Part shown: positions 1 through 64,000 of the stretch, one piece after another
Layout of the letters: each line of letters begins with the position of its first letter
How positions within the stretch are numbered: the stretch's first letter is position 1
Assembly: GCA_963761305.1 (NCBI GenBank)
Contig: CAVXGK010000002.1
Coordinates: forward strand, 1,312,001-1,376,000
DNA from: an uncultured Gemmatimonadaceae bacterium
GTDB taxonomy: Bacteria; Gemmatimonadota; Gemmatimonadetes; Gemmatimonadales; Gemmatimonadaceae
Direction of reading: 5' to 3'
Length of the DNA: 64,000 bases
Program-made: the position numbers and the translations under genes
Notes under the pieces: model-generated
The model's database searches: none
Told to the model about the DNA's origin: nothing
Seen by the model: only the letters and a program-made list of their open reading frames with translations

Positions 1-594
1 CGCGCGCCGCGGTGTGCGCCACAAACGCGCCGCGAATCGCGCTACGCGCGCGAACGGCGCCTGCTCCGCCACCATGACCACACGAGCGCCGTGCGACGCC
101 AGCGACGCCGCCACGGCGAGCACGAGCGGACCCGTGCCGGCGACGACGACGCGTTTTTCTCGCACCGGCATTCCCGATTTCATCAACGCTTGCGCGCCCC
201 CGACACCAAACACGTTGGGCAGCGTCCATCCCGGGAACGGGAGAAACAGCTCGCGAGCTCCGGTCGCGAGCACGATCGCCGACGTCTCGATCGTGACGAG
301 TCCCCCGTCCCCGTGCCCTTCGGCGAATACTCGAAAACCGGCGCGCGTCTTTTCGACGTCGACAACGCTCGTCGCGCTTCGAATCGCCGCGCCGCTGCGC
401 GCGAGACGGTCGACCCATCGCCGCGACGCGAACGCGCGGTGACCGTCGCGCGTGGCGCGCCAGATCTGGCCGCCGGGCGCGAGTCCCTCGTCCACGAGCA
501 GTGCGCGCGCTCCGATTTCCGCGGCACGCGACGCCGCGGCCATGCCCGCCGGTCCGCCGCCGACGACGAGGACGTCGCACGAGGCACGCGTCAT
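1..594 (-). CDS. FAD/NAD(P)-binding oxidoreductase, probable D-hydroxyproline dehydrogenase alpha-type subunit (HcnB/SoxA-like); 3' end runs off the window
   Basis: Not in the ORF track. Manual translation from ATG 594 gives MTRASCDVLVVGGGPAGMAAA (GxGxxG), GGQIWR and ATGARELFLPFPGWTLPNV. The start overlaps the stop of the 2Fe-2S gene. Confidence 0.85.
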   Translation of the reverse strand, partial: MTRASCDVLVVGGGPAGMAAASRAAEIGARALLVDEGLAPGGQIWRATRDGHRAFASRRWVDRLARSGAAIRSATSVVDVEKTRAGFRVFAEGHGDGGLVTIETSAIVLATGARELFLPFPGWTLPNVFGVGGAQALMKSGMPVREKRVVVAGTGPLVLAVAASLASHGARVVMVAEQAPFARVARFAARLWRTPRRA

Positions 595-848
595 CGCTGC
601 ACCTTGCCGGCGAGCACGCTCATTCCCGGACGCACGCGCGTGAGGCACGACCGGCGCTGCTCCACGCCGTCGATCGTCACGCGACACTCGTAGCACGTGC
701 CCATGCTGCAGAGCGGGGCGCGCGGTTCGCCGCGCTCCGAGATGCGAAACACCGTCTCGCCCAACGCAAGCAGCGCCGCGGCCACGGTCGATCCGTGATC
801 GACCTGCACCACACGGCCGTTCACGCTGATCGCGATCTTGTCGGTCAC
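591..848 (-). CDS. (2Fe-2S)-binding subunit (HcnA-like; D-hydroxyproline dehydrogenase gamma-type)
   Basis: Motif LCSMGTCYECRVTIDG...RSC; GTG start at 848 overlaps the upstream TGA. Confidence 0.9.
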   Translation of the reverse strand: MTDKIAISVNGRVVQVDHGSTVAAALLALGETVFRISERGEPRAPLCSMGTCYECRVTIDGVEQRRSCLTRVRPGMSVLAGKVQR

Positions 849-1996
849 GCGGGCACCTGCGCGTGCTGCCCGTGTCGCGCGTCGTGCGGCATCGCGCGCG
901 TCGCCGCGAACGGCGCCGCGTCGATGGCCGGCTTCCGTCCGGCAACGAGATCGGCGAGCACTCTCGCCGTGGCGAGCGACGTCGTGATGCCAAGTCCCTC
1001 GTGCCCGGCGGCGATCCACACGCCGGGAATCGGATCCCAGGGGCCGATCAGCGGCAGCTTGTCGTCAGTGGCCGGACGAAATCCGGTCCAGCATCTGATC
1101 ACCGACAGATCTACGAGCGCCGGCACGAACTCCACCGCACGCTCGAGCATTCGCGCCAACACGGCGCGGTTGATCGACGCGTCCCATCCGACGAGCTCGC
1201 GCGACGAGCCGATCATCACTTGGCCGGTTCGACGCGGCTGAAGATTGAACGCGACCGATTCGGTGGTCATCGAGTGCGCGCTGGCGAGATATCCGAGCTC
1301 GACGAGTTGGTGACGACACACGAACGACGCGCGGTCGGTGATCGCGAGGTGGCCCTTGCGCGGCACGATCGGAAGGTCGGGCACGAGTTGCGCGGCGCGC
1401 GCCCCGGCGGCGTTCACGACGACGTCGGCGTGCAGCGTCTCACCGTTCGTCAGCCGCACGAGTCGCGCACCCAGCGAGGCGACGGACGTCGCTTCACGCA
1501 ACTTCGCGCCGGCCGCCGTCGCGCGACGAAGCAACTCGATCGCCGCGCCGGGCGGATACACGACCGAATCCCCCGGCACGCGAAGCGCGCCGGCGAGACC
1601 GGCACGCAGCTCGGGCTCGGCGTCGGCGAGTTGTTTTTCGTCGAGCACTTCGGTGGCGACGCCGACGCCGGCGTACGCGGCGCGTTTTTCGTCGAGCGCC
1701 GCGAGTTGCGACCCGTCCTCGGCGATCCAGAGCGTGCCGCAGCGATCGACTTCAGATCGCCGGTCTTGATCGAGCCCGATCTCGCGCCACAGCCGGTCTG
1801 AGTATGCGGTGAGCGCGAGCTGCGCCGGCGAATCGTCCATGACGACGATGTGCCCCATACCCGCGGCGGTCGTGCCCGATGCGGCGAACGACGCTTCGAG
1901 AATCGTGACGCGCCATCCGTCTCGAGCGAGCGCTTCCGCGCACGCCGCACCGACGATGCCCGCCCCGACGACGATCGCGTCGGACGTCGCCGGCAT
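845..1996 (-). CDS. FAD-dependent oxidoreductase, DAO/glycine-oxidase family (D-hydroxyproline dehydrogenase beta-type)
   Basis: VVGAGIVG, WTGFRPAT and AAGHEGLGITTS motifs; operon context. Confidence 0.9.
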   Translation of the reverse strand: MPATSDAIVVGAGIVGAACAEALARDGWRVTILEASFAASGTTAAGMGHIVVMDDSPAQLALTAYSDRLWREIGLDQDRRSEVDRCGTLWIAEDGSQLAALDEKRAAYAGVGVATEVLDEKQLADAEPELRAGLAGALRVPGDSVVYPPGAAIELLRRATAAGAKLREATSVASLGARLVRLTNGETLHADVVVNAAGARAAQLVPDLPIVPRKGHLAITDRASFVCRHQLVELGYLASAHSMTTESVAFNLQPRRTGQVMIGSSRELVGWDASINRAVLARMLERAVEFVPALVDLSVIRCWTGFRPATDDKLPLIGPWDPIPGVWIAAGHEGLGITTSLATARVLADLVAGRKPAIDAAPFAATRAMPHDARHGQHAQVPA

Positions 1997-1997
1997 G

Positions 1998-2954
1998 TCA
2001 GCCGCCGATGCCGAAGCGGAACGGATCGGCGGGGTCGAACCGCAGCGTCGAGTCGCCGGTGATGAAGGCGCGGCCGCGGATGTGCGGAATCAGCTCGCCG
2101 CCGCCGCCGCGCGTGAGCCAGCCGGTGAACCGCCCGCCGGTGATGCTCTCCTGCCGCCAGGGCTGCTCGAACGCCAGCGAGCCGCGCTCGTGCAGCGCGG
2201 CCATCGCCGCCGACGTGCCGGTGCCGCACGGCGAGCGATCGTATTCACCGCCCGAGCAGAGCACAAAATTCCGCGCGTCCGACTCGCGGTCGTGCGGCAT
2301 CCCCGACAGCTCGATGTGGTCGATCGGCACACCGCCCGCCGGACGCCGCTCGTCGATCGCCGATTGAATCGATCGCGTGAGATGCATCAGCTCGTCCACG
2401 TTCGACATGTCGAGCGCCGACTCGACATGTGTGATGAAGAACCAGTTGCCGCCGTACGCGACGTCGCCGACGACGCGGCCGCATCCCGGCACGTCGATCG
2501 ACACGTCCAGCGCGTGGGCTTTCGCAGCGACGTTCTCGATCGTCACCGATCCGTCGTCGTTCAACTCGGCAGACACGGGACCGACCGGCGTGTCGAAGCG
2601 CGCGACTCCGGGCGTCAGACGTCCGAGGTGTTCCAGCGTGCGCACGACGCCGATCAGCCCGTGGCCGCACATGCCGAGGTACGTCTCGTTGTTGAAGAAG
2701 ACGATGCCGGCTTGCGAATCGGGCGACACGGGAGGCGTGAGCAGCGCGCCGACGATCGCGGCGTGCCCCCGCGGTTCGCAGACAACGCCGCGCCGCAGAT
2801 GGTCCGCATTCCGACGGAGGTCGTCGCGCCGCTCGGACATCGTCGCGCCGGCCGGTTGCGGCCAGCCGTCGACGATCACGCGAGTCGGCTCTCCTTCCGT
2901 GTGGGAATCGACGACGCGCAGGAGAAGCGCGTCGCCGCTCGTTCGGTCAGGCAT
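1998..2954 (-). CDS. Proline racemase family protein, probable 4-hydroxyproline 2-epimerase
   Basis: HTEGEP, MCGHG and DRSPCGTGT (both catalytic Cys present), GGNWF, NFVLC. Confidence 0.92.
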   Translation of the reverse strand: MPDRTSGDALLLRVVDSHTEGEPTRVIVDGWPQPAGATMSERRDDLRRNADHLRRGVVCEPRGHAAIVGALLTPPVSPDSQAGIVFFNNETYLGMCGHGLIGVVRTLEHLGRLTPGVARFDTPVGPVSAELNDDGSVTIENVAAKAHALDVSIDVPGCGRVVGDVAYGGNWFFITHVESALDMSNVDELMHLTRSIQSAIDERRPAGGVPIDHIELSGMPHDRESDARNFVLCSGGEYDRSPCGTGTSAAMAALHERGSLAFEQPWRQESITGGRFTGWLTRGGGGELIPHIRGRAFITGDSTLRFDPADPFRFGIGG

Positions 2955-4395
2955 TGAGCTGGACGGTCTTGATCTCGGTGTAAAATTCGCGCGCCGCCGG
3001 ACCCTGCTCGCGACTGCCCGAGCTCGAGCCCTTCATGCCGCCGAACGGCGCGTGCGGATCGACGCCGGTCGTGTCGCCGTTCACGCGAACCATGCCGACC
3101 TCGATCTGGTCGATGTAGCGGAGCGCGCTCCGCACGTCGCGCGTGAAGAGCGCCGCGCTCAATCCGTAAACCGTGTCGTTGGCGAGCGTGACCGCGTGCT
3201 CGAGATCGTCGGCGGCAAAGCTCGTAAGCACGGGGCCGAACAGCTCGCGTCGCGCCAGGTCGGAATCGGTCGGCGCGTTTCGCAGAACAGTCGGCGCGAC
3301 GAAGTAGCCCTTGGCGAATTCGCTCGACGACGGGACGTCGCCGACGTACACGCGCTCGGCAGTCGATTCGTCGAGCACGCGGCGGATCGAGTCGCGCGAC
3401 AACGCGCTGATGACCGGGCCGATCGCCGACGCGGGATCCGTCACGGGGCCGAGCGGGAGCGCCGCGATGCGAGTCCGAAGGCGGTCGAGGAAATCGGCTT
3501 CGACTTCTCGCGCGACGACGACGCGACTCGTCGCTGTGCACTTCTGCCCCGCGTAGCGCATGGCGCCGGCGGCGGTGAGGTTGGCGGCGAGATCGAGGTC
3601 CGCGTCGCGCAGGACGATCGCGACGTTCTTGCCGCCCATCTCCGTCTGATAGCGGATGTTTCGCGCGGCCGCGGCGGCAGCCACCGTCGCGCCGATGCGG
3701 CCGGACCCGGTGAAGCTCACGGCGCGCACTTCGTCGGCGTCGACGAGTCGCGAGCCCACGACGTCGCCAGCGCCCAGCAGGACGTTGAACACGCCTTTTG
3801 GAATTCCCGCCGACGCGGCACACTCGGCGAGGATCGTCGCCGACTGCGACGACGACTCGGCCGGCTTGAGCACGACGGTGTTGCCGAACGCCAGTGCCGG
3901 CGCCGCTTTCCAGAGTGGAATCGCGACCGGGAAATTCCACGGCGTGATGAGCGCGACCACGCCGAGTGGGCGTCGCAGCGTGAACTGAAGCGAGCCGGCG
4001 GTTTGCGCGGGGATGACTTCGCCGACGGCACGCACCGCGTCGCCGGCGTAGTAGCGGAGGATCGTGACACAGCGGCCGACTTCACCGCGCGCTTCGCCGA
4101 TCGGCTTTCCGACTTCGCGCGTGACGAGCTGCGCCAATTCGTCGGCGCGCGTTCCGATCGCGTCGGCCCATTTGTAGAGCAGCTCGGCGCGCGCCGGGCC
4201 GGACAAGGCACGCCACGCGGTGAGCGCCGACGCCGCCGATTGCACGGCGACGTCGACGTCGTCACTAGTACCCGCTGGAACGTGCGCGACGACGTCTTCG
4301 GCGTTCGAAGGATTGACGTCGGCGATCCAGCGGTCAGACTGGCTCGAGCGCCACTCCCCGCCGATGAAGTGGCGGAGCTGCGCCGGCGCGGTCAC
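2947..4395 (-). CDS. Aldehyde dehydrogenase, probable alpha-ketoglutaric semialdehyde dehydrogenase
   Basis: ITPWNFP, SFTGS, EMGGKN, GQKCTA, ELFGPV and PFGGMKGS motifs. GTG 4395 overlaps the GntR stop; the track ORF is over-extended. Confidence 0.9.
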   Translation of the reverse strand: MTAPAQLRHFIGGEWRSSQSDRWIADVNPSNAEDVVAHVPAGTSDDVDVAVQSAASALTAWRALSGPARAELLYKWADAIGTRADELAQLVTREVGKPIGEARGEVGRCVTILRYYAGDAVRAVGEVIPAQTAGSLQFTLRRPLGVVALITPWNFPVAIPLWKAAPALAFGNTVVLKPAESSSQSATILAECAASAGIPKGVFNVLLGAGDVVGSRLVDADEVRAVSFTGSGRIGATVAAAAAARNIRYQTEMGGKNVAIVLRDADLDLAANLTAAGAMRYAGQKCTATSRVVVAREVEADFLDRLRTRIAALPLGPVTDPASAIGPVISALSRDSIRRVLDESTAERVYVGDVPSSSEFAKGYFVAPTVLRNAPTDSDLARRELFGPVLTSFAADDLEHAVTLANDTVYGLSAALFTRDVRSALRYIDQIEVGMVRVNGDTTGVDPHAPFGGMKGSSSGSREQGPAAREFYTEIKTVQLNA

Positions 4396-5189
4396 CGGTC
4401 CGCGTTTGCGACGACCGCGGTCGCGGTCACGAGCGGCGCGGTGGCAGTCGTCGCCGGGTTTGATCCGTTGCGCTGTTGAGACAACAGCCCGAGCAACGAC
4501 TGGCCGGCGCCCAGGATGTGCGCGCGCATGAGTTGCGTGGCGGTCTTCACGTCGCGCTTGCGCACCGCCCCGGCGATCGCGCGGTGCTCCTGGCTTGCCG
4601 AGTGGGCGCCACCGGCGAGCAGCACTTGCATGCGGAAGTAGCGATCGCTGTGTTGGTGGAGCTTCTGCAACACGCCCATCGTGAAGTTGCGGTTGGCCGG
4701 CGCGTACAGAGCGGCGTGGAAGTGCCAGTTGAGCGGACCCCAACGGCTCGCTTCACCCGCGGCCAGCGCGTCCTCGAACGCGTCGAGGACTTCGGTCGCG
4801 CGGTCGAACTGCTCGTCGCTCATGCGCGGAATGGATCGGCGCAGCAGGTCGCTCTCGATGTCGGCGCGCAGCTCGAACAGTTCGTCGATCTCGTCGAGCG
4901 AGAGCGTGGAGACGACGGCACCGCGGTGGGGGCTGAAACTGACCAGCCCTTCGGCCTCGAGTTGTCGCAGCGCTTCACGAACGGGAATGCGGCTCACGCC
5001 CAACTCGTCGGCGAGGGCATCCTGGCGAAGGGGCTCGCCGTCGGGGAGGTCTCCGCGGAGAATACGCTCGCGTAGGGCTTCGACGGTCATGCTGGCGACG
5101 GTCTGCCGGCGAATCGGTATGGAGACCCGCGCGCCAGATGGCGGATAGCGGTGCGCAGGATTAACGTCAGGTACAGTCCGAAGGGTCAT
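4392..5189 (-). CDS. GntR-family (FCD) transcriptional regulator
   Basis: wHTH LRQDALADELGVSRIPVREALRQLEAEGLV; FCD motifs NWHFH and EHRAI. Exact start uncertain. Confidence 0.92.
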   Translation of the reverse strand: MTLRTVPDVNPAHRYPPSGARVSIPIRRQTVASMTVEALRERILRGDLPDGEPLRQDALADELGVSRIPVREALRQLEAEGLVSFSPHRGAVVSTLSLDEIDELFELRADIESDLLRRSIPRMSDEQFDRATEVLDAFEDALAAGEASRWGPLNWHFHAALYAPANRNFTMGVLQKLHQHSDRYFRMQVLLAGGAHSASQEHRAIAGAVRKRDVKTATQLMRAHILGAGQSLLGLLSQQRNGSNPATTATAPLVTATAVVANADR

Positions 5190-5455
5190 TCAAACTCCAA
5201 AGCAGCATCGAACTCGGTTCGACGGCGGTGGGGGGGCGTGATCCGGGCTCGCGGTGTGCAACTTTTCGCAGGAGCGTGGATAGAGTATCCTGCAGGTTGC
5301 CACCTCGCAAGAAAGTTAGGCGCGGGGCCGCACGCCGGCGAGGTGGGGACTCGGGTCTACCGCACGAGCGGTTCCGGTAACATCGTCTAGGCTGACCGCC
5401 GTTCCCGCGACATCCGCCCCACCTGCCGCGGCTCTCACTCTGAATCCGGCCGTTC

Positions 5456-6421
5456 ATGAACTTCGTCACACGTGTTCTCAGCGCCGACCCGATCGCACTG
5501 CTGATCGCCGTGCTCGGGGTTTTCACGCTCGCGTATCTGGTGATGTTCATTCGAGCGATGGTGCGCGATGCACGCTCCGGACAGTCAGTGAGCTCGCCAC
5601 TGCTGGTCTGGCCGGTGAGCTTCGTGGCGAACTTCCTCGACACGCTCGGTGTCGGCTCGTATGCCACCACCACCTCGATGGTGCGCTTCTTCAAGTTGAT
5701 TCCCGACGAGAAGATCCCGGGCTCTCTGAACGTCGGTTACGTTCTGCCTACCGTCACCGAAGCATTCCTGTTCATCTATGGATTCAGCGGTCTGATCACG
5801 GTCGAGCCCGTACACGTCGATCCGCGAACCCTGATCTCACTTATCGCGGCGTCGATTCTCGGCGCGTGGCTCGGCGCCGGCGTCGTTTCCTCGTGGCCGC
5901 GCCGCAAGATCCAGGTCGGCATGGGCCTCTGCCTGCTCGCGGCGGCAATCATCATGGTCGTGCGGATGACCGTGTTTCATTCGCTGACGGTCGGCACGAC
6001 GAGCCTGACCGGCGCGCGGTGGGTGCTCGGAATGGGCGGCCTGTTCGTGCTGGGCGCGCTGATGACGCTCGGCATCGGCCTCTATGCGCCGTGTTTGATT
6101 CTGGTCACGGCGCTCGGCATGACGGAGAAATCGGCGTTTCCGATTATGATGGGCGCGTGCGCATTCCTGATGCCCGTCGCCGTCGCCCGATTCGTTCGCG
6201 CACGCTCGTACCATACACCCGCCATGCTGGGCATGGCCATCGCCGGCATCCCAGCTGTGCTGCTCGCCGTCAAATGGTTCCAGGATTTGCCGATGACCTA
6301 CGTCAAGGTACTGGTCATCTGCGTCGTGACGTACACCGGGATCAGCATGCTGCGCGCTGCGCAGCGGGAGCGCGATCTGGCAAGCGATGCCACGGCCGCC
6401 GAAGCGCAACCTGCCCTTTAG
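5456..6421 (+). CDS. Sulfite exporter TauE/SafE family membrane protein
   Basis: Many TM helices; NFLDTLGVGSYA, GIGLYAPC and AFPIMMGACAFL motifs. Confidence 0.8.
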   Translation: MNFVTRVLSADPIALLIAVLGVFTLAYLVMFIRAMVRDARSGQSVSSPLLVWPVSFVANFLDTLGVGSYATTTSMVRFFKLIPDEKIPGSLNVGYVLPTVTEAFLFIYGFSGLITVEPVHVDPRTLISLIAASILGAWLGAGVVSSWPRRKIQVGMGLCLLAAAIIMVVRMTVFHSLTVGTTSLTGARWVLGMGGLFVLGALMTLGIGLYAPCLILVTALGMTEKSAFPIMMGACAFLMPVAVARFVRARSYHTPAMLGMAIAGIPAVLLAVKWFQDLPMTYVKVLVICVVTYTGISMLRAAQRERDLASDATAAEAQPAL

Positions 6422-6449
6422 CTCCACGCCCGCGGCGTCGTTCGTCCTG

Positions 6450-6485
6450 ATAGCCGGCGTCGCAAGCGCGCCGGCTATTTCTTTT
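6450..6485 (+). terminator. Intrinsic terminator between convergent TauE and TPR genes
   Basis: ATAGCCGGCG...CGCCGGCTAT stem followed by TTCTTTT. Confidence 0.7.
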
Positions 6486-8289
6486 GCGGCGTGTCGGTGC
6501 CCGCGTGAGCCGCGGCGCAAAATGTCTTGAGCTCGTCGGCTACATACGGTCGCAGCTTCGCCACGTAGTCGAGATACTGTTTCGCCGCGTCAGGTGCGGC
6601 GGCGCCACCGGCGACCAGATTGATCTCCGCTTCGGTGAGCGACGAATCGGCGAGCTTCGACAGCTCGCAGCTCTTGGCCGGCGCCGCCTCGGTTGCGGCG
6701 GATTGTCCGATCGACAGCGCCGACGCGCCGACGAGGAACTTTGCCTCGGGCGACGGCGTGATGCGGACGGCGAGCGAGAGGAACTTCATCGCGCGCTGAA
6801 AGTCTTCGCGTTTTTGCGTCGTGCCCGCGGCCTTGAACAGCGCGTTGCCGCGCGCCAGCGCGAACTGCGCGACGGTGGTCGAGTCCTCGCCCATCCGCGA
6901 CGCCTGCTCCATCGCCGCGAACGCGCTGTCGGGCTCCCCCGCTTCGATCTCGAGCTGCGCGAGCTGCAGGTAGCCGTGCGGAAGCTTCGGGTTCACGGCG
7001 AGGGCGCGCTTCGTCTCCGCCACCGCCGCGGCGGCGTTGCCCGAGCTCTTGAGCGTCTGCGCAGCGAAGACGTGCAGCTCGGCGTTGTCGGGAAACGCGG
7101 CGAGGCCGCGCTGGAGCGCCGAGTCGGATTCCACGTGCAGCAGCTGGAGGTACATGACGTAGAGCGGCGCCGACTCGGGAAATCGCGCCACGGCGTTGGC
7201 CGCCACGCCGAGCGCACGTTCCGATTTGCCGTCCGAGCGCAGCGCCGTGGCGAGCCGCAGATAGAAATCCGCGTCGGACTGCGCCGCCTGGTCGCGCACG
7301 AGCATCTGTTCGCCCGCCTGAATGGCGCCCTTCCAATCGTTCTCGGCCAGATGCACCAGCCAGCGGAGCTTGAGCAGCGGAAGGTTGTCGGGGTGTGCGT
7401 CGGTGCCGTGGTCGATGATCGGCGCCGCGAGGTTCGGCAGTCCTTCCCGCGCCAGCGCGTTGACGACACGCTCGATCATCGCCTCGTTGGTGGAATCCGT
7501 AGCGAGGAGCTTCGTCCACACCGGAGCCGCGTCGCGCGCCTGGCCCTTCGAGTCGAGCGCCTGTGCGAGATCCTCGAGCGCGACCGGGTTTCCTGGCGCG
7601 ACGGCCAAGGTCGCCCTCGACACGGCGATCACGCTGTCGGCGCTGACCTCGAGGTGCGCGAAGGCGTTGAGGAGGCAGACGCGAGCCGGCACGGCCCGCG
7701 GATAGAGCGCGATGGCGGTCGTCGCCGCGGCCGCCGCGGCGCGCGCGTTTCCGGCGCGATCAGAGTTCTCGCATTGGCGAAGCGGTGCGAGCTGCCGCCG
7801 GGCGGCGATGGCCTCCGCGGCGACGGCCTCGGCCGCCAGAGGCGCGGACGCCGCGTGCACCACCATCGGCTGGGCGAGGCGCAGGTCTCGTACGAGTGAG
7901 AGTCGCGCTTCGATGCGGTAGGATCCGTCCGGATCCTTGGTCAGGGTGCCGGTGATCTGCTCGTCGGCGCGAAACTTCTTCGCCATCTCCTTGAGCTCGC
8001 CGTCGCTCAGCGCCGGGTTCTCGTCGAACCCGGATCGGCGGAACCAGTCGTCCATGTCGCCGCCGGAGATGACGCGCAGCTCGGTCTTCGGAAATGCCCC
8101 GGCGACGCGCGACCGCACGATGTCCGCGCCACGCCCGGCGGCGCCGCGCTCCGTGCCAAGAAAGGCCGGAACGATCAGAACCTGCGTGGTGAATGTCGGC
8201 TGACCCGCTCCATCCGCGCTGGTCTGCGCCCCGCCTATGGCCGCAACGACCGTCAACAACGCGGCGGCGAGTGCGAGTCGATTGGGCAT
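6475..8289 (-). CDS. Secreted tetratricopeptide-repeat protein
   Basis: Signal peptide followed by Ala-rich helical TPR-like repeats (ALAVNPK, FPDNAELH). Confidence 0.8.
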   Translation of the reverse strand: MPNRLALAAALLTVVAAIGGAQTSADGAGQPTFTTQVLIVPAFLGTERGAAGRGADIVRSRVAGAFPKTELRVISGGDMDDWFRRSGFDENPALSDGELKEMAKKFRADEQITGTLTKDPDGSYRIEARLSLVRDLRLAQPMVVHAASAPLAAEAVAAEAIAARRQLAPLRQCENSDRAGNARAAAAAATTAIALYPRAVPARVCLLNAFAHLEVSADSVIAVSRATLAVAPGNPVALEDLAQALDSKGQARDAAPVWTKLLATDSTNEAMIERVVNALAREGLPNLAAPIIDHGTDAHPDNLPLLKLRWLVHLAENDWKGAIQAGEQMLVRDQAAQSDADFYLRLATALRSDGKSERALGVAANAVARFPESAPLYVMYLQLLHVESDSALQRGLAAFPDNAELHVFAAQTLKSSGNAAAAVAETKRALAVNPKLPHGYLQLAQLEIEAGEPDSAFAAMEQASRMGEDSTTVAQFALARGNALFKAAGTTQKREDFQRAMKFLSLAVRITPSPEAKFLVGASALSIGQSAATEAAPAKSCELSKLADSSLTEAEINLVAGGAAAPDAAKQYLDYVAKLRPYVADELKTFCAAAHAGTDTPQKK

Positions 8290-8440
8290 TCGAGGCGGGT
8301 GGGGTCGAGGGCGGGGTCGGGGGCGGCCTGGTCGGCGAGTCGCGGGCGGCGAGGAGGCGATCGCAAAGGCTTCTTAACGTAAACGCAGGACCGGCGCCGA
8401 CGTTGACCGTAACGATTGCCATCGCCCACGATATAACAAA

Positions 8441-8477
8441 ACGAAATGCCCGCCCTCTCGCGAGGGCGGGCATTCGT
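8441..8477 (-). terminator. Intrinsic terminator downstream of the cupredoxin gene
   Basis: AATGCCCGCCCTC-TCGC-GAGGGCGGGCATT stem with a T-rich tail on the minus strand. Confidence 0.8.
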
Positions 8478-8522
8478 CCACACTAAGCCAGTTGCAAGCC
8501 GGCCCGGCGCGGGGACGAGCTT

Positions 8523-8948
8523 CTACTGAACGACGATCTGTCCGGACATGTAGCTGCCGTGAACCGCGCAGTGATACTTGAACGTGCCGGCCACGGTAAA
8601 GGTGCGATTGAAGCTGCCCTGATTCTGCAGCGGCGACGTCGTCCCGCTGCCGTCGTCGAATGAGACCTGGTGGTTGATGCACGCCCCGTTGCCGTAGCCG
8701 TAGCCGCCGCTCGTATCCGTGCAGGCGGACCACTGCCACGTGACGGTTTGGCCCGCCTTGATGGTCAGGCTCGTCGGATTGAAGCTCGAGTCGACCAGCG
8801 CCACGGTGTTCGGGTTGGCCGGGCCGGTGCCGGGTCCGGTCGGCGTGGTGCCTGGGCCGGTGGTCGTCGAGCTGTCGCCGCTTGCACCGCCGCATGCGGC
8901 CACGATCACGATGGCGATCGCCGCGAGCGAGAGTCCCCACATTCGCAT
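8523..8948 (-). CDS. Plastocyanin/azurin-family (cupredoxin) lipoprotein
   Basis: Lipobox VAAC; type-1 copper ligands NH...YHCAVHGSYM. Confidence 0.88.
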   Translation of the reverse strand: MRMWGLSLAAIAIVIVAACGGASGDSSTTTGPGTTPTGPGTGPANPNTVALVDSSFNPTSLTIKAGQTVTWQWSACTDTSGGYGYGNGACINHQVSFDDGSGTTSPLQNQGSFNRTFTVAGTFKYHCAVHGSYMSGQIVVQ

Positions 8949-9096
8949 GCTCTTATCTCCTCCGAATGGCGGGCCGTCTCGCGGGCCGGAGGAGCCGGTG
9001 CGCGGAGGTCGGGCCGCAAAGTCGTCACGGCGCCTGCTGATTCAGGCGCCGCGCGATCAATCCAGAGGGCTCGCGGAAGGTTCCTGGCCCCTCCCG

Positions 9097-10290
9097 CTAC
9101 GGCATCGGAATGTTGGACCGCGGGACCGAGTTCGACATGATGATGACGCGCCGCAGGTCCGACGCCTTGGCGCCGGCCATCATGTCGGTGATCTCGCTGA
9201 GCCGCACGGCGGTGTGATAGATAGTCCACGACGGTCCGGCGAGAGCCGACGGCCAGATGTCGAGCAGATCGGTCTGCGGGTCATAGCGCAGCGTCCCGCG
9301 ATACCACGTCGAGACGGCCCGCTGCTTCGCGGCGGCCATGCTGCGCCAGAAGATCGGCATGGGGAGCACATGCCAGGAGAACCCATCGTCGCTGCGGGCG
9401 AGGAAGAGATCGCTCTGACCGCAGCTGTTGCCGCGCGGGAACGCCGCGACCAGCGCCACGTATCCGCCGAACGGCAGCTCGGCGACGTCGAGATGCCACG
9501 GGACGTAGCCGGGAATCGAGAAGTCGAGCGGCGTCGGATCGCTCCACTCTACCGACTCGAACGATTGCGTGAGGTCGGGGTGGGCGCTGCGAACCTCGAG
9601 CGTCGTCGACAGCGCGTTGCAGCCCGCCACGCCCGAGCGGATGGACCACACCCGCGCCGTCCGGTCGTTCTCGATCACCATCGTCGGCGACACGATGTCG
9701 TGACTGTGGGCGGCAAAGGCGACGACCGGGGTCGTCCATTGCTTGCCGGTCGCGGTCGACATGAGCATGATCCGGTTCATGGTGTCGGCAACGACACGAT
9801 AGATCTGGATCAAGCGCCGCGTCGCCGGATCGAACGCGTGGTCGGGGTCGGAGTTGTAGCTGCCGGCACCGGGATAGGCGATGATCGGATTGCGAATCGC
9901 CGACGGCGTCACCCACACCGTATCGTTCGCCGCGACCAGGAAGCCGGGGTTCTCCCACGCCGGATCCGAATTCTTGTACGGCGTGTACATCAGCCAACAG
10001 GCGCCGCCGTTCCAGCCGTTGGGCGGACAAACCATGTCGGGATGTACGGCGTCGGCTGACTGCGAGAACGCATCCGGCGGCAGCGTGACGCGCGCGAACT
10101 TCGCGGTCATCATCGCTTCGATACGATCTGTTAGTGAAACCGGATCAAACTTCTCTGGTGGCGCGCCCGGTTCTGTCGGAACGCCGAGCGGCATCGTGCG
10201 TGTGAGTGGTGAAGCGGGAACTGTCGGACTGTGGGAGTCCGAACAGGCGACGAGTGCGGCGGCGCACAGCGTCAGAGACACGAATCGCAT
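9097..10290 (-). CDS. Lipoprotein, probable beta-propeller glycoside-hydrolase-like
   Basis: Lipobox LVAC; HPD...GWNG...WLMYTPY...ENP, NSDPD and an Asp-box-like SDDGFSW. Confidence 0.65.
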   Translation of the reverse strand: MRFVSLTLCAAALVACSDSHSPTVPASPLTRTMPLGVPTEPGAPPEKFDPVSLTDRIEAMMTAKFARVTLPPDAFSQSADAVHPDMVCPPNGWNGGACWLMYTPYKNSDPAWENPGFLVAANDTVWVTPSAIRNPIIAYPGAGSYNSDPDHAFDPATRRLIQIYRVVADTMNRIMLMSTATGKQWTTPVVAFAAHSHDIVSPTMVIENDRTARVWSIRSGVAGCNALSTTLEVRSAHPDLTQSFESVEWSDPTPLDFSIPGYVPWHLDVAELPFGGYVALVAAFPRGNSCGQSDLFLARSDDGFSWHVLPMPIFWRSMAAAKQRAVSTWYRGTLRYDPQTDLLDIWPSALAGPSWTIYHTAVRLSEITDMMAGAKASDLRRVIIMSNSVPRSNIPMP

Positions 10291-10540
10291 GGAACCCTTC
10301 TGCGGTGGTGGTCCGGCCTAGGGTCACGTGTATGGGGCAGCACGAATTGGTCCGACTCGGCGCACGACCGACCTCGGCGCGCTCACCTATCGGGCGCGCG
10401 AATGTAGCTCTCGCGCGCACACTCCGCTTGTTTTGTATACTGGTGTTTGCGTGGGACTCCATCGACGAAGCAAGCTGTAACGCTACGTGCCGAATCACGC
10501 CGCCGCAGATACTATCCGTCCGTCTCGAGAGGGGGCAGCG

Positions 10541-11608
10541 ATGTTTGGTTTGATCGCGACAGGAATCGTCGTCGTCTTCGTCGGCTCGCTGATCGTGCGA
10601 TGCGTGAAAGTGATCGGCCAGGCCGAAGTGATGGTGATCGAGCGTTGGGGTCGCTTCGATCGCGTCGCCCGCTCCGGCCTCAACATCCTCGTGCCCGGCA
10701 TGGAAAGGCCGCGAACAATCGACGTGTCGTTCGTCGAGACCGACCCGAGCGGCAACAAGCGGATCATGGCGGGATCGACAGCGCGCATCGACCTGCGCGA
10801 ACAGGTGCTCAGTTTCCCCAGCCAGCCCGTCATCACGAAGGACAACGTCACGATCGACATCGACGCCGTGCTCTACTATCGCATCGCCGATCCGCAGAAG
10901 GCGGCGTACGCGATTCAGAACCTGCCGTTCGCGCTCGAGACGCTCACGCGCACCACGCTTCGCAACATCGTCGGCGACATCGAGCTCGATCAGACGCTCG
11001 CCAGCCGCGACATGATCAACAAGCGGATGCGCGAGGTGATCGAGGAAGCGTCGATCGGCTGGGGCGTCGACGTCACGCGCGTCGAACTCCAGGCGATCGA
11101 GCCGCCGCGCGACATCCAACAATCCATGGAACTGCAGATGCGTGCCGAGCGCGAGCGTCGCGCCGCGGTGACCAACGCCGAAGCCTCGAAGCGCGCCGCC
11201 ATTCTCGAGGCCGAGGGTGTGCAGCAGTCGCAGGTCAGTCGAGCCCAGGGCGAAATGGAAGCCGCGGTGCTGCGCGCCAAGGGCTTGGCCGAAGCGCGCC
11301 TGGCGATGGCCGCCGCCGAAGCCGAGGCCATTTCGCGCATCGCCGCGGCGTTGCCCGAGGGACAGGCCGCGATGTATCTGCTCGGCATGAAGTACCTCGA
11401 AGCGCTGCCGTTGGTCACGGCCGGCAAGGGCACGACGATCTTCCTCCCGGCCGAAGCCGCCGGCGTGATGGGCGCCCTCGGCGGCATTCGTGAACTCGTG
11501 ATGCGACAGGCGGGCGCGGCCGCCGACGCGGCGTCCGCGCCGCCTGCGCGTCCATCCGGCGCACTCGGCAGCCCGCCCGCGCTCCCACCCCGAACCGGGG
11601 GGCGTTGA
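10541..11608 (+). CDS. SPFH/band-7 (stomatin/QmcA-like) protein
   Basis: N-terminal TM; VITKDNVTIDIDAVLYY, WGVDVTRVE and QMRAERERRA motifs. Confidence 0.93.
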   Translation: MFGLIATGIVVVFVGSLIVRCVKVIGQAEVMVIERWGRFDRVARSGLNILVPGMERPRTIDVSFVETDPSGNKRIMAGSTARIDLREQVLSFPSQPVITKDNVTIDIDAVLYYRIADPQKAAYAIQNLPFALETLTRTTLRNIVGDIELDQTLASRDMINKRMREVIEEASIGWGVDVTRVELQAIEPPRDIQQSMELQMRAERERRAAVTNAEASKRAAILEAEGVQQSQVSRAQGEMEAAVLRAKGLAEARLAMAAAEAEAISRIAAALPEGQAAMYLLGMKYLEALPLVTAGKGTTIFLPAEAAGVMGALGGIRELVMRQAGAAADAASAPPARPSGALGSPPALPPRTGGR

Positions 11609-11611
11609 GCG

Positions 11612-11833
11612 TTGCTTCGTATCACGCAGGAACGCGCCGAGCGCATCGCGAAGAGCCACGCGTGCGAGAACTGTGGCGAGTACAGTTATAAGAAGCTCAA
11701 GGTGAAACCGGCGCCGCCGACCACCGGTGAGCTCGCGTCGGTCAGGTGGATCGCCAACAAGGTGTGCGGCGTCTGCGGCATGGAGGTCGAGATGGGCATC
11801 GACGCCGAGGGCGAGATTATTTACGTGTCGTAG
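11612..11833 (+). CDS. Small Cys-rich (zinc-ribbon-like) protein
   Basis: CENC...CGVC; starts 3 nt after the SPFH stop. Confidence 0.7.
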   Translation: MLRITQERAERIAKSHACENCGEYSYKKLKVKPAPPTTGELASVRWIANKVCGVCGMEVEMGIDAEGEIIYVS

Positions 11834-11867
11834 GACGGGTGGACGAGTGGACGGGTGGCGGTGGACC
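11833..11867 (+). repeat. Intergenic octamer tandem repeat (GGTGGAC[C/G] family)
   Basis: ggacgggt-ggacgagt-ggacgggt-ggcggt-ggacc. Confidence 0.75.
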
Positions 11868-11896
11868 GTGTGACGCGCGACCGCCTACGTTTCGAC

Positions 11897-12163
11897 ATGC
11901 GGTTTGCCTTTGAGCCTTCTCCAGAATCCGACGACTTCGATCTCGACAGAGACTTTCCGCTCGGCGACGGCACGGCCGACGTGGAAGGCGACGTCGCCTG
12001 TCCGTATTGCGGCGAAGCAGTCGTGATCGCGCTCGATCCGGGCAGCGGCGATCATCAGGACTACGTCGAGGACTGTCAGGTCTGCTGCCAACCGTGGCTC
12101 GTGCACGTCGAGTACGGACCGGACGGCCACGCGACTATAACGGCGAGTCCGGCGGACGACTGA
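11897..12163 (+). CDS. CPXCG-motif cysteine-rich protein
   Basis: CPYCGE...QDYVEDCQVCCQP. Confidence 0.88.
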   Translation: MRFAFEPSPESDDFDLDRDFPLGDGTADVEGDVACPYCGEAVVIALDPGSGDHQDYVEDCQVCCQPWLVHVEYGPDGHATITASPADD

Positions 12164-12180
12164 TCGTCCGCCGGCTCGCC

Positions 12181-12220
12181 TTCCACCGTCTACCGGTCCA
12201 GCGGTCCAGCGGTCCACCCG
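12181..12220 (-). repeat. Intergenic octamer tandem repeat (GTCCA[C/G]CG on the + strand)
   Basis: accggtccagcggtccagcggtccaccc. Confidence 0.75.
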
Positions 12221-12224
12221 CCTC

Positions 12225-13616
12225 TTAGAAGCCGACCGTCCCGGTGATCATGAAGCCTTTGAACTGACCGCCGTACCGGATGTCCGTCGTCGGGAAGTCC
12301 AGGTACTTCTGGTTCACCCACTCCAGCTTCCCGAGCACGTTCGGCGTCACGAACCACCCGCCGCCAATCTCGTAGCGGTCGACCTTCTGATCCGTGTAGG
12401 TGTTCGAGATCATCTCGCCGGTCAGCGTGTTGTACCGGCCGCCGAGATAGAAGCGATCGCCCGCCAACCGATAGAGCGCCTCGTACACGTTCTGGTGCAC
12501 CGTGCGCATCCGTAGCTCGGTGAACGCTCCACCAGTGGCCGTCTCGAAGTTTCCGAAGAACTCGGCGCCGCCGATCTTGAGGAACGGATTCAGGACTTCG
12601 GCGTTGACCTTGTTCGAGAAGCCCGGGTGCACTTCGCCCGACCACGCGTTGGCCGTTTCCGTCGAGGCCGTGTTCTCGAGCACGTCGTAGAACGGCGAGC
12701 CGCCGCGGTCACCCGTGTACAGCGTGTTGCTCGCCGACTTGTTGTTCGCGTAGAACGAGCCGGTCAGGCGGAACCGAAGCTCATCGCCCAGCCTCTCGTC
12801 GAAGCCGAGCTTGCCGATGGTGCTCAGCGAGCGGGACTGCGGCGCGGTCACCTGGCCGTGCACCTCGCCGCCCGTCGCGCCGAGCATCGCGATCAGCCCT
12901 TCGGAGCGCGCATAGACCTCGGCGCCGATCTCGGTCGTGAACGCATCGAGGATGTAATTGCCGACGAACGGATTGAACATCGCGTTGCCGTTGTCGCTGC
13001 GGCGGAAGTGCGCGTCGCCGTAGTTGATCTCGTAGTCCCCGACTCGCATCGTGACGTATTTCATCACGCTCTTGAGGAGCGCGTTGTCGATCGGTGACTC
13101 GTCCATCAGGATGTAGCCGTCCTTGACCCACGACTCCTGGTGGTGCCGCGCCGAGAGATAGGACGTCATTGCCACGCGGATGCCCGGGGCGAGCTGGGCG
13201 TTCAGGTTGAGGTTGGCGACCGCGTTGTTGAAGCCGTGGCCGATCGTGATCAACTGATTCGAGTTTACGCCGTTGACGAGGACAGGTGCGGCGCCGTTCG
13301 CGTGCGCGAGGCCTTGGAACTCCTGTGTGAACGCGCCGCCGATCGAGAGGGCGAAGCCCGTGAACGGAACTTCGTCGTCCTTCGGCGACTCGAACACGTT
13401 CAATCCGCGCATGTCGGCTGGACGAATGTGGTTGATCTCCTTCAGTCGAAAGAGACTGACCGGCTGTGCCGTCGCTTTCTTGGCGGAGTCGTTCGCTTTT
13501 GCGGTGCTCGCGGTCGAATCCTTGGTACTGCCGTTTGCCGGTTGCTGCGCGGCGCCATTTCCAGCGATCGCCGCGAGCACGAGGGCCGCGAGGCCCAGCA
13601 TCGTCTTGGATTTCAT
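12225..13616 (-). CDS. Putative outer-membrane beta-barrel protein
   Basis: GAGGAAGG RBS before MKSKTML; signal peptide; amphipathic beta strands; C-terminal Phe (TGTVGF). Confidence 0.8.
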   Translation of the reverse strand: MKSKTMLGLAALVLAAIAGNGAAQQPANGSTKDSTASTAKANDSAKKATAQPVSLFRLKEINHIRPADMRGLNVFESPKDDEVPFTGFALSIGGAFTQEFQGLAHANGAAPVLVNGVNSNQLITIGHGFNNAVANLNLNAQLAPGIRVAMTSYLSARHHQESWVKDGYILMDESPIDNALLKSVMKYVTMRVGDYEINYGDAHFRRSDNGNAMFNPFVGNYILDAFTTEIGAEVYARSEGLIAMLGATGGEVHGQVTAPQSRSLSTIGKLGFDERLGDELRFRLTGSFYANNKSASNTLYTGDRGGSPFYDVLENTASTETANAWSGEVHPGFSNKVNAEVLNPFLKIGGAEFFGNFETATGGAFTELRMRTVHQNVYEALYRLAGDRFYLGGRYNTLTGEMISNTYTDQKVDRYEIGGGWFVTPNVLGKLEWVNQKYLDFPTTDIRYGGQFKGFMITGTVGF

Positions 13617-13767
13617 AGAGCCTTCCTCGGGTCGGGGTAGCAGGTCGAGCGCGCGAATCAGAGAACGCGAATCGTTGTCGTTCGAACCTGGATCGAATCT
13701 GTCACTCAGGGTTCCCCGCATCCGTCCGGGAACAAGGCATCTCGCGTAGTGAGTTGGTTGTTTCTTT

Positions 13768-13784
13768 GTGGGGGATTCCCCGAC
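13768..13784. promoter_or_regulatory. 17-bp palindromic operator candidate upstream of the OM protein gene
   Basis: GTGGGGGATTCCCCGAC; related copies at 15268, 15290, 19435 and 20315. Confidence 0.65.
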
Positions 13785-13814
13785 GGACGGACTGTGCCTT
13801 CCCATCTCATCCCA

Positions 13815-13845
13815 TCCACGGTCCACCGGTCCACCGGTCCACCGG
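13815..13845 (-). repeat. Intergenic octamer tandem repeat
   Basis: tccacg-gtccaccg-gtccaccg-gtccaccgg. Confidence 0.8.
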
Positions 13846-13914
13846 CCGATTCGGGAGCATGCGACGGCCGCGCCGACCGTCGCGAACCGCCGCACGTCCC
13901 GAAACCGGGCCGCC

Positions 13915-15183
13915 CTAGGCGGCGAACGTCAACAGCGTTTGGCCGGCGCCGTGGGCGATCCGAATCGCCAGGTCCCTTCCCCGCTCGTCTTGCAGAATCT
14001 CCACGTCGGTGACGCCGCCGATGCCGCGCGTCAGGTGTGGCGCTCCCCAGCCGACCTCGCCGAACATCAGCGCGATGCGCTGGTCATGGGCGTCGTACGT
14101 GGCGCCCCGGAGCGGATAGTCGAACTCCTGCGCCTGCGCGCCGATCTCCGGGTCATCCACCTCGAGCGTCCCGCGGCGGCCGCCGTTCCGGCGCGTGAAT
14201 GCGTCCAACTGCGCCGTCCAATCCGCGTGCGGCAGCGTTCGGACGACCGGCGGCTCGACCTGGGTTCGGACTTTCGTCATCGCCGCCGCACGCGGAACGG
14301 TCAACACGCTACATGTCGAGCAGCGCACGAGACGCGTCGCGACGCTGCCAATCAGCATTCGGGCCACGAACCCGTGCCCGTGACTGCCGGTCGCGATCAA
14401 GTCGGCGTTGACACTCGCCGCGAAGGCCAGCAGCTCGGTCGTCGGGTCGCCCTGCAACAGGACGTTCTGAACCGTCATTCCCTCCGGAACGCGCAACTGA
14501 TCCCGCGTCTTCTGGAGCGCGTCCCCAACGCCGTGCTTGTACGTCGCCCCCCACCCTCCCCAGTCGTAGAACGAGCTGTCGCGCGGAGCGACGTGGGCCA
14601 GGTAGATGGTCGCGCCACTGGCCGCGAGTTCGAGCGCGAGTCGTGCCGCACGGAGGCTCGTCTCGCTGAAATCGACCGCCACGACGATTCGCCTCGGCGC
14701 CTGCATCAGCCCGGGCGCCGTGGCGAGCACCGGCACGTCGGCTGCGCGAACGAGCCGCAGCGCGGTTTCGTCGCCGAAGACGCGATCGGTCACGCGGTGG
14801 CGTCCCAGCCCCGCGACGATCATGGTCGCTCCCGCGTCGTGCGCGATTCGCGCCACCACCGTCGCCGGATCGCCGTCGTACAGCTCGACGTCGCACGCTT
14901 CATCCCACATCCGGCATGCCTGATTCGCCGCGTCCCGTTTGGCCTCGTCGTGCCGCGCATTCTCGATGTCGATCGGCACCGGGAACGTCACGTCGGGCAC
15001 GATCGGTACGGGCTGGAGCACCGACACAAGCCGCATCGCGTCTGACCCACCGGCCAACAGCCGGCCGACCATCAACGCGGCATCCGATTGCCGCCGGCCG
15101 TCGGTTGCAATGATCACCGGTGCCGTCGCGCTGGCGCGCACACCGACCTGCGGCACCATCGCTGGAATCTTGAGCGAATCCAT
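13915..15183 (-). CDS. Universal stress protein (two USP domains) with an extra C-terminal domain resembling DUF5335
   Basis: IIATDG, IVVAVDFS and ATGSHGHG..RMLIGSVATRLVR motifs; C-terminal WTAQLDAFTRRN...LRGATYD region. Confidence 0.88.
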   Translation of the reverse strand: MDSLKIPAMVPQVGVRASATAPVIIATDGRRQSDAALMVGRLLAGGSDAMRLVSVLQPVPIVPDVTFPVPIDIENARHDEAKRDAANQACRMWDEACDVELYDGDPATVVARIAHDAGATMIVAGLGRHRVTDRVFGDETALRLVRAADVPVLATAPGLMQAPRRIVVAVDFSETSLRAARLALELAASGATIYLAHVAPRDSSFYDWGGWGATYKHGVGDALQKTRDQLRVPEGMTVQNVLLQGDPTTELLAFAASVNADLIATGSHGHGFVARMLIGSVATRLVRCSTCSVLTVPRAAAMTKVRTQVEPPVVRTLPHADWTAQLDAFTRRNGGRRGTLEVDDPEIGAQAQEFDYPLRGATYDAHDQRIALMFGEVGWGAPHLTRGIGGVTDVEILQDERGRDLAIRIAHGAGQTLLTFAA

Positions 15184-15267
15184 ATTCCCTCCTCGATCGT
15201 CCCGCCCGACGGGCGTTCGCCGTCGCGGCTCGTGGAGGAATGGTGGCGCATCGCCCGCCGGCCAACC

Positions 15268-15306
15268 GTCGGCGAAACCCCAGAATCTGGTCGGGGATTC
15301 TACGGA
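15268..15306. promoter_or_regulatory. Two tandem operator candidates upstream of the USP gene
   Basis: GTCGGCGAAACCCCAGA (15268) and GTCGGGGATTCTACGGA (15290), 22 bp apart. Confidence 0.55.
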
Positions 15307-15339
15307 AACTGGTGAGGCCGTGCTCGCCGAACCGTGATT

Positions 15340-15786
15340 CTATGGCGCCGCCGCCCGTCCGCTGATCTCGTCGGCGTAAATGCGGAACACCACCCGGCGC
15401 TGCGGCGTCTTGTCGCCGGACGTCAGCATGTCCGCCTGGGCGCTGCGAAGGATCTGAACCGCGGCCTCGTAGTCGGCGCGGTCCGCGTCTCGATCCGCGT
15501 CGAGGAAATAGATCGTGCCGTGCACCACGACGCTCCGCCACTCGAACCGGCTGCGCACTTCGTCGACCTCGAACGCCACCCACGGATGATGCTGGACCGT
15601 GGCGAGCTTGTGTCCCGGCGACGTCCGCGCGTAGAGCCACCCGTCGGCGAACACGTATGAAATGGGCTCGATATCCACCCGGTCGTGGAAGGTGAATGCG
15701 AGACGGCCGACGTGATTTCGCTTCAGCAGATCGAGGGCCTCGGCGGGCGAGAGGTCGAAGAACGTCGGCGGTTTGTGCGTCGTCAT
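15340..15786 (-). CDS. Pyridoxamine 5'-phosphate oxidase-like (FMN-binding) protein
   Basis: VGRLAF, PISY and VAFEVDEV...WRSVVVHG motifs; ATG 15786 overlaps the kinase stop. Confidence 0.88.
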   Translation of the reverse strand: MTTHKPPTFFDLSPAEALDLLKRNHVGRLAFTFHDRVDIEPISYVFADGWLYARTSPGHKLATVQHHPWVAFEVDEVRSRFEWRSVVVHGTIYFLDADRDADRADYEAAVQILRSAQADMLTSGDKTPQRRVVFRIYADEISGRAAAP

Positions 15787-17474
15787 GGTTGCTCCCGCCG
15801 GCTGCCCCGCCGCTCGGCTTGCGGTATGGTGAATGTGAACTCGCTTCCTTCGCCGGGAACGCTGTGGACGCGGATCCGTCCGCCGTGGGCTTCGACGATT
15901 CCCTTGGCAATCGACAGGCCGAGTCCAGCGCCGCGCTCGCGTGCGCCAACGGACGACTGCCAATAGCGCTCGAACACTCGCGCCTGCTGCTCGGCCGGAA
16001 TGCCCCTGCCGGTGTCCGCGACGGAGAATTGCACGTCTCGCTCGCGTCGTTCCACGCCGATCACGATGCGCCCGCCGCGCGGCGTGAACTTCATTGCGTT
16101 GCGCAGAAGGTTGCTCAACACCTGGACGACGCGCGCTCGATCCGCGCCGACGAGCGGGATGTCGGTCGGGAGCCGCGTTTCGAGCGCGATGCCCTGCTCC
16201 TTGGCCTCGACCTCGAACATGTGCAGCGTCTGCAACACGAGCTGCGACGGTTCCTCGGAACGCAGATCCAGCGAGAGCTTTCCACGCTCGATGGTCGACA
16301 CGTCGAGCAAGTCCTCGATCAACCGGTTCATCCACTGCGTGGACTGTTGGATCGTCTCGAGCAGCTCGCGCTTGGCGCCCTCGTCCCCCGGCGGGTCTTC
16401 GTCGAGGACGCGCGCGCACATCGCGATCGCGCTGAGCGGATTGCGGAGGTCGTGCGCGACGACGCCCAGCATCTCGTCGCGCGCACGATTGGCCTGGCGC
16501 GCCGCGTCGTACAACTGCGCCTTTTGTAGCGCCGCCGCCGCGATCGCGGCGAATTTCTCGCCCAGCGCGCGCTGCTGCGCATCGAACGGGCCGGCGTCTC
16601 CCGCGCGAATGAGCGTCAGAGCGCCACGCGTATCGCCGGCGTTGACCGGGAGAACCAGAATCGATCGTGCGCCGATCGCCTGCCAGTCCGGAGCGGTTTC
16701 GGGGTCGGCGCTGCTTTCGAGCCACTCGTCGTCGATCACCTCGACCAGTTCGGGGCGTCCGCGGCGGATCACGTCAACGATCGGCGATGGCGAGTCGGGC
16801 GTCAGGCGGTGTTGCGCCAGCGCCTCGACCGCGGGCGACAGCTCGGTTCGCTGGCGAGTGCTCGCAACCCGTCGAAATGCGCCCGGCGAGCCGGCGAGGT
16901 CGAGCAGAGCCGCGTCCGCCAGGCGCGGAATCGGCAGGTCGACGATGGCGTGCTCGGTCGCGTCGACGGCCACAGTGTTCGACAATTCCGCCGCAGCGCC
17001 GCTGAGAAATCGTTCGTCCTCGTCGGCACGCCGCTGGACGGTCGTATCGCGCATCACGACGGTGAACAAGAGTCCGTCCGGCGTGACGAGCTTGGAGATC
17101 GACGCTTCGGCGGGAAACTCGGTGCCGTCGGCGCGGAGCCCAAAGATTTCGCGACGCTCTCCCATGCGCCGGGCGGTGACCGACGAACGCGCGAACGCTT
17201 CGATATGCGAGTCGTGAATCGCTCGAAACCGCGGCGGAAGCAGGATCGCGAGATGCCGTCCGACGGCGTCGCTCGCCTTGTACCCGAACATCCCTTCCGC
17301 GCCGTCGTTGAAATGAACGATGCGCTGGCCCTGGTCGATCGTGATGATCGCGTCGGCGGCGATGGCGAGAATGCCGGAGAACTTGGCTTCGGAGGCACGA
17401 AGCTCGGCCTCGATTTTCCCGTGCTCGCGCAGTCGCGACCTGACGAATACTTGCTGTGCAACGAGAAGCGCCAC
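15783..17474 (-). CDS. PAS-GAF sensor histidine kinase with a FixL-like PAS domain
   Basis: PAS LLPPRFRAIHDSH...GLRADGTEFP; HDLRNPL, NAMKF and GAGLGL boxes. The true start may lie up to 12 codons upstream. Confidence 0.9.
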   Translation of the reverse strand: MALLVAQQVFVRSRLREHGKIEAELRASEAKFSGILAIAADAIITIDQGQRIVHFNDGAEGMFGYKASDAVGRHLAILLPPRFRAIHDSHIEAFARSSVTARRMGERREIFGLRADGTEFPAEASISKLVTPDGLLFTVVMRDTTVQRRADEDERFLSGAAAELSNTVAVDATEHAIVDLPIPRLADAALLDLAGSPGAFRRVASTRQRTELSPAVEALAQHRLTPDSPSPIVDVIRRGRPELVEVIDDEWLESSADPETAPDWQAIGARSILVLPVNAGDTRGALTLIRAGDAGPFDAQQRALGEKFAAIAAAALQKAQLYDAARQANRARDEMLGVVAHDLRNPLSAIAMCARVLDEDPPGDEGAKRELLETIQQSTQWMNRLIEDLLDVSTIERGKLSLDLRSEEPSQLVLQTLHMFEVEAKEQGIALETRLPTDIPLVGADRARVVQVLSNLLRNAMKFTPRGGRIVIGVERRERDVQFSVADTGRGIPAEQQARVFERYWQSSVGARERGAGLGLSIAKGIVEAHGGRIRVHSVPGEGSEFTFTIPQAERRGSRREQP

Positions 17475-17510
17475 CGCAACGCCGGCGGCCAGCCAGGGAA
17501 TCAGCAGATC

Positions 17511-18173
17511 TCAAGTCTCCGAAAGGAGCCCCAACCGGAGTGCGAGCTGGACATAGTCGGAGCGATGCGCCAGTCCGAGCTTTTCCTGAATCCGTTGCTT
17601 GTACGTGTCGACGGTCTTGGGACTGATGAACAGCTTCTCACCGATTTCCGGCGCCGAGTAGCCTTGCGCGATGTATCGTAACACGGACTGCTCGCGGTCG
17701 GTGAGCTTTTCGAAACGGTCACGCTCCGCGGCGGCGGGATCCTTCTTCGTCAGGTTCTTCGCCAGGACGCGCGCCGCACCGGGCCCAACGTACACGTCGC
17801 CGTGGGCCACCGCACGCACTGCATCAACCAGCTCGCGGTCGGCCGCGCTCTTCACCAGGTACCCGGCGGCGCCCGCTTCCATCAACGGCACGAGGTAGTC
17901 CTCCTCGGCGTGCATCGTGAGCACGAGAACCCGTGCGACGAGACCCTTCGACACGATCTCCTTCGTCGCCGCGACGCCGTCGGTGTCCGGCATGTCGAGA
18001 TCCATCACGACGACGTCCGGCTTGAAGCGCTCAACCATCGTGATGGCTTCACGGCCGTTCTTCGCCTCGCCGATCACCTCGATGTCTTTTGCTGCCCCGA
18101 GGACGGCACGCAAGCCCGCGCGCACCACCACGTGATCGTCGGCGAGAACTACCCGAATGAGATCGCCCGTCAT
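17511..18173 (-). CDS. NarL/NreC-like response regulator (REC plus LuxR HTH)
   Basis: LADDH, VVMDL, YLVK and LTDRE...ISPKTVDTY motifs. Confidence 0.95.
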   Translation of the reverse strand: MTGDLIRVVLADDHVVVRAGLRAVLGAAKDIEVIGEAKNGREAITMVERFKPDVVVMDLDMPDTDGVAATKEIVSKGLVARVLVLTMHAEEDYLVPLMEAGAAGYLVKSAADRELVDAVRAVAHGDVYVGPGAARVLAKNLTKKDPAAAERDRFEKLTDREQSVLRYIAQGYSAPEIGEKLFISPKTVDTYKQRIQEKLGLAHRSDYVQLALRLGLLSET

Positions 18174-18180
18174 TGCTCCT

Positions 18181-19350
18181 CTACAATTGAACGAGTTGGG
18201 AAGCCAGGTCCAGGGGCACGGTCGCCGAGATGGTGGTGCCGCTCCCTTTCGCGGTGTTCACGTCGAGTCGCCCGTCCAGCAGATCGACCCGTTCGCGCAT
18301 CGATGTAAGGCCGATGCCCGAACGCTGTTGATCGGCCTCGACCAGGTCAAAGCCGATTCCATCATCGTGCACGCGGAGCGTCGCCTCGCCGTCATCCTGA
18401 CGCACGATGACACGGACGTGCCTCGCCGATGCGTGCGTGGTCGCGTTGCGGACGGCTTCCTGGGCTACACGGTACAGGGTGCCCTCGACGTCGCGTGGAA
18501 GGCGCTCCGGGCCGCCGGTGAAATGTACGTCGACATCGACGCCGTTCCCGGTGGACGAATCGCGGGCGAGCTTGCGAAGCGCCGCCTCGAGTCCGAGGTC
18601 GTCGAGCACGCCCGGATGCAGCGCGTGCGACAGCGCGCGCGCCTCGTGCAGCGTCTCCTCCACGGCATCCCGCGCGTCGCGCAGTCGTTCGGCAATGAAC
18701 GGATCGGTGGTGTCTCTTGCCGCCACGGACAGCTGCAGGAGCACGGCCGCGAGATGCTGCGCCACGGAATCGTGGAGCTCCCGCGCCAACGCCGCCCGCT
18801 CGCGATCGCCGGCGGCGATGACCTGCGCGGCGAGCACGCGCATCCTGGCGCGATCCGCCGCGAGTCCGTCCAGCAGGAGGTTGAACATCGATCCCACGCG
18901 CAGCACTTCTCGGTCGGCGATGCTCGAGCGCTCGACGCGGGCGCCGTAGTCGCCGTCCCACAGCCGCGCGGCAGCGGTCTCCAAGTCGCGGATCGGCCGC
19001 AGCGCGATGAACACCAGCGCCAAGTGGACGCCAATCACTGCGGCCAGGGCCAGAATCACCGCGGCGTTGATCGGCCCGCCGGCGACGAGCCACATCATCG
19101 TCAATACCGCGACGACGAGGAGGTTGGCTCCGACGAGTTTTGCGGCGAGCGGCGCTCTCAGCGCGGCGAGACGGATACCTCGCCGCGCGTCGAGCGATTT
19201 CACGCTTGAACCACCAGCGCCGTCACCATGTCGAACATTCCGTGTTCCGGCCGCGACCCTGGCCACAAGAGCCGCGATTCCTCCCTGGCGCAGGAACCCC
19301 CGGCGAGGAGTGTGGTGGTCGATCAGCTCGAGGAAACCTTTGTCGGGCAT
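18181..19350 (-). CDS. Membrane sensor histidine kinase (HAMP plus HisKA_3)
   Basis: Two TM helices; ARELHDSVAQ, QEAVRNA, DDGIGF and GIGL motifs. Start uncertain. Confidence 0.9.
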   Translation of the reverse strand: MPDKGFLELIDHHTPRRGFLRQGGIAALVARVAAGTRNVRHGDGAGGSSVKSLDARRGIRLAALRAPLAAKLVGANLLVVAVLTMMWLVAGGPINAAVILALAAVIGVHLALVFIALRPIRDLETAAARLWDGDYGARVERSSIADREVLRVGSMFNLLLDGLAADRARMRVLAAQVIAAGDRERAALARELHDSVAQHLAAVLLQLSVAARDTTDPFIAERLRDARDAVEETLHEARALSHALHPGVLDDLGLEAALRKLARDSSTGNGVDVDVHFTGGPERLPRDVEGTLYRVAQEAVRNATTHASARHVRVIVRQDDGEATLRVHDDGIGFDLVEADQQRSGIGLTSMRERVDLLDGRLDVNTAKGSGTTISATVPLDLASQLVQL

Positions 19351-19434
19351 TGGGTCGACTCGTCGGACGGTAGAGGTGCACGCGAATGTCGCGTGTCGAG
19401 CGCGTGGGCTCTGTCAGCGAGAACTGGAATTTCT

Positions 19435-19451
19435 GAGAGGGAATCCCCTAC
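19435..19451. promoter_or_regulatory. Operator candidate upstream of the HisKA_3 kinase
   Basis: GAGAGGGAATCCCCTAC. Confidence 0.6.
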
Positions 19452-19459
19452 ACGAAAAG

Positions 19460-19489
19460 GAGGGACGCATTCGTCGAGCTGCGTCCCTC
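19460..19489 (-). terminator. Intrinsic terminator downstream of the YceI gene
   Basis: GAGGGACGCA...TGCGTCCCTC stem followed by CTTTTC on the minus strand. Confidence 0.75.
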
Positions 19490-19514
19490 TCTGTTCGCGG
19501 GTGCGACTGGCGAC

Positions 19515-20171
19515 TTACGGCCGCTCGTCCTTCGCGGCCTTGTCGGCCATGTCATTGATCGCGGCTGCGATCGCTCCGGGACCGATCGTCAGCGCGAAGT
19601 TGACTTTCACTTCGTCGCCTGTTTTCAGCGTGCCGAATATCGCCGTCGGTGGCTTGATGCCGTAGTCGGTCATCTTGATCGGGACCATGCCGGTCGCCTT
19701 GATGGTGCCGTCGGGCAGCCGCGTCGCTACGATGTCCATCGTCAGATCGTTCTCCTTGCCGGCGATTTCCAGCTTTCCGACGGTTTTCAGCGCCAAGGCG
19801 TTGGCTTCGCCCGGAGTCGCGTCGAAGGTCGCCATGATGTAGCTGATCTCCGGCGAGGCGTCGGCCTTGAGCGCTTTGTACAGATTGCCGTCCATCCCGC
19901 CGTGGTCGCACTTGAGCTCCTTGACGGGAACCTTCACCACGACGCGCTTGAGCGCCTTGGGCGCCGCGGTTGCCAGTTGCTCGACAGCGGACGCGTCGAT
20001 CTCGATCGCGGCATCGAATTTCTGGGCCGTACAGCTCCAGCCATGGAGATTCGACGTGCCCTCGATCCACAGCTTGCTCTCGGGCGACACTGAAACGTGC
20101 GCCGTGGTTTGTGCTGCACCGGTCGCGGCCAGCGCGCCAAGCAGGGCGGCTGCGATATAGGTTCTGGTCAT
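19515..20171 (-). CDS. YceI-family periplasmic protein
   Basis: Signal peptide; SKLWIEGTSNLHGW and MTDYGIKPP motifs. Confidence 0.9.
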   Translation of the reverse strand: MTRTYIAAALLGALAATGAAQTTAHVSVSPESKLWIEGTSNLHGWSCTAQKFDAAIEIDASAVEQLATAAPKALKRVVVKVPVKELKCDHGGMDGNLYKALKADASPEISYIMATFDATPGEANALALKTVGKLEIAGKENDLTMDIVATRLPDGTIKATGMVPIKMTDYGIKPPTAIFGTLKTGDEVKVNFALTIGPGAIAAAINDMADKAAKDERP

Positions 20172-20314
20172 CGTTCCTCCGTCGGCCTGTCGACTGGAGA
20201 CTGCGCCGGTCGGCGTGTGGTCCCGTCATCGATCCTTGGCTGAAGATCGGGTTGACCGACCCGTCCTTCAGTCGGGTGAAAGAGGAACCTCGGTGCGGAT
20301 TCTCCGCCTCGCGT

Positions 20315-20331
20315 GTCGTGAAAACCCCGAC
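20315..20331. promoter_or_regulatory. Operator candidate upstream of the YceI gene
   Basis: GTCGTGAAAACCCCGAC; weaker sites in 22-bp phase at 20293 and 20271. Confidence 0.55.
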
Positions 20332-20405
20332 GGCGCGCGGAGACGGCCCGCGACAGTCGACAGCGATACCGGTCGGCGAGAGTCGGTGGGTAGTTTTGTT
20401 CGGAC

Positions 20406-21509
20406 ATGAGCAGCCGAACGCGCAGGTCGTCGCGGGTCTTTCCGGGCGTCGCCATCACGGTGGTGGCACGCGTTGCCGCACTGGCGTTCCTGGCGAGCGG
20501 CCGCGCCTTCGGGCAACGCGCCGAGCCCGCGATCGAAGACTACCTGCGCGATTCGATCGGGATCACGGCGCGTGAGCTGAGCGACGTGAAGCGCGGAACC
20601 GTGCTCGCCAAGATTCTGCCGACGCAGAATCCGCGGGACGTCACCGTGTTCGGCATGGTGCAGATCGCGACGACGCGCTCGGCGTTCATGCCGCGGATGA
20701 TGGACGCGCGCCGACTCGTCACGCTGCGTTCGCCCACGTCCGAGATCTTCGACGACCCGCCGAGCGCGGCGAACGTGCGACGCGTGTCGGTGGATCCGTC
20801 CGAGTACAAGAATCTTCGGAACTGCCGCCTCGAGCACTGCGACTTCAAGCTGCCCGCGGCGACGATGCGCGAGTTCGCGACGCAAGTGGATTGGACGAGC
20901 GACAGCGCGAAAACGCAGGTCGATTCGCTGGCGCGCGCCGACGTGCTGCGATTCGTCAGCGACTACGCGGTCGCCGGCAATGCGGCGATGATCGAGTACG
21001 ACGACAACCACGCGGTGAAGTCGAGCGACGCGTTCATCGCCCTGCTCGACCAATCAGCGTATCTACGCGACTTCGTCCCCGATCTGCGCGACTACCTGGA
21101 ATTCTTCCCCACGCATCGACCCGAGGGCGTGCACGACGTGCTGTTCTGGGAGGAGGACCGCCTGCCGCACCTTCGGCCGACGCTGACCCTGTCGCACATC
21201 GTGATGTACACGACGCCGTCGGGCACGCCACTCGTCGCCGTGAAACAGATCTATGCAGACCATTACTTCGAGGGGGCGCTCGAGCTGCTCGCCGCGTTCG
21301 ACGCGCCGCCGACGTCGTCGGGGCCGGCGATGTATCTGGTCACTCTGCGCCGCTACCGCTTCGACGCGCTCCCAACCGGCGGATTCCTAAATCTGCGGGG
21401 CCGAGTGCGGGGGAAGCTGGCCGACGCCGTTCGGGCCGATCTCCAGCGGGAACGGCAGGATGTCGAGGAGGGCGGCGCGGCGCGGAAGGGCGATTCGGCC
21501 TCCATGTAA
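20406..21509 (+). CDS. Conserved hypothetical exported protein
   Basis: Signal-like N-terminus, good codon usage, KQIYADHYFEGAL motif. Confidence 0.75.
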   Translation: MSSRTRRSSRVFPGVAITVVARVAALAFLASGRAFGQRAEPAIEDYLRDSIGITARELSDVKRGTVLAKILPTQNPRDVTVFGMVQIATTRSAFMPRMMDARRLVTLRSPTSEIFDDPPSAANVRRVSVDPSEYKNLRNCRLEHCDFKLPAATMREFATQVDWTSDSAKTQVDSLARADVLRFVSDYAVAGNAAMIEYDDNHAVKSSDAFIALLDQSAYLRDFVPDLRDYLEFFPTHRPEGVHDVLFWEEDRLPHLRPTLTLSHIVMYTTPSGTPLVAVKQIYADHYFEGALELLAAFDAPPTSSGPAMYLVTLRRYRFDALPTGGFLNLRGRVRGKLADAVRADLQRERQDVEEGGAARKGDSASM

Positions 21510-21583
21510 CACTCCGGCGCCTTGCGAGGTGAACTCGCCGAGAGCATCCTTGCAGGCCTCGCCCCGGAACACGCACTCGCTTT

Positions 21584-21610
21584 CCGGTTCACCGGTCCAC
21601 CGGTCCACCC
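21584..21610 (-). repeat. Intergenic octamer tandem repeat
   Basis: ccggttca-ccggtcca-ccggtcca-ccc. Confidence 0.75.
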
Positions 21611-21620
21611 GTTGGTGCCA

Positions 21621-23408
21621 ATGAGATTTGGTTTCCGCCTTCCCCTCATCCTGGCTCTCGCCGGCGCCGCGACCGGCCTCGCGTGCTCGAGCGACGAGGA
21701 CGCGACCGATCCATCCGCGCCGATGAATCTCGAGATCTTTCTGACGCCGCCCGCAGTCCAGCTCGCGGTCGCCGACACGATCACGACGGCGAACAGTGTC
21801 AAGCTGATTCTGTCAGCGACGTCGCTCGGGTTTCCGGTCGTCACGCCGCACGCCGAATGGACCAGCTCGGATCGGACCGTCGTCATCGTCGACAGTACGG
21901 GATTGGTGCAGGCCGTGGGCTTGGGGCTCGCCACGGTCACGGCGCGTGTGAACGGTGAGAAGGCGCAAACGACGGTGAGCGTGGTACGGCGGGTCGTTTC
22001 CGTGACGCTCACGCCGCAGACGTTCCAAGGTCTCGTTGGCGACACAACGACAGTCGCGGCGAGCGCGGTCGATGCGCAGGGCTTGGCGGTGGGTGGAACG
22101 ACGTTCGCGTTCACGTCGACCGACCCGACCGCGGTGAGCGTGGTTCGAACCGGCAACCAGACGGCCAAGATCACGCTGCTCAAGCCGGGATCGGCTGGGG
22201 TGACCGTGGCTGCCGGCGGCCAGTCGGCGGCGACGTCGGTGACGTCGTTCTCGACGGATTTCACCAGCGCCGTCGCGACGAACGCGCCGACAGGGGCTTT
22301 GGTCCTCGCCGCCGGTCAAGATGCGACCTGCGGCATCATCGCGCTGGGTCGAAGCTTTTGTTTCGGCATACAACCCCCCGTTGGAATCGCGAAGGACTCG
22401 AGCTGCTTCAACGACCACCAGCCGGCAGGCCCGTTTCCCTGCACGCTCGTTCCGCTGCGCATCGCCGGCGCGCTGAGCTTTGCGTCGGTGAGCGTCGGGG
22501 ATTCAGTCGCCTGCGGTGTTACGACCGGGAATCAAGCCTATTGCTGGGGACTGCAGACGTATGGACAGCTCGGCAATGGCATCGCTACGACCGGAACGTC
22601 AGCGGCGCCGAATCTCGTGATCGGAGCGTCGTCGCGTTCCGCCGTGTTGTTGAGCCGCGTCTCGGCGGGACGAAATCACGCCTGCGGCCTAACGCCAAGC
22701 GGCGCCGCCCTCTGTTGGGGTCAAGACTCGACCTTCCAGCTCGGCACCGGCGATTCGCTCCTGGTGAACTCGAGCACGCCGATCCCGATCAAGAGCGGCG
22801 TGTCCTTCACGCAGATCTCCGCCGGTGGGAACCACACCTGCGCTTTGTCGAGTGGTGGCACGGCGGTGTGCTGGGGCGACAACACGCAGGGGCAGATTGG
22901 CATCGGAACCGACGGCAACGTCGTTGACACGCCCACGGCCGTCGCAGGCGTCTTCGCTCAAGTCTCGGCCGGCGGGTCACACACGTGCGCGCTTACGCCG
23001 GCCGGCGCAGCCTTCTGCTGGGGCTCGAACGACTCGGGGCAGGTCGGCAACGGAACGCAGACCGCGGCCACGACGCCCGTGGCCGTAACCGGCGGGTTCA
23101 CGTTCAAGGCGATTAGCGCGAGTCGATACGGCACGTGTGGCATCACGATCAACGGCGCCGCCGTCTGCTGGGGAAGCAACCAATACGCTCAGACGGGTTC
23201 CGGCTCGGTCAGCACGCCGAGACTCGTGCCAACTCCGGTGATTGGCGGGCACACTGATTTCGTTGCGATCGCGTCCGGAGTTCGGCACAATTGCGCGCTC
23301 GCAGCCAGTGGCGCGTTCTGTTGGGGCTCGAACGTCTTCGGCGCACTCGGGAATGAGTTACAGGCGATGATTCAGTTCACTCCCACCAAGACCGCGACCC
23401 CGCAGTAG
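21621..23408 (+). CDS. Lipoprotein with Ig-like domains and RCC1 repeats
   Basis: Lipobox GLAC; WTSSD Ig-like repeats; repeated SAGxxHTCAL...CWGxNxxGQLG. Confidence 0.92.
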   Translation: MRFGFRLPLILALAGAATGLACSSDEDATDPSAPMNLEIFLTPPAVQLAVADTITTANSVKLILSATSLGFPVVTPHAEWTSSDRTVVIVDSTGLVQAVGLGLATVTARVNGEKAQTTVSVVRRVVSVTLTPQTFQGLVGDTTTVAASAVDAQGLAVGGTTFAFTSTDPTAVSVVRTGNQTAKITLLKPGSAGVTVAAGGQSAATSVTSFSTDFTSAVATNAPTGALVLAAGQDATCGIIALGRSFCFGIQPPVGIAKDSSCFNDHQPAGPFPCTLVPLRIAGALSFASVSVGDSVACGVTTGNQAYCWGLQTYGQLGNGIATTGTSAAPNLVIGASSRSAVLLSRVSAGRNHACGLTPSGAALCWGQDSTFQLGTGDSLLVNSSTPIPIKSGVSFTQISAGGNHTCALSSGGTAVCWGDNTQGQIGIGTDGNVVDTPTAVAGVFAQVSAGGSHTCALTPAGAAFCWGSNDSGQVGNGTQTAATTPVAVTGGFTFKAISASRYGTCGITINGAAVCWGSNQYAQTGSGSVSTPRLVPTPVIGGHTDFVAIASGVRHNCALAASGAFCWGSNVFGALGNELQAMIQFTPTKTATPQ

Positions 23409-23592
23409 TAACGCCCGCTGGCGATTGGGCTCGAACTATTCGGCCCGACCATCCGTCAGTGAAAGCCGTGCAACGCCATCGCTCGGCGAGACGCCAGGCC
23501 GAAGTAAAGGTTGACTCTCGTGCCGATGCGGTCCGATGGAGTCGTCCAACGCGACTGAGTTCGGTCCGCCGACGATGGAGTTCGCTCCCTCG

Positions 23593-23638
23593 CTCCGTGA
23601 CTTCGGTCGTTAGCTCCGTGACTTCGGTCGTTAGCTCC
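23593..23638. repeat. Perfect 21-bp tandem duplication
   Basis: CTCCGTGACTTCGGTCGTTAG twice, plus a partial third copy. Confidence 0.9.
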
Positions 23639-24714
23639 GATTTTCGGCAGTCCGCAGCGAGCGATCGACGTGGGCTCGAGGCCGAGCGCATCGGCACGGG
23701 CCGAAACCACGGAGAGCATCGCTCGTCGGATCCGCGGGTCGTCGCGCGTTCCGGTGTTCAAATGTGGATTGTGGCCGGGAGGTGAGCGCGGTTCCACCGT
23801 CGGCGGCGAACGAAGCGTAGTCCGTCGTGCATCGACGCCGAGAGGACGCGAACTGAGGGCGGTCGTGCGTCGAGTGAACGCGGGCTGTCGACGACTGCTT
23901 CGAGCAGATGACGACGGAAACGTCGGGCGTTGACGACTAAGTTCGAGCGGCGTGGCGCGCACGCCACAGCGGTGCGAAGTGAATTCGCGTCGTGGTGAGT
24001 ACCCTTCGAGCGACGCCGGACTCACGGCGAGGACTCACGAGTTGAAATCGGGGATCGACGAGTTGGTCTCGCGATCGACGCGAGTTTTCGCCGACACATG
24101 GAACGTGAAGTCCGGCCGTGAAAGAGTGGCGTCAGTCATGCGACGCGTACGTTCGGGAATTTTCCACACGCATGCGCAGCGCGGTGGAGTGAATCGGCGG
24201 AGGCGGCGCGGGAATATCTGGACGTACGTGCGTCGATAGTGGATGTGCGTACGTGAACGATGGATGTGCGTGCGCACAGTCTGGTCGGCCAGCGGACCGG
24301 GCGTGCATCCGCAGTGCGCGGCGAAGGCGGTTCCGCAACGCCCGCTATCACCGAGCTGCCGGTGAGATGCAGGGAAGCACGGCTGTCGAGCACTTCGGTG
24401 GTGCCGGCAAGCACTCGGCCGCAGGAGCCAGAATGCGTGCGAACTCCAGGTGACGGTGCGGTTCGGATCGAAGGGAGCGAGCGATCGGTCAATCGGCGCG
24501 GGGGCGCGGGCAACGCGCGGTTCAGCCGACCCGCGTGCACTGCCGCCGTCGGGCAAGACCAGCGTGTGCCGGGGCATTCGTCTTGGCGTCGACGGATGTG
24601 GCCCCGTCGCGCACATACATCAATGTCGCGGCAGCACCGTTTGCAGCGTGTGATCGAAGCTTGCGACCCGAGCGCGGCGCGATGACGACGCAGGTTAGTC
24701 GATGCTCGCGAGGG

Positions 24715-25182
24715 AAAGTCGGACGCCGGACATGATAAGTCCGGCGTCCGCACGAGAAAGTCGAACGCTCGATGATGCAAGTCTGTCGCCCGGACATCCC
24801 AGTCGTGCGGAACCGACGGAAAATGGCTTGGGAGGCTGGCGAAGTCTGGCGCGGGCAATGCGAAATGACTCACTGCCCGAACGAAATCGCGTGACCACCG
24901 GGAGAAGTCGGAGGCCGGGCGAGGCAAGTGATTCGCGCACGGCCGCTTGTCGTCGTCGCGGTGCGGGATATCGAGCAATCGCCGAGGCAGGTCGTTCGAT
25001 GTTCGGTGGAAATCGGCCGCCCGGAGCGTAAAGGCGTCCGCGCGTTCGGGAATCCTCGCCGACCCGGAGTTCAAGTGAAGCGCCGGAGCGGACAAGCCGG
25101 GCGAGCGCGCAACAATGTCCCGCCGCGAACCCATCCAGTCGACCGACGTTCAAGGCAGGTCGTCCGTCGGGCGACGCAACTC
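24715..25182. repeat. Degenerate phased 21-bp array, 23 units
   Basis: A 6-bp anchor (consensus NAARTS) recurs every 21 bp with non-repeating 15-bp spacers. Confidence 0.85.
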
Positions 25183-25313
25183 AAACGAGCGGCCGTCGCG
25201 GATCACTGGCATCGTCAACGAGCAGCGACATCGCTGAGTCGGGAAAAGCAAAGTCGGCGGACGCAGGAACCTTGCACGCCGCTGGTGTATCCAGCGCGTC
25301 CACCATCCCAACG

Positions 25314-26141
25314 ATGACCGCCGGAGGGTATGTGCGCTACCGCGGTTCGATCCTCGTCGCCGTCGTCGTTCCCTCGCTTCTCGCGGCGCAAGCGACGCCC
25401 GCCAGCGGGCCGCGGAGCGACGTCATCCTATCGTTCGAGAACTTCGCGGACCTCTTCGGCAGCCGCCTCGTCGCGGCCTTCGATTCGATTCCGGCAGCGC
25501 GCTACGACTATCGACCGACAACCGCACAGCAGACGATCGGCTACATCGCGCAGCACCTCGAGAACGCGAACTACAGTCTCTGCGAGAGCTTCGCCGACAT
25601 AAAGCATCGGCGAACGCGAAAGGACTCGCTGCCGGACACCGTGAAAGCGCGTTGGCCGAAGGACACGCTCGTCGCTCGGCTAGCGGCATCGCTCCGCTTC
25701 TGCGACACGACCCTCGAGCGTGTGAGCCAACTGCAGTCCGGGGCGCTCGCGAGCTCGCTGCTCGCGTTCGAGACCGACTTGGCCGAGCACTACAGCCAGT
25801 TATCGGCGTACATGAGACTGCTCGGCATCGTTCCGCCATCGGCGCTCCCGCCTGTGCCGCGCCAGACAATCGAGCTGCGGGCCTCCGCCCTCGCGCCGCT
25901 GGTCGGCGTCTATCAGATCGTCGCCGGGCGGCGACTCGACGTGACGATGCATGACGGAATGCTCTTCGTGAAATCCTCAGGTGGCGGCGCGACGGTGCGA
26001 CTCTGGCCCGTGGGCCCGAACGATTTCTTCGTGAACGAGGTGGACGCACAGATCGCCTTCACCCGCGATTCGCGCGGCGCGGTCGCTGGGCTCGTCGTGC
26101 ACCAATACGGTCGTGACCGGCTGGCGGCGCGGGTGAGATGA
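25314..26141 (+). CDS. Exported DinB-family protein with a C-terminal DUF3471-like domain
   Basis: YDYRPT...IAQHL and EHYSQLSAYMRLLGIVPP; C-terminal LVGVYQ...FTRDSRGAVAGLVVHQ. Start is 25314 or GTG 25332. Confidence 0.8.
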   Translation: MTAGGYVRYRGSILVAVVVPSLLAAQATPASGPRSDVILSFENFADLFGSRLVAAFDSIPAARYDYRPTTAQQTIGYIAQHLENANYSLCESFADIKHRRTRKDSLPDTVKARWPKDTLVARLAASLRFCDTTLERVSQLQSGALASSLLAFETDLAEHYSQLSAYMRLLGIVPPSALPPVPRQTIELRASALAPLVGVYQIVAGRRLDVTMHDGMLFVKSSGGGATVRLWPVGPNDFFVNEVDAQIAFTRDSRGAVAGLVVHQYGRDRLAARVR

Positions 26142-26197
26142 GGACGGTGGACGGCGCTTACGTTCCGGGACCGCGTTCAAGCGCACAGGAGGGCGGC

Positions 26198-27190
26198 ATG
26201 CACGGCCTGGCTCGATGGAGACTCTTCGCGCGTGTGATCGGCATCGCACTGCTCGCAATCCCGACGTACGCCGTCGTGGCGCAGCAGCCACGCGCCGCCG
26301 CGGACACGGTCGCGATCGCGGCACTCGCTCGCGATCTCTCGTCCGACGCCAATCGCGGACGCGGCCCGTGGACGCCCGAGAACGCCCGCGTCGCCCGTCA
26401 GCTCTCACGGATGCTCGACCAGCTCGGCGCGCGTCCGGTGTTCGGCAACTCGACGCTCGTGCCGTTCACCACGGAGCCGCGCCCAAAGGACACGGTCTAC
26501 AACGTCGTCGGCGTGTTCCCGGCTCGCGGCGGCGTCACGTCGGGTGAGCTGGTGGGCATGACGGCGCATCTCGATCACCTCGGCGTCGGTCCGCCGGACG
26601 CGACCGGCGACTCGATCTACAACGGCTTTCTCGACGACGCCGTGTCGATCGCGATGATCACCGATGTCGCGCGTCGCTACGTGCAGTCGCCCGGCGACCG
26701 TCCGCTGGTCGTAATGTTCTTCAATCTCGAGGAGCAGCAACTGCTCGGCGCGAAGGCGCTCGCGGCGCGGCCGGACGCCGCGCCGTTCATCGATCGTCTC
26801 AAGCTGCTGATCGGGGTCGATGCCGGCTCGCCGGCCGGCGAAGCGTTGACCTGGCAGATCATGGGCGGCGAGCCGCCGAACGCCGGAGCGCGCATCGCCG
26901 ACTCGCTCGCGCGGGCGCACGGATGGACGACGACGCCGTCGGTGGCGCGGCCGATCAACGACGTCTTCGTGTTCTCGCAACGCGGCGTGCCGATCGTGTT
27001 TCCGATTCCGGGCGCGACCTGGCGCGGCTACACCAAAGAGCAGCACGACGACGCCATGCGCAAATTCGATCACTATCATCAGCCCGCGGATCAGTGGCGG
27101 CCGGACTTTCCGTGGACCGGCACCGCGGCATACGCAGAGTGGCTGTGGCAGATCGTTCAGCGGGCGACGGACAGGCGAGAACGGCTCTGA
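26198..27190 (+). CDS. M28-family metallopeptidase
   Basis: AGGAGG RBS; AHLDHLG, NGFLDDA, FNLEE and YHQPAD motifs. Confidence 0.88.
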   Translation: MHGLARWRLFARVIGIALLAIPTYAVVAQQPRAAADTVAIAALARDLSSDANRGRGPWTPENARVARQLSRMLDQLGARPVFGNSTLVPFTTEPRPKDTVYNVVGVFPARGGVTSGELVGMTAHLDHLGVGPPDATGDSIYNGFLDDAVSIAMITDVARRYVQSPGDRPLVVMFFNLEEQQLLGAKALAARPDAAPFIDRLKLLIGVDAGSPAGEALTWQIMGGEPPNAGARIADSLARAHGWTTTPSVARPINDVFVFSQRGVPIVFPIPGATWRGYTKEQHDDAMRKFDHYHQPADQWRPDFPWTGTAAYAEWLWQIVQRATDRRERL

Positions 27191-27215
27191 CGGCTTGACG
27201 GCCTGACGGCTTGAC
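27187..27215 (+). repeat. Octamer tandem repeat YTGACGGC, about 3.5 copies, after the M28 stop
   Basis: ctgacggc-ttgacggc-ctgacggc-ttgac. Confidence 0.8.
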
Positions 27216-27281
27216 CCGGCACGGCGTGCCCGAACGTGCTCGCGGGTCGTCGTATATCAGATCCCTTATCGGACCTGCTGA

Positions 27282-29684
27282 CTGCCGACGCCGAACCTGC
27301 GCTACGCGCTTCGCTCGCTCGCCAAGAGCCCCGTCTTCACAGCCGTGGCGGCACTCTCGCTCGCCCTCGCGCTGGCGGTGAACACGACGATGTTCGCGCT
27401 CGTCGACGCGGTGCTCTTTCCCACCGTGCCGTACCACGATGGGGGACGCGCGTACTCGGTTGGCTACACGCCGGCCGGCAGGAACACGTCGACGTACGAA
27501 GAGCGATTCGACGCGATGAGGCGCGGACTTCGGTCGGTGGACGCTGTGGTGCCGTACTACCTCACGCCCGCAAGCATCGAGCGCGACAACACGATCGAGG
27601 ACGCCCTCGTCGCCAACGCATCGTCGGAGTTGTTCGACGTGCTCGGCGTGCGACCGGAAGTCGGGCGGGCGTTCAACGAGAGCGACACGCGTCCCGGCGC
27701 GCTTCCCGTGGTGATGATCAGCTACGAGCTCTGGCTCCGGCTCTTCCACGAGCAACCGCTCGCGAAGCATCTCTCGCTCGGCGTGGGACGCGGAAACTAT
27801 GAAGTCATCGGCGTGATGCCGCGCGGAATGCACTTCCCCGCGAACGACGTCTGGCTCCCGCCGGGCAAGCTGGTGGGCGACAGTCTCGTGAAGCCGATGG
27901 GTCCGTTCGCCGTGGTGAAAACGAAAGCCGGCGTCACGCGGGACGCGATGCAACGTGAGATGGACGTCGTGTTCGCCGGACTGAACGCCGCCGTCGTTCC
28001 ACGATCCCCCGTCGCCGTCCGACTCGTGGCGTTCACCGGCGGCAATAGCGGCCGCAATCTCTCCGGCGGCCCGTACGTGATGTTTCTCGTCGTCGGCACC
28101 GTGCTCCTCATCGCCTGCGCCAACCTCGGCACGATGCTCCTCGCGCGCGGCATGGCGCGCCGGCGCGAGATCGCGATCCGCATCGCGCTCGGCGCGACGC
28201 GGCGGGCAATCGCGACGCAGGTGCTCACCGAGTGCGCCGTCATCGTTGGCGTTGGCGTCGGCGTGGGGATGCTGCTCACGTCGTGGGCTGTGTATCTCCT
28301 GCCGCACTACGCGACGCCGTATGCGCCGAACATCGGCGACATGCAGCCGACACCGAGTTGGCGCGTGTTCGGGTTCGCTCTCGCGATCGCCAGCGTCACG
28401 CTGTTCCTGGCGAGTGCCTTACCAGCCTGGCGCGCCGCGCGCACCGATCCGGCCGAGCCGATCAAGGAAGGCGCCGGCTCGACGGGACGCATTCGCGATC
28501 GATACAACCCGCTCATCGTCGTCGAGGTGGCGCTGTCGACGGCGCTCCTGATGACCGCCGCGCTGTTCATTCTCGCGGTCGCACGCCTCACCGCCTTCGA
28601 TTTCAGCTACGCGGCGAAACAGCTTCAGACGGTGGATCTCTTCATCCGAAAGCGCGACATGCCCGCCGACTTCGCCGCGGAACGCTTCTATGACGATCTC
28701 GTCGTACGGATCAAGGGTCTACCGGGCGTGCGCGACGCCGCGACGTTGCACATCGAGAAGCCAAAAGGTGGAATCGTCTTCGCCGAGGAAGGAAAGAGCG
28801 GCGACCACTGGATGAACCTGAACGAGTACAGCGCCGTGAGTCCGTCGTATCTCGACGCGCTGGGCATTCCTATGGTCGACGGGCGTGACTTTGAGGCGGG
28901 CGATCGCGTCAGCGGAACTGGCGTCGTGATCGTCGACGACAGCGCGGCTCGTCGCCTCTGGCCCGGACTCGCGTCGCCGGTGGGACGCATGATCAAGCTC
29001 GGCACGCGCGAATCGCCGCTGCCGTGGCTTCGCGTCGTCGGCGTGGCGAGATCGGTGGAGTTTCAACCTCGATCAGACGTCGATCTGCCGCCCGAGCCGA
29101 AGCTCTACGTGCTGTACGGCCACGACGTCGAACGCGATCGACAGCTCGTGGTGCGCGGCGACGGGGTCGGCGGCTCCGGAGGTCAGGCGCGGCTGGGCGT
29201 GGCCATTCGGCACGAGCTCTTGAGCATTGCGCCCTGGATGTACGTGCGGGTACGCCGCTGGCTCGAGGGATACGACGGGAAGCGCCAAGGCAGCGCGTTC
29301 CTCGCGTCGATGTTCACCGCGTTCGGCGTGTTCGGGTTGGTGTTGTGCGCCGTGGGTCTGTACGGCGTCGTCGCTTACACGGTGAGCCGCCGCCTGCGCG
29401 AATTGGCGACGCGCATCGCGCTCGGCGCACAATCGCGCGACATCGTGCGCGCGGTGCTCCATGACTGCGCGGTCACGGTGCTGGCGGGGATAGGCGTCGG
29501 CGCGTTCCTGGCGTTGGGCGTGACGCGTCCCTTCGCCGACAGCATGTTCAACCTGAAGTACGAGTTGGCTGTGGCGCTGATTGCGTCCGAGACATTGCTG
29601 TTCGGCGCGGCGGTACTGGCCTGCGTGGGGCCAATCCGGCGAGCGGTTCGCGCGAATCCGGTGGAGATTCTGCGCGCCGGCTGA
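27282..29684 (+). CDS. Duplicated ABC permease (MacB/FtsX; ADOP-type)
   Basis: LRYALRSLAKSPVFT, LIACANL, RRREIAIRIALGA and ANPVEILRA motifs. The conserved N-terminus lies upstream of the track start; likely CTG start at 27282. Confidence 0.88.
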   Translation: MPTPNLRYALRSLAKSPVFTAVAALSLALALAVNTTMFALVDAVLFPTVPYHDGGRAYSVGYTPAGRNTSTYEERFDAMRRGLRSVDAVVPYYLTPASIERDNTIEDALVANASSELFDVLGVRPEVGRAFNESDTRPGALPVVMISYELWLRLFHEQPLAKHLSLGVGRGNYEVIGVMPRGMHFPANDVWLPPGKLVGDSLVKPMGPFAVVKTKAGVTRDAMQREMDVVFAGLNAAVVPRSPVAVRLVAFTGGNSGRNLSGGPYVMFLVVGTVLLIACANLGTMLLARGMARRREIAIRIALGATRRAIATQVLTECAVIVGVGVGVGMLLTSWAVYLLPHYATPYAPNIGDMQPTPSWRVFGFALAIASVTLFLASALPAWRAARTDPAEPIKEGAGSTGRIRDRYNPLIVVEVALSTALLMTAALFILAVARLTAFDFSYAAKQLQTVDLFIRKRDMPADFAAERFYDDLVVRIKGLPGVRDAATLHIEKPKGGIVFAEEGKSGDHWMNLNEYSAVSPSYLDALGIPMVDGRDFEAGDRVSGTGVVIVDDSAARRLWPGLASPVGRMIKLGTRESPLPWLRVVGVARSVEFQPRSDVDLPPEPKLYVLYGHDVERDRQLVVRGDGVGGSGGQARLGVAIRHELLSIAPWMYVRVRRWLEGYDGKRQGSAFLASMFTAFGVFGLVLCAVGLYGVVAYTVSRRLRELATRIALGAQSRDIVRAVLHDCAVTVLAGIGVGAFLALGVTRPFADSMFNLKYELAVALIASETLLFGAAVLACVGPIRRAVRANPVEILRAG

Positions 29685-29763
29685 GGTGGCGGGTGGACGG
29701 GTGGACCGGGTGGACCGGGACGGTGGACCGGTGGACCGGTGGACCGGTGGACCGGTGGACAGG
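29685..29763 (+). repeat. Intergenic octamer tandem repeat (GGTGGACC, about 8 copies)
   Basis: Longest copy of this family in the window; begins right after the permease stop. Confidence 0.9.
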
Positions 29764-29820
29764 TTAGAATAGCGCGCGATCATTCAACGAACCGCTATCC
29801 GCGCTGAGACCAGTCGACAC

Positions 29821-30216
29821 ATGGACGACCTCATCACCGCCGCCGAGGCTGCGCGACTCCTGCATCTGCACGTCAAACGGGTGCAGCACCTCGCTCGCAC
29901 GGGGCAACTCCCCGCGACGCGCTTCGGACACAAGTGGCTGTTCTCGCGTTCGCGGCTCCTGGCCACGTCGCCGACGCCGTCCACTCCTCAACCGGCGTCG
30001 GAGGCGCTCGAGATCAGCGCGAGAAATCGGCTTCGCGGAACGATCACGTCGATCCTCGCCGACGGCGTGATGGCGGAGATCCGGGTTCAGGTGGGCGATC
30101 AGGAAATCGTCTCGATCATCACCCGCTCGTCGGCCGAGCGCCTTCGGCTCGCGGTCGGAGACCAGGTATTCGCCGTCGTGAAGTCGACGGAGGTCATGAT
30201 CGCCAAGTCTGGGTAG
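29821..30216 (+). CDS. Excisionase-type HTH plus TOBE (Mop) domain regulator, molybdate/tungstate sensing
   Basis: LITAAEAARLL...LPATRFGHKWLF; ISARNRLRGTI...SIITRSS...AVVKSTEV. Confidence 0.9.
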   Translation: MDDLITAAEAARLLHLHVKRVQHLARTGQLPATRFGHKWLFSRSRLLATSPTPSTPQPASEALEISARNRLRGTITSILADGVMAEIRVQVGDQEIVSIITRSSAERLRLAVGDQVFAVVKSTEVMIAKSG

Positions 30217-30234
30217 AACGATCTTGATACGACC

Positions 30235-30253
30235 GGATATTCCCTAAATATCC
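30235..30253. promoter_or_regulatory. Palindromic operator candidate GGATAT-N7-ATATCC
   Basis: Perfect 6-bp inverted repeat with a 7-bp spacer, upstream of the OM protein and WtpA genes. Confidence 0.55.
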
Positions 30254-30355
30254 CTCGGTGGCTACGATAAGCCATCAAAATGTGCCGTGACGGGGTGTGC
30301 GGGGAGGCCGCCGAACCCTGACGGCCCCCCACCGAGAGACCGACACGTGCCCTGT

Positions 30356-31207
30356 ATGACCCGTGTTCGAAGCATCGCATTTCCCCTCGTCGTTTTCGCT
30401 GCGCTAGCTCCACGCGCTCACGCGCAGTCCACGCCACCGAACGAAGGCGGATTTTGGGACCGCTGGTTCGAGCGTTCAGATAAGTCGAAGGCTGAGCAGC
30501 CGCACTGGCTCACGCCGCTCGCGATGACGACCCCGCGACTCGAGCAGGAATTCCGCTACGACGTGAACTGGTCGCAGGCGCGTCCCGGCGCGCCGTACAC
30601 CGAGAACTTCGGCAACACCAAGGGCCTCGAGCTGATTCCGTTCGAGAACGTGGAGATCATCGCCGGCATCCCGGGCTACGTCGTGCACAACAATCCGGCG
30701 ACGCCGAACGGGTGGGGCGACTTTCAGCTGCTCGTGAAATACCGGATTCTTTCCTCGAACGAGCAGCACGACAACTACATCCTCACCGCCTTCCTCAGCG
30801 AGACGTTTCCCACGGCGACGAACAAGAATGGCCAGCTCAAGTCCGTCGTCACGCCGACGATCGCCTACGGCAAGGGATGGGGCGATTTCGACATGCAGGG
30901 AACGGTTGGCGCGGCCGAGCCGCTCGCGCTGACGTCGACGATCGGCCGAACCTACACATGGAACCACAGCTTCCAGGTGCACGTGTTGTCAAAGGCGTGG
31001 CCGGAGGTGGAGATCAACCAGACGTGGTTCTCGGGCGGCAAGAATGACGGAAAGGAACAGACGTTCATCACGCCCGGAGTCGTCGTGGGCCGGATGCGCC
31101 TCACCGATCGGGTCGGGTTGACGATGGGAGCCGGCGTGCAGATCGCCGTGTCGCAGTTTCATACCAACAATCACAACATCATTCTCTCGGCGCGATTCCC
31201 ATTCTAA
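30356..31207 (+). CDS. Putative outer-membrane beta-barrel channel
   Basis: Signal peptide (AHA|Q), amphipathic strands, GWGDFQLLVKY, C-terminal RFPF. Confidence 0.75.
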   Translation: MTRVRSIAFPLVVFAALAPRAHAQSTPPNEGGFWDRWFERSDKSKAEQPHWLTPLAMTTPRLEQEFRYDVNWSQARPGAPYTENFGNTKGLELIPFENVEIIAGIPGYVVHNNPATPNGWGDFQLLVKYRILSSNEQHDNYILTAFLSETFPTATNKNGQLKSVVTPTIAYGKGWGDFDMQGTVGAAEPLALTSTIGRTYTWNHSFQVHVLSKAWPEVEINQTWFSGGKNDGKEQTFITPGVVVGRMRLTDRVGLTMGAGVQIAVSQFHTNNHNIILSARFPF

Positions 31208-31215
31208 GACGCATC

Positions 31216-32205
31216 ATGCGCACACCTCGCGGAAATCGTGCTCGCCGTGTCACCGCGGCCGCGGCGCTCGTCGCCGCGGCCGCTGCGCTGGCCTCGTCGA
31301 ATGAGACCACGCGTCGCGCCGCCGCCGGTCCGCCGACGCGCGCGACGAACCTTCTCGTCATGAACGCGGCGTCCATCACGAAACCGGTGCGCGCCCTCCT
31401 CGACAGCTTCGCGGCGCACACCGGCGAGAAATACGACCTCGAGCCGGGCGCGAGCCTCGAGGTCGCGCGGCGACTCACCGAGCTGCATCGTACGCCCGAC
31501 GTGCTGCTGCTCGCCGACCCCGAAGTCTTCCCGCAGCTCCTGATGCCGAAGTACGTCCACTGGTACGCGCTCTTCGCCCGCAATCGGATCGTGCTCGCCT
31601 ACACGCCGAAATCGCGCGGCGCTGCCACGATCAACGGCGACAACTGGCGCACCGTCATCATGCAACCGGGGGTGGAGGTCGGCCGCGCCGATCCGAACAC
31701 CGATCCGTCGGGCTACCGCACACTGCTCACGATGAAGCTCGCCGAGGAGCACTACCGAGAGCCGGGGTTGTACGACCGGTTGTTGGCCGCCGCACCGACG
31801 CGCAACGTTCGTCCGCGCGAGGCCGACCAGGTCGCGCTCCTGCAAACGGGTGAGCTCGACTACATCTGGACCTATCAGAATCTCGCCGAGAACGACGGGT
31901 TGAAGTTCATGAGGCTGCCGGACGCGATCGACCTCGGGAATCCCGCCGACAGCGCGACATATGCACACGCCACGACGCGCGTGATCGGTAAACAGCCCGG
32001 TGACACGATCACGATGCGCGGCGCGCCGATCGTGTTCGCGCTGTCGATTCCGGTGGACGCCCCAAACCGCGCCACGGCTGAACGATTCGTCGCGTATCTC
32101 ATTTCCCCCGAAGGCAAGAGAATCCTTCGCTCGCAACACGTCGACGCGCTCGATCGGCTCGTGCCGTCCGGAACAGACCTGCCGGCTGTCGTCAAAGCTC
32201 GTTAG
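31216..32205 (+). CDS. wtpA: Tungstate/molybdate-binding protein, WtpA-like
   Basis: ADPNTDPSGYRT, RPREADQVALLQTGELDY and LPDAIDLG motifs; next to a TOBE regulator. Confidence 0.8.
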   Translation: MRTPRGNRARRVTAAAALVAAAAALASSNETTRRAAAGPPTRATNLLVMNAASITKPVRALLDSFAAHTGEKYDLEPGASLEVARRLTELHRTPDVLLLADPEVFPQLLMPKYVHWYALFARNRIVLAYTPKSRGAATINGDNWRTVIMQPGVEVGRADPNTDPSGYRTLLTMKLAEEHYREPGLYDRLLAAAPTRNVRPREADQVALLQTGELDYIWTYQNLAENDGLKFMRLPDAIDLGNPADSATYAHATTRVIGKQPGDTITMRGAPIVFALSIPVDAPNRATAERFVAYLISPEGKRILRSQHVDALDRLVPSGTDLPAVVKAR

Positions 32206-32248
32206 TCTGCGCGGTAGCGAAAACTCGGCCGCCTCCGATCTCAAGCCT

Positions 32249-33157
32249 GTGCGCATTCTGGTAACGGCCGCCCTTGCCGCGGCTTTGATTCGAGCGCCCG
32301 CGCTCGCTCAGACCTCGCCGGACTCCGCCCGGCGCGCACCGGAATGTCCAAGGTGCGCCGAGTGGAACGTGTCGCAAACGCCGTTTCGCATCTTCGGCAA
32401 CACGTTCTACGTCGGAACGCACGGACTCGCGGCCGTTCTCGTGACGTCGCCGCAAGGCCATGTGCTGATTGACGGCGCACTCCCCGAATCGGCGCCGCTC
32501 ATCCTGGCGAACATTCGCGCGCTCGGGTTCCGCGTCGAGGACGTGAAAATCATGCTCAACTCGCACGCGCACTACGACCACGCCGGCGGGATCGCGGCCG
32601 TGCAGAAGGCCACCGGCGCGGAGGTCGACGCGAGTCCATGGAGTGCGGCCGTCATTCGGCGCGGCGCGTCCGACCAGGGTGATCCCCAATTCGGGCTGGC
32701 GCTGCCGTATCCGGCGGCATCGTCGGTCCGCACGATAAGCGACGGACAGGTGGTGCGGGTCGGCGATCTCGCGCTCACGGCGCACTTCACCGGAGGCCAC
32801 ACGCCCGGCGGAACCACGTGGACCTGGCGGTCGTGCGACGGCGATCGTTGTCTCGACATCGTGTATGCCGACAGTCAGACGCCGGTGTCGGCCGACGACT
32901 TTCTCTACACACGGTCCGCGGCGTATTCGACCGGCGTGCAGGATTTCGAGCATTCGTTCACCGTGCTCGAGAGTCTTTCCTGCGACATCCTGATCACGCC
33001 GCATCCGGCGGCGTCGAGTTTCTGGGAGCGCATCGCGGCGCGCGATTCGGGCAACATGGAAGCGCTGGTCGATCGCGATGCCTGCCGGCGATTCGCGACC
33101 AACGCGCGGCGCGATCTGGCCGCTCGAATCGAACGGGAAAAGCGCGCGAATCCCTAG
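32249..33157 (+). CDS. Subclass B3 metallo-beta-lactamase
   Basis: Signal peptide; PFRIFGNTFYVGT, SHAHYDHAGG, GHTPG and ITPHP motifs. Confidence 0.88.
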   Translation: MRILVTAALAAALIRAPALAQTSPDSARRAPECPRCAEWNVSQTPFRIFGNTFYVGTHGLAAVLVTSPQGHVLIDGALPESAPLILANIRALGFRVEDVKIMLNSHAHYDHAGGIAAVQKATGAEVDASPWSAAVIRRGASDQGDPQFGLALPYPAASSVRTISDGQVVRVGDLALTAHFTGGHTPGGTTWTWRSCDGDRCLDIVYADSQTPVSADDFLYTRSAAYSTGVQDFEHSFTVLESLSCDILITPHPAASSFWERIAARDSGNMEALVDRDACRRFATNARRDLAARIEREKRANP

Positions 33158-33159
33158 CC

Positions 33160-33699
33160 ATGGCACTCGTCGTCTTTCTTCGCGGCGTGAACGTCGGCGG
33201 ACATCGCACGTTTCGCCCCAGCGTTCTCGCGAAGCAGCTCAGCGCGTACGACGTAGTGAACATCGGCGCCGCGGGAACGTTCGTCGTGAGAAAGCCCGGC
33301 GCGCGCGCGAAGTTCCGCGCCGCGCTGCTCGGCAAGCTTCCGTTCGATACGCAGGTCATGCTCTGCGATGCGAAGGATCTACTCCGCGTGCACGCCGAGA
33401 ATCCGTTCGGCGTGCAGCCGCCACGTGCCGACGTCGTTCGCTTCGTCAGCGTTCTATCGAAGGCGAGCCGCGCTCGAACGGCGATCCCGCTGCAACTGCC
33501 GGCCGAAGGCGACTGGTTCGTGCGCGTGATTGGCTCCAAACATCCCTTCGTGTTCGGAGAGTACCGCCGCCACATGAAGACGATCGGCTACCTCGGCCAG
33601 ATCGACAGACTGTTCGGGGTGCCGGTCACGACGCGGGGATGGAACACGATCATTACAATTGTGAAAGTCCTGTCACGCGAGAACGAGCCCCGACGCTGA
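33160..33699 (+). CDS. DUF1697-family protein
   Basis: FLRGVNVGG at the N-terminus and TTRGWNTI near the C-terminus. Confidence 0.85.
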   Translation: MALVVFLRGVNVGGHRTFRPSVLAKQLSAYDVVNIGAAGTFVVRKPGARAKFRAALLGKLPFDTQVMLCDAKDLLRVHAENPFGVQPPRADVVRFVSVLSKASRARTAIPLQLPAEGDWFVRVIGSKHPFVFGEYRRHMKTIGYLGQIDRLFGVPVTTRGWNTIITIVKVLSRENEPRR

Positions 33700-33810
33700 A
33701 ACAGCGCCGATTGCGACTCAACTGAGCCGCGTGGATTGGCATTTCTTTGCGCATCGGCCAGCGCCTCGACCGCGGCTGTTGCGTTGTCCCCGCGTCACCG
33801 TCGTAGTTCG

Positions 33811-34362
33811 ATGAACAATGCAAGGTCTCACGTGCGACGACGACATCTTCGATTGTTGGCCCCCGCTCTCCTGACGGCGTTGTCGCTCGCCGGCTGCGAC
33901 AATTCGTTTCAGAGTGACGCTCGGGTCCAATTGGCGAGCGCGTCGGGCGTACCGACGGACGCCGCCCCGACCCCTCCCGACGTGATGCACTTGCTCCGGC
34001 TCGAGGGATTCGTCAGCCCCGGCAACGTCGCGGCAAACGGAACGTGCATTCCGTTCGACGCGAGCGGCCGATCGCGGCTCATCTACCTGATGCTGCCCGC
34101 CGAGTCGTCGTACGTGCGACTGACTATCGTCGCGCGGCCGGGCGGGCCTGTCGATATGGTGGACCTCGTGCGAGGAATTCCGGACGGCCGCATTTGGTCG
34201 GCGACACTCGAGGGTCCGCGAGGCACGACGACGGCGCGCCTTTTCGCGTCGGCCAGCGACAAGGCGCCGACGACGGACGAGTGGTCGGCGCAGGATCAGC
34301 GCACGCAGCGACTGAGCGAGGTCGCCGCGGCCGCCATTCAGTCGCCTTGCGTGCCCAAGTAG
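33811..34362 (+). CDS. Hypothetical lipoprotein
   Basis: Lipobox LAGC after a hydrophobic stretch. Confidence 0.65.
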   Translation: MNNARSHVRRRHLRLLAPALLTALSLAGCDNSFQSDARVQLASASGVPTDAAPTPPDVMHLLRLEGFVSPGNVAANGTCIPFDASGRSRLIYLMLPAESSYVRLTIVARPGGPVDMVDLVRGIPDGRIWSATLEGPRGTTTARLFASASDKAPTTDEWSAQDQRTQRLSEVAAAAIQSPCVPK

Positions 34363-34363
34363 A

Positions 34364-35116
34364 TCAGGTCAGGTCCGTCACCAGCATGCAGCCCGGAGCG
34401 TGCGTGACGGCGAACGGAATACGTGAGCTGGCAATCGCCGCCTGAGGGGTCACACCGCAAGCCCAGAATACCGGAAGCTCGCCGGGCGCGATCTCGGTCG
34501 GATCGCCGTAGTCGGGCAATGAGATATTTGTAATGCCGATCCGCTCGGGGTCGCCCACATGAACCGGCGCCCCATGAGCCAAGGGAAAGCGGCCTGTGAT
34601 CTCGATCGCGCGCGCCGCGTCGGCGGCGGTCAGCGGGCGCATCGACACGACCAACGGCCCGGCGAAGGGACCCGCCGGTTCGCAAGCGATGTTCGTGCGG
34701 TACATCGCGACGTTCGTTCGCGCCAACAGGTGCTTGAGGCGAATACCGGCGGCGGTCAGCGCCTCCTCGAAGGTGAACGAGCAACCGAGGACGAAGCCGA
34801 CGAGATCGTCGCGCCAGAGATGTGAAATGGCGGCGACCTCTTCGACGAGTTGGCCATGGCGCCAGACGCGGTAGCGAGGCAAGTCGGTCCTGAGGTCGAG
34901 GTCGGCGCCGAGCTCGGGAACGCGGGGACTGCCCGGCTCGGTCACGCCAATCACCGGGCACGGTTTCGGATTGAGCGCGCAGAAGCGCGCGAAGTCGCCG
35001 GCGACGTCGGCCGGCACAACGACGAGATTGCCTTGCGCGAATCCGGGCGCCAGTCCCGCCGTCGGGCCGGTCAGCGTGCCCGCCCTCACCGCGAGCCGGA
35101 CGTCGCGCCCGGTCAC
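34364..35116 (-). CDS. DUF1445/UPF0317 putative hydro-lyase (D-glutamate cyclase-like)
   Basis: [30 protein letters not shown] and THAPGCM motifs; GTG 35116 overlaps the MFS stop. Confidence 0.9.
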
Positions 35117-36396
35117 GACGCCAATGCCGCCCCCCGCGTCTCGGGGAGCAAGAATGCCGCGATCCCCATCACGCTGTAGGCGATGATCGCGAAGATCGAG
35201 ATCGCGCGCGACAAGGGCATCGTCGCCGAGATATAGCCGACGAGCGCGGGGAACGTGGCGCCGATGCCGCGGCCGAAATTGTAGGCGAACCCCATCGCCG
35301 AGCCCCGCACGCGCGTGGGAAACAATTCGGCGAAGAACGCGCCCAGCCCGGCGAAATACCCCGACACGACGAAGCCGAGGGGAAAGCCGAGAAGCCATAG
35401 GACACCGTTTGTAACGGGGGCGCGTGTATAGATCAGCGTCATCACCACCGCGCCGGCCGAGAACACGAGGAACAGTTTGCGGCGTCCGATCCGGTCGGCG
35501 AGCCATGCGCCGGTGAGATACCCGGTGAACGCACCGGTGATCAGGAAAGCGAGATAGCTCGTCGACCCGACCATGGTAAGATGCCGCTCCGTCTGGAGGA
35601 AAACCGGCAGCCACGTATTGATCGCGTAGTAGCCGCCCTGGGCGCCGGTGCCGAGTAGCGCGGCGAGCGCCGTCGTCTTGAGCAGGCCCGGCGAGAAGAT
35701 CTCCCAGATCGAACCCATCGACTCGCCGCGTGCCGCCGCGGCGAGCGGCGGTTCCTTCACGAAGCGTCGAATGAACAGCACGTACAACGCGGGCACGAAA
35801 CCGAGCGCGAACATCCAACGCCACGCCTGCTGCTCGGGAAGCGTCGAGTAGACGATCGCCTGGAGGAGCACGGCACTTCCCCACCCGACCGCCCATCCCG
35901 ACTGCACGCACCCGACGGCGCGTCCGCGATATCGCGGCCGAATCGTCTCGCTCATGAGCGCGGCGGCGGCCGTCCACTCACCGCCGAAACCGAAGCCGAG
36001 CAGCGCGCGAAAAATCGCCAGCTGTCCGAAGCTCTGCGCGAACGCCGAGAGAAGACTGAAAAGAGCAAACCAGAGCACGGTGATCTGTACCGCGCGCACG
36101 CGCCCCATGTGATCGGAGACGTAGCCCGCCACCCAGCCGCCGAGCGCCGAGCACAAAAGCGTCGCGCTGACGGTCAGTCCCGCGGTCCCTCGGTCGACGT
36201 GCCAGAGCGCGATCACCGTGCCCAGCACGAGCGTGTAGATCGTGAAGTCCAGACCGTCGAGCGCGTAACCCAGCGCGCACGCCAGCATCGTGCGTCGCTC
36301 GGGCAGCGTCATGGCGCGGTAGAACGCGGCCAATCCCGAGTCGTCGGCCTCGGCGTCGATCGCAACGGGGAGTGCGCCTTCGGCGAGGTCGCTCAT
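35113..36396 (-). CDS. MFS transporter
   Basis: About 12 TM helices; SDHMGR, GFGGEW, ADRIGRR and ELFPTRVRG motifs. Confidence 0.93.
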
Positions 36397-36430
36397 GGCC
36401 GCCGAAGGTACCGGCGCGTTCGTCGTCGCG

Positions 36431-39097
36431 TCAGCCCTTCAGCGCAATACTCGGATCGACGCTTGCCGCGCGCCTCGCCGGCAGGTAGCCCGCGGCGACG
36501 GCTGCGACGCCGAGCGTCGCCAGCGCCACCGCGTGGCTCGCCGGATCAGCCGCGCCGACGCCGAACAGCATTCCGGCAGTGAGAGGCGCAACGAGCGCCG
36601 CAACGACGAAGCCGAGCGCCAGCCCGGCGCCCGCGAGCGTGAGCGTCCCGACCATCACCGACGCGCGCACGTTGCCGGCCGACGCGCCGAGCGCCAACCG
36701 AATGCCGATCTCCTGCGTGCGCTGCGAGACGCCGTACGCGACCAGCGCGTAGATGCCCAACGCCGCGAGGACGACGGCGAACGCCGCGAACCCGGTCAGC
36801 AGCGAAACGACGAACCGTCGCGGCGACGCGACCTTGTCGATGAACTGCTGGAGCGGGATCCACGGATTCTTTTCCACCCCGGCCGCGATCGGCGCGAGCG
36901 CGGTGCGGACGGACGCCGCGAGCGCCGCCCCATCGAGGCTCGTGTGCACCACGAGGTTCTCGGCGCGGTGATCCGAGTATTGGCGAAGCGGATAGTAGAG
37001 CTCTCCGGTGAAGTCGCGCTCCAACGACGTGTGGCGCACGTTCTCGACGACGCCGATCACGAGCATGCGCCGATCGCCGTTGCCGACGACTTGGCCCACT
37101 GCGTCGCGCCCCGGCCAGAGCGTGTGGGCGAGTGCCTCATTCACGATCACGACACGCGGAGACTCGGGCGAGTCGCCGTCGTTGAAGTCCCGCCCCGCCC
37201 GCAGCGACACGCCCAACGTTTGGAAGTAGCCGTCGCTCACGACGCGGATGAACGCTTCGGGCGCCTGACCTCGTGGATACACTTGCCCCTCTCCCGCCAC
37301 GCTCCAGCTGCGATCTCCCGTGAAGGGAAGCAGGTCTCCGAGCGCCGCGTGCGTGATTCCGGGAATGCCGCGCGCTCGGCGCAGAACCTCGTCGTAGTAC
37401 GCATTCGCGGCGGCCAGATCTGAAATGCGACGAGCTGGTTCGATGTTCAACGCCGCGGTGCGCTCGGGATGATATCCCAATTGGACGTCGAGCACCTGCA
37501 TGAAGCTTCTCAGCAACAGCGACGACACGACGAGCAGCGCGCACGCCGCCGCCACCTCGAGAACGACCAGCGTGCTGCGCACTCGGGCGTGCGCACCGCC
37601 GCGGGTCGAGCCTCGCGACGCGTCGCTGAGCGCGTCGCGAACGTCCGCCGGCGGCCGCAGCGCCGGCAGCACGCCGACGATCACGCCCGTCAGCACCGCC
37701 GCAGCGGCCGCGACGCCGATCACCTTGAAGTTGACACCGACTCGCGCCAGCAGCGGAATGTCGAACGCGCTGAGATGGGAGACGAGGCGCGTTCCAACGA
37801 CCGCGATCGCCACGCCCAGCAACGCGCCGCCGCCCGCCAGCACGAGACTCTCGGTGAGCGTTTGCCGCACGAGTCGCCCGCGCGTCGCGCCGATGGCAAG
37901 TCGCACCGCCAACTCACGCCGTCGCGCCGACGTCCTCGCGAACTGGAGGCTTGCCAGATTCGCGATCACGATCAGCATCACGCCGACGATCGCCGCCGAC
38001 AGCAGCAAGAGCGCCGGCCGCACGCGTCCGTTGACGCGCTCGTCGAGCCGAAGAATCTTTGGCCGGAGTGTATTTCTGTGGGGGAACTCGGCCGTCAGCT
38101 CCTTGCCGAGCGGAACGAGCTCCGAGCGCGCCTGGTCGACCGTTACGCCGGGACGCAGGCGACCGACGACGGCCAGCGTGTTGCCCTGTCGATTCGTCTG
38201 GTCGCTGAGCGGAAACGGCTCGAACATGTCGACCGGCGCACCGGGCGTGAACACCGACGCGAAATCGAATGACGCCGGGAGAACGCCGATGATCCTGACG
38301 GGCGCGTCGCCGATCGTCACCGTCCTCCCCGCGATCGCCGGATCCGCCGCGAACTGCCGCCGCCACGTCGCCTCGGTGAGCAATACGGTCTGCGCCGCGT
38401 GATCCAGGCATTCGTCGGCGGAGAACGTGCGGCCGACGATCGGCTTCACGCCGAGAAACGGAAGGAAGTTGCAGGTCACCGGCACGCTGGTGAGGCGCTG
38501 CGGATCGCCTCCGGTCGACAGCACGGCGTCGCCTATTCCATAGTAGGCATCGTAGCCGGCGAGGCCGTCGAGCGAGTGGCTCCGTCGCTCCACGTCGAGA
38601 AAGTGGTTGACCTGCCACCGCCATTCGGCGATGCCGTCGTCGCCGATATTGGAGATCCACACCAGACGCGCCGGATCGCGAAACGGCATCGGCCGGAGCA
38701 AGACGCCGTCGACGAGGCTGAACACAATGGCGCTCGCGCCGACGCCGAGTCCGACGATGAGCAGCGCGAACGTGGTGAAGCCCGCGTCACGGCGCAGCGT
38801 TCGGACGGCGTATCGGATGTCGTGCCATACCGTGTCGAGCCATTCGCGCACGTGCATCCGGCGGTGGCGCCGTTGGGCCGATGACTCGAACCGTTTGCGC
38901 TCCTCGTCGACCGCGCCGAACCGTCGCACGGCTTCGGCACGCGCCGCCTCGGGCGACAGGCCTTCGCGCATGATGAGTTGGTTCGTACGCAGCTGCAGGT
39001 GCAGACGGATCTCGTCGTCGGCATCGTCCAGACGGTCCCGCCCCAGTCCGAGCCGGAACAGGCGTCGGATGCCGGGTCTGATCTCTCCTCGTCGCAT
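36431..39097 (-). CDS. ADOP-family duplicated ABC permease
   Basis: N-terminal EARAEAVRRFG prefix; DIRYAVRTL, RRRELAVRLAIGA and QRTQEIGIRLALGA motifs. Confidence 0.92.
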   Translation of the reverse strand: MRRGEIRPGIRRLFRLGLGRDRLDDADDEIRLHLQLRTNQLIMREGLSPEAARAEAVRRFGAVDEERKRFESSAQRRHRRMHVREWLDTVWHDIRYAVRTLRRDAGFTTFALLIVGLGVGASAIVFSLVDGVLLRPMPFRDPARLVWISNIGDDGIAEWRWQVNHFLDVERRSHSLDGLAGYDAYYGIGDAVLSTGGDPQRLTSVPVTCNFLPFLGVKPIVGRTFSADECLDHAAQTVLLTEATWRRQFAADPAIAGRTVTIGDAPVRIIGVLPASFDFASVFTPGAPVDMFEPFPLSDQTNRQGNTLAVVGRLRPGVTVDQARSELVPLGKELTAEFPHRNTLRPKILRLDERVNGRVRPALLLLSAAIVGVMLIVIANLASLQFARTSARRRELAVRLAIGATRGRLVRQTLTESLVLAGGGALLGVAIAVVGTRLVSHLSAFDIPLLARVGVNFKVIGVAAAAAVLTGVIVGVLPALRPPADVRDALSDASRGSTRGGAHARVRSTLVVLEVAAACALLVVSSLLLRSFMQVLDVQLGYHPERTAALNIEPARRISDLAAANAYYDEVLRRARGIPGITHAALGDLLPFTGDRSWSVAGEGQVYPRGQAPEAFIRVVSDGYFQTLGVSLRAGRDFNDGDSPESPRVVIVNEALAHTLWPGRDAVGQVVGNGDRRMLVIGVVENVRHTSLERDFTGELYYPLRQYSDHRAENLVVHTSLDGAALAASVRTALAPIAAGVEKNPWIPLQQFIDKVASPRRFVVSLLTGFAAFAVVLAALGIYALVAYGVSQRTQEIGIRLALGASAGNVRASVMVGTLTLAGAGLALGFVVAALVAPLTAGMLFGVGAADPASHAVALATLGVAAVAAGYLPARRAASVDPSIALKG

Positions 39098-39115
39098 CGC
39101 GGGTCTCGGTCGGCG

Positions 39116-39457
39116 TCAGCGCCGGCTGGCGGGTGAGGTGAGGATGTCGGTCAGCGTGCTCGCGTAGCGAACCCACTGCGCCGTTTCGCTGTTGAGAAAC
39201 GCGCGCCCCGCCTTCGTCAACTTGTAGTAGCGCGCGCGTTGATTGTTCTCCGTGACGCCCCACTCGGCGGCGACGAAGCCCCGCTCCTCGAGGCGGTGGA
39301 CCGCCTGATAGAGCGCGCTGTCGCGAACGTCGAGCGCGCCGCGCGACCGCTCTTCGACCCATTGAGTGATCTCGAATCCGTGCATCGGCGTCCACGAGAG
39401 CGCCTTGAGCACGAGGATGTCGAGGGTGCCTTTGACCAGCGGGAGCGAGTCGGCCAC
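39116..39457 (-). CDS. PadR-family transcriptional regulator
   Basis: GTLDILVLKAL..PMHGFEI and EWGVTENNQRARYYKLT; GGAG RBS before GTG 39457. Confidence 0.92.
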   Translation of the reverse strand: MADSLPLVKGTLDILVLKALSWTPMHGFEITQWVEERSRGALDVRDSALYQAVHRLEERGFVAAEWGVTENNQRARYYKLTKAGRAFLNSETAQWVRYASTLTDILTSPASRR

Positions 39458-39497
39458 GGCGATGGACTCCAGAATAAGATTACAGACTCTGACCCCT

Positions 39498-39526
39498 ACA
39501 GTGCCGCATGGCCCCGACCGTGTCAA
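39498..39526 (-). promoter_or_regulatory. Sigma70-like promoter for padR-ADOP
   Basis: TTGACA-17 bp-CACTGT on the minus strand. Confidence 0.5.
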
Positions 39527-39643
39527 GTCGTGCGACGCACGAATCCGGCGCGGACTTCGCATTAGTGCCTCCGCACGACGATCGCGGCGGCTGCCACACG
39601 GCACAAAAGTCCAATCGCCATCGTGGGCTGACGGCGCCAAACT

Positions 39644-41095
39644 GTGACTAGGAGGCAGGCTGGCGTGGCGAATTGGGGGCGTGACGCCGAAACGGGACGT
39701 GTAGAAAGCCTGGTCGGGCGGGCGCTCTGCGCCGTGCTCCCCCCGCTGGCAGCGCTCGCCATCGAAGCGCTGCTGCTGTCGACGGTGAGCCGCTGGCTGC
39801 TGTTCAACGCGGCCGTGATCGTCAGCTCATGGCTCGGCGGACTCGCGGCCGGCCTCGTCTCGACCGTCCTCTCGGCCGGGCTCGTTTGGTGGTTTCTCAT
39901 CCCGCCGGAGCGAAGCGTCCAGACGGCGGACCCCGGATACTACGCGACCGTCGCCATCTTTCTCACGGTGGGAACGGCGGTCAGCTTCCTCCACGACAGC
40001 CTGCGACGAGCTCGTCGCGCGCTGGCCGGCGCCGCGACGGAGTTGGCGGAAGCGCAGCGTCTCGCGCACATCGGCAGTTGGACCTGGGACTTTCGAACCA
40101 ACACCGGCTGGTGGTCACCCGAGCTGTACCGCATCCATCGGCGTGATCCGGCGCTCCCGCTGCCGGGGCCGGCCGACCTCTCGAAGTTCTTCACCCCCGA
40201 GAGCGGCGCGGCGCTCCATGAGGCCGCCGACCGACTCAGGCGCGACGGGGCCCCGTTCGAGCTCGAACTGGAGTCGATCTCGCCGGACGGCGTACACACG
40301 TGGGTGTCGACGCACGGCGAGGGCGTCCGAGACAACGCCGGCAGGCTCGTGGGTTTGCGGGGGACGTCGCAGGACATTACCCGGGTCAAGGAGCTCGAGC
40401 GCATGAAGGAGGAGTGGACGTCGGTGATCGCCCACGACCTGCGCCAGCCGATCGGCGTCATCACGATGTCCGTCGAGATGCTTCCCGAACAGCACGTCGG
40501 CGAAATCAGCAAACCAGAATCAGCGATTGTTCATCACATCCGCTCGGCGGCGCGCTCGTTGAACCGCATGGTCAACGATCTGCTCGACGTGTCGCGGATC
40601 GAGGCGCACCGGCTGTCGCTGGAACGAGCCTGGCTGGATCCCCGGCGCCTCGTGCACGAGACGCTGGAGCATCTGAGACACCTCACCGAGCACTGCCGCG
40701 TCGACATCTCGACCGAAGGCGCGCTCTCACCGGTCTACGCCGACCCGGGCCGTTTCGAGCAGATCCTTGGCAACCTGGTGAGCAATGCCGTCAAGTACGG
40801 AGACCGAAGCAGCGGCGTTCAGGTGCGGCTGACGCAGCGAGGCGACGAGGTGCTGTTCTCCGTCGTAAACCGCGGACAAGGGATATCGAGCGAGGAGCTT
40901 TCCCGGCTGTTCACGCGGTTCGGGCGATCGACGACCACGCACGCCGCTGCCTCGGGAATTGGTCTCGGACTCTACATCGCCCGGGGGTTGGTCGAAGCGC
41001 ACGGCGGTCGCATTTGGGCCGAGAGCAGGCCGGGCGAGACGACGACGTTCAACTTCTCGCTGCCCTGTCGCGACGCCGCCGCCGCCGCGGCGTGA
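39644..41095 (+). CDS. Sensor histidine kinase (DUF4118-like TM region, PAS, HisKA)
   Basis: AQRLAHIGSWTWD PAS; AHDLRQP, NAVKY and GIGLGL boxes. Confidence 0.9.
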   Translation: MTRRQAGVANWGRDAETGRVESLVGRALCAVLPPLAALAIEALLLSTVSRWLLFNAAVIVSSWLGGLAAGLVSTVLSAGLVWWFLIPPERSVQTADPGYYATVAIFLTVGTAVSFLHDSLRRARRALAGAATELAEAQRLAHIGSWTWDFRTNTGWWSPELYRIHRRDPALPLPGPADLSKFFTPESGAALHEAADRLRRDGAPFELELESISPDGVHTWVSTHGEGVRDNAGRLVGLRGTSQDITRVKELERMKEEWTSVIAHDLRQPIGVITMSVEMLPEQHVGEISKPESAIVHHIRSAARSLNRMVNDLLDVSRIEAHRLSLERAWLDPRRLVHETLEHLRHLTEHCRVDISTEGALSPVYADPGRFEQILGNLVSNAVKYGDRSSGVQVRLTQRGDEVLFSVVNRGQGISSEELSRLFTRFGRSTTTHAAASGIGLGLYIARGLVEAHGGRIWAESRPGETTTFNFSLPCRDAAAAAA

Positions 41096-41180
41096 ACGAC
41101 GTCCTCAAAACGAGTCGAGCCAACCACCGTGAGGTGATTGGCTCGAGATCGTTGTGAAACTCGGCGTCGGTACGGTCTGA

Positions 41181-41972
41181 CTAGTTGCCGCCCGCGCCGA
41201 CCCACGGGTCCGTCGACAACCAGTTCGAGTTGGGCGCGAACAGGAACACCATTCCACCGTCCGCCAGCTGCGGCAGCAGTCGCTGCGCGCGCGCCGTTTC
41301 CATTGCCGGACAGCCCTTGCTGGTCCCCGCCCTGGTCGGCGTCACGTAGGGCGCGCCGTGGGCCACCACTCCGCGAGCGAGGGCTTTGTCGTTGAACCCC
41401 TCGGACACGCCGTTCAAACGCAGGCCGATCGAGTGATACGCGCGGCCGCCTGAGTGGCCGGTAAACGCGTACGTCGCCTTGGCGAGATAGAGACCCAACG
41501 AGGTGGCCGCGCTCCCGAACGCATTGGAGAATCGCGTGGGAATCGAGGCACCCGCCGGCGCTGAACCACGACCGTGCGCCACGGTGAACGGACCGTCGAC
41601 GATTCGCAGCGACGACATGTTGAACACGTAGCCGCGCGGCTCGGTATTCGGCAGACCGTAATCCACGAAGTAGAGGAGCGGCTTCTTCACCTCATCGGGA
41701 TGCGCCGCCTTGAACGCGAAGTAGCTATGGAACGCGGCGTCGAGCGCGTGCGGATCGCTCAACCGGCGAACGGTCGACGAAAAAGCCGCGACCGCTGCCT
41801 TGGCTTTCGTCGCCAACAGGTCCGTGGCGGCGGCAACCGATTTCTGCGCAGTCAAACCCTGTGCCGGAGCGGCCCCTGCGGTAGCGCTGTCGGCCACAGC
41901 AACGCGCGCAGAACCGAACGCAAGCGTTGTCGAACCAATCAAGACTTTCGAGATGACGTGGTTGAGCTTCAT
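41181..41972 (-). CDS. Murein L,D-transpeptidase catalytic-domain (YkuD_2-like) protein
   Basis: VAHGRGS, SLGLY and HGAPY...GTSKGCPA motifs. Confidence 0.85.
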   Translation of the reverse strand: MKLNHVISKVLIGSTTLAFGSARVAVADSATAGAAPAQGLTAQKSVAAATDLLATKAKAAVAAFSSTVRRLSDPHALDAAFHSYFAFKAAHPDEVKKPLLYFVDYGLPNTEPRGYVFNMSSLRIVDGPFTVAHGRGSAPAGASIPTRFSNAFGSAATSLGLYLAKATYAFTGHSGGRAYHSIGLRLNGVSEGFNDKALARGVVAHGAPYVTPTRAGTSKGCPAMETARAQRLLPQLADGGMVFLFAPNSNWLSTDPWVGAGGN

Positions 41973-42127
41973 CGCTCGTACCTCCTCGGCAAAACGAAGC
42001 GCCCGACGCGAGCGGAAGTCGCTGGGGGCGCTGACAGGTAGATAGTACCCCTCGGGATGTGATGTGGGTCCACAATTCCTCTGCGGCTCAGCGCGCTTAT
42101 CACCGCTGCCGAGCCCGCTCCCGCGAA

Positions 42128-42313
42128 TTACTTCTGAAATCCGGTCGAGACGATGAGTCTCTTCGAGACGAGCTCGCCGCAGAGATACCCGACCACATAA
42201 TCCGGCGCGGTGTTGACCGAGAGCTCGTTCGTGGCGGCTAGCTCAGCGAGGGTCGCTTCGACGGCCCACCAGAGCGGCGTGTCGCGGTACTCGGCGAACG
42301 GGCGTGACGACAT
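42128..42313 (-). CDS. Small hypothetical protein
   Basis: GGAG RBS; plausible composition. Confidence 0.6.
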   Translation of the reverse strand: MSSRPFAEYRDTPLWWAVEATLAELAATNELSVNTAPDYVVGYLCGELVSKRLIVSTGFQK

Positions 42314-42322
42314 GGGCTGCTC

Positions 42323-42562
42323 CTAGTCCGTGCGGTGATCCTGGGCCGCGTGCACGCGCGTGAGTGGCTCCCAGCGGCTGTCGCTCCGGCGCGAGAGATT
42401 GCGGTTCAGCCGCTGACGCCAATCCAGGAAGAACGTCTCAGTGGGCGCGGCAACCGTCTTCGACGGAAAGGGCGCCGGCTCGGTGGCGACTTCTTCAGGC
42501 GTTGCGGTCGGTGATCGCAGGGATGACCACCGTTCCGGACCTCGTTCGCCTCTCATGGGCAC
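42323..42562 (-). CDS. Small hypothetical protein
   Basis: Fills the gap between two co-oriented genes; no recognisable motif. Confidence 0.4.
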   Translation of the reverse strand: MPMRGERGPERWSSLRSPTATPEEVATEPAPFPSKTVAAPTETFFLDWRQRLNRNLSRRSDSRWEPLTRVHAAQDHRTD

Positions 42563-42912
42563 GGCGGCGAATCCAGCGCGCCGCTCGAGGAGTCGATCGT
42601 GAGGATGTCACCGCCGAGATGACCGAAGTACTCCTCGACGCACCAGAGAATCATCTTCCGGGTCAGTGCCAGTCGGGCCGATGACGGGCCGACGCTCGAA
42701 CTGTCGACCAGGCCGGATAGTCGCACGATGACCAGCGCCGGGGGAACTCCGGCGCGTCGCTCCGTTCCGACGAAGCTCCAGACGGCACATCGCAGCGTGT
42801 GCTCGTTGATCGGCGCGTCCGCAAGCGCGGTCGAGATCTTGGCGCGCAGATCCTTGGCGTCGGCGAGATCGTCGACCGTGCGCATTCGGACGGTGCCTTG
42901 CCCTATGTCCAT
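42553..42912 (-). CDS. Small helical hypothetical protein
   Basis: AGGAGG RBS before ATG 42912; ends in MILWCVEEYF. Confidence 0.7.
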   Translation of the reverse strand: MDIGQGTVRMRTVDDLADAKDLRAKISTALADAPINEHTLRCAVWSFVGTERRAGVPPALVIVRLSGLVDSSSVGPSSARLALTRKMILWCVEEYFGHLGGDILTIDSSSGALDSPPCP

Positions 42913-43194
42913 GGAGCCTCCTGCGATGCCGCGAGCAAGCTGACCAGAAGGCTCGGGGATCCGGCGCATTCACCTGCGCAACGCGGAGGCCAAAGGGAGC
43001 GGGACAGGCCGCTCACCAGCTGTGTGAAATATAGTCGATGCCGCTCGCGACGCGCGGCGCACCGCCGGTGGGTCCAAGGTCCACTGCGACCCGGCGTGTG
43101 TTGGACTTTATGATCACGCGATCGCCGCGTGCCCCCCACCGCTGTCGCGATCCGTCGAGCCCGACGAACCCCACAATTCGAACGAGAGAGCGAT

Positions 43195-44598
43195 ATGACC
43201 CCAGCGAACACACGGATCGAGCACGACCTGTTGGGCGACTTGCCCGTTCCCGCCGACGCCTATTACGGCATTCAGACGGCCCGCGCACTCGACAATTTCA
43301 AGATCACGGGCCAACCGCTGAGCGTGTTTCCGAATTTCATCAAGGCGCTGGCGATGGTAAAGCTCGCCGCGGCGCGCGCCAACTTCGAGACCGGCGGGTT
43401 CTCAAGAGAGGTTCTCACCGCGATCGAGAAGGCCTGCCAGGAAATCATCGATGGCAAGCTCCACGACCAGTTCCAGCTCGACATCCTGCAGGGCGGCGCC
43501 GGCACGTCGACGAACATGAACGCCAACGAGGTGATCGCGAACCGCGGCCTCGAGCTCATGGGCAAGAAGAAGGGGGAATACAAATTCCTAGACCCGCACG
43601 ACCACGTCAACCGATCCCAGTCGACGAACGATTCGTATCCGACGTCGATGCACGTCGGCATGGCGCTTGGCAACGCGGAAGTCGTCGCGGCCTTCGAGAA
43701 GCTCATCGCCGCGTTCAAGGCGAAGGGGACCGAGTTCAAGGACATGCTCAAGATGGGACGGACACAGTTGCAAGACGCCGTCCCGATGACGCTCGGCCAG
43801 GAATTCAACGCGTTCGCGCGGACCCTGGCGGACGAAGTGCGCGCGCTCGACACCATCAAGGGCGTCTTGTGCGAAGTGAGCATGGGCGGGACGGCGATCG
43901 GCACCGGGCTCAACGCGCCGGAGGGCTACGCACAGAAGTGCGCCGACCACCTCGCGAAGGTCACGCGTCTCCCGATTCACCTCGCAACGGATCTCATCGA
44001 AGCCACGCAGGATACGCAGGCGTTCGTCCTGTACGGGTCGGCGCTCAAGAGTCTCGCCATCAAGCTCGCCAAGGTGGGCAACGATCTTCGACTGCTGTCC
44101 TCGGGACCGCGCTGCGGCCTGCACGAAATCAACCTGCCGGCAACGCAGCCGGGCTCGTCGATCATGCCCGGGAAAGTGAACCCTGTCATCCCCGAGGTCA
44201 CCAACATGGTGGCGTACCGGGTCATCGGAAACGATCTCGTCATCACGCTCTCGGCCGAGAACGGGCAGCTCCAGCTGAACGCATTCGAGCCGGTGATGGC
44301 CGCGTGCATCTTCGAGTCACAGAAGCTGCTCGTCAACGCCGCCGACACGCTTCGCAAGTTCTGCGTGGAAGGCATCACGGCCAATGAGGATGTGCTCAAG
44401 CACTACATGGAGTCGAGCATCGGAACGGTCACAGCGCTCAACCCGGTCATCGGCTACGACAAGGCGACGGAGCTCGCCGCCGAAGCGCTGAAATCGGGCG
44501 ACGGGATTCTCGAGATCGTTCGCGAAAAGCACATCCTGACCGACGAGCAGATCGACGAGATCCTGAGTCCCGCCGCTCTGACCGGCTCGGGACGTTAG
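43195..44598 (+). CDS. aspA: Aspartate ammonia-lyase
   Basis: QGGAGTSTNMN, QSTND, KMGRTQLQDA and GSSIMPGKVNP motifs. Confidence 0.96.
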   Translation: MTPANTRIEHDLLGDLPVPADAYYGIQTARALDNFKITGQPLSVFPNFIKALAMVKLAAARANFETGGFSREVLTAIEKACQEIIDGKLHDQFQLDILQGGAGTSTNMNANEVIANRGLELMGKKKGEYKFLDPHDHVNRSQSTNDSYPTSMHVGMALGNAEVVAAFEKLIAAFKAKGTEFKDMLKMGRTQLQDAVPMTLGQEFNAFARTLADEVRALDTIKGVLCEVSMGGTAIGTGLNAPEGYAQKCADHLAKVTRLPIHLATDLIEATQDTQAFVLYGSALKSLAIKLAKVGNDLRLLSSGPRCGLHEINLPATQPGSSIMPGKVNPVIPEVTNMVAYRVIGNDLVITLSAENGQLQLNAFEPVMAACIFESQKLLVNAADTLRKFCVEGITANEDVLKHYMESSIGTVTALNPVIGYDKATELAAEALKSGDGILEIVREKHILTDEQIDEILSPAALTGSGR

Positions 44599-44621
44599 CC
44601 CGAGCCACGAGGAATTACTTC

Positions 44622-45728
44622 ATGTCGAGGCTTCATATGACAAAGCGCAACGTGATGGTCGCGTTCCTGGTGGTCGTCGGAGCGGTGAGCGCGGGGGCGC
44701 AGGGCGGAACGGCGAGCGGCACCGTGGTGGACACCATGTCGCTGCCGAAAGTCGTCGTGCTCGCGACGGGCGGCACGATCGCCGGAGCGGCCAAGAGCAA
44801 CGTGACCGCCGGCTACTCGAGCGGCCAAGTCGGTGTCGACGAGCTGCTCAACGCCGTGCCGGAGGCGAAAAAGCTGGCCAGGCTGAGCGGCGAGCAGGTC
44901 TCGAACATCGGCTCGCAGGACATGAACGATCAGGTGTGGATCAAGCTCGCCGACCGGGTGAACGCGATCCTGGCGATGCCGGACGTGACGGGTGTCGTGA
45001 TCACGCACGGAACGGACACGATCGAAGAGACGGCGTATTTCCTGAATCTCGTGGTGCATTCACGAAAGCCAGTCGTCCTGACCGCATCGATGCGTCCCTC
45101 CACGGCGCTCTCGGCCGACGGTCCCCTCAACTTCTTCAACGCCGTCGCGGTGGCCGCGGACAAGGAATCGGCCGGGCGCGGGGTACTCGTCGTCGTCAAC
45201 GATTGGATTCACGGCGCGCAATCGCTCACCAAGACCAGCACCACCGCCGTCCAGACCTTCTTGTCGCCGCTCTCGGGTCTCATCGGCACGGTCAACTACG
45301 GCGTGATGGAGTGGTATCGCGGGCCCATCGGCAAGAACACCCTGAACTCCGAGTTCTCGGTCGATCAGAACACGGTCCTGCCGCGCGTCGACATCATCAT
45401 GGCCACCGAGAACATGGACGGCGCGTTGATCAACGCCGCCGCCGCGAACGGTGCGAAAGGGATCGTGATCGCCGGGGTCGGCAACGGAAACATGACGAAG
45501 CCCGCGCTTGAGGCGCTCGCCGCGCAAGCGAAGAAGGGGATCGTGTGCGTCCGTTCGACCCGCGTGACCACCGGCGAAGTCGGGCGCAACGTCGAAGTGA
45601 AGGACGACAGCCTCAACTTCGTCGCGTCGCTCGGGCTCAATCCTCAGAAGTCGCGGGTTCTCCTGCGCCTGGCGCTGCTCAAGACGAGCGACCCGAGAAC
45701 CATCCAGCGCTACTTCGACGAATACTGA
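44622..45728 (+). CDS. ansB: Type II (periplasmic) L-asparaginase/glutaminase-asparaginase
   Basis: Signal peptide; ATGGTIAG, THGTDT and LNPQKSR motifs. Confidence 0.93.
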   Translation: MSRLHMTKRNVMVAFLVVVGAVSAGAQGGTASGTVVDTMSLPKVVVLATGGTIAGAAKSNVTAGYSSGQVGVDELLNAVPEAKKLARLSGEQVSNIGSQDMNDQVWIKLADRVNAILAMPDVTGVVITHGTDTIEETAYFLNLVVHSRKPVVLTASMRPSTALSADGPLNFFNAVAVAADKESAGRGVLVVVNDWIHGAQSLTKTSTTAVQTFLSPLSGLIGTVNYGVMEWYRGPIGKNTLNSEFSVDQNTVLPRVDIIMATENMDGALINAAAANGAKGIVIAGVGNGNMTKPALEALAAQAKKGIVCVRSTRVTTGEVGRNVEVKDDSLNFVASLGLNPQKSRVLLRLALLKTSDPRTIQRYFDEY

Positions 45729-45803
45729 TTCTCGTCTGATGCTCGGAGGCCGCGTCGCGTGGTGGGCGCGGCCTCTACGTCTTCACCCTGGGCACGGCGA
45801 CCG

Positions 45804-47099
45804 ATGATCGCTCCGCATTCGCGATGGCTCGTGGGACTCGCGCTGTGCCTGGCCGCGGGAAGCGCCGCGCTCGCCCAGAAGCCGGGCAAGACGCGGGCGG
45901 ATTCGGTCCGCGATTCCACGTTGTCCGCCGAGCTGACCGCCGCCGAAGCCGACGCCGAGCCGATGCGTCGCAACCTGCTCCGCCGCCTGGAGTGGAACCT
46001 GGGGTTCACCACGTTCCAGGTGGGCGGCGGCCTCTTGTTCGAATGGATCGCCTACTGGCAAGACTCGGCGAGCATCAAGCAGTTCCCCAATCTGAATCCT
46101 CAATACAAGTTCCGTGATGGGCGCTTTCTGTTGGGTGGCCGTTTCAACACGAAACGGCCCTTCACGTGGCAAGCGGGCATCATGTGGGATCAGTTGACCA
46201 ACAAGTTTCTCGTCCGGCAGACCGGACTCATGGTCTCTGTCCCCGAGATCTACAGCCACTTCTTCATCGGGCGGGCGAAGGAGGGGTTCAGTCTCAACAA
46301 GGTGATGGGCGGTTACGACGGGTGGTCGATGGAGCGCCTTCCCTTCACCGACGCCACCGTCCCGCTGCTGGCGGACGGCATCAAGTGGCTCGGCTACGTG
46401 CCGACGAACCATTTGTTCTGGAACCTCGGCGCGTTCATGGATGGGTTTTCGCAAGGGCAGACGTTCTCGACCTACAACTACCAGTTCGTCGCGCGCGCGG
46501 GATGGGACCCGTTTCCCGGGGATTCATCCGGAAAGCTCCTGCACATGGCGATGAATTTCCGCATCGGCCACCCCGACAAGGATTCGCTGCAGCTCCGCTC
46601 GAAGCCGGAGGCATTCCCCGCCCCGTACTTCATCGATACGGGCGATTTCCCGGCGACCTCGGCGCTCGCGTTCGGCCCGGAGTTGTACTACCGGCTCGGC
46701 CGCGTCCTCATGGGAAGCGAGTACTACTGGCAACACGTCACCTCACCGCAGACGGGCAACCCCTGGTTCCACGGCGGCGAGGCCGTCGTCTCCTGGGTGA
46801 CCACGGGCGAAGTGCGACCGTTCAACCTCGCTGGCAATTACTTCACAGAAGTCGAATCCGACAGCACGGTGATCCAAGGCGGACCCGGAGGGTGGGCGCC
46901 GCTGGTGAAGGTCTCGTACAGCAACCTCACCAACGGTCCGATTCAGGGAGGGATCCTCTGGCGAGTCACGCCGATGATCAACTGGTACCTCACCGACAAC
47001 GTCCGCCTCGAATTCGCCTACGGGTACGCTTGGCTGAACCGATTCGAGCTGCGAGGCGCGACGATGTTTTTTCAGTCCCGCCTTCAATTGCGGCTGTGA
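45804..47099 (+). CDS. OprO/OprP-like porin
   Basis: Signal peptide; GRAKEGFSL, TGEVRPF and INWYL motifs; C-terminal RLQLRL. Confidence 0.78.
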   Translation: MIAPHSRWLVGLALCLAAGSAALAQKPGKTRADSVRDSTLSAELTAAEADAEPMRRNLLRRLEWNLGFTTFQVGGGLLFEWIAYWQDSASIKQFPNLNPQYKFRDGRFLLGGRFNTKRPFTWQAGIMWDQLTNKFLVRQTGLMVSVPEIYSHFFIGRAKEGFSLNKVMGGYDGWSMERLPFTDATVPLLADGIKWLGYVPTNHLFWNLGAFMDGFSQGQTFSTYNYQFVARAGWDPFPGDSSGKLLHMAMNFRIGHPDKDSLQLRSKPEAFPAPYFIDTGDFPATSALAFGPELYYRLGRVLMGSEYYWQHVTSPQTGNPWFHGGEAVVSWVTTGEVRPFNLAGNYFTEVESDSTVIQGGPGGWAPLVKVSYSNLTNGPIQGGILWRVTPMINWYLTDNVRLEFAYGYAWLNRFELRGATMFFQSRLQLRL

Positions 47100-47127
47100 C
47101 GGCCGCCTGACGCCGCTCGGAGGGATC

Positions 47128-47919
47128 GTGGCGAAACACGCTCGGTTTACGTTCGTCACGGCGGGGCTCGCCGTCACGCTGTTCGTCGGCATACTGATTT
47201 GTCTCGAGGTCGGACGCGACTGGGGAACGCACGAGATCGCGATCCACGGCGCTGAAGCACGAACCGGCGTCGGCGTGGTCGACGGCGCCGTGTACGCCAT
47301 GCTCGCTCTCCTGTTGGGATTCAGCTTCAACGGAGCCGCGGCGCGGTTCGACGCACGACGCTCCCTGATCGCGCAGGAAGTGAACGCGATCGGTACGGCG
47401 TGGCAGCGCATCGACCTGCTGCCCGCCGACGCACAGGCGAAGGCCATCCGCGCCGGCATGCAGCGCTATCTCGACGCGCTCCTCGCGTCGTATGCACAGA
47501 CGTTGGGCGCAGTCGATCCGTTCAGCGAGCCTGGCGTGATGAACGACGCTCAACGCGATCTCTGGTCGCAGTCGGTGGCGGCGTGCATCACACCGAACGG
47601 TGAAAAGGCGAGAATGCTCCTCTTGCCGGGGCTCAACGAAATGTTCGGCCTCGTGGAGCAGGAGCGCCTCGCGCGGCGCGTTCACCCGCCCTTCATCGTC
47701 TACATGATGTTGGCCATGACGGCGCTCGCCTCGTCGCTCTTTGCCGGCTACGGCCTGGCCGGCACGCCCGACCGCAACTGGCTCTATATCATAGGCGTGG
47801 CCGCGACGATCTCCGCCATCTTGTACGTCATCGTGGAGCTCGAATATCCCCGCCGCGGTCTCGTTCGCATCGACGACATGGACCAGGCGCTGGTGGAGTT
47901 GCGCGCGACGATGACGTGA
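47128..47919 (+). CDS. DUF4239-like membrane protein
   Basis: LLLGFSF, EVNAIGTAW and LEYPRRGLVRI motifs. Confidence 0.75.
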   Translation: MAKHARFTFVTAGLAVTLFVGILICLEVGRDWGTHEIAIHGAEARTGVGVVDGAVYAMLALLLGFSFNGAAARFDARRSLIAQEVNAIGTAWQRIDLLPADAQAKAIRAGMQRYLDALLASYAQTLGAVDPFSEPGVMNDAQRDLWSQSVAACITPNGEKARMLLLPGLNEMFGLVEQERLARRVHPPFIVYMMLAMTALASSLFAGYGLAGTPDRNWLYIIGVAATISAILYVIVELEYPRRGLVRIDDMDQALVELRATMT

Positions 47920-47932
47920 GCGGTCGATCCGG

Positions 47933-48967
47933 TCAGAAGGTGATCATGACCTTGATGGCATCGCGACCGTTCATCGCGCGATAGCCGTCCGGGACGCCGT
48001 CGAGACTCGTCACGCGGTCGAACACGCGCCCCGGCTGGATGCGCCCGTCGAGCACGTCGGGCAGCAGCGTGTCGATGTACGCGCGCACCGGCGCGGGGCC
48101 ACCGCCGATCGTGATGTTCTTGAAGAACACCTCCGAGGCCATCGGCACCGTCGCGGCTTGCGGGACGCCGACCCGGCCGACGGCCCCGCCCGCGCGCGTG
48201 ATGCTCAGCGCCGTGACCGTCGATTCTTCATAGCCGACGCACTCGAGCACCGAGTGCGCGCCGAGTCCGCCCGTGAGCTCGCGCACGCGCTCGATCGCCT
48301 CTTGGCCGCGCTCGCTGACGATATCGGTCGCGCCGAACTCGCGCGCGAGCGCAACGCGGTCGTGGTGACGCCCCAGAACCATGATGCGTTCCGCGCCGAG
48401 GCGGCGCGCGGCGATGACGCCGCAGAGGCCGACGGCGCCGTCGCCGACGATCGCGACCGTCTTACCCGGGCCGACCTTCGCCGCTGTCGCCGCGTGATGC
48501 CCGGTGCCCATGACATCCGACAGCGTGAGCAGCGATGGCATGAGCGCCGCGTCGCGCTCGACCGGAAGCACGACGAGCGTTCCGTCGGCTTGCGGGGCAC
48601 GCACCGCCTCGCCCTGCCCGCCGTCGACGCCAGGGCTGCCCCACCCGCCTCCGTGAAGACACGACGACTGCAGCCCCGCTCGGCAGAACTCGCACGTTCC
48701 GTCGGACCAGAGGAACGGCGCGACGACGAGGTCGCCTTTCTTCACCGTTCGCACCGCAGCGCCGACATCCTCCACGAGGCCGATGAACTCGTGGCCCATG
48801 CGGCGACCCGTCGGCGTCGGCGCCATCTTCTTGTACGGCCACAGGTCGCTGCCGCAAATGCACGCGCGCGTGATCCGGATCAGCGCGTCCGTCGGTTCCA
48901 GGATCTTCGCATCGGGGACGGTCTCCACGCGGACGTCCCCCGCGCCGTACATCAACGTGGCTCGCAT
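47933..48967 (-). CDS. Zinc-dependent alcohol dehydrogenase family protein
   Basis: ICGSDL, GHEFIG and GDGAVG motifs. Confidence 0.93.
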   Translation of the reverse strand: MRATLMYGAGDVRVETVPDAKILEPTDALIRITRACICGSDLWPYKKMAPTPTGRRMGHEFIGLVEDVGAAVRTVKKGDLVVAPFLWSDGTCEFCRAGLQSSCLHGGGWGSPGVDGGQGEAVRAPQADGTLVVLPVERDAALMPSLLTLSDVMGTGHHAATAAKVGPGKTVAIVGDGAVGLCGVIAARRLGAERIMVLGRHHDRVALAREFGATDIVSERGQEAIERVRELTGGLGAHSVLECVGYEESTVTALSITRAGGAVGRVGVPQAATVPMASEVFFKNITIGGGPAPVRAYIDTLLPDVLDGRIQPGRVFDRVTSLDGVPDGYRAMNGRDAIKVMITF

Positions 48968-49006
48968 TCGAGTCCTGTCACCTGTGTGACTGTCGCCGGT
49001 CTCACG

Positions 49007-49213
49007 CTATTTGTCTTGCAGCACGAACGTCACTTTCAGCAACACGCGGTACTCCGAGACCTTGCCTTTCTCGACGATGACCTTCTGGCTCTTCACCCAC
49101 GCGCTGGTGATGTTGCGGAGCGTTTTCTCGGCGCGGGCGATGCCGACGGTGAGCGCGTCTTCGAAACTCTTTGGTGAGGAAGATTGAATCTCGGTTATCT
49201 TGGCGACGGACAT
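49007..49213 (-). CDS. Dodecin-family protein
   Basis: SPKSFEDA...AWVK...EYRVLLKVTF. Confidence 0.93.
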   Translation of the reverse strand: MSVAKITEIQSSSPKSFEDALTVGIARAEKTLRNITSAWVKSQKVIVEKGKVSEYRVLLKVTFVLQDK

Positions 49214-49441
49214 GGGGCGCTCCGGAGTGGAGTGCGGCGCCGCGCCCCATGACCGAGTGTCACGGGCGCCGCGCCGACCGTCCGGACAACGCTAGCGGGA
49301 AAGCCTCGTGAGCGCGCGAGCGCCGGCTCATAGCCGCCTCAACCAATCGCCGCAAGGCGAGTCGCGCCGTTTGGACGCTGTTCCGCCGGCGACTACTCTT
49401 CGACAGGCGATTCGCGCGCGACATCCCAGGGGGAGAGGTTC

Positions 49442-49792
49442 ATGAAGGCGTCACCGATGGCTGGCGGGCTCGACTCCGCCCTGACCGACGCGGCGTCGCG
49501 TCGCATGTCGAACCAACTCGCGCGCGCCTATCGCGGAACGTTCGGCGCCCGGACCGGGCTGCGGGTCATCGTCTTGCCGCTGGCGCGCGAGATGATTCGC
49601 GGCGGCGTGTCGCCCGAGGCGGCCAACGGCATGCTGGAGCGTTGCGTCCTCGACCATCCGGCCCGGGTCATCGGCGACGCGCAGCAGACGACGGGAGGCG
49701 CCGCGCATTCCGGAATTCTCATCGACCTGATGCACGAGTGCGTCGCCGCGGCGGTCCTCGAATGCGCGACGGCCGCGCGCGCGAGCGGATGA
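49442..49792 (+). CDS. Small hypothetical protein
   Basis: GGAGAGG RBS; helical composition. Confidence 0.65.
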   Translation: MKASPMAGGLDSALTDAASRRMSNQLARAYRGTFGARTGLRVIVLPLAREMIRGGVSPEAANGMLERCVLDHPARVIGDAQQTTGGAAHSGILIDLMHECVAAAVLECATAARASG

Positions 49793-49796
49793 CACC

Positions 49797-49985
49797 ATGG
49801 TCGCCATGAAGCGAAAGCCGGTACAGGTTCTTCTCGTCGAGAACAAGCTGATCATGCTCTGCGACGACGGCACGATGTGGCTCGGTCAACCCGCCAACGC
49901 GGCGGCCGTCGACTGGCAACAAATGACAACCCCTCCGGACACCGACGAGACTGGTCCGGTCGGCTTTCGCACGGCCAAGGGATGA
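49797..49985 (+). CDS. Small hypothetical protein
   Basis: Closely follows the upstream gene; LCDDGTMW motif. Confidence 0.6.
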   Translation: MVAMKRKPVQVLLVENKLIMLCDDGTMWLGQPANAAAVDWQQMTTPPDTDETGPVGFRTAKG

Positions 49986-50007
49986 GCGCCGCCGAGCGCC
50001 GAGCCGT

Positions 50008-51420
50008 TCACTCGTTCGAACGGCCGCCCGGGCGCTCGAGCCATGTCTCGCGCCAGAAAACGTGCTCGTCCTCGGCGTTGAAGCCCACGTTTTCGCCGGT
50101 GCTGCGCACACCTTCGAGCACGATCGACGGAATCGACATCGTTTTGAGCTCGCCCGTTCGCTCGGCGATCACCCGATGGAGGACCGCCCGCACCACGTAT
50201 TCTCCGCCGCAGTAGCGGAGCATCTCGGGGTCGAAGTACAGACCGCGGTTGCGGCTCTGGTTGTTGAGCGTTCTCGCAATTCGCTCCTTCGACTTGACTC
50301 TGACAGGATCGCCGGGCTCGAGACCGAGCGACTCAGTGGGAGACGTCACCGACGTCGAGCGGTCCAGGTACGGGAACACCGCCACGCCGCGCTTTTTCTG
50401 AACCCAGTTGAAGCACGCGACGCCCGTGCCTGACAACAGGACGCGCAGGCGGACGTTCCCGGTCGCGAAATCTCGAACGATGTGCCGAGGATCTCGCGCC
50501 GCAAGCGGCTCGGTGCCAGTCGCCAGCTCGGTGGCCTGACACATGTACGTCACGCGTCCGTCCGCCGCGTCGCGCCGAGCGAGCTGATACAGACGAGTCG
50601 GCGCGAGAGGCGGCCGGAACATTTGTTGTTCGAACGCTCGATCGGCCACGTCTTCGCGCCGCAGCCATGCCTCGTTCCACCGCAGGCGACAGTTCGACTC
50701 GCACCCGCCATGGGCCTCGCCAGTGCATCGAGCGTCGTCGAGCTGGACGACGTCGCGAACACGCTTGAGTCCCGCGTGATGAATCCAGTCGTGGATCTTG
50801 TCGACCCGTCGAAACACTGTGGCGCTTCGGCCGCAGAACGCGATCATTTCCGGCATGAAAGGCAGGCCGTCGCGCGCGCCGTTCGCATCGAGCGTCGCGA
50901 GAATCTCGTCGAGATTTCGGACGACGACCCGGTCGCCTGGCCGAAGATGAAGCACCCCGGCCCGACGGTCCAACACGGCCGTCACCGCCCGAAGACCTCG
51001 GGCAATCCAACTTCGCCGGGCCTCTCGCGGCGTGAGGTCCGCGTACGGTCGTCCCCCTCGTCCCAGTGCGTGTCGGCGGAGAACAATCCAGCCTCCCACG
51101 ATGACAAGCACCAAGAAGACCATCACGGCAACGAGCGCCGCGAGAACGAGCGATGCCGGGATCCACCCATCGGCGCGGGGGAAGACGCGTTGGTGCGCGG
51201 CGATCAGTGCGACTCCGATGCCGGCGGCCGTGGAGCACACTGCACCGACCGCGGCGGCGATTGCCGTCTTCCAGTAGCTCCTGCGGTATCTGTCTTCGGG
51301 GGAGCCGACCGCCGTGCGGTCGCGTGCGCCCGAGATGGGCGGCGCGCTCAGGTTCGCTCTACCGCGTCGTCGCGGTTCGTCGGCACGACGACGCCGACGA
51401 GGAGCATTTTCGGACTTCAT
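50008..51420 (-). CDS. Membrane-anchored hypothetical protein with an internally duplicated domain
   Basis: Two TM helices, then two copies of LxPGDxVxV...TL...GLxFxPEM..CG...W.E.WL.R. Confidence 0.75.
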   Translation of the reverse strand: MKSENAPRRRRRADEPRRRGRANLSAPPISGARDRTAVGSPEDRYRRSYWKTAIAAAVGAVCSTAAGIGVALIAAHQRVFPRADGWIPASLVLAALVAVMVFLVLVIVGGWIVLRRHALGRGGRPYADLTPREARRSWIARGLRAVTAVLDRRAGVLHLRPGDRVVVRNLDEILATLDANGARDGLPFMPEMIAFCGRSATVFRRVDKIHDWIHHAGLKRVRDVVQLDDARCTGEAHGGCESNCRLRWNEAWLRREDVADRAFEQQMFRPPLAPTRLYQLARRDAADGRVTYMCQATELATGTEPLAARDPRHIVRDFATGNVRLRVLLSGTGVACFNWVQKKRGVAVFPYLDRSTSVTSPTESLGLEPGDPVRVKSKERIARTLNNQSRNRGLYFDPEMLRYCGGEYVVRAVLHRVIAERTGELKTMSIPSIVLEGVRSTGENVGFNAEDEHVFWRETWLERPGGRSNE

Positions 51421-51676
51421 GCAGGAACACCCTGAGAGATGAGATCGTGGCGCTGCTTCGCGCCTCGGTCATGATCGCAAGACCGAGGCTGTCACCCGAT
51501 CACCCTCCCGCGGCACGCATCTCGTTGCTACACGGGCAGTTGGGTTGCCGAAAACCCGATGGCTCCCTTGATCTTAGTCTCGCGGGCGCGACGGCCACGT
51601 TGCGAGATCACGACACCGCGGCGTGGACGCGCGCGGGCCATTCTCCAAAATGATGCGGGTCGGCGGGACGGGCCGG

Positions 51677-52980
<1,304 letters not shown>

Positions 52981-52984
<4 letters not shown>

Positions 52985-54384
52985 GTCACCCGCGCCCCGA
53001 GCGGACCGATTTCGAACTCCCGCGCCGCCTGCTCGTGCTCGCTCCCGCGCATCTTGACGACGCGGAGCCTGCGCTGCCCGCCGTGCCCATCGCCCCACGC
53101 CAGATGGATGAGGTTGTCGGACATGTAGCTGAAGCGCTGCTGGGTCCAGGACGGGCCGAGTGTGCCCTCACCCGATTCGAGGGTGAGCATCGTCGAGACG
53201 CCGCGGACGGCGAAGTGTTGAATGAGCGAATACAAATAGTCGTGCAGCCGCTGTTCGTCGTTCGCGGCGATGGCCAGGTCGCCGACGGCGTCGATGACCA
53301 AACGCCGGACGGTGCCGGTGCGAATCGTCTCGAAGATCCGAGCGACGATGCTGTCGATCTGCAATTCGACTGGCGATGCGTACATCAATGAAAGCCCCTG
53401 TTCGTGGGCGAGCTCGGGGTCGTATCCCAGATTGGCCACGGCGCGCCGGAGCTGCGCGGGATTCTCCTGAAAATGGATGAACATCACCTCTTCGCCTCGC
53501 CTCACGCCCTCGATCGCGAATTGCAACGCGATCGTCGTCTTCCCCGAACCGGTCGACCCGATCACCAGCGTGGTCGATCCGGCGAACGGGCCACCCCCCA
53601 TGAGCTCGTCAAGTCCGGCGACGCCGGTCGGAAGGCGCTCGACGAGCGACTCGTAGTGCTCGGGGACACGCGGGGAGACGAGTCGCGGATATAGCGCCAA
53701 CCCGTCGCTGGTGATGCGAAAAGCGTGCTGACCCTCGCGATACGCGCTGCCTCTCAGCTTGAGCACTCGCATGAATCGCTCGTCGCGCGTCGTCAGCGGC
53801 TGGCGAGCCAGCTCCACGATCGAGTCGGCGACGGCGAACTCCGGCAGGCGGCCGATGTCGGCGCGGGTGTATTCGCCGAGCAGGAAGGCGGTGACGTCAT
53901 AGGCCGAAAGCAGGCCGGCGAACCGCGACATGAAGGCCCGCATGTCGTCTTTCGCCATCGACAGGTCGTGGATCGCCCGAAACGAGTCGATGACGATGAT
54001 GCGCGGTGAACGCGTCCTGATCGCGTCGGCGAGCCAGGTCAGGAGCGCCTCTGGTCCGTTGTCCGCCAACGCGCGGCCAAGATCGTCGTACTGGATGTCC
54101 GTTCCGATGCGGTCGACGTCGAAGAACGAAAACCGCTGCACGTACGTCACGACCTTGCTGAGCGGCTCCGAGAGGGTGGTGACGTACAGCAGCGGCCTCT
54201 CGCCGTCGACGTTGTGAAACAGCAGCTGTTCGGCGAAGATCGTTTTTCCGGTTCCGGGATCTCCCATCAGAATATTGATGGAGTTCCGCGGGAACCCGCC
54301 GCCGAGGATGGAGTCCGCTTGCGGATTGCCGCTTTGAATGCGCGACCCCACCCCGTTGTCGGTGATCGTGGCCTCGTCCGTCAT
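52981..54384 (-). CDS. KaiC-like double-domain ATPase
   Basis: Two Walker A motifs (GDPGTGKT, GSTGSGKT); IDS/IDA; KLRG/KMRG. Confidence 0.92.
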
Positions 54385-54863
54385 GCGATGCCGCCGTCTG
54401 GACTGGGCGACGATCGGAGCAGCAGGAGTTGGCGCACGGTCTCCACGAGACGCTTTTCGGCCAGAGGCTTCATCAGGAAGGCGTCGGCTCCGGCCTCGCT
54501 GGCGCGCAAATGAACGGCGAGGATGCTGAACACCAGGACGACCGTCGAATGGAGCAGCGGATCCGCCTTGATCGCGCGACACAGGGCGAGGCCGTCCAAG
54601 CGGGGTACGAGCACCTCGGTGATGACGATGTCCGGACGCAACGTGCGCGTGCGTTCCAGCGCTTTCGCGCCGTCGGCGGCAAAATCCACTTCGAACCCGG
54701 CTTCGTTCAGGAAAAACGACTCTAGCTCGCGAATGTCCGGATCGCGCTCGACGACGAGAATCAGGGCGCGACCGTGGCGATTGAGGGAAGCCTCGTCGCG
54801 CGGGATCGCGGCCTGCGGCGCCGGCGGGCGCGCTGGCGGCACGGCCTGGCTCGCTTTGATCAT
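54381..54863 (-). CDS. Single-domain (pseudo-)response regulator
   Basis: REC motifs (PRLDG, GADAFLMKP), but the phospho-acceptor position reads IVITEV. Confidence 0.88.
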   Translation of the reverse strand: MIKASQAVPPARPPAPQAAIPRDEASLNRHGRALILVVERDPDIRELESFFLNEAGFEVDFAADGAKALERTRTLRPDIVITEVLVPRLDGLALCRAIKADPLLHSTVVLVFSILAVHLRASEAGADAFLMKPLAEKRLVETVRQLLLLRSSPSPDGGIA

Positions 54864-55009
54864 GATGTCAGGGTGCTCAGCGGCAAATGCCGTACCCAAC
54901 TGTTAGGGCGCGCGGCCCGTGCGCCAAAGCCGGCGCCGACATGGGTGCGGCGCCGAGGCGAGAATCGGCGAAAAAAACTACGGAGCGCGCCAGGCTTCGG
55001 CTAGCGCCG

Positions 55010-55087
55010 GTGCGGAGACCTGGAACGAGTGCGGGGGCGGTGTGCGGAGACCGGGAACGAGTGCGGTGGCGGGGTGCGGAGAACTGG
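55010..55087. repeat. 32-bp tandem repeat, about 2.4 copies, with a GTGCGGAGAC core
   Basis: Cores at 55010, 55042 and 55074. Confidence 0.8.
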
Positions 55088-55098
55088 TCCGCGCGACG

Positions 55099-55770
55099 TC
55101 ATTCTCGCATAGCCAGCGACGGCACCGCTATCAGAGTTGGAGACGGCCGCTCTTGAACCTGGCGCACGGCCACGAATCCATACGCCACCGCAAGCCCGAT
55201 CCAAGTCAGCGAATCGAGCCACAGCACGCCCGACAGGTTCGCCGCGAAGTGGATCGGCGCGGCGATCGTCGCCGTCACGGCGGCCCATCGCGGAATCAGC
55301 CGCGTGCGAATGAGCGCCGCGCCGAGCATGATGGCGCCCACGACGTGAAGTGTCGCCAGGATATCCAGCGCGATCATGATCGGGCTGTTCACGATGTGGG
55401 AATAGAGATCGATCATCGCCTGCGTCGGCGGCCCGGCGCGGGTGATTTCGACGGCGACCGGATCTCCAGCCAGCGGTCCGACGATGGCCATCCAGCCGAC
55501 GAGGGTGAGCACACCGCCGATGATCGCGAGCTTCGGTGAGCTGCGCACCAGTGCGCGCATGAGGGCGAGGGTTGCCGGAACAGCCAGGAGAATCCCCGCC
55601 AACACGAAAACGTCGGAGATCGTCGTCATCGACCCGTGGCCATCGATGGCCTTGAGGATCGCTCCCGCGTTGAGAAGACCGTACGCGGGATACAGAAGCC
55701 AGTAGGCGAGAATGAGCAGTGGAAACAGGACCAGGCTCACCGCCGACAGCACGTTCACCGTTCGCGTCAT
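55099..55770 (-). CDS. Multi-pass membrane protein (DUF4386-like)
   Basis: About 6 TM helices; GGGAGG RBS before ATG 55770. Confidence 0.75.
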   Translation of the reverse strand: MTRTVNVLSAVSLVLFPLLILAYWLLYPAYGLLNAGAILKAIDGHGSMTTISDVFVLAGILLAVPATLALMRALVRSSPKLAIIGGVLTLVGWMAIVGPLAGDPVAVEITRAGPPTQAMIDLYSHIVNSPIMIALDILATLHVVGAIMLGAALIRTRLIPRWAAVTATIAAPIHFAANLSGVLWLDSLTWIGLAVAYGFVAVRQVQERPSPTLIAVPSLAMRE

Positions 55771-55868
55771 CGCACGCCTCCCGAGACGCAGAAAGAATGC
55801 ACGGCTGGGGTTGTCGGGCAATGTTCGATCCAAAGCGGGTGCGGAGACGGAGACGGAGTGCGGAGACC

Positions 55869-56009
55869 TTAGCCGATGTAGATCAATCCCCCGATGAGCA
55901 ACGTGATGAAGAGCGCGATCGTCGCCGTCGACGGTTTGGCGTCGAGGCGGTCGAACGCCGGGGATGGCCGGCGCATACGTCGGTGCTGCGTAGCCAGTCG
56001 TCGTTCCAT
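55869..56009 (-). CDS. Small single-TM protein
   Basis: GGAG RBS; basic N-terminus and C-terminal TM helix. Confidence 0.5.
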   Translation of the reverse strand: MERRLATQHRRMRRPSPAFDRLDAKPSTATIALFITLLIGGLIYIG

Positions 56010-56407
56010 TGTGTCTCCGGAGATCGTCGTACCGGCGAGGCGTGGCGGCATCCGTGGTGGGAGACGGGAGCGCCTACTGCCGGCGGGTTTTCGAGACCAA
56101 TAGTCCGGATCGTCGCGACGACGCGGCGATAGCGTCCCGAGGATCGCTACCGCGTAGTTAGAGAGCCGTGAAGGAACGCGGACGGAGTCGTTACGGGCGA
56201 GGGCTTGCCGACGTCTACGCGACCGGTGTTGGTACCCAGCCTGACGGCTCGGTATGTTCCGATAGGTGAGGGGCTCGGCGCAGCCATTGGCGGGACCGTC
56301 GCGAGCAAACCCTTTTACCTGGCGAGCGCCTCGTACGTTCGCCGCACAATCGCAAGGCGTTGAAAATCCGGCCGCGCGACGCGGTTCATCTCACCATTAC
56401 TATAAAA

Positions 56408-56569
56408 ATGCCCAAAAAACCGAACTACAATTTTGAGAAGCGGCGGAAGGAAATGGCGCGCAAGGAGAAGCAGGAAGAGAAACGCGCCCGGAAACGCGAG
56501 GCCGAGGAGCTCCCGGAGCCGAATGACAACTCGGTGCCGGGCGCGCCATCGAATCCACCGCCGGAGTAG
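56408..56569 (+). CDS. Small Lys/Glu-rich protein
   Basis: MPKKPNYNFEKRRKEMARKEKQEEK. Confidence 0.7.
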   Translation: MPKKPNYNFEKRRKEMARKEKQEEKRARKREAEELPEPNDNSVPGAPSNPPPE

Positions 56570-56580
56570 AGCGTACCCCT

Positions 56581-56919
56581 TTACGACTTCTCGGGCGATT
56601 CGCCGGAGCTATCGGTCTCGGGGGGCTTCACGGCCGGACGACGCTGGGCCCAGTGGCGCGGGGCTTCGCGCGGACGCTCACGGTTGGCCACCATCTGCGC
56701 ATAGTAGGCGAGAATGCGCGGCTGAAGGTTGGCCGGCGCGTCGCCTTCCTGGGCGCGGAACGCCGCGTACCGATGCGACTCTCCGGTGATGCTGACCCAC
56801 CACCACAGTGAGTCCGGAGTCGCCGGAGAGGTCGCCGCTTCGCACGTGAACGTGCGATCGCCTTCCCGAAACTCCAGGGCCTGCACCATTGGTTCCTTCG
56901 ACGGTTTCCTGGCACCCAT
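56581..56919 (-). CDS. Hypothetical protein
   Basis: GGAG RBS; FTC...WWWVS...RYAAFR...RILAYY. Confidence 0.7.
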   Translation of the reverse strand: MGARKPSKEPMVQALEFREGDRTFTCEAATSPATPDSLWWWVSITGESHRYAAFRAQEGDAPANLQPRILAYYAQMVANRERPREAPRHWAQRRPAVKPPETDSSGESPEKS

Positions 56920-57077
56920 CAACTCATCTCCATCAATCGAGGAATGACACGTGCCGGCCCTCGGACCGCAATCGCCAGCGTCCAACGATCGAGCGAGCAC
57001 ATCAGCCGAAATCGACGAGGGCTCCGAACGACGGGCGCCACGGTGATTCGGTTCGCGAGGGGGGAAGCGTGACCGAC

Positions 57078-57620
57078 TTACTCAATTAAAGATAGTCGAC
57101 TGCCAGGATCGGGGGGACGAATCGGGCGTCTTGGCGAAGAAATTCCAGCGGGATGAAGGATCCTCCAATTCCCTCTGGCCGCTCGTACCGGGACGGGGGC
57201 GGCCTCGCTTACGTAGTGCACCGAATCGACCCCCGGGGCGAGGAGATCGTCGATTGTCGAACGAAACACGTCGTGAACGACGGGAAACGCGAGCCACGCA
57301 ACGCGTCGCGGCAGCGCGAGGCCCGGCGCAAAACGCTCGTGTTGACTGCGGGACCACGCCATCAGCAACGGAACGTGCCGGGCCGACGCCTCCCCGATCA
57401 CGGTCTCGATGGTCGCCGCCGGTGCGTCCCAATCGCAGATCACCAACGCGGGCTGCGTCCGCATCACCGACAGCCAGGCCGGCTCCGACGTGAGCGGAAC
57501 AATGACCGCCAGCCGACAGTCGGCGACCATGTCGCGAACGAGATCCACGAACAGATTACTGCCGGATGCCACGAGCACTGACCCGCGGCTCACCGCGAAT
57601 CCATCGTCATACAGACTCAT
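57078..57620 (-). CDS. Degenerate receiver-like hypothetical protein
   Basis: QPALVICDWD and alpha/beta pattern; lacks the canonical acidic pocket and Lys. Confidence 0.5.
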   Translation of the reverse strand: MSLYDDGFAVSRGSVLVASGSNLFVDLVRDMVADCRLAVIVPLTSEPAWLSVMRTQPALVICDWDAPAATIETVIGEASARHVPLLMAWSRSQHERFAPGLALPRRVAWLAFPVVHDVFRSTIDDLLAPGVDSVHYVSEAAPVPVRAARGNWRILHPAGISSPRRPIRPPDPGSRLSLIE

Positions 57621-57922
57621 CGGGCTCTCCCAGAAGCAAGAGGAGGCTGACCGAAACGGTCTCGAGAGTCCGGTGCGCGGCGCTGCCGCAAGAGACGCGG
57701 GAGGAACGGTGGAAACACCGCTCACAGTTCTTTAAAACTAGCCTCGGTCGCGTTGCGGCGCTCGGGTGTTCCGGGTAAGTTTATCGTTACGAGACACGCG
57801 CAGCGCGCGGTGACAAGTTCCGACAACCGGGGGCCTGCCGATTGCGAGCGGGCCCTTCGTGCGTCGCGCCACTCGAGAGGGAGACGGGAATCGAACCTCG
57901 CACGCCGCACGATCCGCACGCG

Positions 57923-60900
57923 ATGAGCGTCACGGCCGCCGAGGCGGCCGATCGGCGTCCGATGAAGGGAGCGTTGTTCGGCGCGGCGCGGCTCGCGTCG
58001 CACGCCCGGAAGTTGGCGCGCCGCCACGTCACGGTCCCATCGTCGCCGCCGCGGTGGATCGGCCGGCGCGATCGCGGCCCGTTGCTCTCTCGCCTCGACG
58101 CGACGGGCCGGGTCCTCATCGCCGCACGCGATACACTCGCCGAGGCGTCGGCCGCCGGCGCCGACGTGGGACCGGCCGGTGCGTGGCTGCTCGACAACTT
58201 CTTCATCGTCCTGGAGCAAATTCCCGAGATCCGGGCGACGCTTCCGGCCGCCTACTATAGAGAGCTTCCGAAGCTCGCCGGCGACGGGCCGCGCGCGGGA
58301 TTCCCGCGCATCTACGACGTGATCGAGGAGTTGATCGCCCACACGGACGGTCGTCTCGACGAAGGAAGCGTCTCGCGCATGATCGCCGAGTATCAGCGCG
58401 TCACGCCGCTCACGCTCGGCGAGCTCTGGGCGATTCCAGCCATGCTGCGCATGGGGTATCTCGAGAGCGTTCGCCGGATGGCACTGCGCGCCGCGCGCGA
58501 TGTGGCCGACCGTGCGTCAGCCGACGAATGGGTGTCGCGCCTGCTCGCCGCCACGCTCTCGGGCGACGTCACGAGCGGGCTATCGGCGTTCGTCCATCGC
58601 GGGCCCGACCTGAGCCCGGCGTTCCTCACGCGCTTCCTCCAGCAGATTCGCAGCCGGCGATCCGACTTCACTCCGCTGCTCTGGCTCGAGCAGTGGGTCG
58701 CCGAAGACGTGATGTCGGTGGAAGACGCCGCGCAGCGGTCGGTGCAGGAGCTGGCGCTCACGCAGTTGGTGATGGCGAACTCCATCGCCAGTTTGCGCCT
58801 CGTCACGAGCATCGACTGGATGGCGTTCGTCGAGGCGGCGAGTGCGACCGAGGCCGAGTTGCGCGAGGATCCTGCCGGGACGTACACCGCCATGACACGC
58901 GCGACGCGCGATCGATACAGGCACGCGGTGGAACGGATCGCCAAAGGTGCCAACGTCGACGAGCCGTCGATCGCTCAAGCTGCGGTTCAAGCCTCGCGCG
59001 ACGCGGCGTCCGGAGCGGACCCGCGTGCGCGACACGTCGGATATCACCTCGTCGGCGACGGCCGCTACGGCTTCGAGCGCGCATGCGGGTTCCGCGCCGA
59101 CGCCGCCACGCGTCTGCGCGAAAAAGTCCTCCAACATCCCGCTCGCTCGTACTTCGGCGGCGTGGCGATCGCCGTCGGGCTCGCGACTGCCGCGCTTGTC
59201 ACACCGTTGCACTTCGCCCAGCTCGGCGACCGCACCTTCGGCTGGCTCGCCGTGGTGGTGCTGCTCGTGTTGCTCCCCGCGGCCGACGCCGCGGTGGCGA
59301 TCGTTCACCAACTCGTAAATCTCTTCGTTCCCGCGTCACGACTTCCGCGCCTGGACTACGAGCGCGCCGTGCCCGAGGCCGATCGGACAGCCGTCGTGGT
59401 GCCCCTTCTCCTCGGCAGCGTCGACGCGGTGGCCGGGGCGATCAGCCATCTCGAAGTCCAGTACCTCGCCAACCGCGATCCCCAGATTCGCTTCGGGTTG
59501 CTCAGCGATCTGCTCGATTCGCCAACGGAGCGAGCGCCGGGTGACGAAGCGATCGTCGAGGCGGCTGTCGCCGGGATTCGCGCGCTGAATGCTGCGTACG
59601 GAAACCAGGACGGCGCCACGCCAAACGACGCTCCATTCTACCTGCTGCATCGGCCGCGCCGATGGAACGCGGCTGACGACGTGTGGATGGGGTGGGAACG
59701 AAAGCGCGGAAAACTCGTCGAGTTCAACGAGTTCATTCGCGGGTCGGCCGATCACGCGTTCGAGATCACTGAAGGCGACCTGCCGTGGCTGCGCGGCGTG
59801 CGCTACGTCATCACGCTCGACGCGGACACCGTCCTGCCGCGATCGGGTGCCGCGGCGCTGATCGGAACCCTCGCCCATCCGCTCAACCGCGCCGTGTACG
59901 ATCCAGCGGTCGGCCGTGTCGTGCGAGGCTATGGCATCCTGCAGCCGCGCGTGAGCGTGTCGCTCGCCAGCGCCAGCGAGTCACGGTTCGCCGCCATCTA
60001 CGCCGGACATCCGGGTCTGGATCCGTACACGACCGCCGTCTCCGACGTGTATCAGGACCTGTTCGGTGAAGGGACGTTCACGGGAAAAGGCATCTACGAC
60101 GTCGACGTGTTTCGTCGAGCCACCGACGGCCGCTTTCCCGACAACACCCTGTTGAGCCACGATCTGCTCGAGGGAACGTTCGTGCGCGCCGGGCTGGTGA
60201 CCGACGTCGAGGTTTTCGACGACTACCCGACGCGCTACCTCACGTCCACGCGCCGGACGCATCGATGGATCCGCGGCGACTGGCAACTGCTCCGCTGGTT
60301 GACGGCGCGCCTGCCAGGCCCTCCCGGTTCCAATCGCGATCCGCTCTCGTCGCTCTCGCGATGGAAGATTGCCGACAACATGCGCCGCAGCGCGACGCCG
60401 CTCGCGCAGTTCTCATTGTTCGTCGCCGGATTGTTGTTTCTTCCCGGATCGCCCGCCGCGTGGGTCGCCGTCGCGCTCGCAGCGTTCGGCACGCCGTGGC
60501 TTGTCCCGTTTTTCTTCGCCGCCATCCGTCCACCGCGCGGACAGGCGTGGCGCCCCTACTACGGTGCGCTGGCGCAAGACGGAACGCGCGCTCTTCAGCA
60601 GTTGGGTCTGGCGGTCGTGCTTCTTCCCGATCAGACCCTGCTCGCGGCGGACGCCATCACTCGGACGATCGGCCGCCTGGCGCGCGGCAAGCGCCGCCTG
60701 CTGGAGTGGCAGACGGCATCGCACACCGAGCAGACAACGGGCAATAGCAGATCGTCCGTGTGGCACCGCATGTGGCCGGCGGTGTTGTTGGGCGCGGCCA
60801 CCTTGGCCCTCGTCGCTTGGCGCGGGGCCCTCGATCCGGCGAGAGGAGTTCTCTGGTGGATCTTCGCCGGCGCATGGGCCGCTCTCGCGGTGGCCTGGTT

Positions 60901-63900
60901 GTTCGCCCCCGAGGTGGCCATCGCGCTCAGCAGCCCGCTCACTCGGCGCGATCTCGTGCTCGACGGCGACGAGCGCTCGGCCGCGTTGCGCTATGCGGCG
61001 CGCCATTGGCGCTACTTCGAGCGCTTCGTCACCGCGGACACGCATTGGCTGGCGCCCGACAATTTCCAGGAATCGCCCGAACCAATCATCGCCTCGCGCA
61101 CGTCGCCGACGAACATCGGATTGCAACTGCTCGCGACGGCCTCGGCCTGCGATCTGGGATTCCTCACGCGCGGAGAGATGGTCGAGCGTCTGGAGCGCGC
61201 GTTCGACTCGCTGGACCGGATGTCGCGCGTGCAAGGACATTTCTTCAATTGGTATTCCCTCGAGAATCTGCGCGTGCTCGAGCCGCCATACGTGTCGACG
61301 GTGGATTCCGGGAATCTGGCCGGCCATCTCATCGCGCTCGCCGAGGGGTGCGCCAGCATCGCCGGCGCGCCGGTGGACGACGGACGCATCTGGGCCGCGC
61401 TCGAGGCGGAAGGGGTGGCGCGCGGAGAGACCGGCGGCCCCTGGGTGGGTGAGCGCCTTCTCGCGTACCAGTCGGCAATGCTCGACCTCCGCCGACGCAC
61501 TCAGGTGAGCGCGACCGATTCGTCCAAGTCCGCCACGACGCTCTGGGCGCGGCAGCGCCTTGAAGCCGCCGCCGAGGAGCTCGCGCGGTTCGAGCTCGAT
61601 CCGGAAGGAGATACAGCCGCGTCTCTCCGCACGGTAGCGGCGACGTCGCCGGCGGCCGCCGCCCTGGTCGCCCGACTGGACGCGCTGGCGCGACGCGCGC
61701 GAGAGATGGCGGCGGCGATGGACTTCCGGCTCGTGTACGAACCGCAGCGACGACTCTTCGCGATCGGGTACGACGCGCGGTCGGGAACCCTCGATGACTC
61801 GCTCTACGATCTGCTCGCATCGGAGTCGCGGCTGGCGAGCTTCATCGCCATCTCGAAGAACGACGCCGACGTGGAACACTGGTTCCGTCTCGGCCGGTCG
61901 CTCACCGTGGCGGATGGAGCGGCGGCGCTCGTGTCGTGGAGCGGCACGATGTTTGAGTACCTCATGCCGTTGCTCGTCATGCCGCCGCGGCCGTTCTCGC
62001 TGCTCGATCAGACGTGCCATTCGGCGGTGGTGCGGCAGATCGCGTACGCCAATATGCGCGGCGTACCGTGGGGAATCTCCGAGTCGGCCTACAACGTTCG
62101 CGACCGGCACGACACCTATCAGTACCGCGCCTTCGGTGTGCCGGATCTCGCGCTCAAGCGCGGTCTGGCTTCGGATCTGGTCATCGCCCCGTATGCCACC
62201 GCGCTGGCATTGGCCGTCGATGCGCACGAGGCGTTGCGGAACTTCGCCGAGCTCGAACGGCGCGGCGCGCTTGGCGCGTACGGATTCTATGACGCGCTGG
62301 ACTACACGCGGGTGAATCCCGACGAGCGGGTGGCCACGGTCCGCACGTTCATGGCACATCACATTGGGATGAGTCTCGTCGCACTCGACAACGCGCTGAG
62401 CGTCGGCGAGACGGAAGCCGAAGGCATTTGGCAGCGGCGATTCATGACCGACGCCTCGGTTCGCGCCACGGCGTTGTTGCTGGACGAGCGCGTGCCGCGG
62501 CGATACGTGCCGCGACCGCCGCAGGCCGACGCGCCCACATCCACTCTCGAGGCCACGGCGCAGACGCGCATCGCGGTCCACGAAGTCGACACACCGCACA
62601 CAAGAGAGCCGCACGTCGCTCTGCTCGGCGGACCCGGCTACGGCGTCTTGCTCACGAATTCGGGCAGCGGCAACAGCCGATCGAGAGAGATCGACGTCTT
62701 GCGGTGGCGCGCCGACGCCACGCAGGACGACACCGGCCAGTGGATCTACATCAAAGATCTCACCGACGGCTCGCTGTGGTCCGCCGCGTATCAACCGGTC
62801 CGCGCGGAACCGACTCGGTACCGCGCGACGTTCGCCGCCGATCGAGTGATCTTCGCGCGGCGCGATGGACCAGTGGAGACGCGAACCGAAGTCGTCGTCG
62901 TCGCCAGCGAGCAGGCGGAGGTCCGCCGCGTCACGCTCCTCAATCGATCGTCCGTAGTGCGGGAGCTCGAGCTGACGAGTTACGGGGAGGTCGTGTTGTG
63001 TCCTCCCGGCGCCGACCGTGCCCACCCCGCGTTTCAGAAGCTCTTCGTTGAAACGGAGTGGGTGCCGGCGGCGGCACTGCTGGCGAGCCGTCGCTCCCGC
63101 GCCGCGGGGGAGACGTGGCCATGGTGCGTACACGTCGTCGCGTCGGGCGCCGAACGAGTCGGCGAGGTGACCTGCGAGACCGATCGCGAACGCTTCCTCG
63201 GCCGCGGCCGAACCGTTCACACACCGCACGCTCTCGACGACGGCGTGCAACTGTCCGGTAGCACCGGCGCCGTCCTCGATCCCATCGTCGCTCTGCGCGT
63301 TCGGCTCCGCGTCGCACCGGGCCGTTCGGCCACCGTCGCGTTCACCACGGCCGTGGCGCCCACGCGTGAAGCCGCGCTGCACGTCGCCGATCGCTATCGC
63401 GACGTTGCCGCTTCCGAGCGCGCCTCGAGCCTCGCGCGAACCGAGGCCGAGGTGGAAGTGCGCGACCTCGACATCGAGCCGGCCGACCTCGCGCTCTACC
63501 AAGAGTTGGCGGGCGCGCTCGTCTACCCGCACGAGGCGCTTCGCGCGCCGGCCAGCGAACGAGCCGCCGTGACGCTCGGGCAGCAGGCGCTCTGGGCTCA
63601 AGGCATCTCCGGCGATTGGCCGATCGTGTTGGCGACGATTCGCGCCGTGGCCGGTGTGGCCAGCGTCCGGCAACTGCTCGCCGCACACAGGTACTGGAGA
63701 ACGAAGGGGATCCGAGCGGATCTCGTGATCCTGAACGCGAAACCGCATTCGTACGCGCAGGAGCTGCACGATCAGTTGATGACGATCGCCATGTCCGGCG
63801 AGGGGGGCGTCCTCGAGAAGCCGGGCGGCGTGTTCGTGCGACGCGCCGACTCGTTGTCCGCCGACGAGACCGCTCTCCTCCGAGCGACGGCGCGCATTAA

Positions 63901-64000
63901 CGTGCTCTGTGACGGGGTCGGCCTGGGCGAAATCATCGCCACGAACATTGTGAGCTACGAAACCATCGCCCCCGCGTCGCCAGTCACCGTCCGGCATGCC
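57923..64000 (+). CDS. ndvB: Cyclic beta-1,2-glucan synthase (Cgs/NdvB/ChvB); 3' end runs off the window
   Basis: Absent from the ORF track. Manual translation gives WLLDNF, YYRELPKL, WMGWERKRGKL, VITLDADT, LLSHDLLEG, RWIRGDWQ, YDLLASESRL, PWGISES and FMAHHIGM, all in one frame. Confidence 0.95.
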   Translation, partial: MSVTAAEAADRRPMKGALFGAARLASHARKLARRHVTVPSSPPRWIGRRDRGPLLSRLDATGRVLIAARDTLAEASAAGADVGPAGAWLLDNFFIVLEQIPEIRATLPAAYYRELPKLAGDGPRAGFPRIYDVIEELIAHTDGRLDEGSVSRMIAEYQRVTPLTLGELWAIPAMLRMGYLESVRRMALRAARDVADRASADEWVSRLLAATLSGDVTSGLSAFVHRGPDLSPAFLTRFLQQIRSRRSDFTPLLWLEQWVAEDVMSVEDAAQRSVQELALTQLVMANSIASLRLVTSIDWMAFVEAASATEAELREDPAGTYTAMTRATRDRYRHAVERIAKGANVDEPSIAQAAVQASRDAASGADPRARHVGYHLVGDGRYGFERACGFRADAATRLREKVLQHPARSYFGGVAIAVGLATAALVTPLHFAQLGDRTFGWLAVVVLLVLLPAADAAVAIVHQLVNLFVPASRLPRLDYERAVPEADRTAVVVPLLLGSVDAVAGAISHLEVQYLANRDPQIRFGLLSDLLDSPTERAPGDEAIVEAAVAGIRALNAAYGNQDGATPNDAPFYLLHRPRRWNAADDVWMGWERKRGKLVEFNEFIRGSADHAFEITEGDLPWLRGVRYVITLDADTVLPRSGAAALIGTLAHPLNRAVYDPAVGRVVRGYGILQPRVSVSLASASESRFAAIYAGHPGLDPYTTAVSDVYQDLFGEGTFTGKGIYDVDVFRRATDGRFPDNTLLSHDLLEGTFVRAGLVTDVEVFDDYPTRYLTSTRRTHRWIRGDWQLLRWLTARLPGPPGSNRDPLSSLSRWKIADNMRRSATPLAQFSLFVAGLLFLPGSPAAWVAVALAAFGTPWLVPFFFAAIRPPRGQAWRPYYGALAQDGTRALQQLGLAVVLLPDQTLLAADAITRTIGRLARGKRRLLEWQTASHTEQTTGNSRSSVWHRMWPAVLLGAATLALVAWRGALDPARGVLWWIFAGAWAALAVAWLFAPEVAIALSSPLTRRDLVLDGDERSAALRYAARHWRYFERFVTADTHWLAPDNFQESPEPIIASRTSPTNIGLQLLATASACDLGFLTRGEMVERLERAFDSLDRMSRVQGHFFNWYSLENLRVLEPPYVSTVDSGNLAGHLIALAEGCASIAGAPVDDGRIWAALEAEGVARGETGGPWVGERLLAYQSAMLDLRRRTQVSATDSSKSATTLWARQRLEAAAEELARFELDPEGDTAASLRTVAATSPAAAALVARLDALARRAREMAAAMDFRLVYEPQRRLFAIGYDARSGTLDDSLYDLLASESRLASFIAISKNDADVEHWFRLGRSLTVADGAAALVSWSGTMFEYLMPLLVMPPRPFSLLDQTCHSAVVRQIAYANMRGVPWGISESAYNVRDRHDTYQYRAFGVPDLALKRGLASDLVIAPYATALALAVDAHEALRNFAELERRGALGAYGFYDALDYTRVNPDERVATVRTFMAHHIGMSLVALDNALSVGETEAEGIWQRRFMTDASVRATALLLDERVPRRYVPRPPQADAPTSTLEATAQTRIAVHEVDTPHTREPHVALLGGPGYGVLLTNSGSGNSRSREIDVLRWRADATQDDTGQWIYIKDLTDGSLWSAAYQPVRAEPTRYRATFAADRVIFARRDGPVETRTEVVVVASEQAEVRRVTLLNRSSVVRELELTSYGEVVLCPPGADRAHPAFQKLFVETEWVPAAALLASRRSRAAGETWPWCVHVVASGAERVGEVTCETDRERFLGRGRTVHTPHALDDGVQLSGSTGAVLDPIVALRVRLRVAPGRSATVAFTTAVAPTREAALHVADRYRDVAASERASSLARTEAEVEVRDLDIEPADLALYQELAGALVYPHEALRAPASERAAVTLGQQALWAQGISGDWPIVLATIRAVAGVASVRQLLAAHRYWRTKGIRADLVILNAKPHSYAQELHDQLMTIAMSGEGGVLEKPGGVFVRRADSLSADETALLRATARINVLCDGVGLGEIIATNIVSYETIAPASPVTVRHA

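Follow-up and report, generated by a model that had tools for sequence, protein, structure and literature searches.

Arrays of short motifs repeated every 21 bp lie upstream of the genes of a single protein family across Gemmatimonadota, and a degenerate copy of such an array is present in the window, the 64,000-nucleotide stretch of DNA from an uncultured Gemmatimonadaceae bacterium that was analysed here. Our verdict is that array and protein make up an undescribed two-part system, in which a large unnamed protein family travels with a non-coding array whose conserved property is the 21-bp step and not the sequence. A search of the literature, largely outside subscription journals, found no description of it.

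The 21-bp array in the window

The main array consists of 23 units of 21 bp at 24715..25197, and is assigned to the minus strand from its anchor columns, the polarity of anchors in 37 leaders and a profile match given below. The initial annotation had placed a 6-bp anchor every 21 bp from 24715, and every one of the 23 anchors is present at that step (24715+21k). Their consensus, NAARTS on the plus strand, reads SAYTTN on the minus strand, which corresponds to the sense strand of the family gene in intact copies. Column information summed over the 23 units is 10.35 bits, whereas 2000 base shuffles gave a mean of 2.3 and a maximum of 3.6 bits and 2000 triplet shuffles a mean of 2.8 and a maximum of 4.2 bits, so that the array exceeds all 4000 shuffled controls. 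Furthermore, bases match at a rate of 0.43, 0.44 and 0.43 at lags of 21, 42 and 63, compared with approximately 0.27 elsewhere. The existence of a period-21 array in the window is confirmed.

The 15-bp spacers had been described as unique and non-repeating. Their mean pairwise identity is 0.36, and they are not wholly free to vary, with C at unit position 10 and G at position 11 in 19 of the 23 units each and G at position 15 in 15 of the 23. The tract had also been described as free of indels; unit 17 (25051) does not fit the consensus, and a related strain lacks 1 nt at 25063. The proposed extent of about 470 bp does hold the 23 units, but periodic signal is also present over about 23515-24290. 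The opinion that the tract is not a CRISPR, a REP or a plain VNTR is borne out, and the array is absent from the output of a TRF run.

The tract sits in a 1.9-kb gap between two plus-strand genes that lie outside the element and were assigned by Pfam, one with Ig-like and RCC1-like repeats (21621..23408) and the other with DinB_2-like and DUF3471 domains (25314..26141). Its GC content is 64%, with just four short A-tracts, and scans for promoters and terminators found none. A perfect 11-bp inverted repeat, seen in the sequence and the fold and assigned to neither strand, is centred on the second anchor (24721..24749). We considered and rejected the array as a regulatory element of the dinB-like neighbour, given that it is absent upstream in nine genome relatives and in all 58 metagenome loci, of 80, that were long enough to test. 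A Pfam scan of the 19 genes called between 13.9 and 36.4 kb, three of which are without a family, found no cas genes. Elsewhere in the window there is a metallo-beta-lactamase superfamily gene at 32369-33154, and no complete gene is called from 57000 to 64000, where a long gene probably runs past the window end.

Association with one protein family

Similar tracts and their neighbouring genes, which the annotation had proposed looking for in relatives, converge on one protein family. Period-21 signal is found no more than 900 bp upstream of a family gene at 19 of the 27 testable loci (of 30, two from this genome), and at 22 of 26 further loci from other genera. Arrays are therefore upstream of the gene in 41 of the 53 pooled loci and downstream in 4 of 50 (3/28 and 1/22 in the two locus sets), with a genome background of 49 in 2388 windows; the loci include non-independent kin, and the counts are given without a statistical test. 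The leader of approximately 1 kb is conserved across species. Three database proteins contain the array read through as N-terminal heptads, in different frames, and read-through of this kind explains many spurious heptad "hypothetical proteins".

The family protein has a core of ~210 aa and a Pro/Ala/Thr tail. The family comprises 5065 clusters at 50% identity and is present in 19 of 41 relatives and 38 of 151 genomes of the phylum, at 0-14 copies each, with 14 matches in this genome of which 13 are near full length. Relatives with 88-89% identity come from records labelled uncultured Gemmatimonadaceae, and single-protein queries did not find the family on plasmids, phages or viral contigs. 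The gene is under purifying selection (pN/pS 0.07-0.09). No family passed the cut-off in Pfam (seven paralogs) or NCBIfam, PADLOC matched none of 46 members, and a PDB sequence search with the family profile returned nothing. AlphaFold2 predicts a helical rod (pLDDT 87) with long helices at 33-88 and 137-190, for which Foldseek reported nothing at E<=0.001; the best Z of 9.9 is in the range of generic helical bundles, including the McpS, McpZ and TorS sensor bundles, and no known DNA-binding fold was found. The mean net charge is +10.6, and a Trp conserved in 98% of 196 sequences precedes an arm that contains 811 K/R compared with 157 D/E residues in 154 proteins, only 28 of which carry the AT-hook-like GRP motif.

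Gene-less leaders are common, and such leader-only copies terminate near the start codon. For example, the copy at C2:2696032-2696964 is 88% identical over 933 bp to the leader of P0006, an intact copy of the gene, and breaks off five codons past the start of the coding sequence. A search with the P0006 leader against five congeners found nothing. ECF-sigma-like genes (L002:318-743, L003:2784-3488 and L007:548-1183) are divergent from the leader in 5 of the 14 intact copies. Two gene-less copies retain the first bases of the sigma gene, and both flanking genes therefore appear to have been lost there while the array stayed.

The window copy is likely the gene-less leader of such a dispersed two-part element, a reading based on sequence comparison in which the link to the family is moderate. 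Neither tblastn nor HMM searches found a family gene or remnant at the window locus, and direct DNA homologs of the window array in 40 relatives amount to just chance-like matches of 26-42 nt. The best non-self profile match of the window tract is the array upstream of P0006 (C2:1695300), and the minus strand from 25200 to 24190 is colinear with that leader, with a total score of 91 against a maximum of 73 in 40 unit shuffles. The 3' tail drives this score, and the main tract alone is not above the null. Between the two is a linker (24300..24714, minus strand) that is weakly or non-periodic and about as long as its counterpart in the P0006 leader; the colinear alignment suggests that it belongs to the element, and on its own it scores 36 against a null mean of 38.6, which is not significant. 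It is followed by a short 21-bp sub-array (CACGCAC..CCA; 24190..24299, minus strand) that resembles the 3' end of the P0006 leader in local alignment, scoring 56 compared with a mean of 33.4 and a maximum of 43 in 40 unit shuffles. The gene expected 3' of this sub-array is missing.

A period scan and sister copies reveal a second degenerate period-21 element at 23520..24190 on the plus strand, convergent with the first, such that two gene-less elements abut head to head in the window. It has five sister copies in the genome that are 68-81% identical, none of which adjoins a family gene, and its period and anchor type suggest that it belongs to the same class. An inverted pair of 9-mers (23763-23771 and 24160-24168), approximately 400 bp apart, is kept in the sister copies. 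The 9-mers are DnaA-box-like, and one sister has the perfect box. DnaA boxes were rejected as a general feature of the arrays, given that five strict boxes fall in array zones (3.9-fold) but none in 27 leaders.

A proposed DNA binding track and its alternatives

We would give a probability of about one half to the array working as a DNA binding track for the family protein, with one site per two helical turns, as the charge of the protein and the geometry suggest. The basic helical protein would recognise the short A/T anchor from one helical face, ignoring the sequence of the spacer, and would assemble cooperatively along the array. At intact copies it would cover the region upstream of its own gene, resulting in autoregulation, and gene-less arrays would receive protein in trans, made by the near-full-length genes at other sites in the genome. 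Slippage of whole 21-mers would add units, which would then drift except at the anchor. The array is thereby a candidate ligand for an uncharacterised family, and would represent a mode of nucleic-acid recognition based on spacing. By arithmetic from standard values rather than docking, the predicted rod of two ~55-residue helices is about 80 A long, compared with 71 A for 21 bp of B-DNA.

Pooling 38 leaders gives peaks at 21, 42 and 63, flanked by small shoulders at a distance of 1, and no harmonic at 10-11 bp. This pattern is evidence for a discrete step rather than A-tract curvature, and intrinsic bending, one of the roles that had been put forward for the tract, also finds little to build on in its four short A-tracts. 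Curved DNA with phased A-tracts has A/T-rich motifs on one helical face, from which the arrays differ in their period of 21 and, in the window, their GC content.

Somewhat unlikely is that the array acts as RNA, either a long 5' leader or a separate noncoding RNA, with a repeating 21-nt motif bound or processed by the helical protein (as a scaffold, antitoxin-like or guide-like) and the gene-less copies as orphan RNA genes. The position of the array 5' of the gene and the conservation of the leader across species are as expected of such an RNA, and the anchors of 37 leaders favour one strand with respect to the gene (ACTT 7 vs 0, ATTC 9 vs 1 and TCAC 10 vs 2), a polarity that fits DNA and RNA roles equally well. 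A few leaders fold well, with z of -7.5, -6.0 and -3.4, but the mean in the 24 of 38 leaders tested is -1.6 for the sense compared with -1.1 for the antisense strand, the window tract reaches just -1.45, and Rfam matched none of six loci. An array folding back as one long hairpin was considered and is not consistently seen. A guide role, akin to the variable-spacer array raised earlier, gains no support from the spacers, for which the longest self match is 13.5 nt compared with 12.7 nt in base-shuffled spacers (a weak null), without a clear excess, and for which a phage search returned no match. We favor DNA over RNA because the step corresponds to two turns of B-DNA with a tolerance of 20-22, because there is no conserved structure, and because the long helices of the protein have a matching length.

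It is more doubtful still that, within a real class, the window copy is the decaying remains of a selfish element that lost its gene by deletion and has no present function, and that the even spacing of sites results from insertion exclusion or chance. Patchy copy number among congeners (0-14), truncated genes beside several arrays and the head-to-head pair of gene-less elements in the window are all consistent with such decay. Additionally, 15 pooled paralog pairs (119 units, generic anchor pattern) show no protection of anchors relative to spacers (0.139 compared with 0.134, P=0.81). However, anchors are protected between strains at the window locus itself, where a contig of run X5 that covers the tract differs by 51 substitutions and a single 1-nt deletion over 496 nt and the six anchor columns hold 4 of the 40 listed differences (P=0.004; 10 differences are not shown). 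Also against decay, the gene-less copy at C2:2696032-2696964 differs by 12% from its intact twin with zero indels in about 930 bp; the TT columns hold none of 44 differences between the two. With regard to insertion sequences or MITEs, terminal inverted repeats or target duplications were not visible by eye at the ends of three sub-families, although older ends may be eroded. No transposase or recombinase was matched in Pfam or NCBIfam over the cut-off, and the 330 neighbours of the 65 sites include no recurring transposase or integrase.

That the arrays are non-coding and selected is, in our assessment, real. The annotation had suggested that length and phase are conserved while the spacers drift, and this is what strain, paralog and decay comparisons all indicate. 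Between strains pN/pS is at least 0.87 in all six frames of the tract, which speaks against the heptad-repeat gene offered as one candidate, and the divergence of ~10% resembles that of the whole 24614-26500 contig piece, giving hypermutation no support. Ten paralog pairs, some of them not independent, contain 48 gaps, of which 28 measure 1 nt and 16 measure 20-23, 42, 43, 63 or 126 nt, about multiples of 21; array pN/pS is mostly 0.5-2. When a 21-mer was simulated on a star tree with decay at equal rates, none of the 4000 runs per setting, over six settings, kept the observed A/T core.

We consider it very unlikely that the array codes for a heptad peptide of low specificity (D/H-F/L-x-x-x-x-x), with only two positions that matter in each heptad. 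Degeneracy of the anchor does resemble codon wobble, the minus frame is open over 24136-25134, and pooled spacers show a weak contrary signal, with pN/pS of 0.60 for single-hit codons and 20 stops where 33 are expected, fewer than in column permutations on both strands. Nevertheless, the antisense frame is stop-poor too, third codon positions do not evolve faster (P=0.27), and no one frame showed purifying selection. Indels of 1 nt are frequent and phase slips occur (1-nt slips in L036, alternating 21- and 22-nt units in G076), the intact P0006 leader has in-frame stops, and the window tract scores negatively for coding in all six frames without a Pfam match. An ordinary old VNTR that has decayed neutrally is barely credible, for although several sister sites are young near-perfect 21-bp repeats and unit-size indels occur, simulation rejects equal-rate decay, and units of unrelated sequence share a single period next to genes of one family.

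Chromosomal distribution and known systems

In agreement with the period seen in the window, a motif-free scan of the 5.2-Mb genome found 58 peaks at period 21 compared with 1-24 at each of eight other periods. A looser scan placed 64 of 81 period-21 peaks in non-coding DNA, whereas four other periods gave 3-25, and with one site added from gene position these make up the 65 sites. A gene or remnant of the one protein family lies within 1.8 kb of 19 of the 65. Units at the sister sites range from near-perfect repeats to the degeneracy of the window tract, and unit sequences that are unrelated have the period in common.

The sites are evenly spaced in this genome at ~80 kb, with gap CVs of 0.47 and 0.52. 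When sites were drawn at random from real intergenic gaps the CVs were 0.88-0.91, and not one of 4000 draws was as low as the observed values. Even spacing holds at z cut-offs of 4.5-6 and fades on C2 at 8-10, and with a stricter coding filter P is 0.007 and 0.21. It was not replicated in G005 (1.2 Mb), where 6-8 sites leave a gap of 650-770 kb and leaders are fainter. In G076 (0.4 Mb) three sites, one of them gene-less, are 145 and 148 kb apart. No such array was found in G002 (79% complete) or G026, 0.4 Mb each, in which the gene was not found; their peaks are 7-mers, coding DNA or a REP-like repeat.

We regard as unlikely, if conceivable, a chromosome-wide lattice of ~65 arrays, roughly one per 80 kb, coated by the rod-shaped helical protein from a few intact copies, which would anchor or partition the nucleoid, or else would represent selfish centromere-like elements that exclude nearby insertions. 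Should even spacing hold in more genomes, it would suggest that the chromosomes of these abundant soil bacteria are organised at a level not yet known, or that insertion exclusion operates there.

Partition centromeres with their binding proteins, such as tubC-TubR and parC-ParR, offer a comparison. In tubC-TubR, short motifs are arrayed in phase ahead of the gene whose protein binds them, and the protein spreads along the array and covers the promoter (PMC6009700). The arrangement of array upstream of gene is shared with our loci (41/53), but the window copy lacks the gene, and all-against-all blastp of the same 330 neighbours in this genome revealed no recurring motor NTPase. Unlike plasmid and phage centromeres, the arrays occur in dozens of chromosomal copies, most of them gene-less, and the protein matches no known family.

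The units of TIGR-Tas systems are typically 36 nt long and carry box C/D motifs, and the partner protein has a Nop domain (bioRxiv 10.64898/2026.09.09.750476). Both have degenerate arrays missed by repeat finders, with short conserved motifs, variable spacers and an adjoining protein gene, but the window period is 21 with no peak at lag 36 (match rate 0.246), and a Nop domain is not evident from the Pfam search of seven paralogs or the PDB sequence search. CRISPR repeats are near-identical and about 23-50 bp long, whereas the window has only a degenerate 6-bp anchor, and neither TRF nor Rfam (six loci) gave a match. Type III toxin-antitoxin systems (ToxIN, CptIN and TenpIN) combine near-identical structured RNA repeats of about 34-60 nt, directly upstream of a single gene, with an endoribonuclease, and orphan arrays occur. 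In contrast, the units here are 21 bp and highly divergent (spacer identity 0.36) without Rfam or PADLOC matches. As regards an endoribonuclease toxin, the partner is modeled as all-helical, with no specific fold match and a PADLOC count of 0/46. Two helical families of about 200 aa are weak leads for the partner, DUF6261 (PF19775) with an atlas score of 0.87 in 32% of that cluster, and the NCBIfam PQLLE family (NF052641) at E 7e-5, far below its cut-off, but no partner-family member passes either curated cut-off.

Some leaders, such as those at G000 C2:1101247-1102280 and C1:1083480-1084375 (L002), hold two sub-arrays with oppositely oriented anchors, and have a conserved hairpin ~60 nt before the start codon with varying stems. 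A gene-less array (L015, G000 C2:798130-799100) has the anchor type of the window tract and ends next to an apparent tRNA-Leu gene, judged by eye. Genome-wide there are also about 25-29 non-coding peaks of period 24, which belong to an 8-bp repeat family and are randomly spaced. In the window, 8-bp intergenic tandem repeats of this separate family (such as GGTGGACC) are located at 11833-11866, 12194-12216, 13815-13845, 21584-21609, 27181-27215 and 29692-29764, and a 32-bp intergenic repeat of 2.5 copies at 55009-55087.
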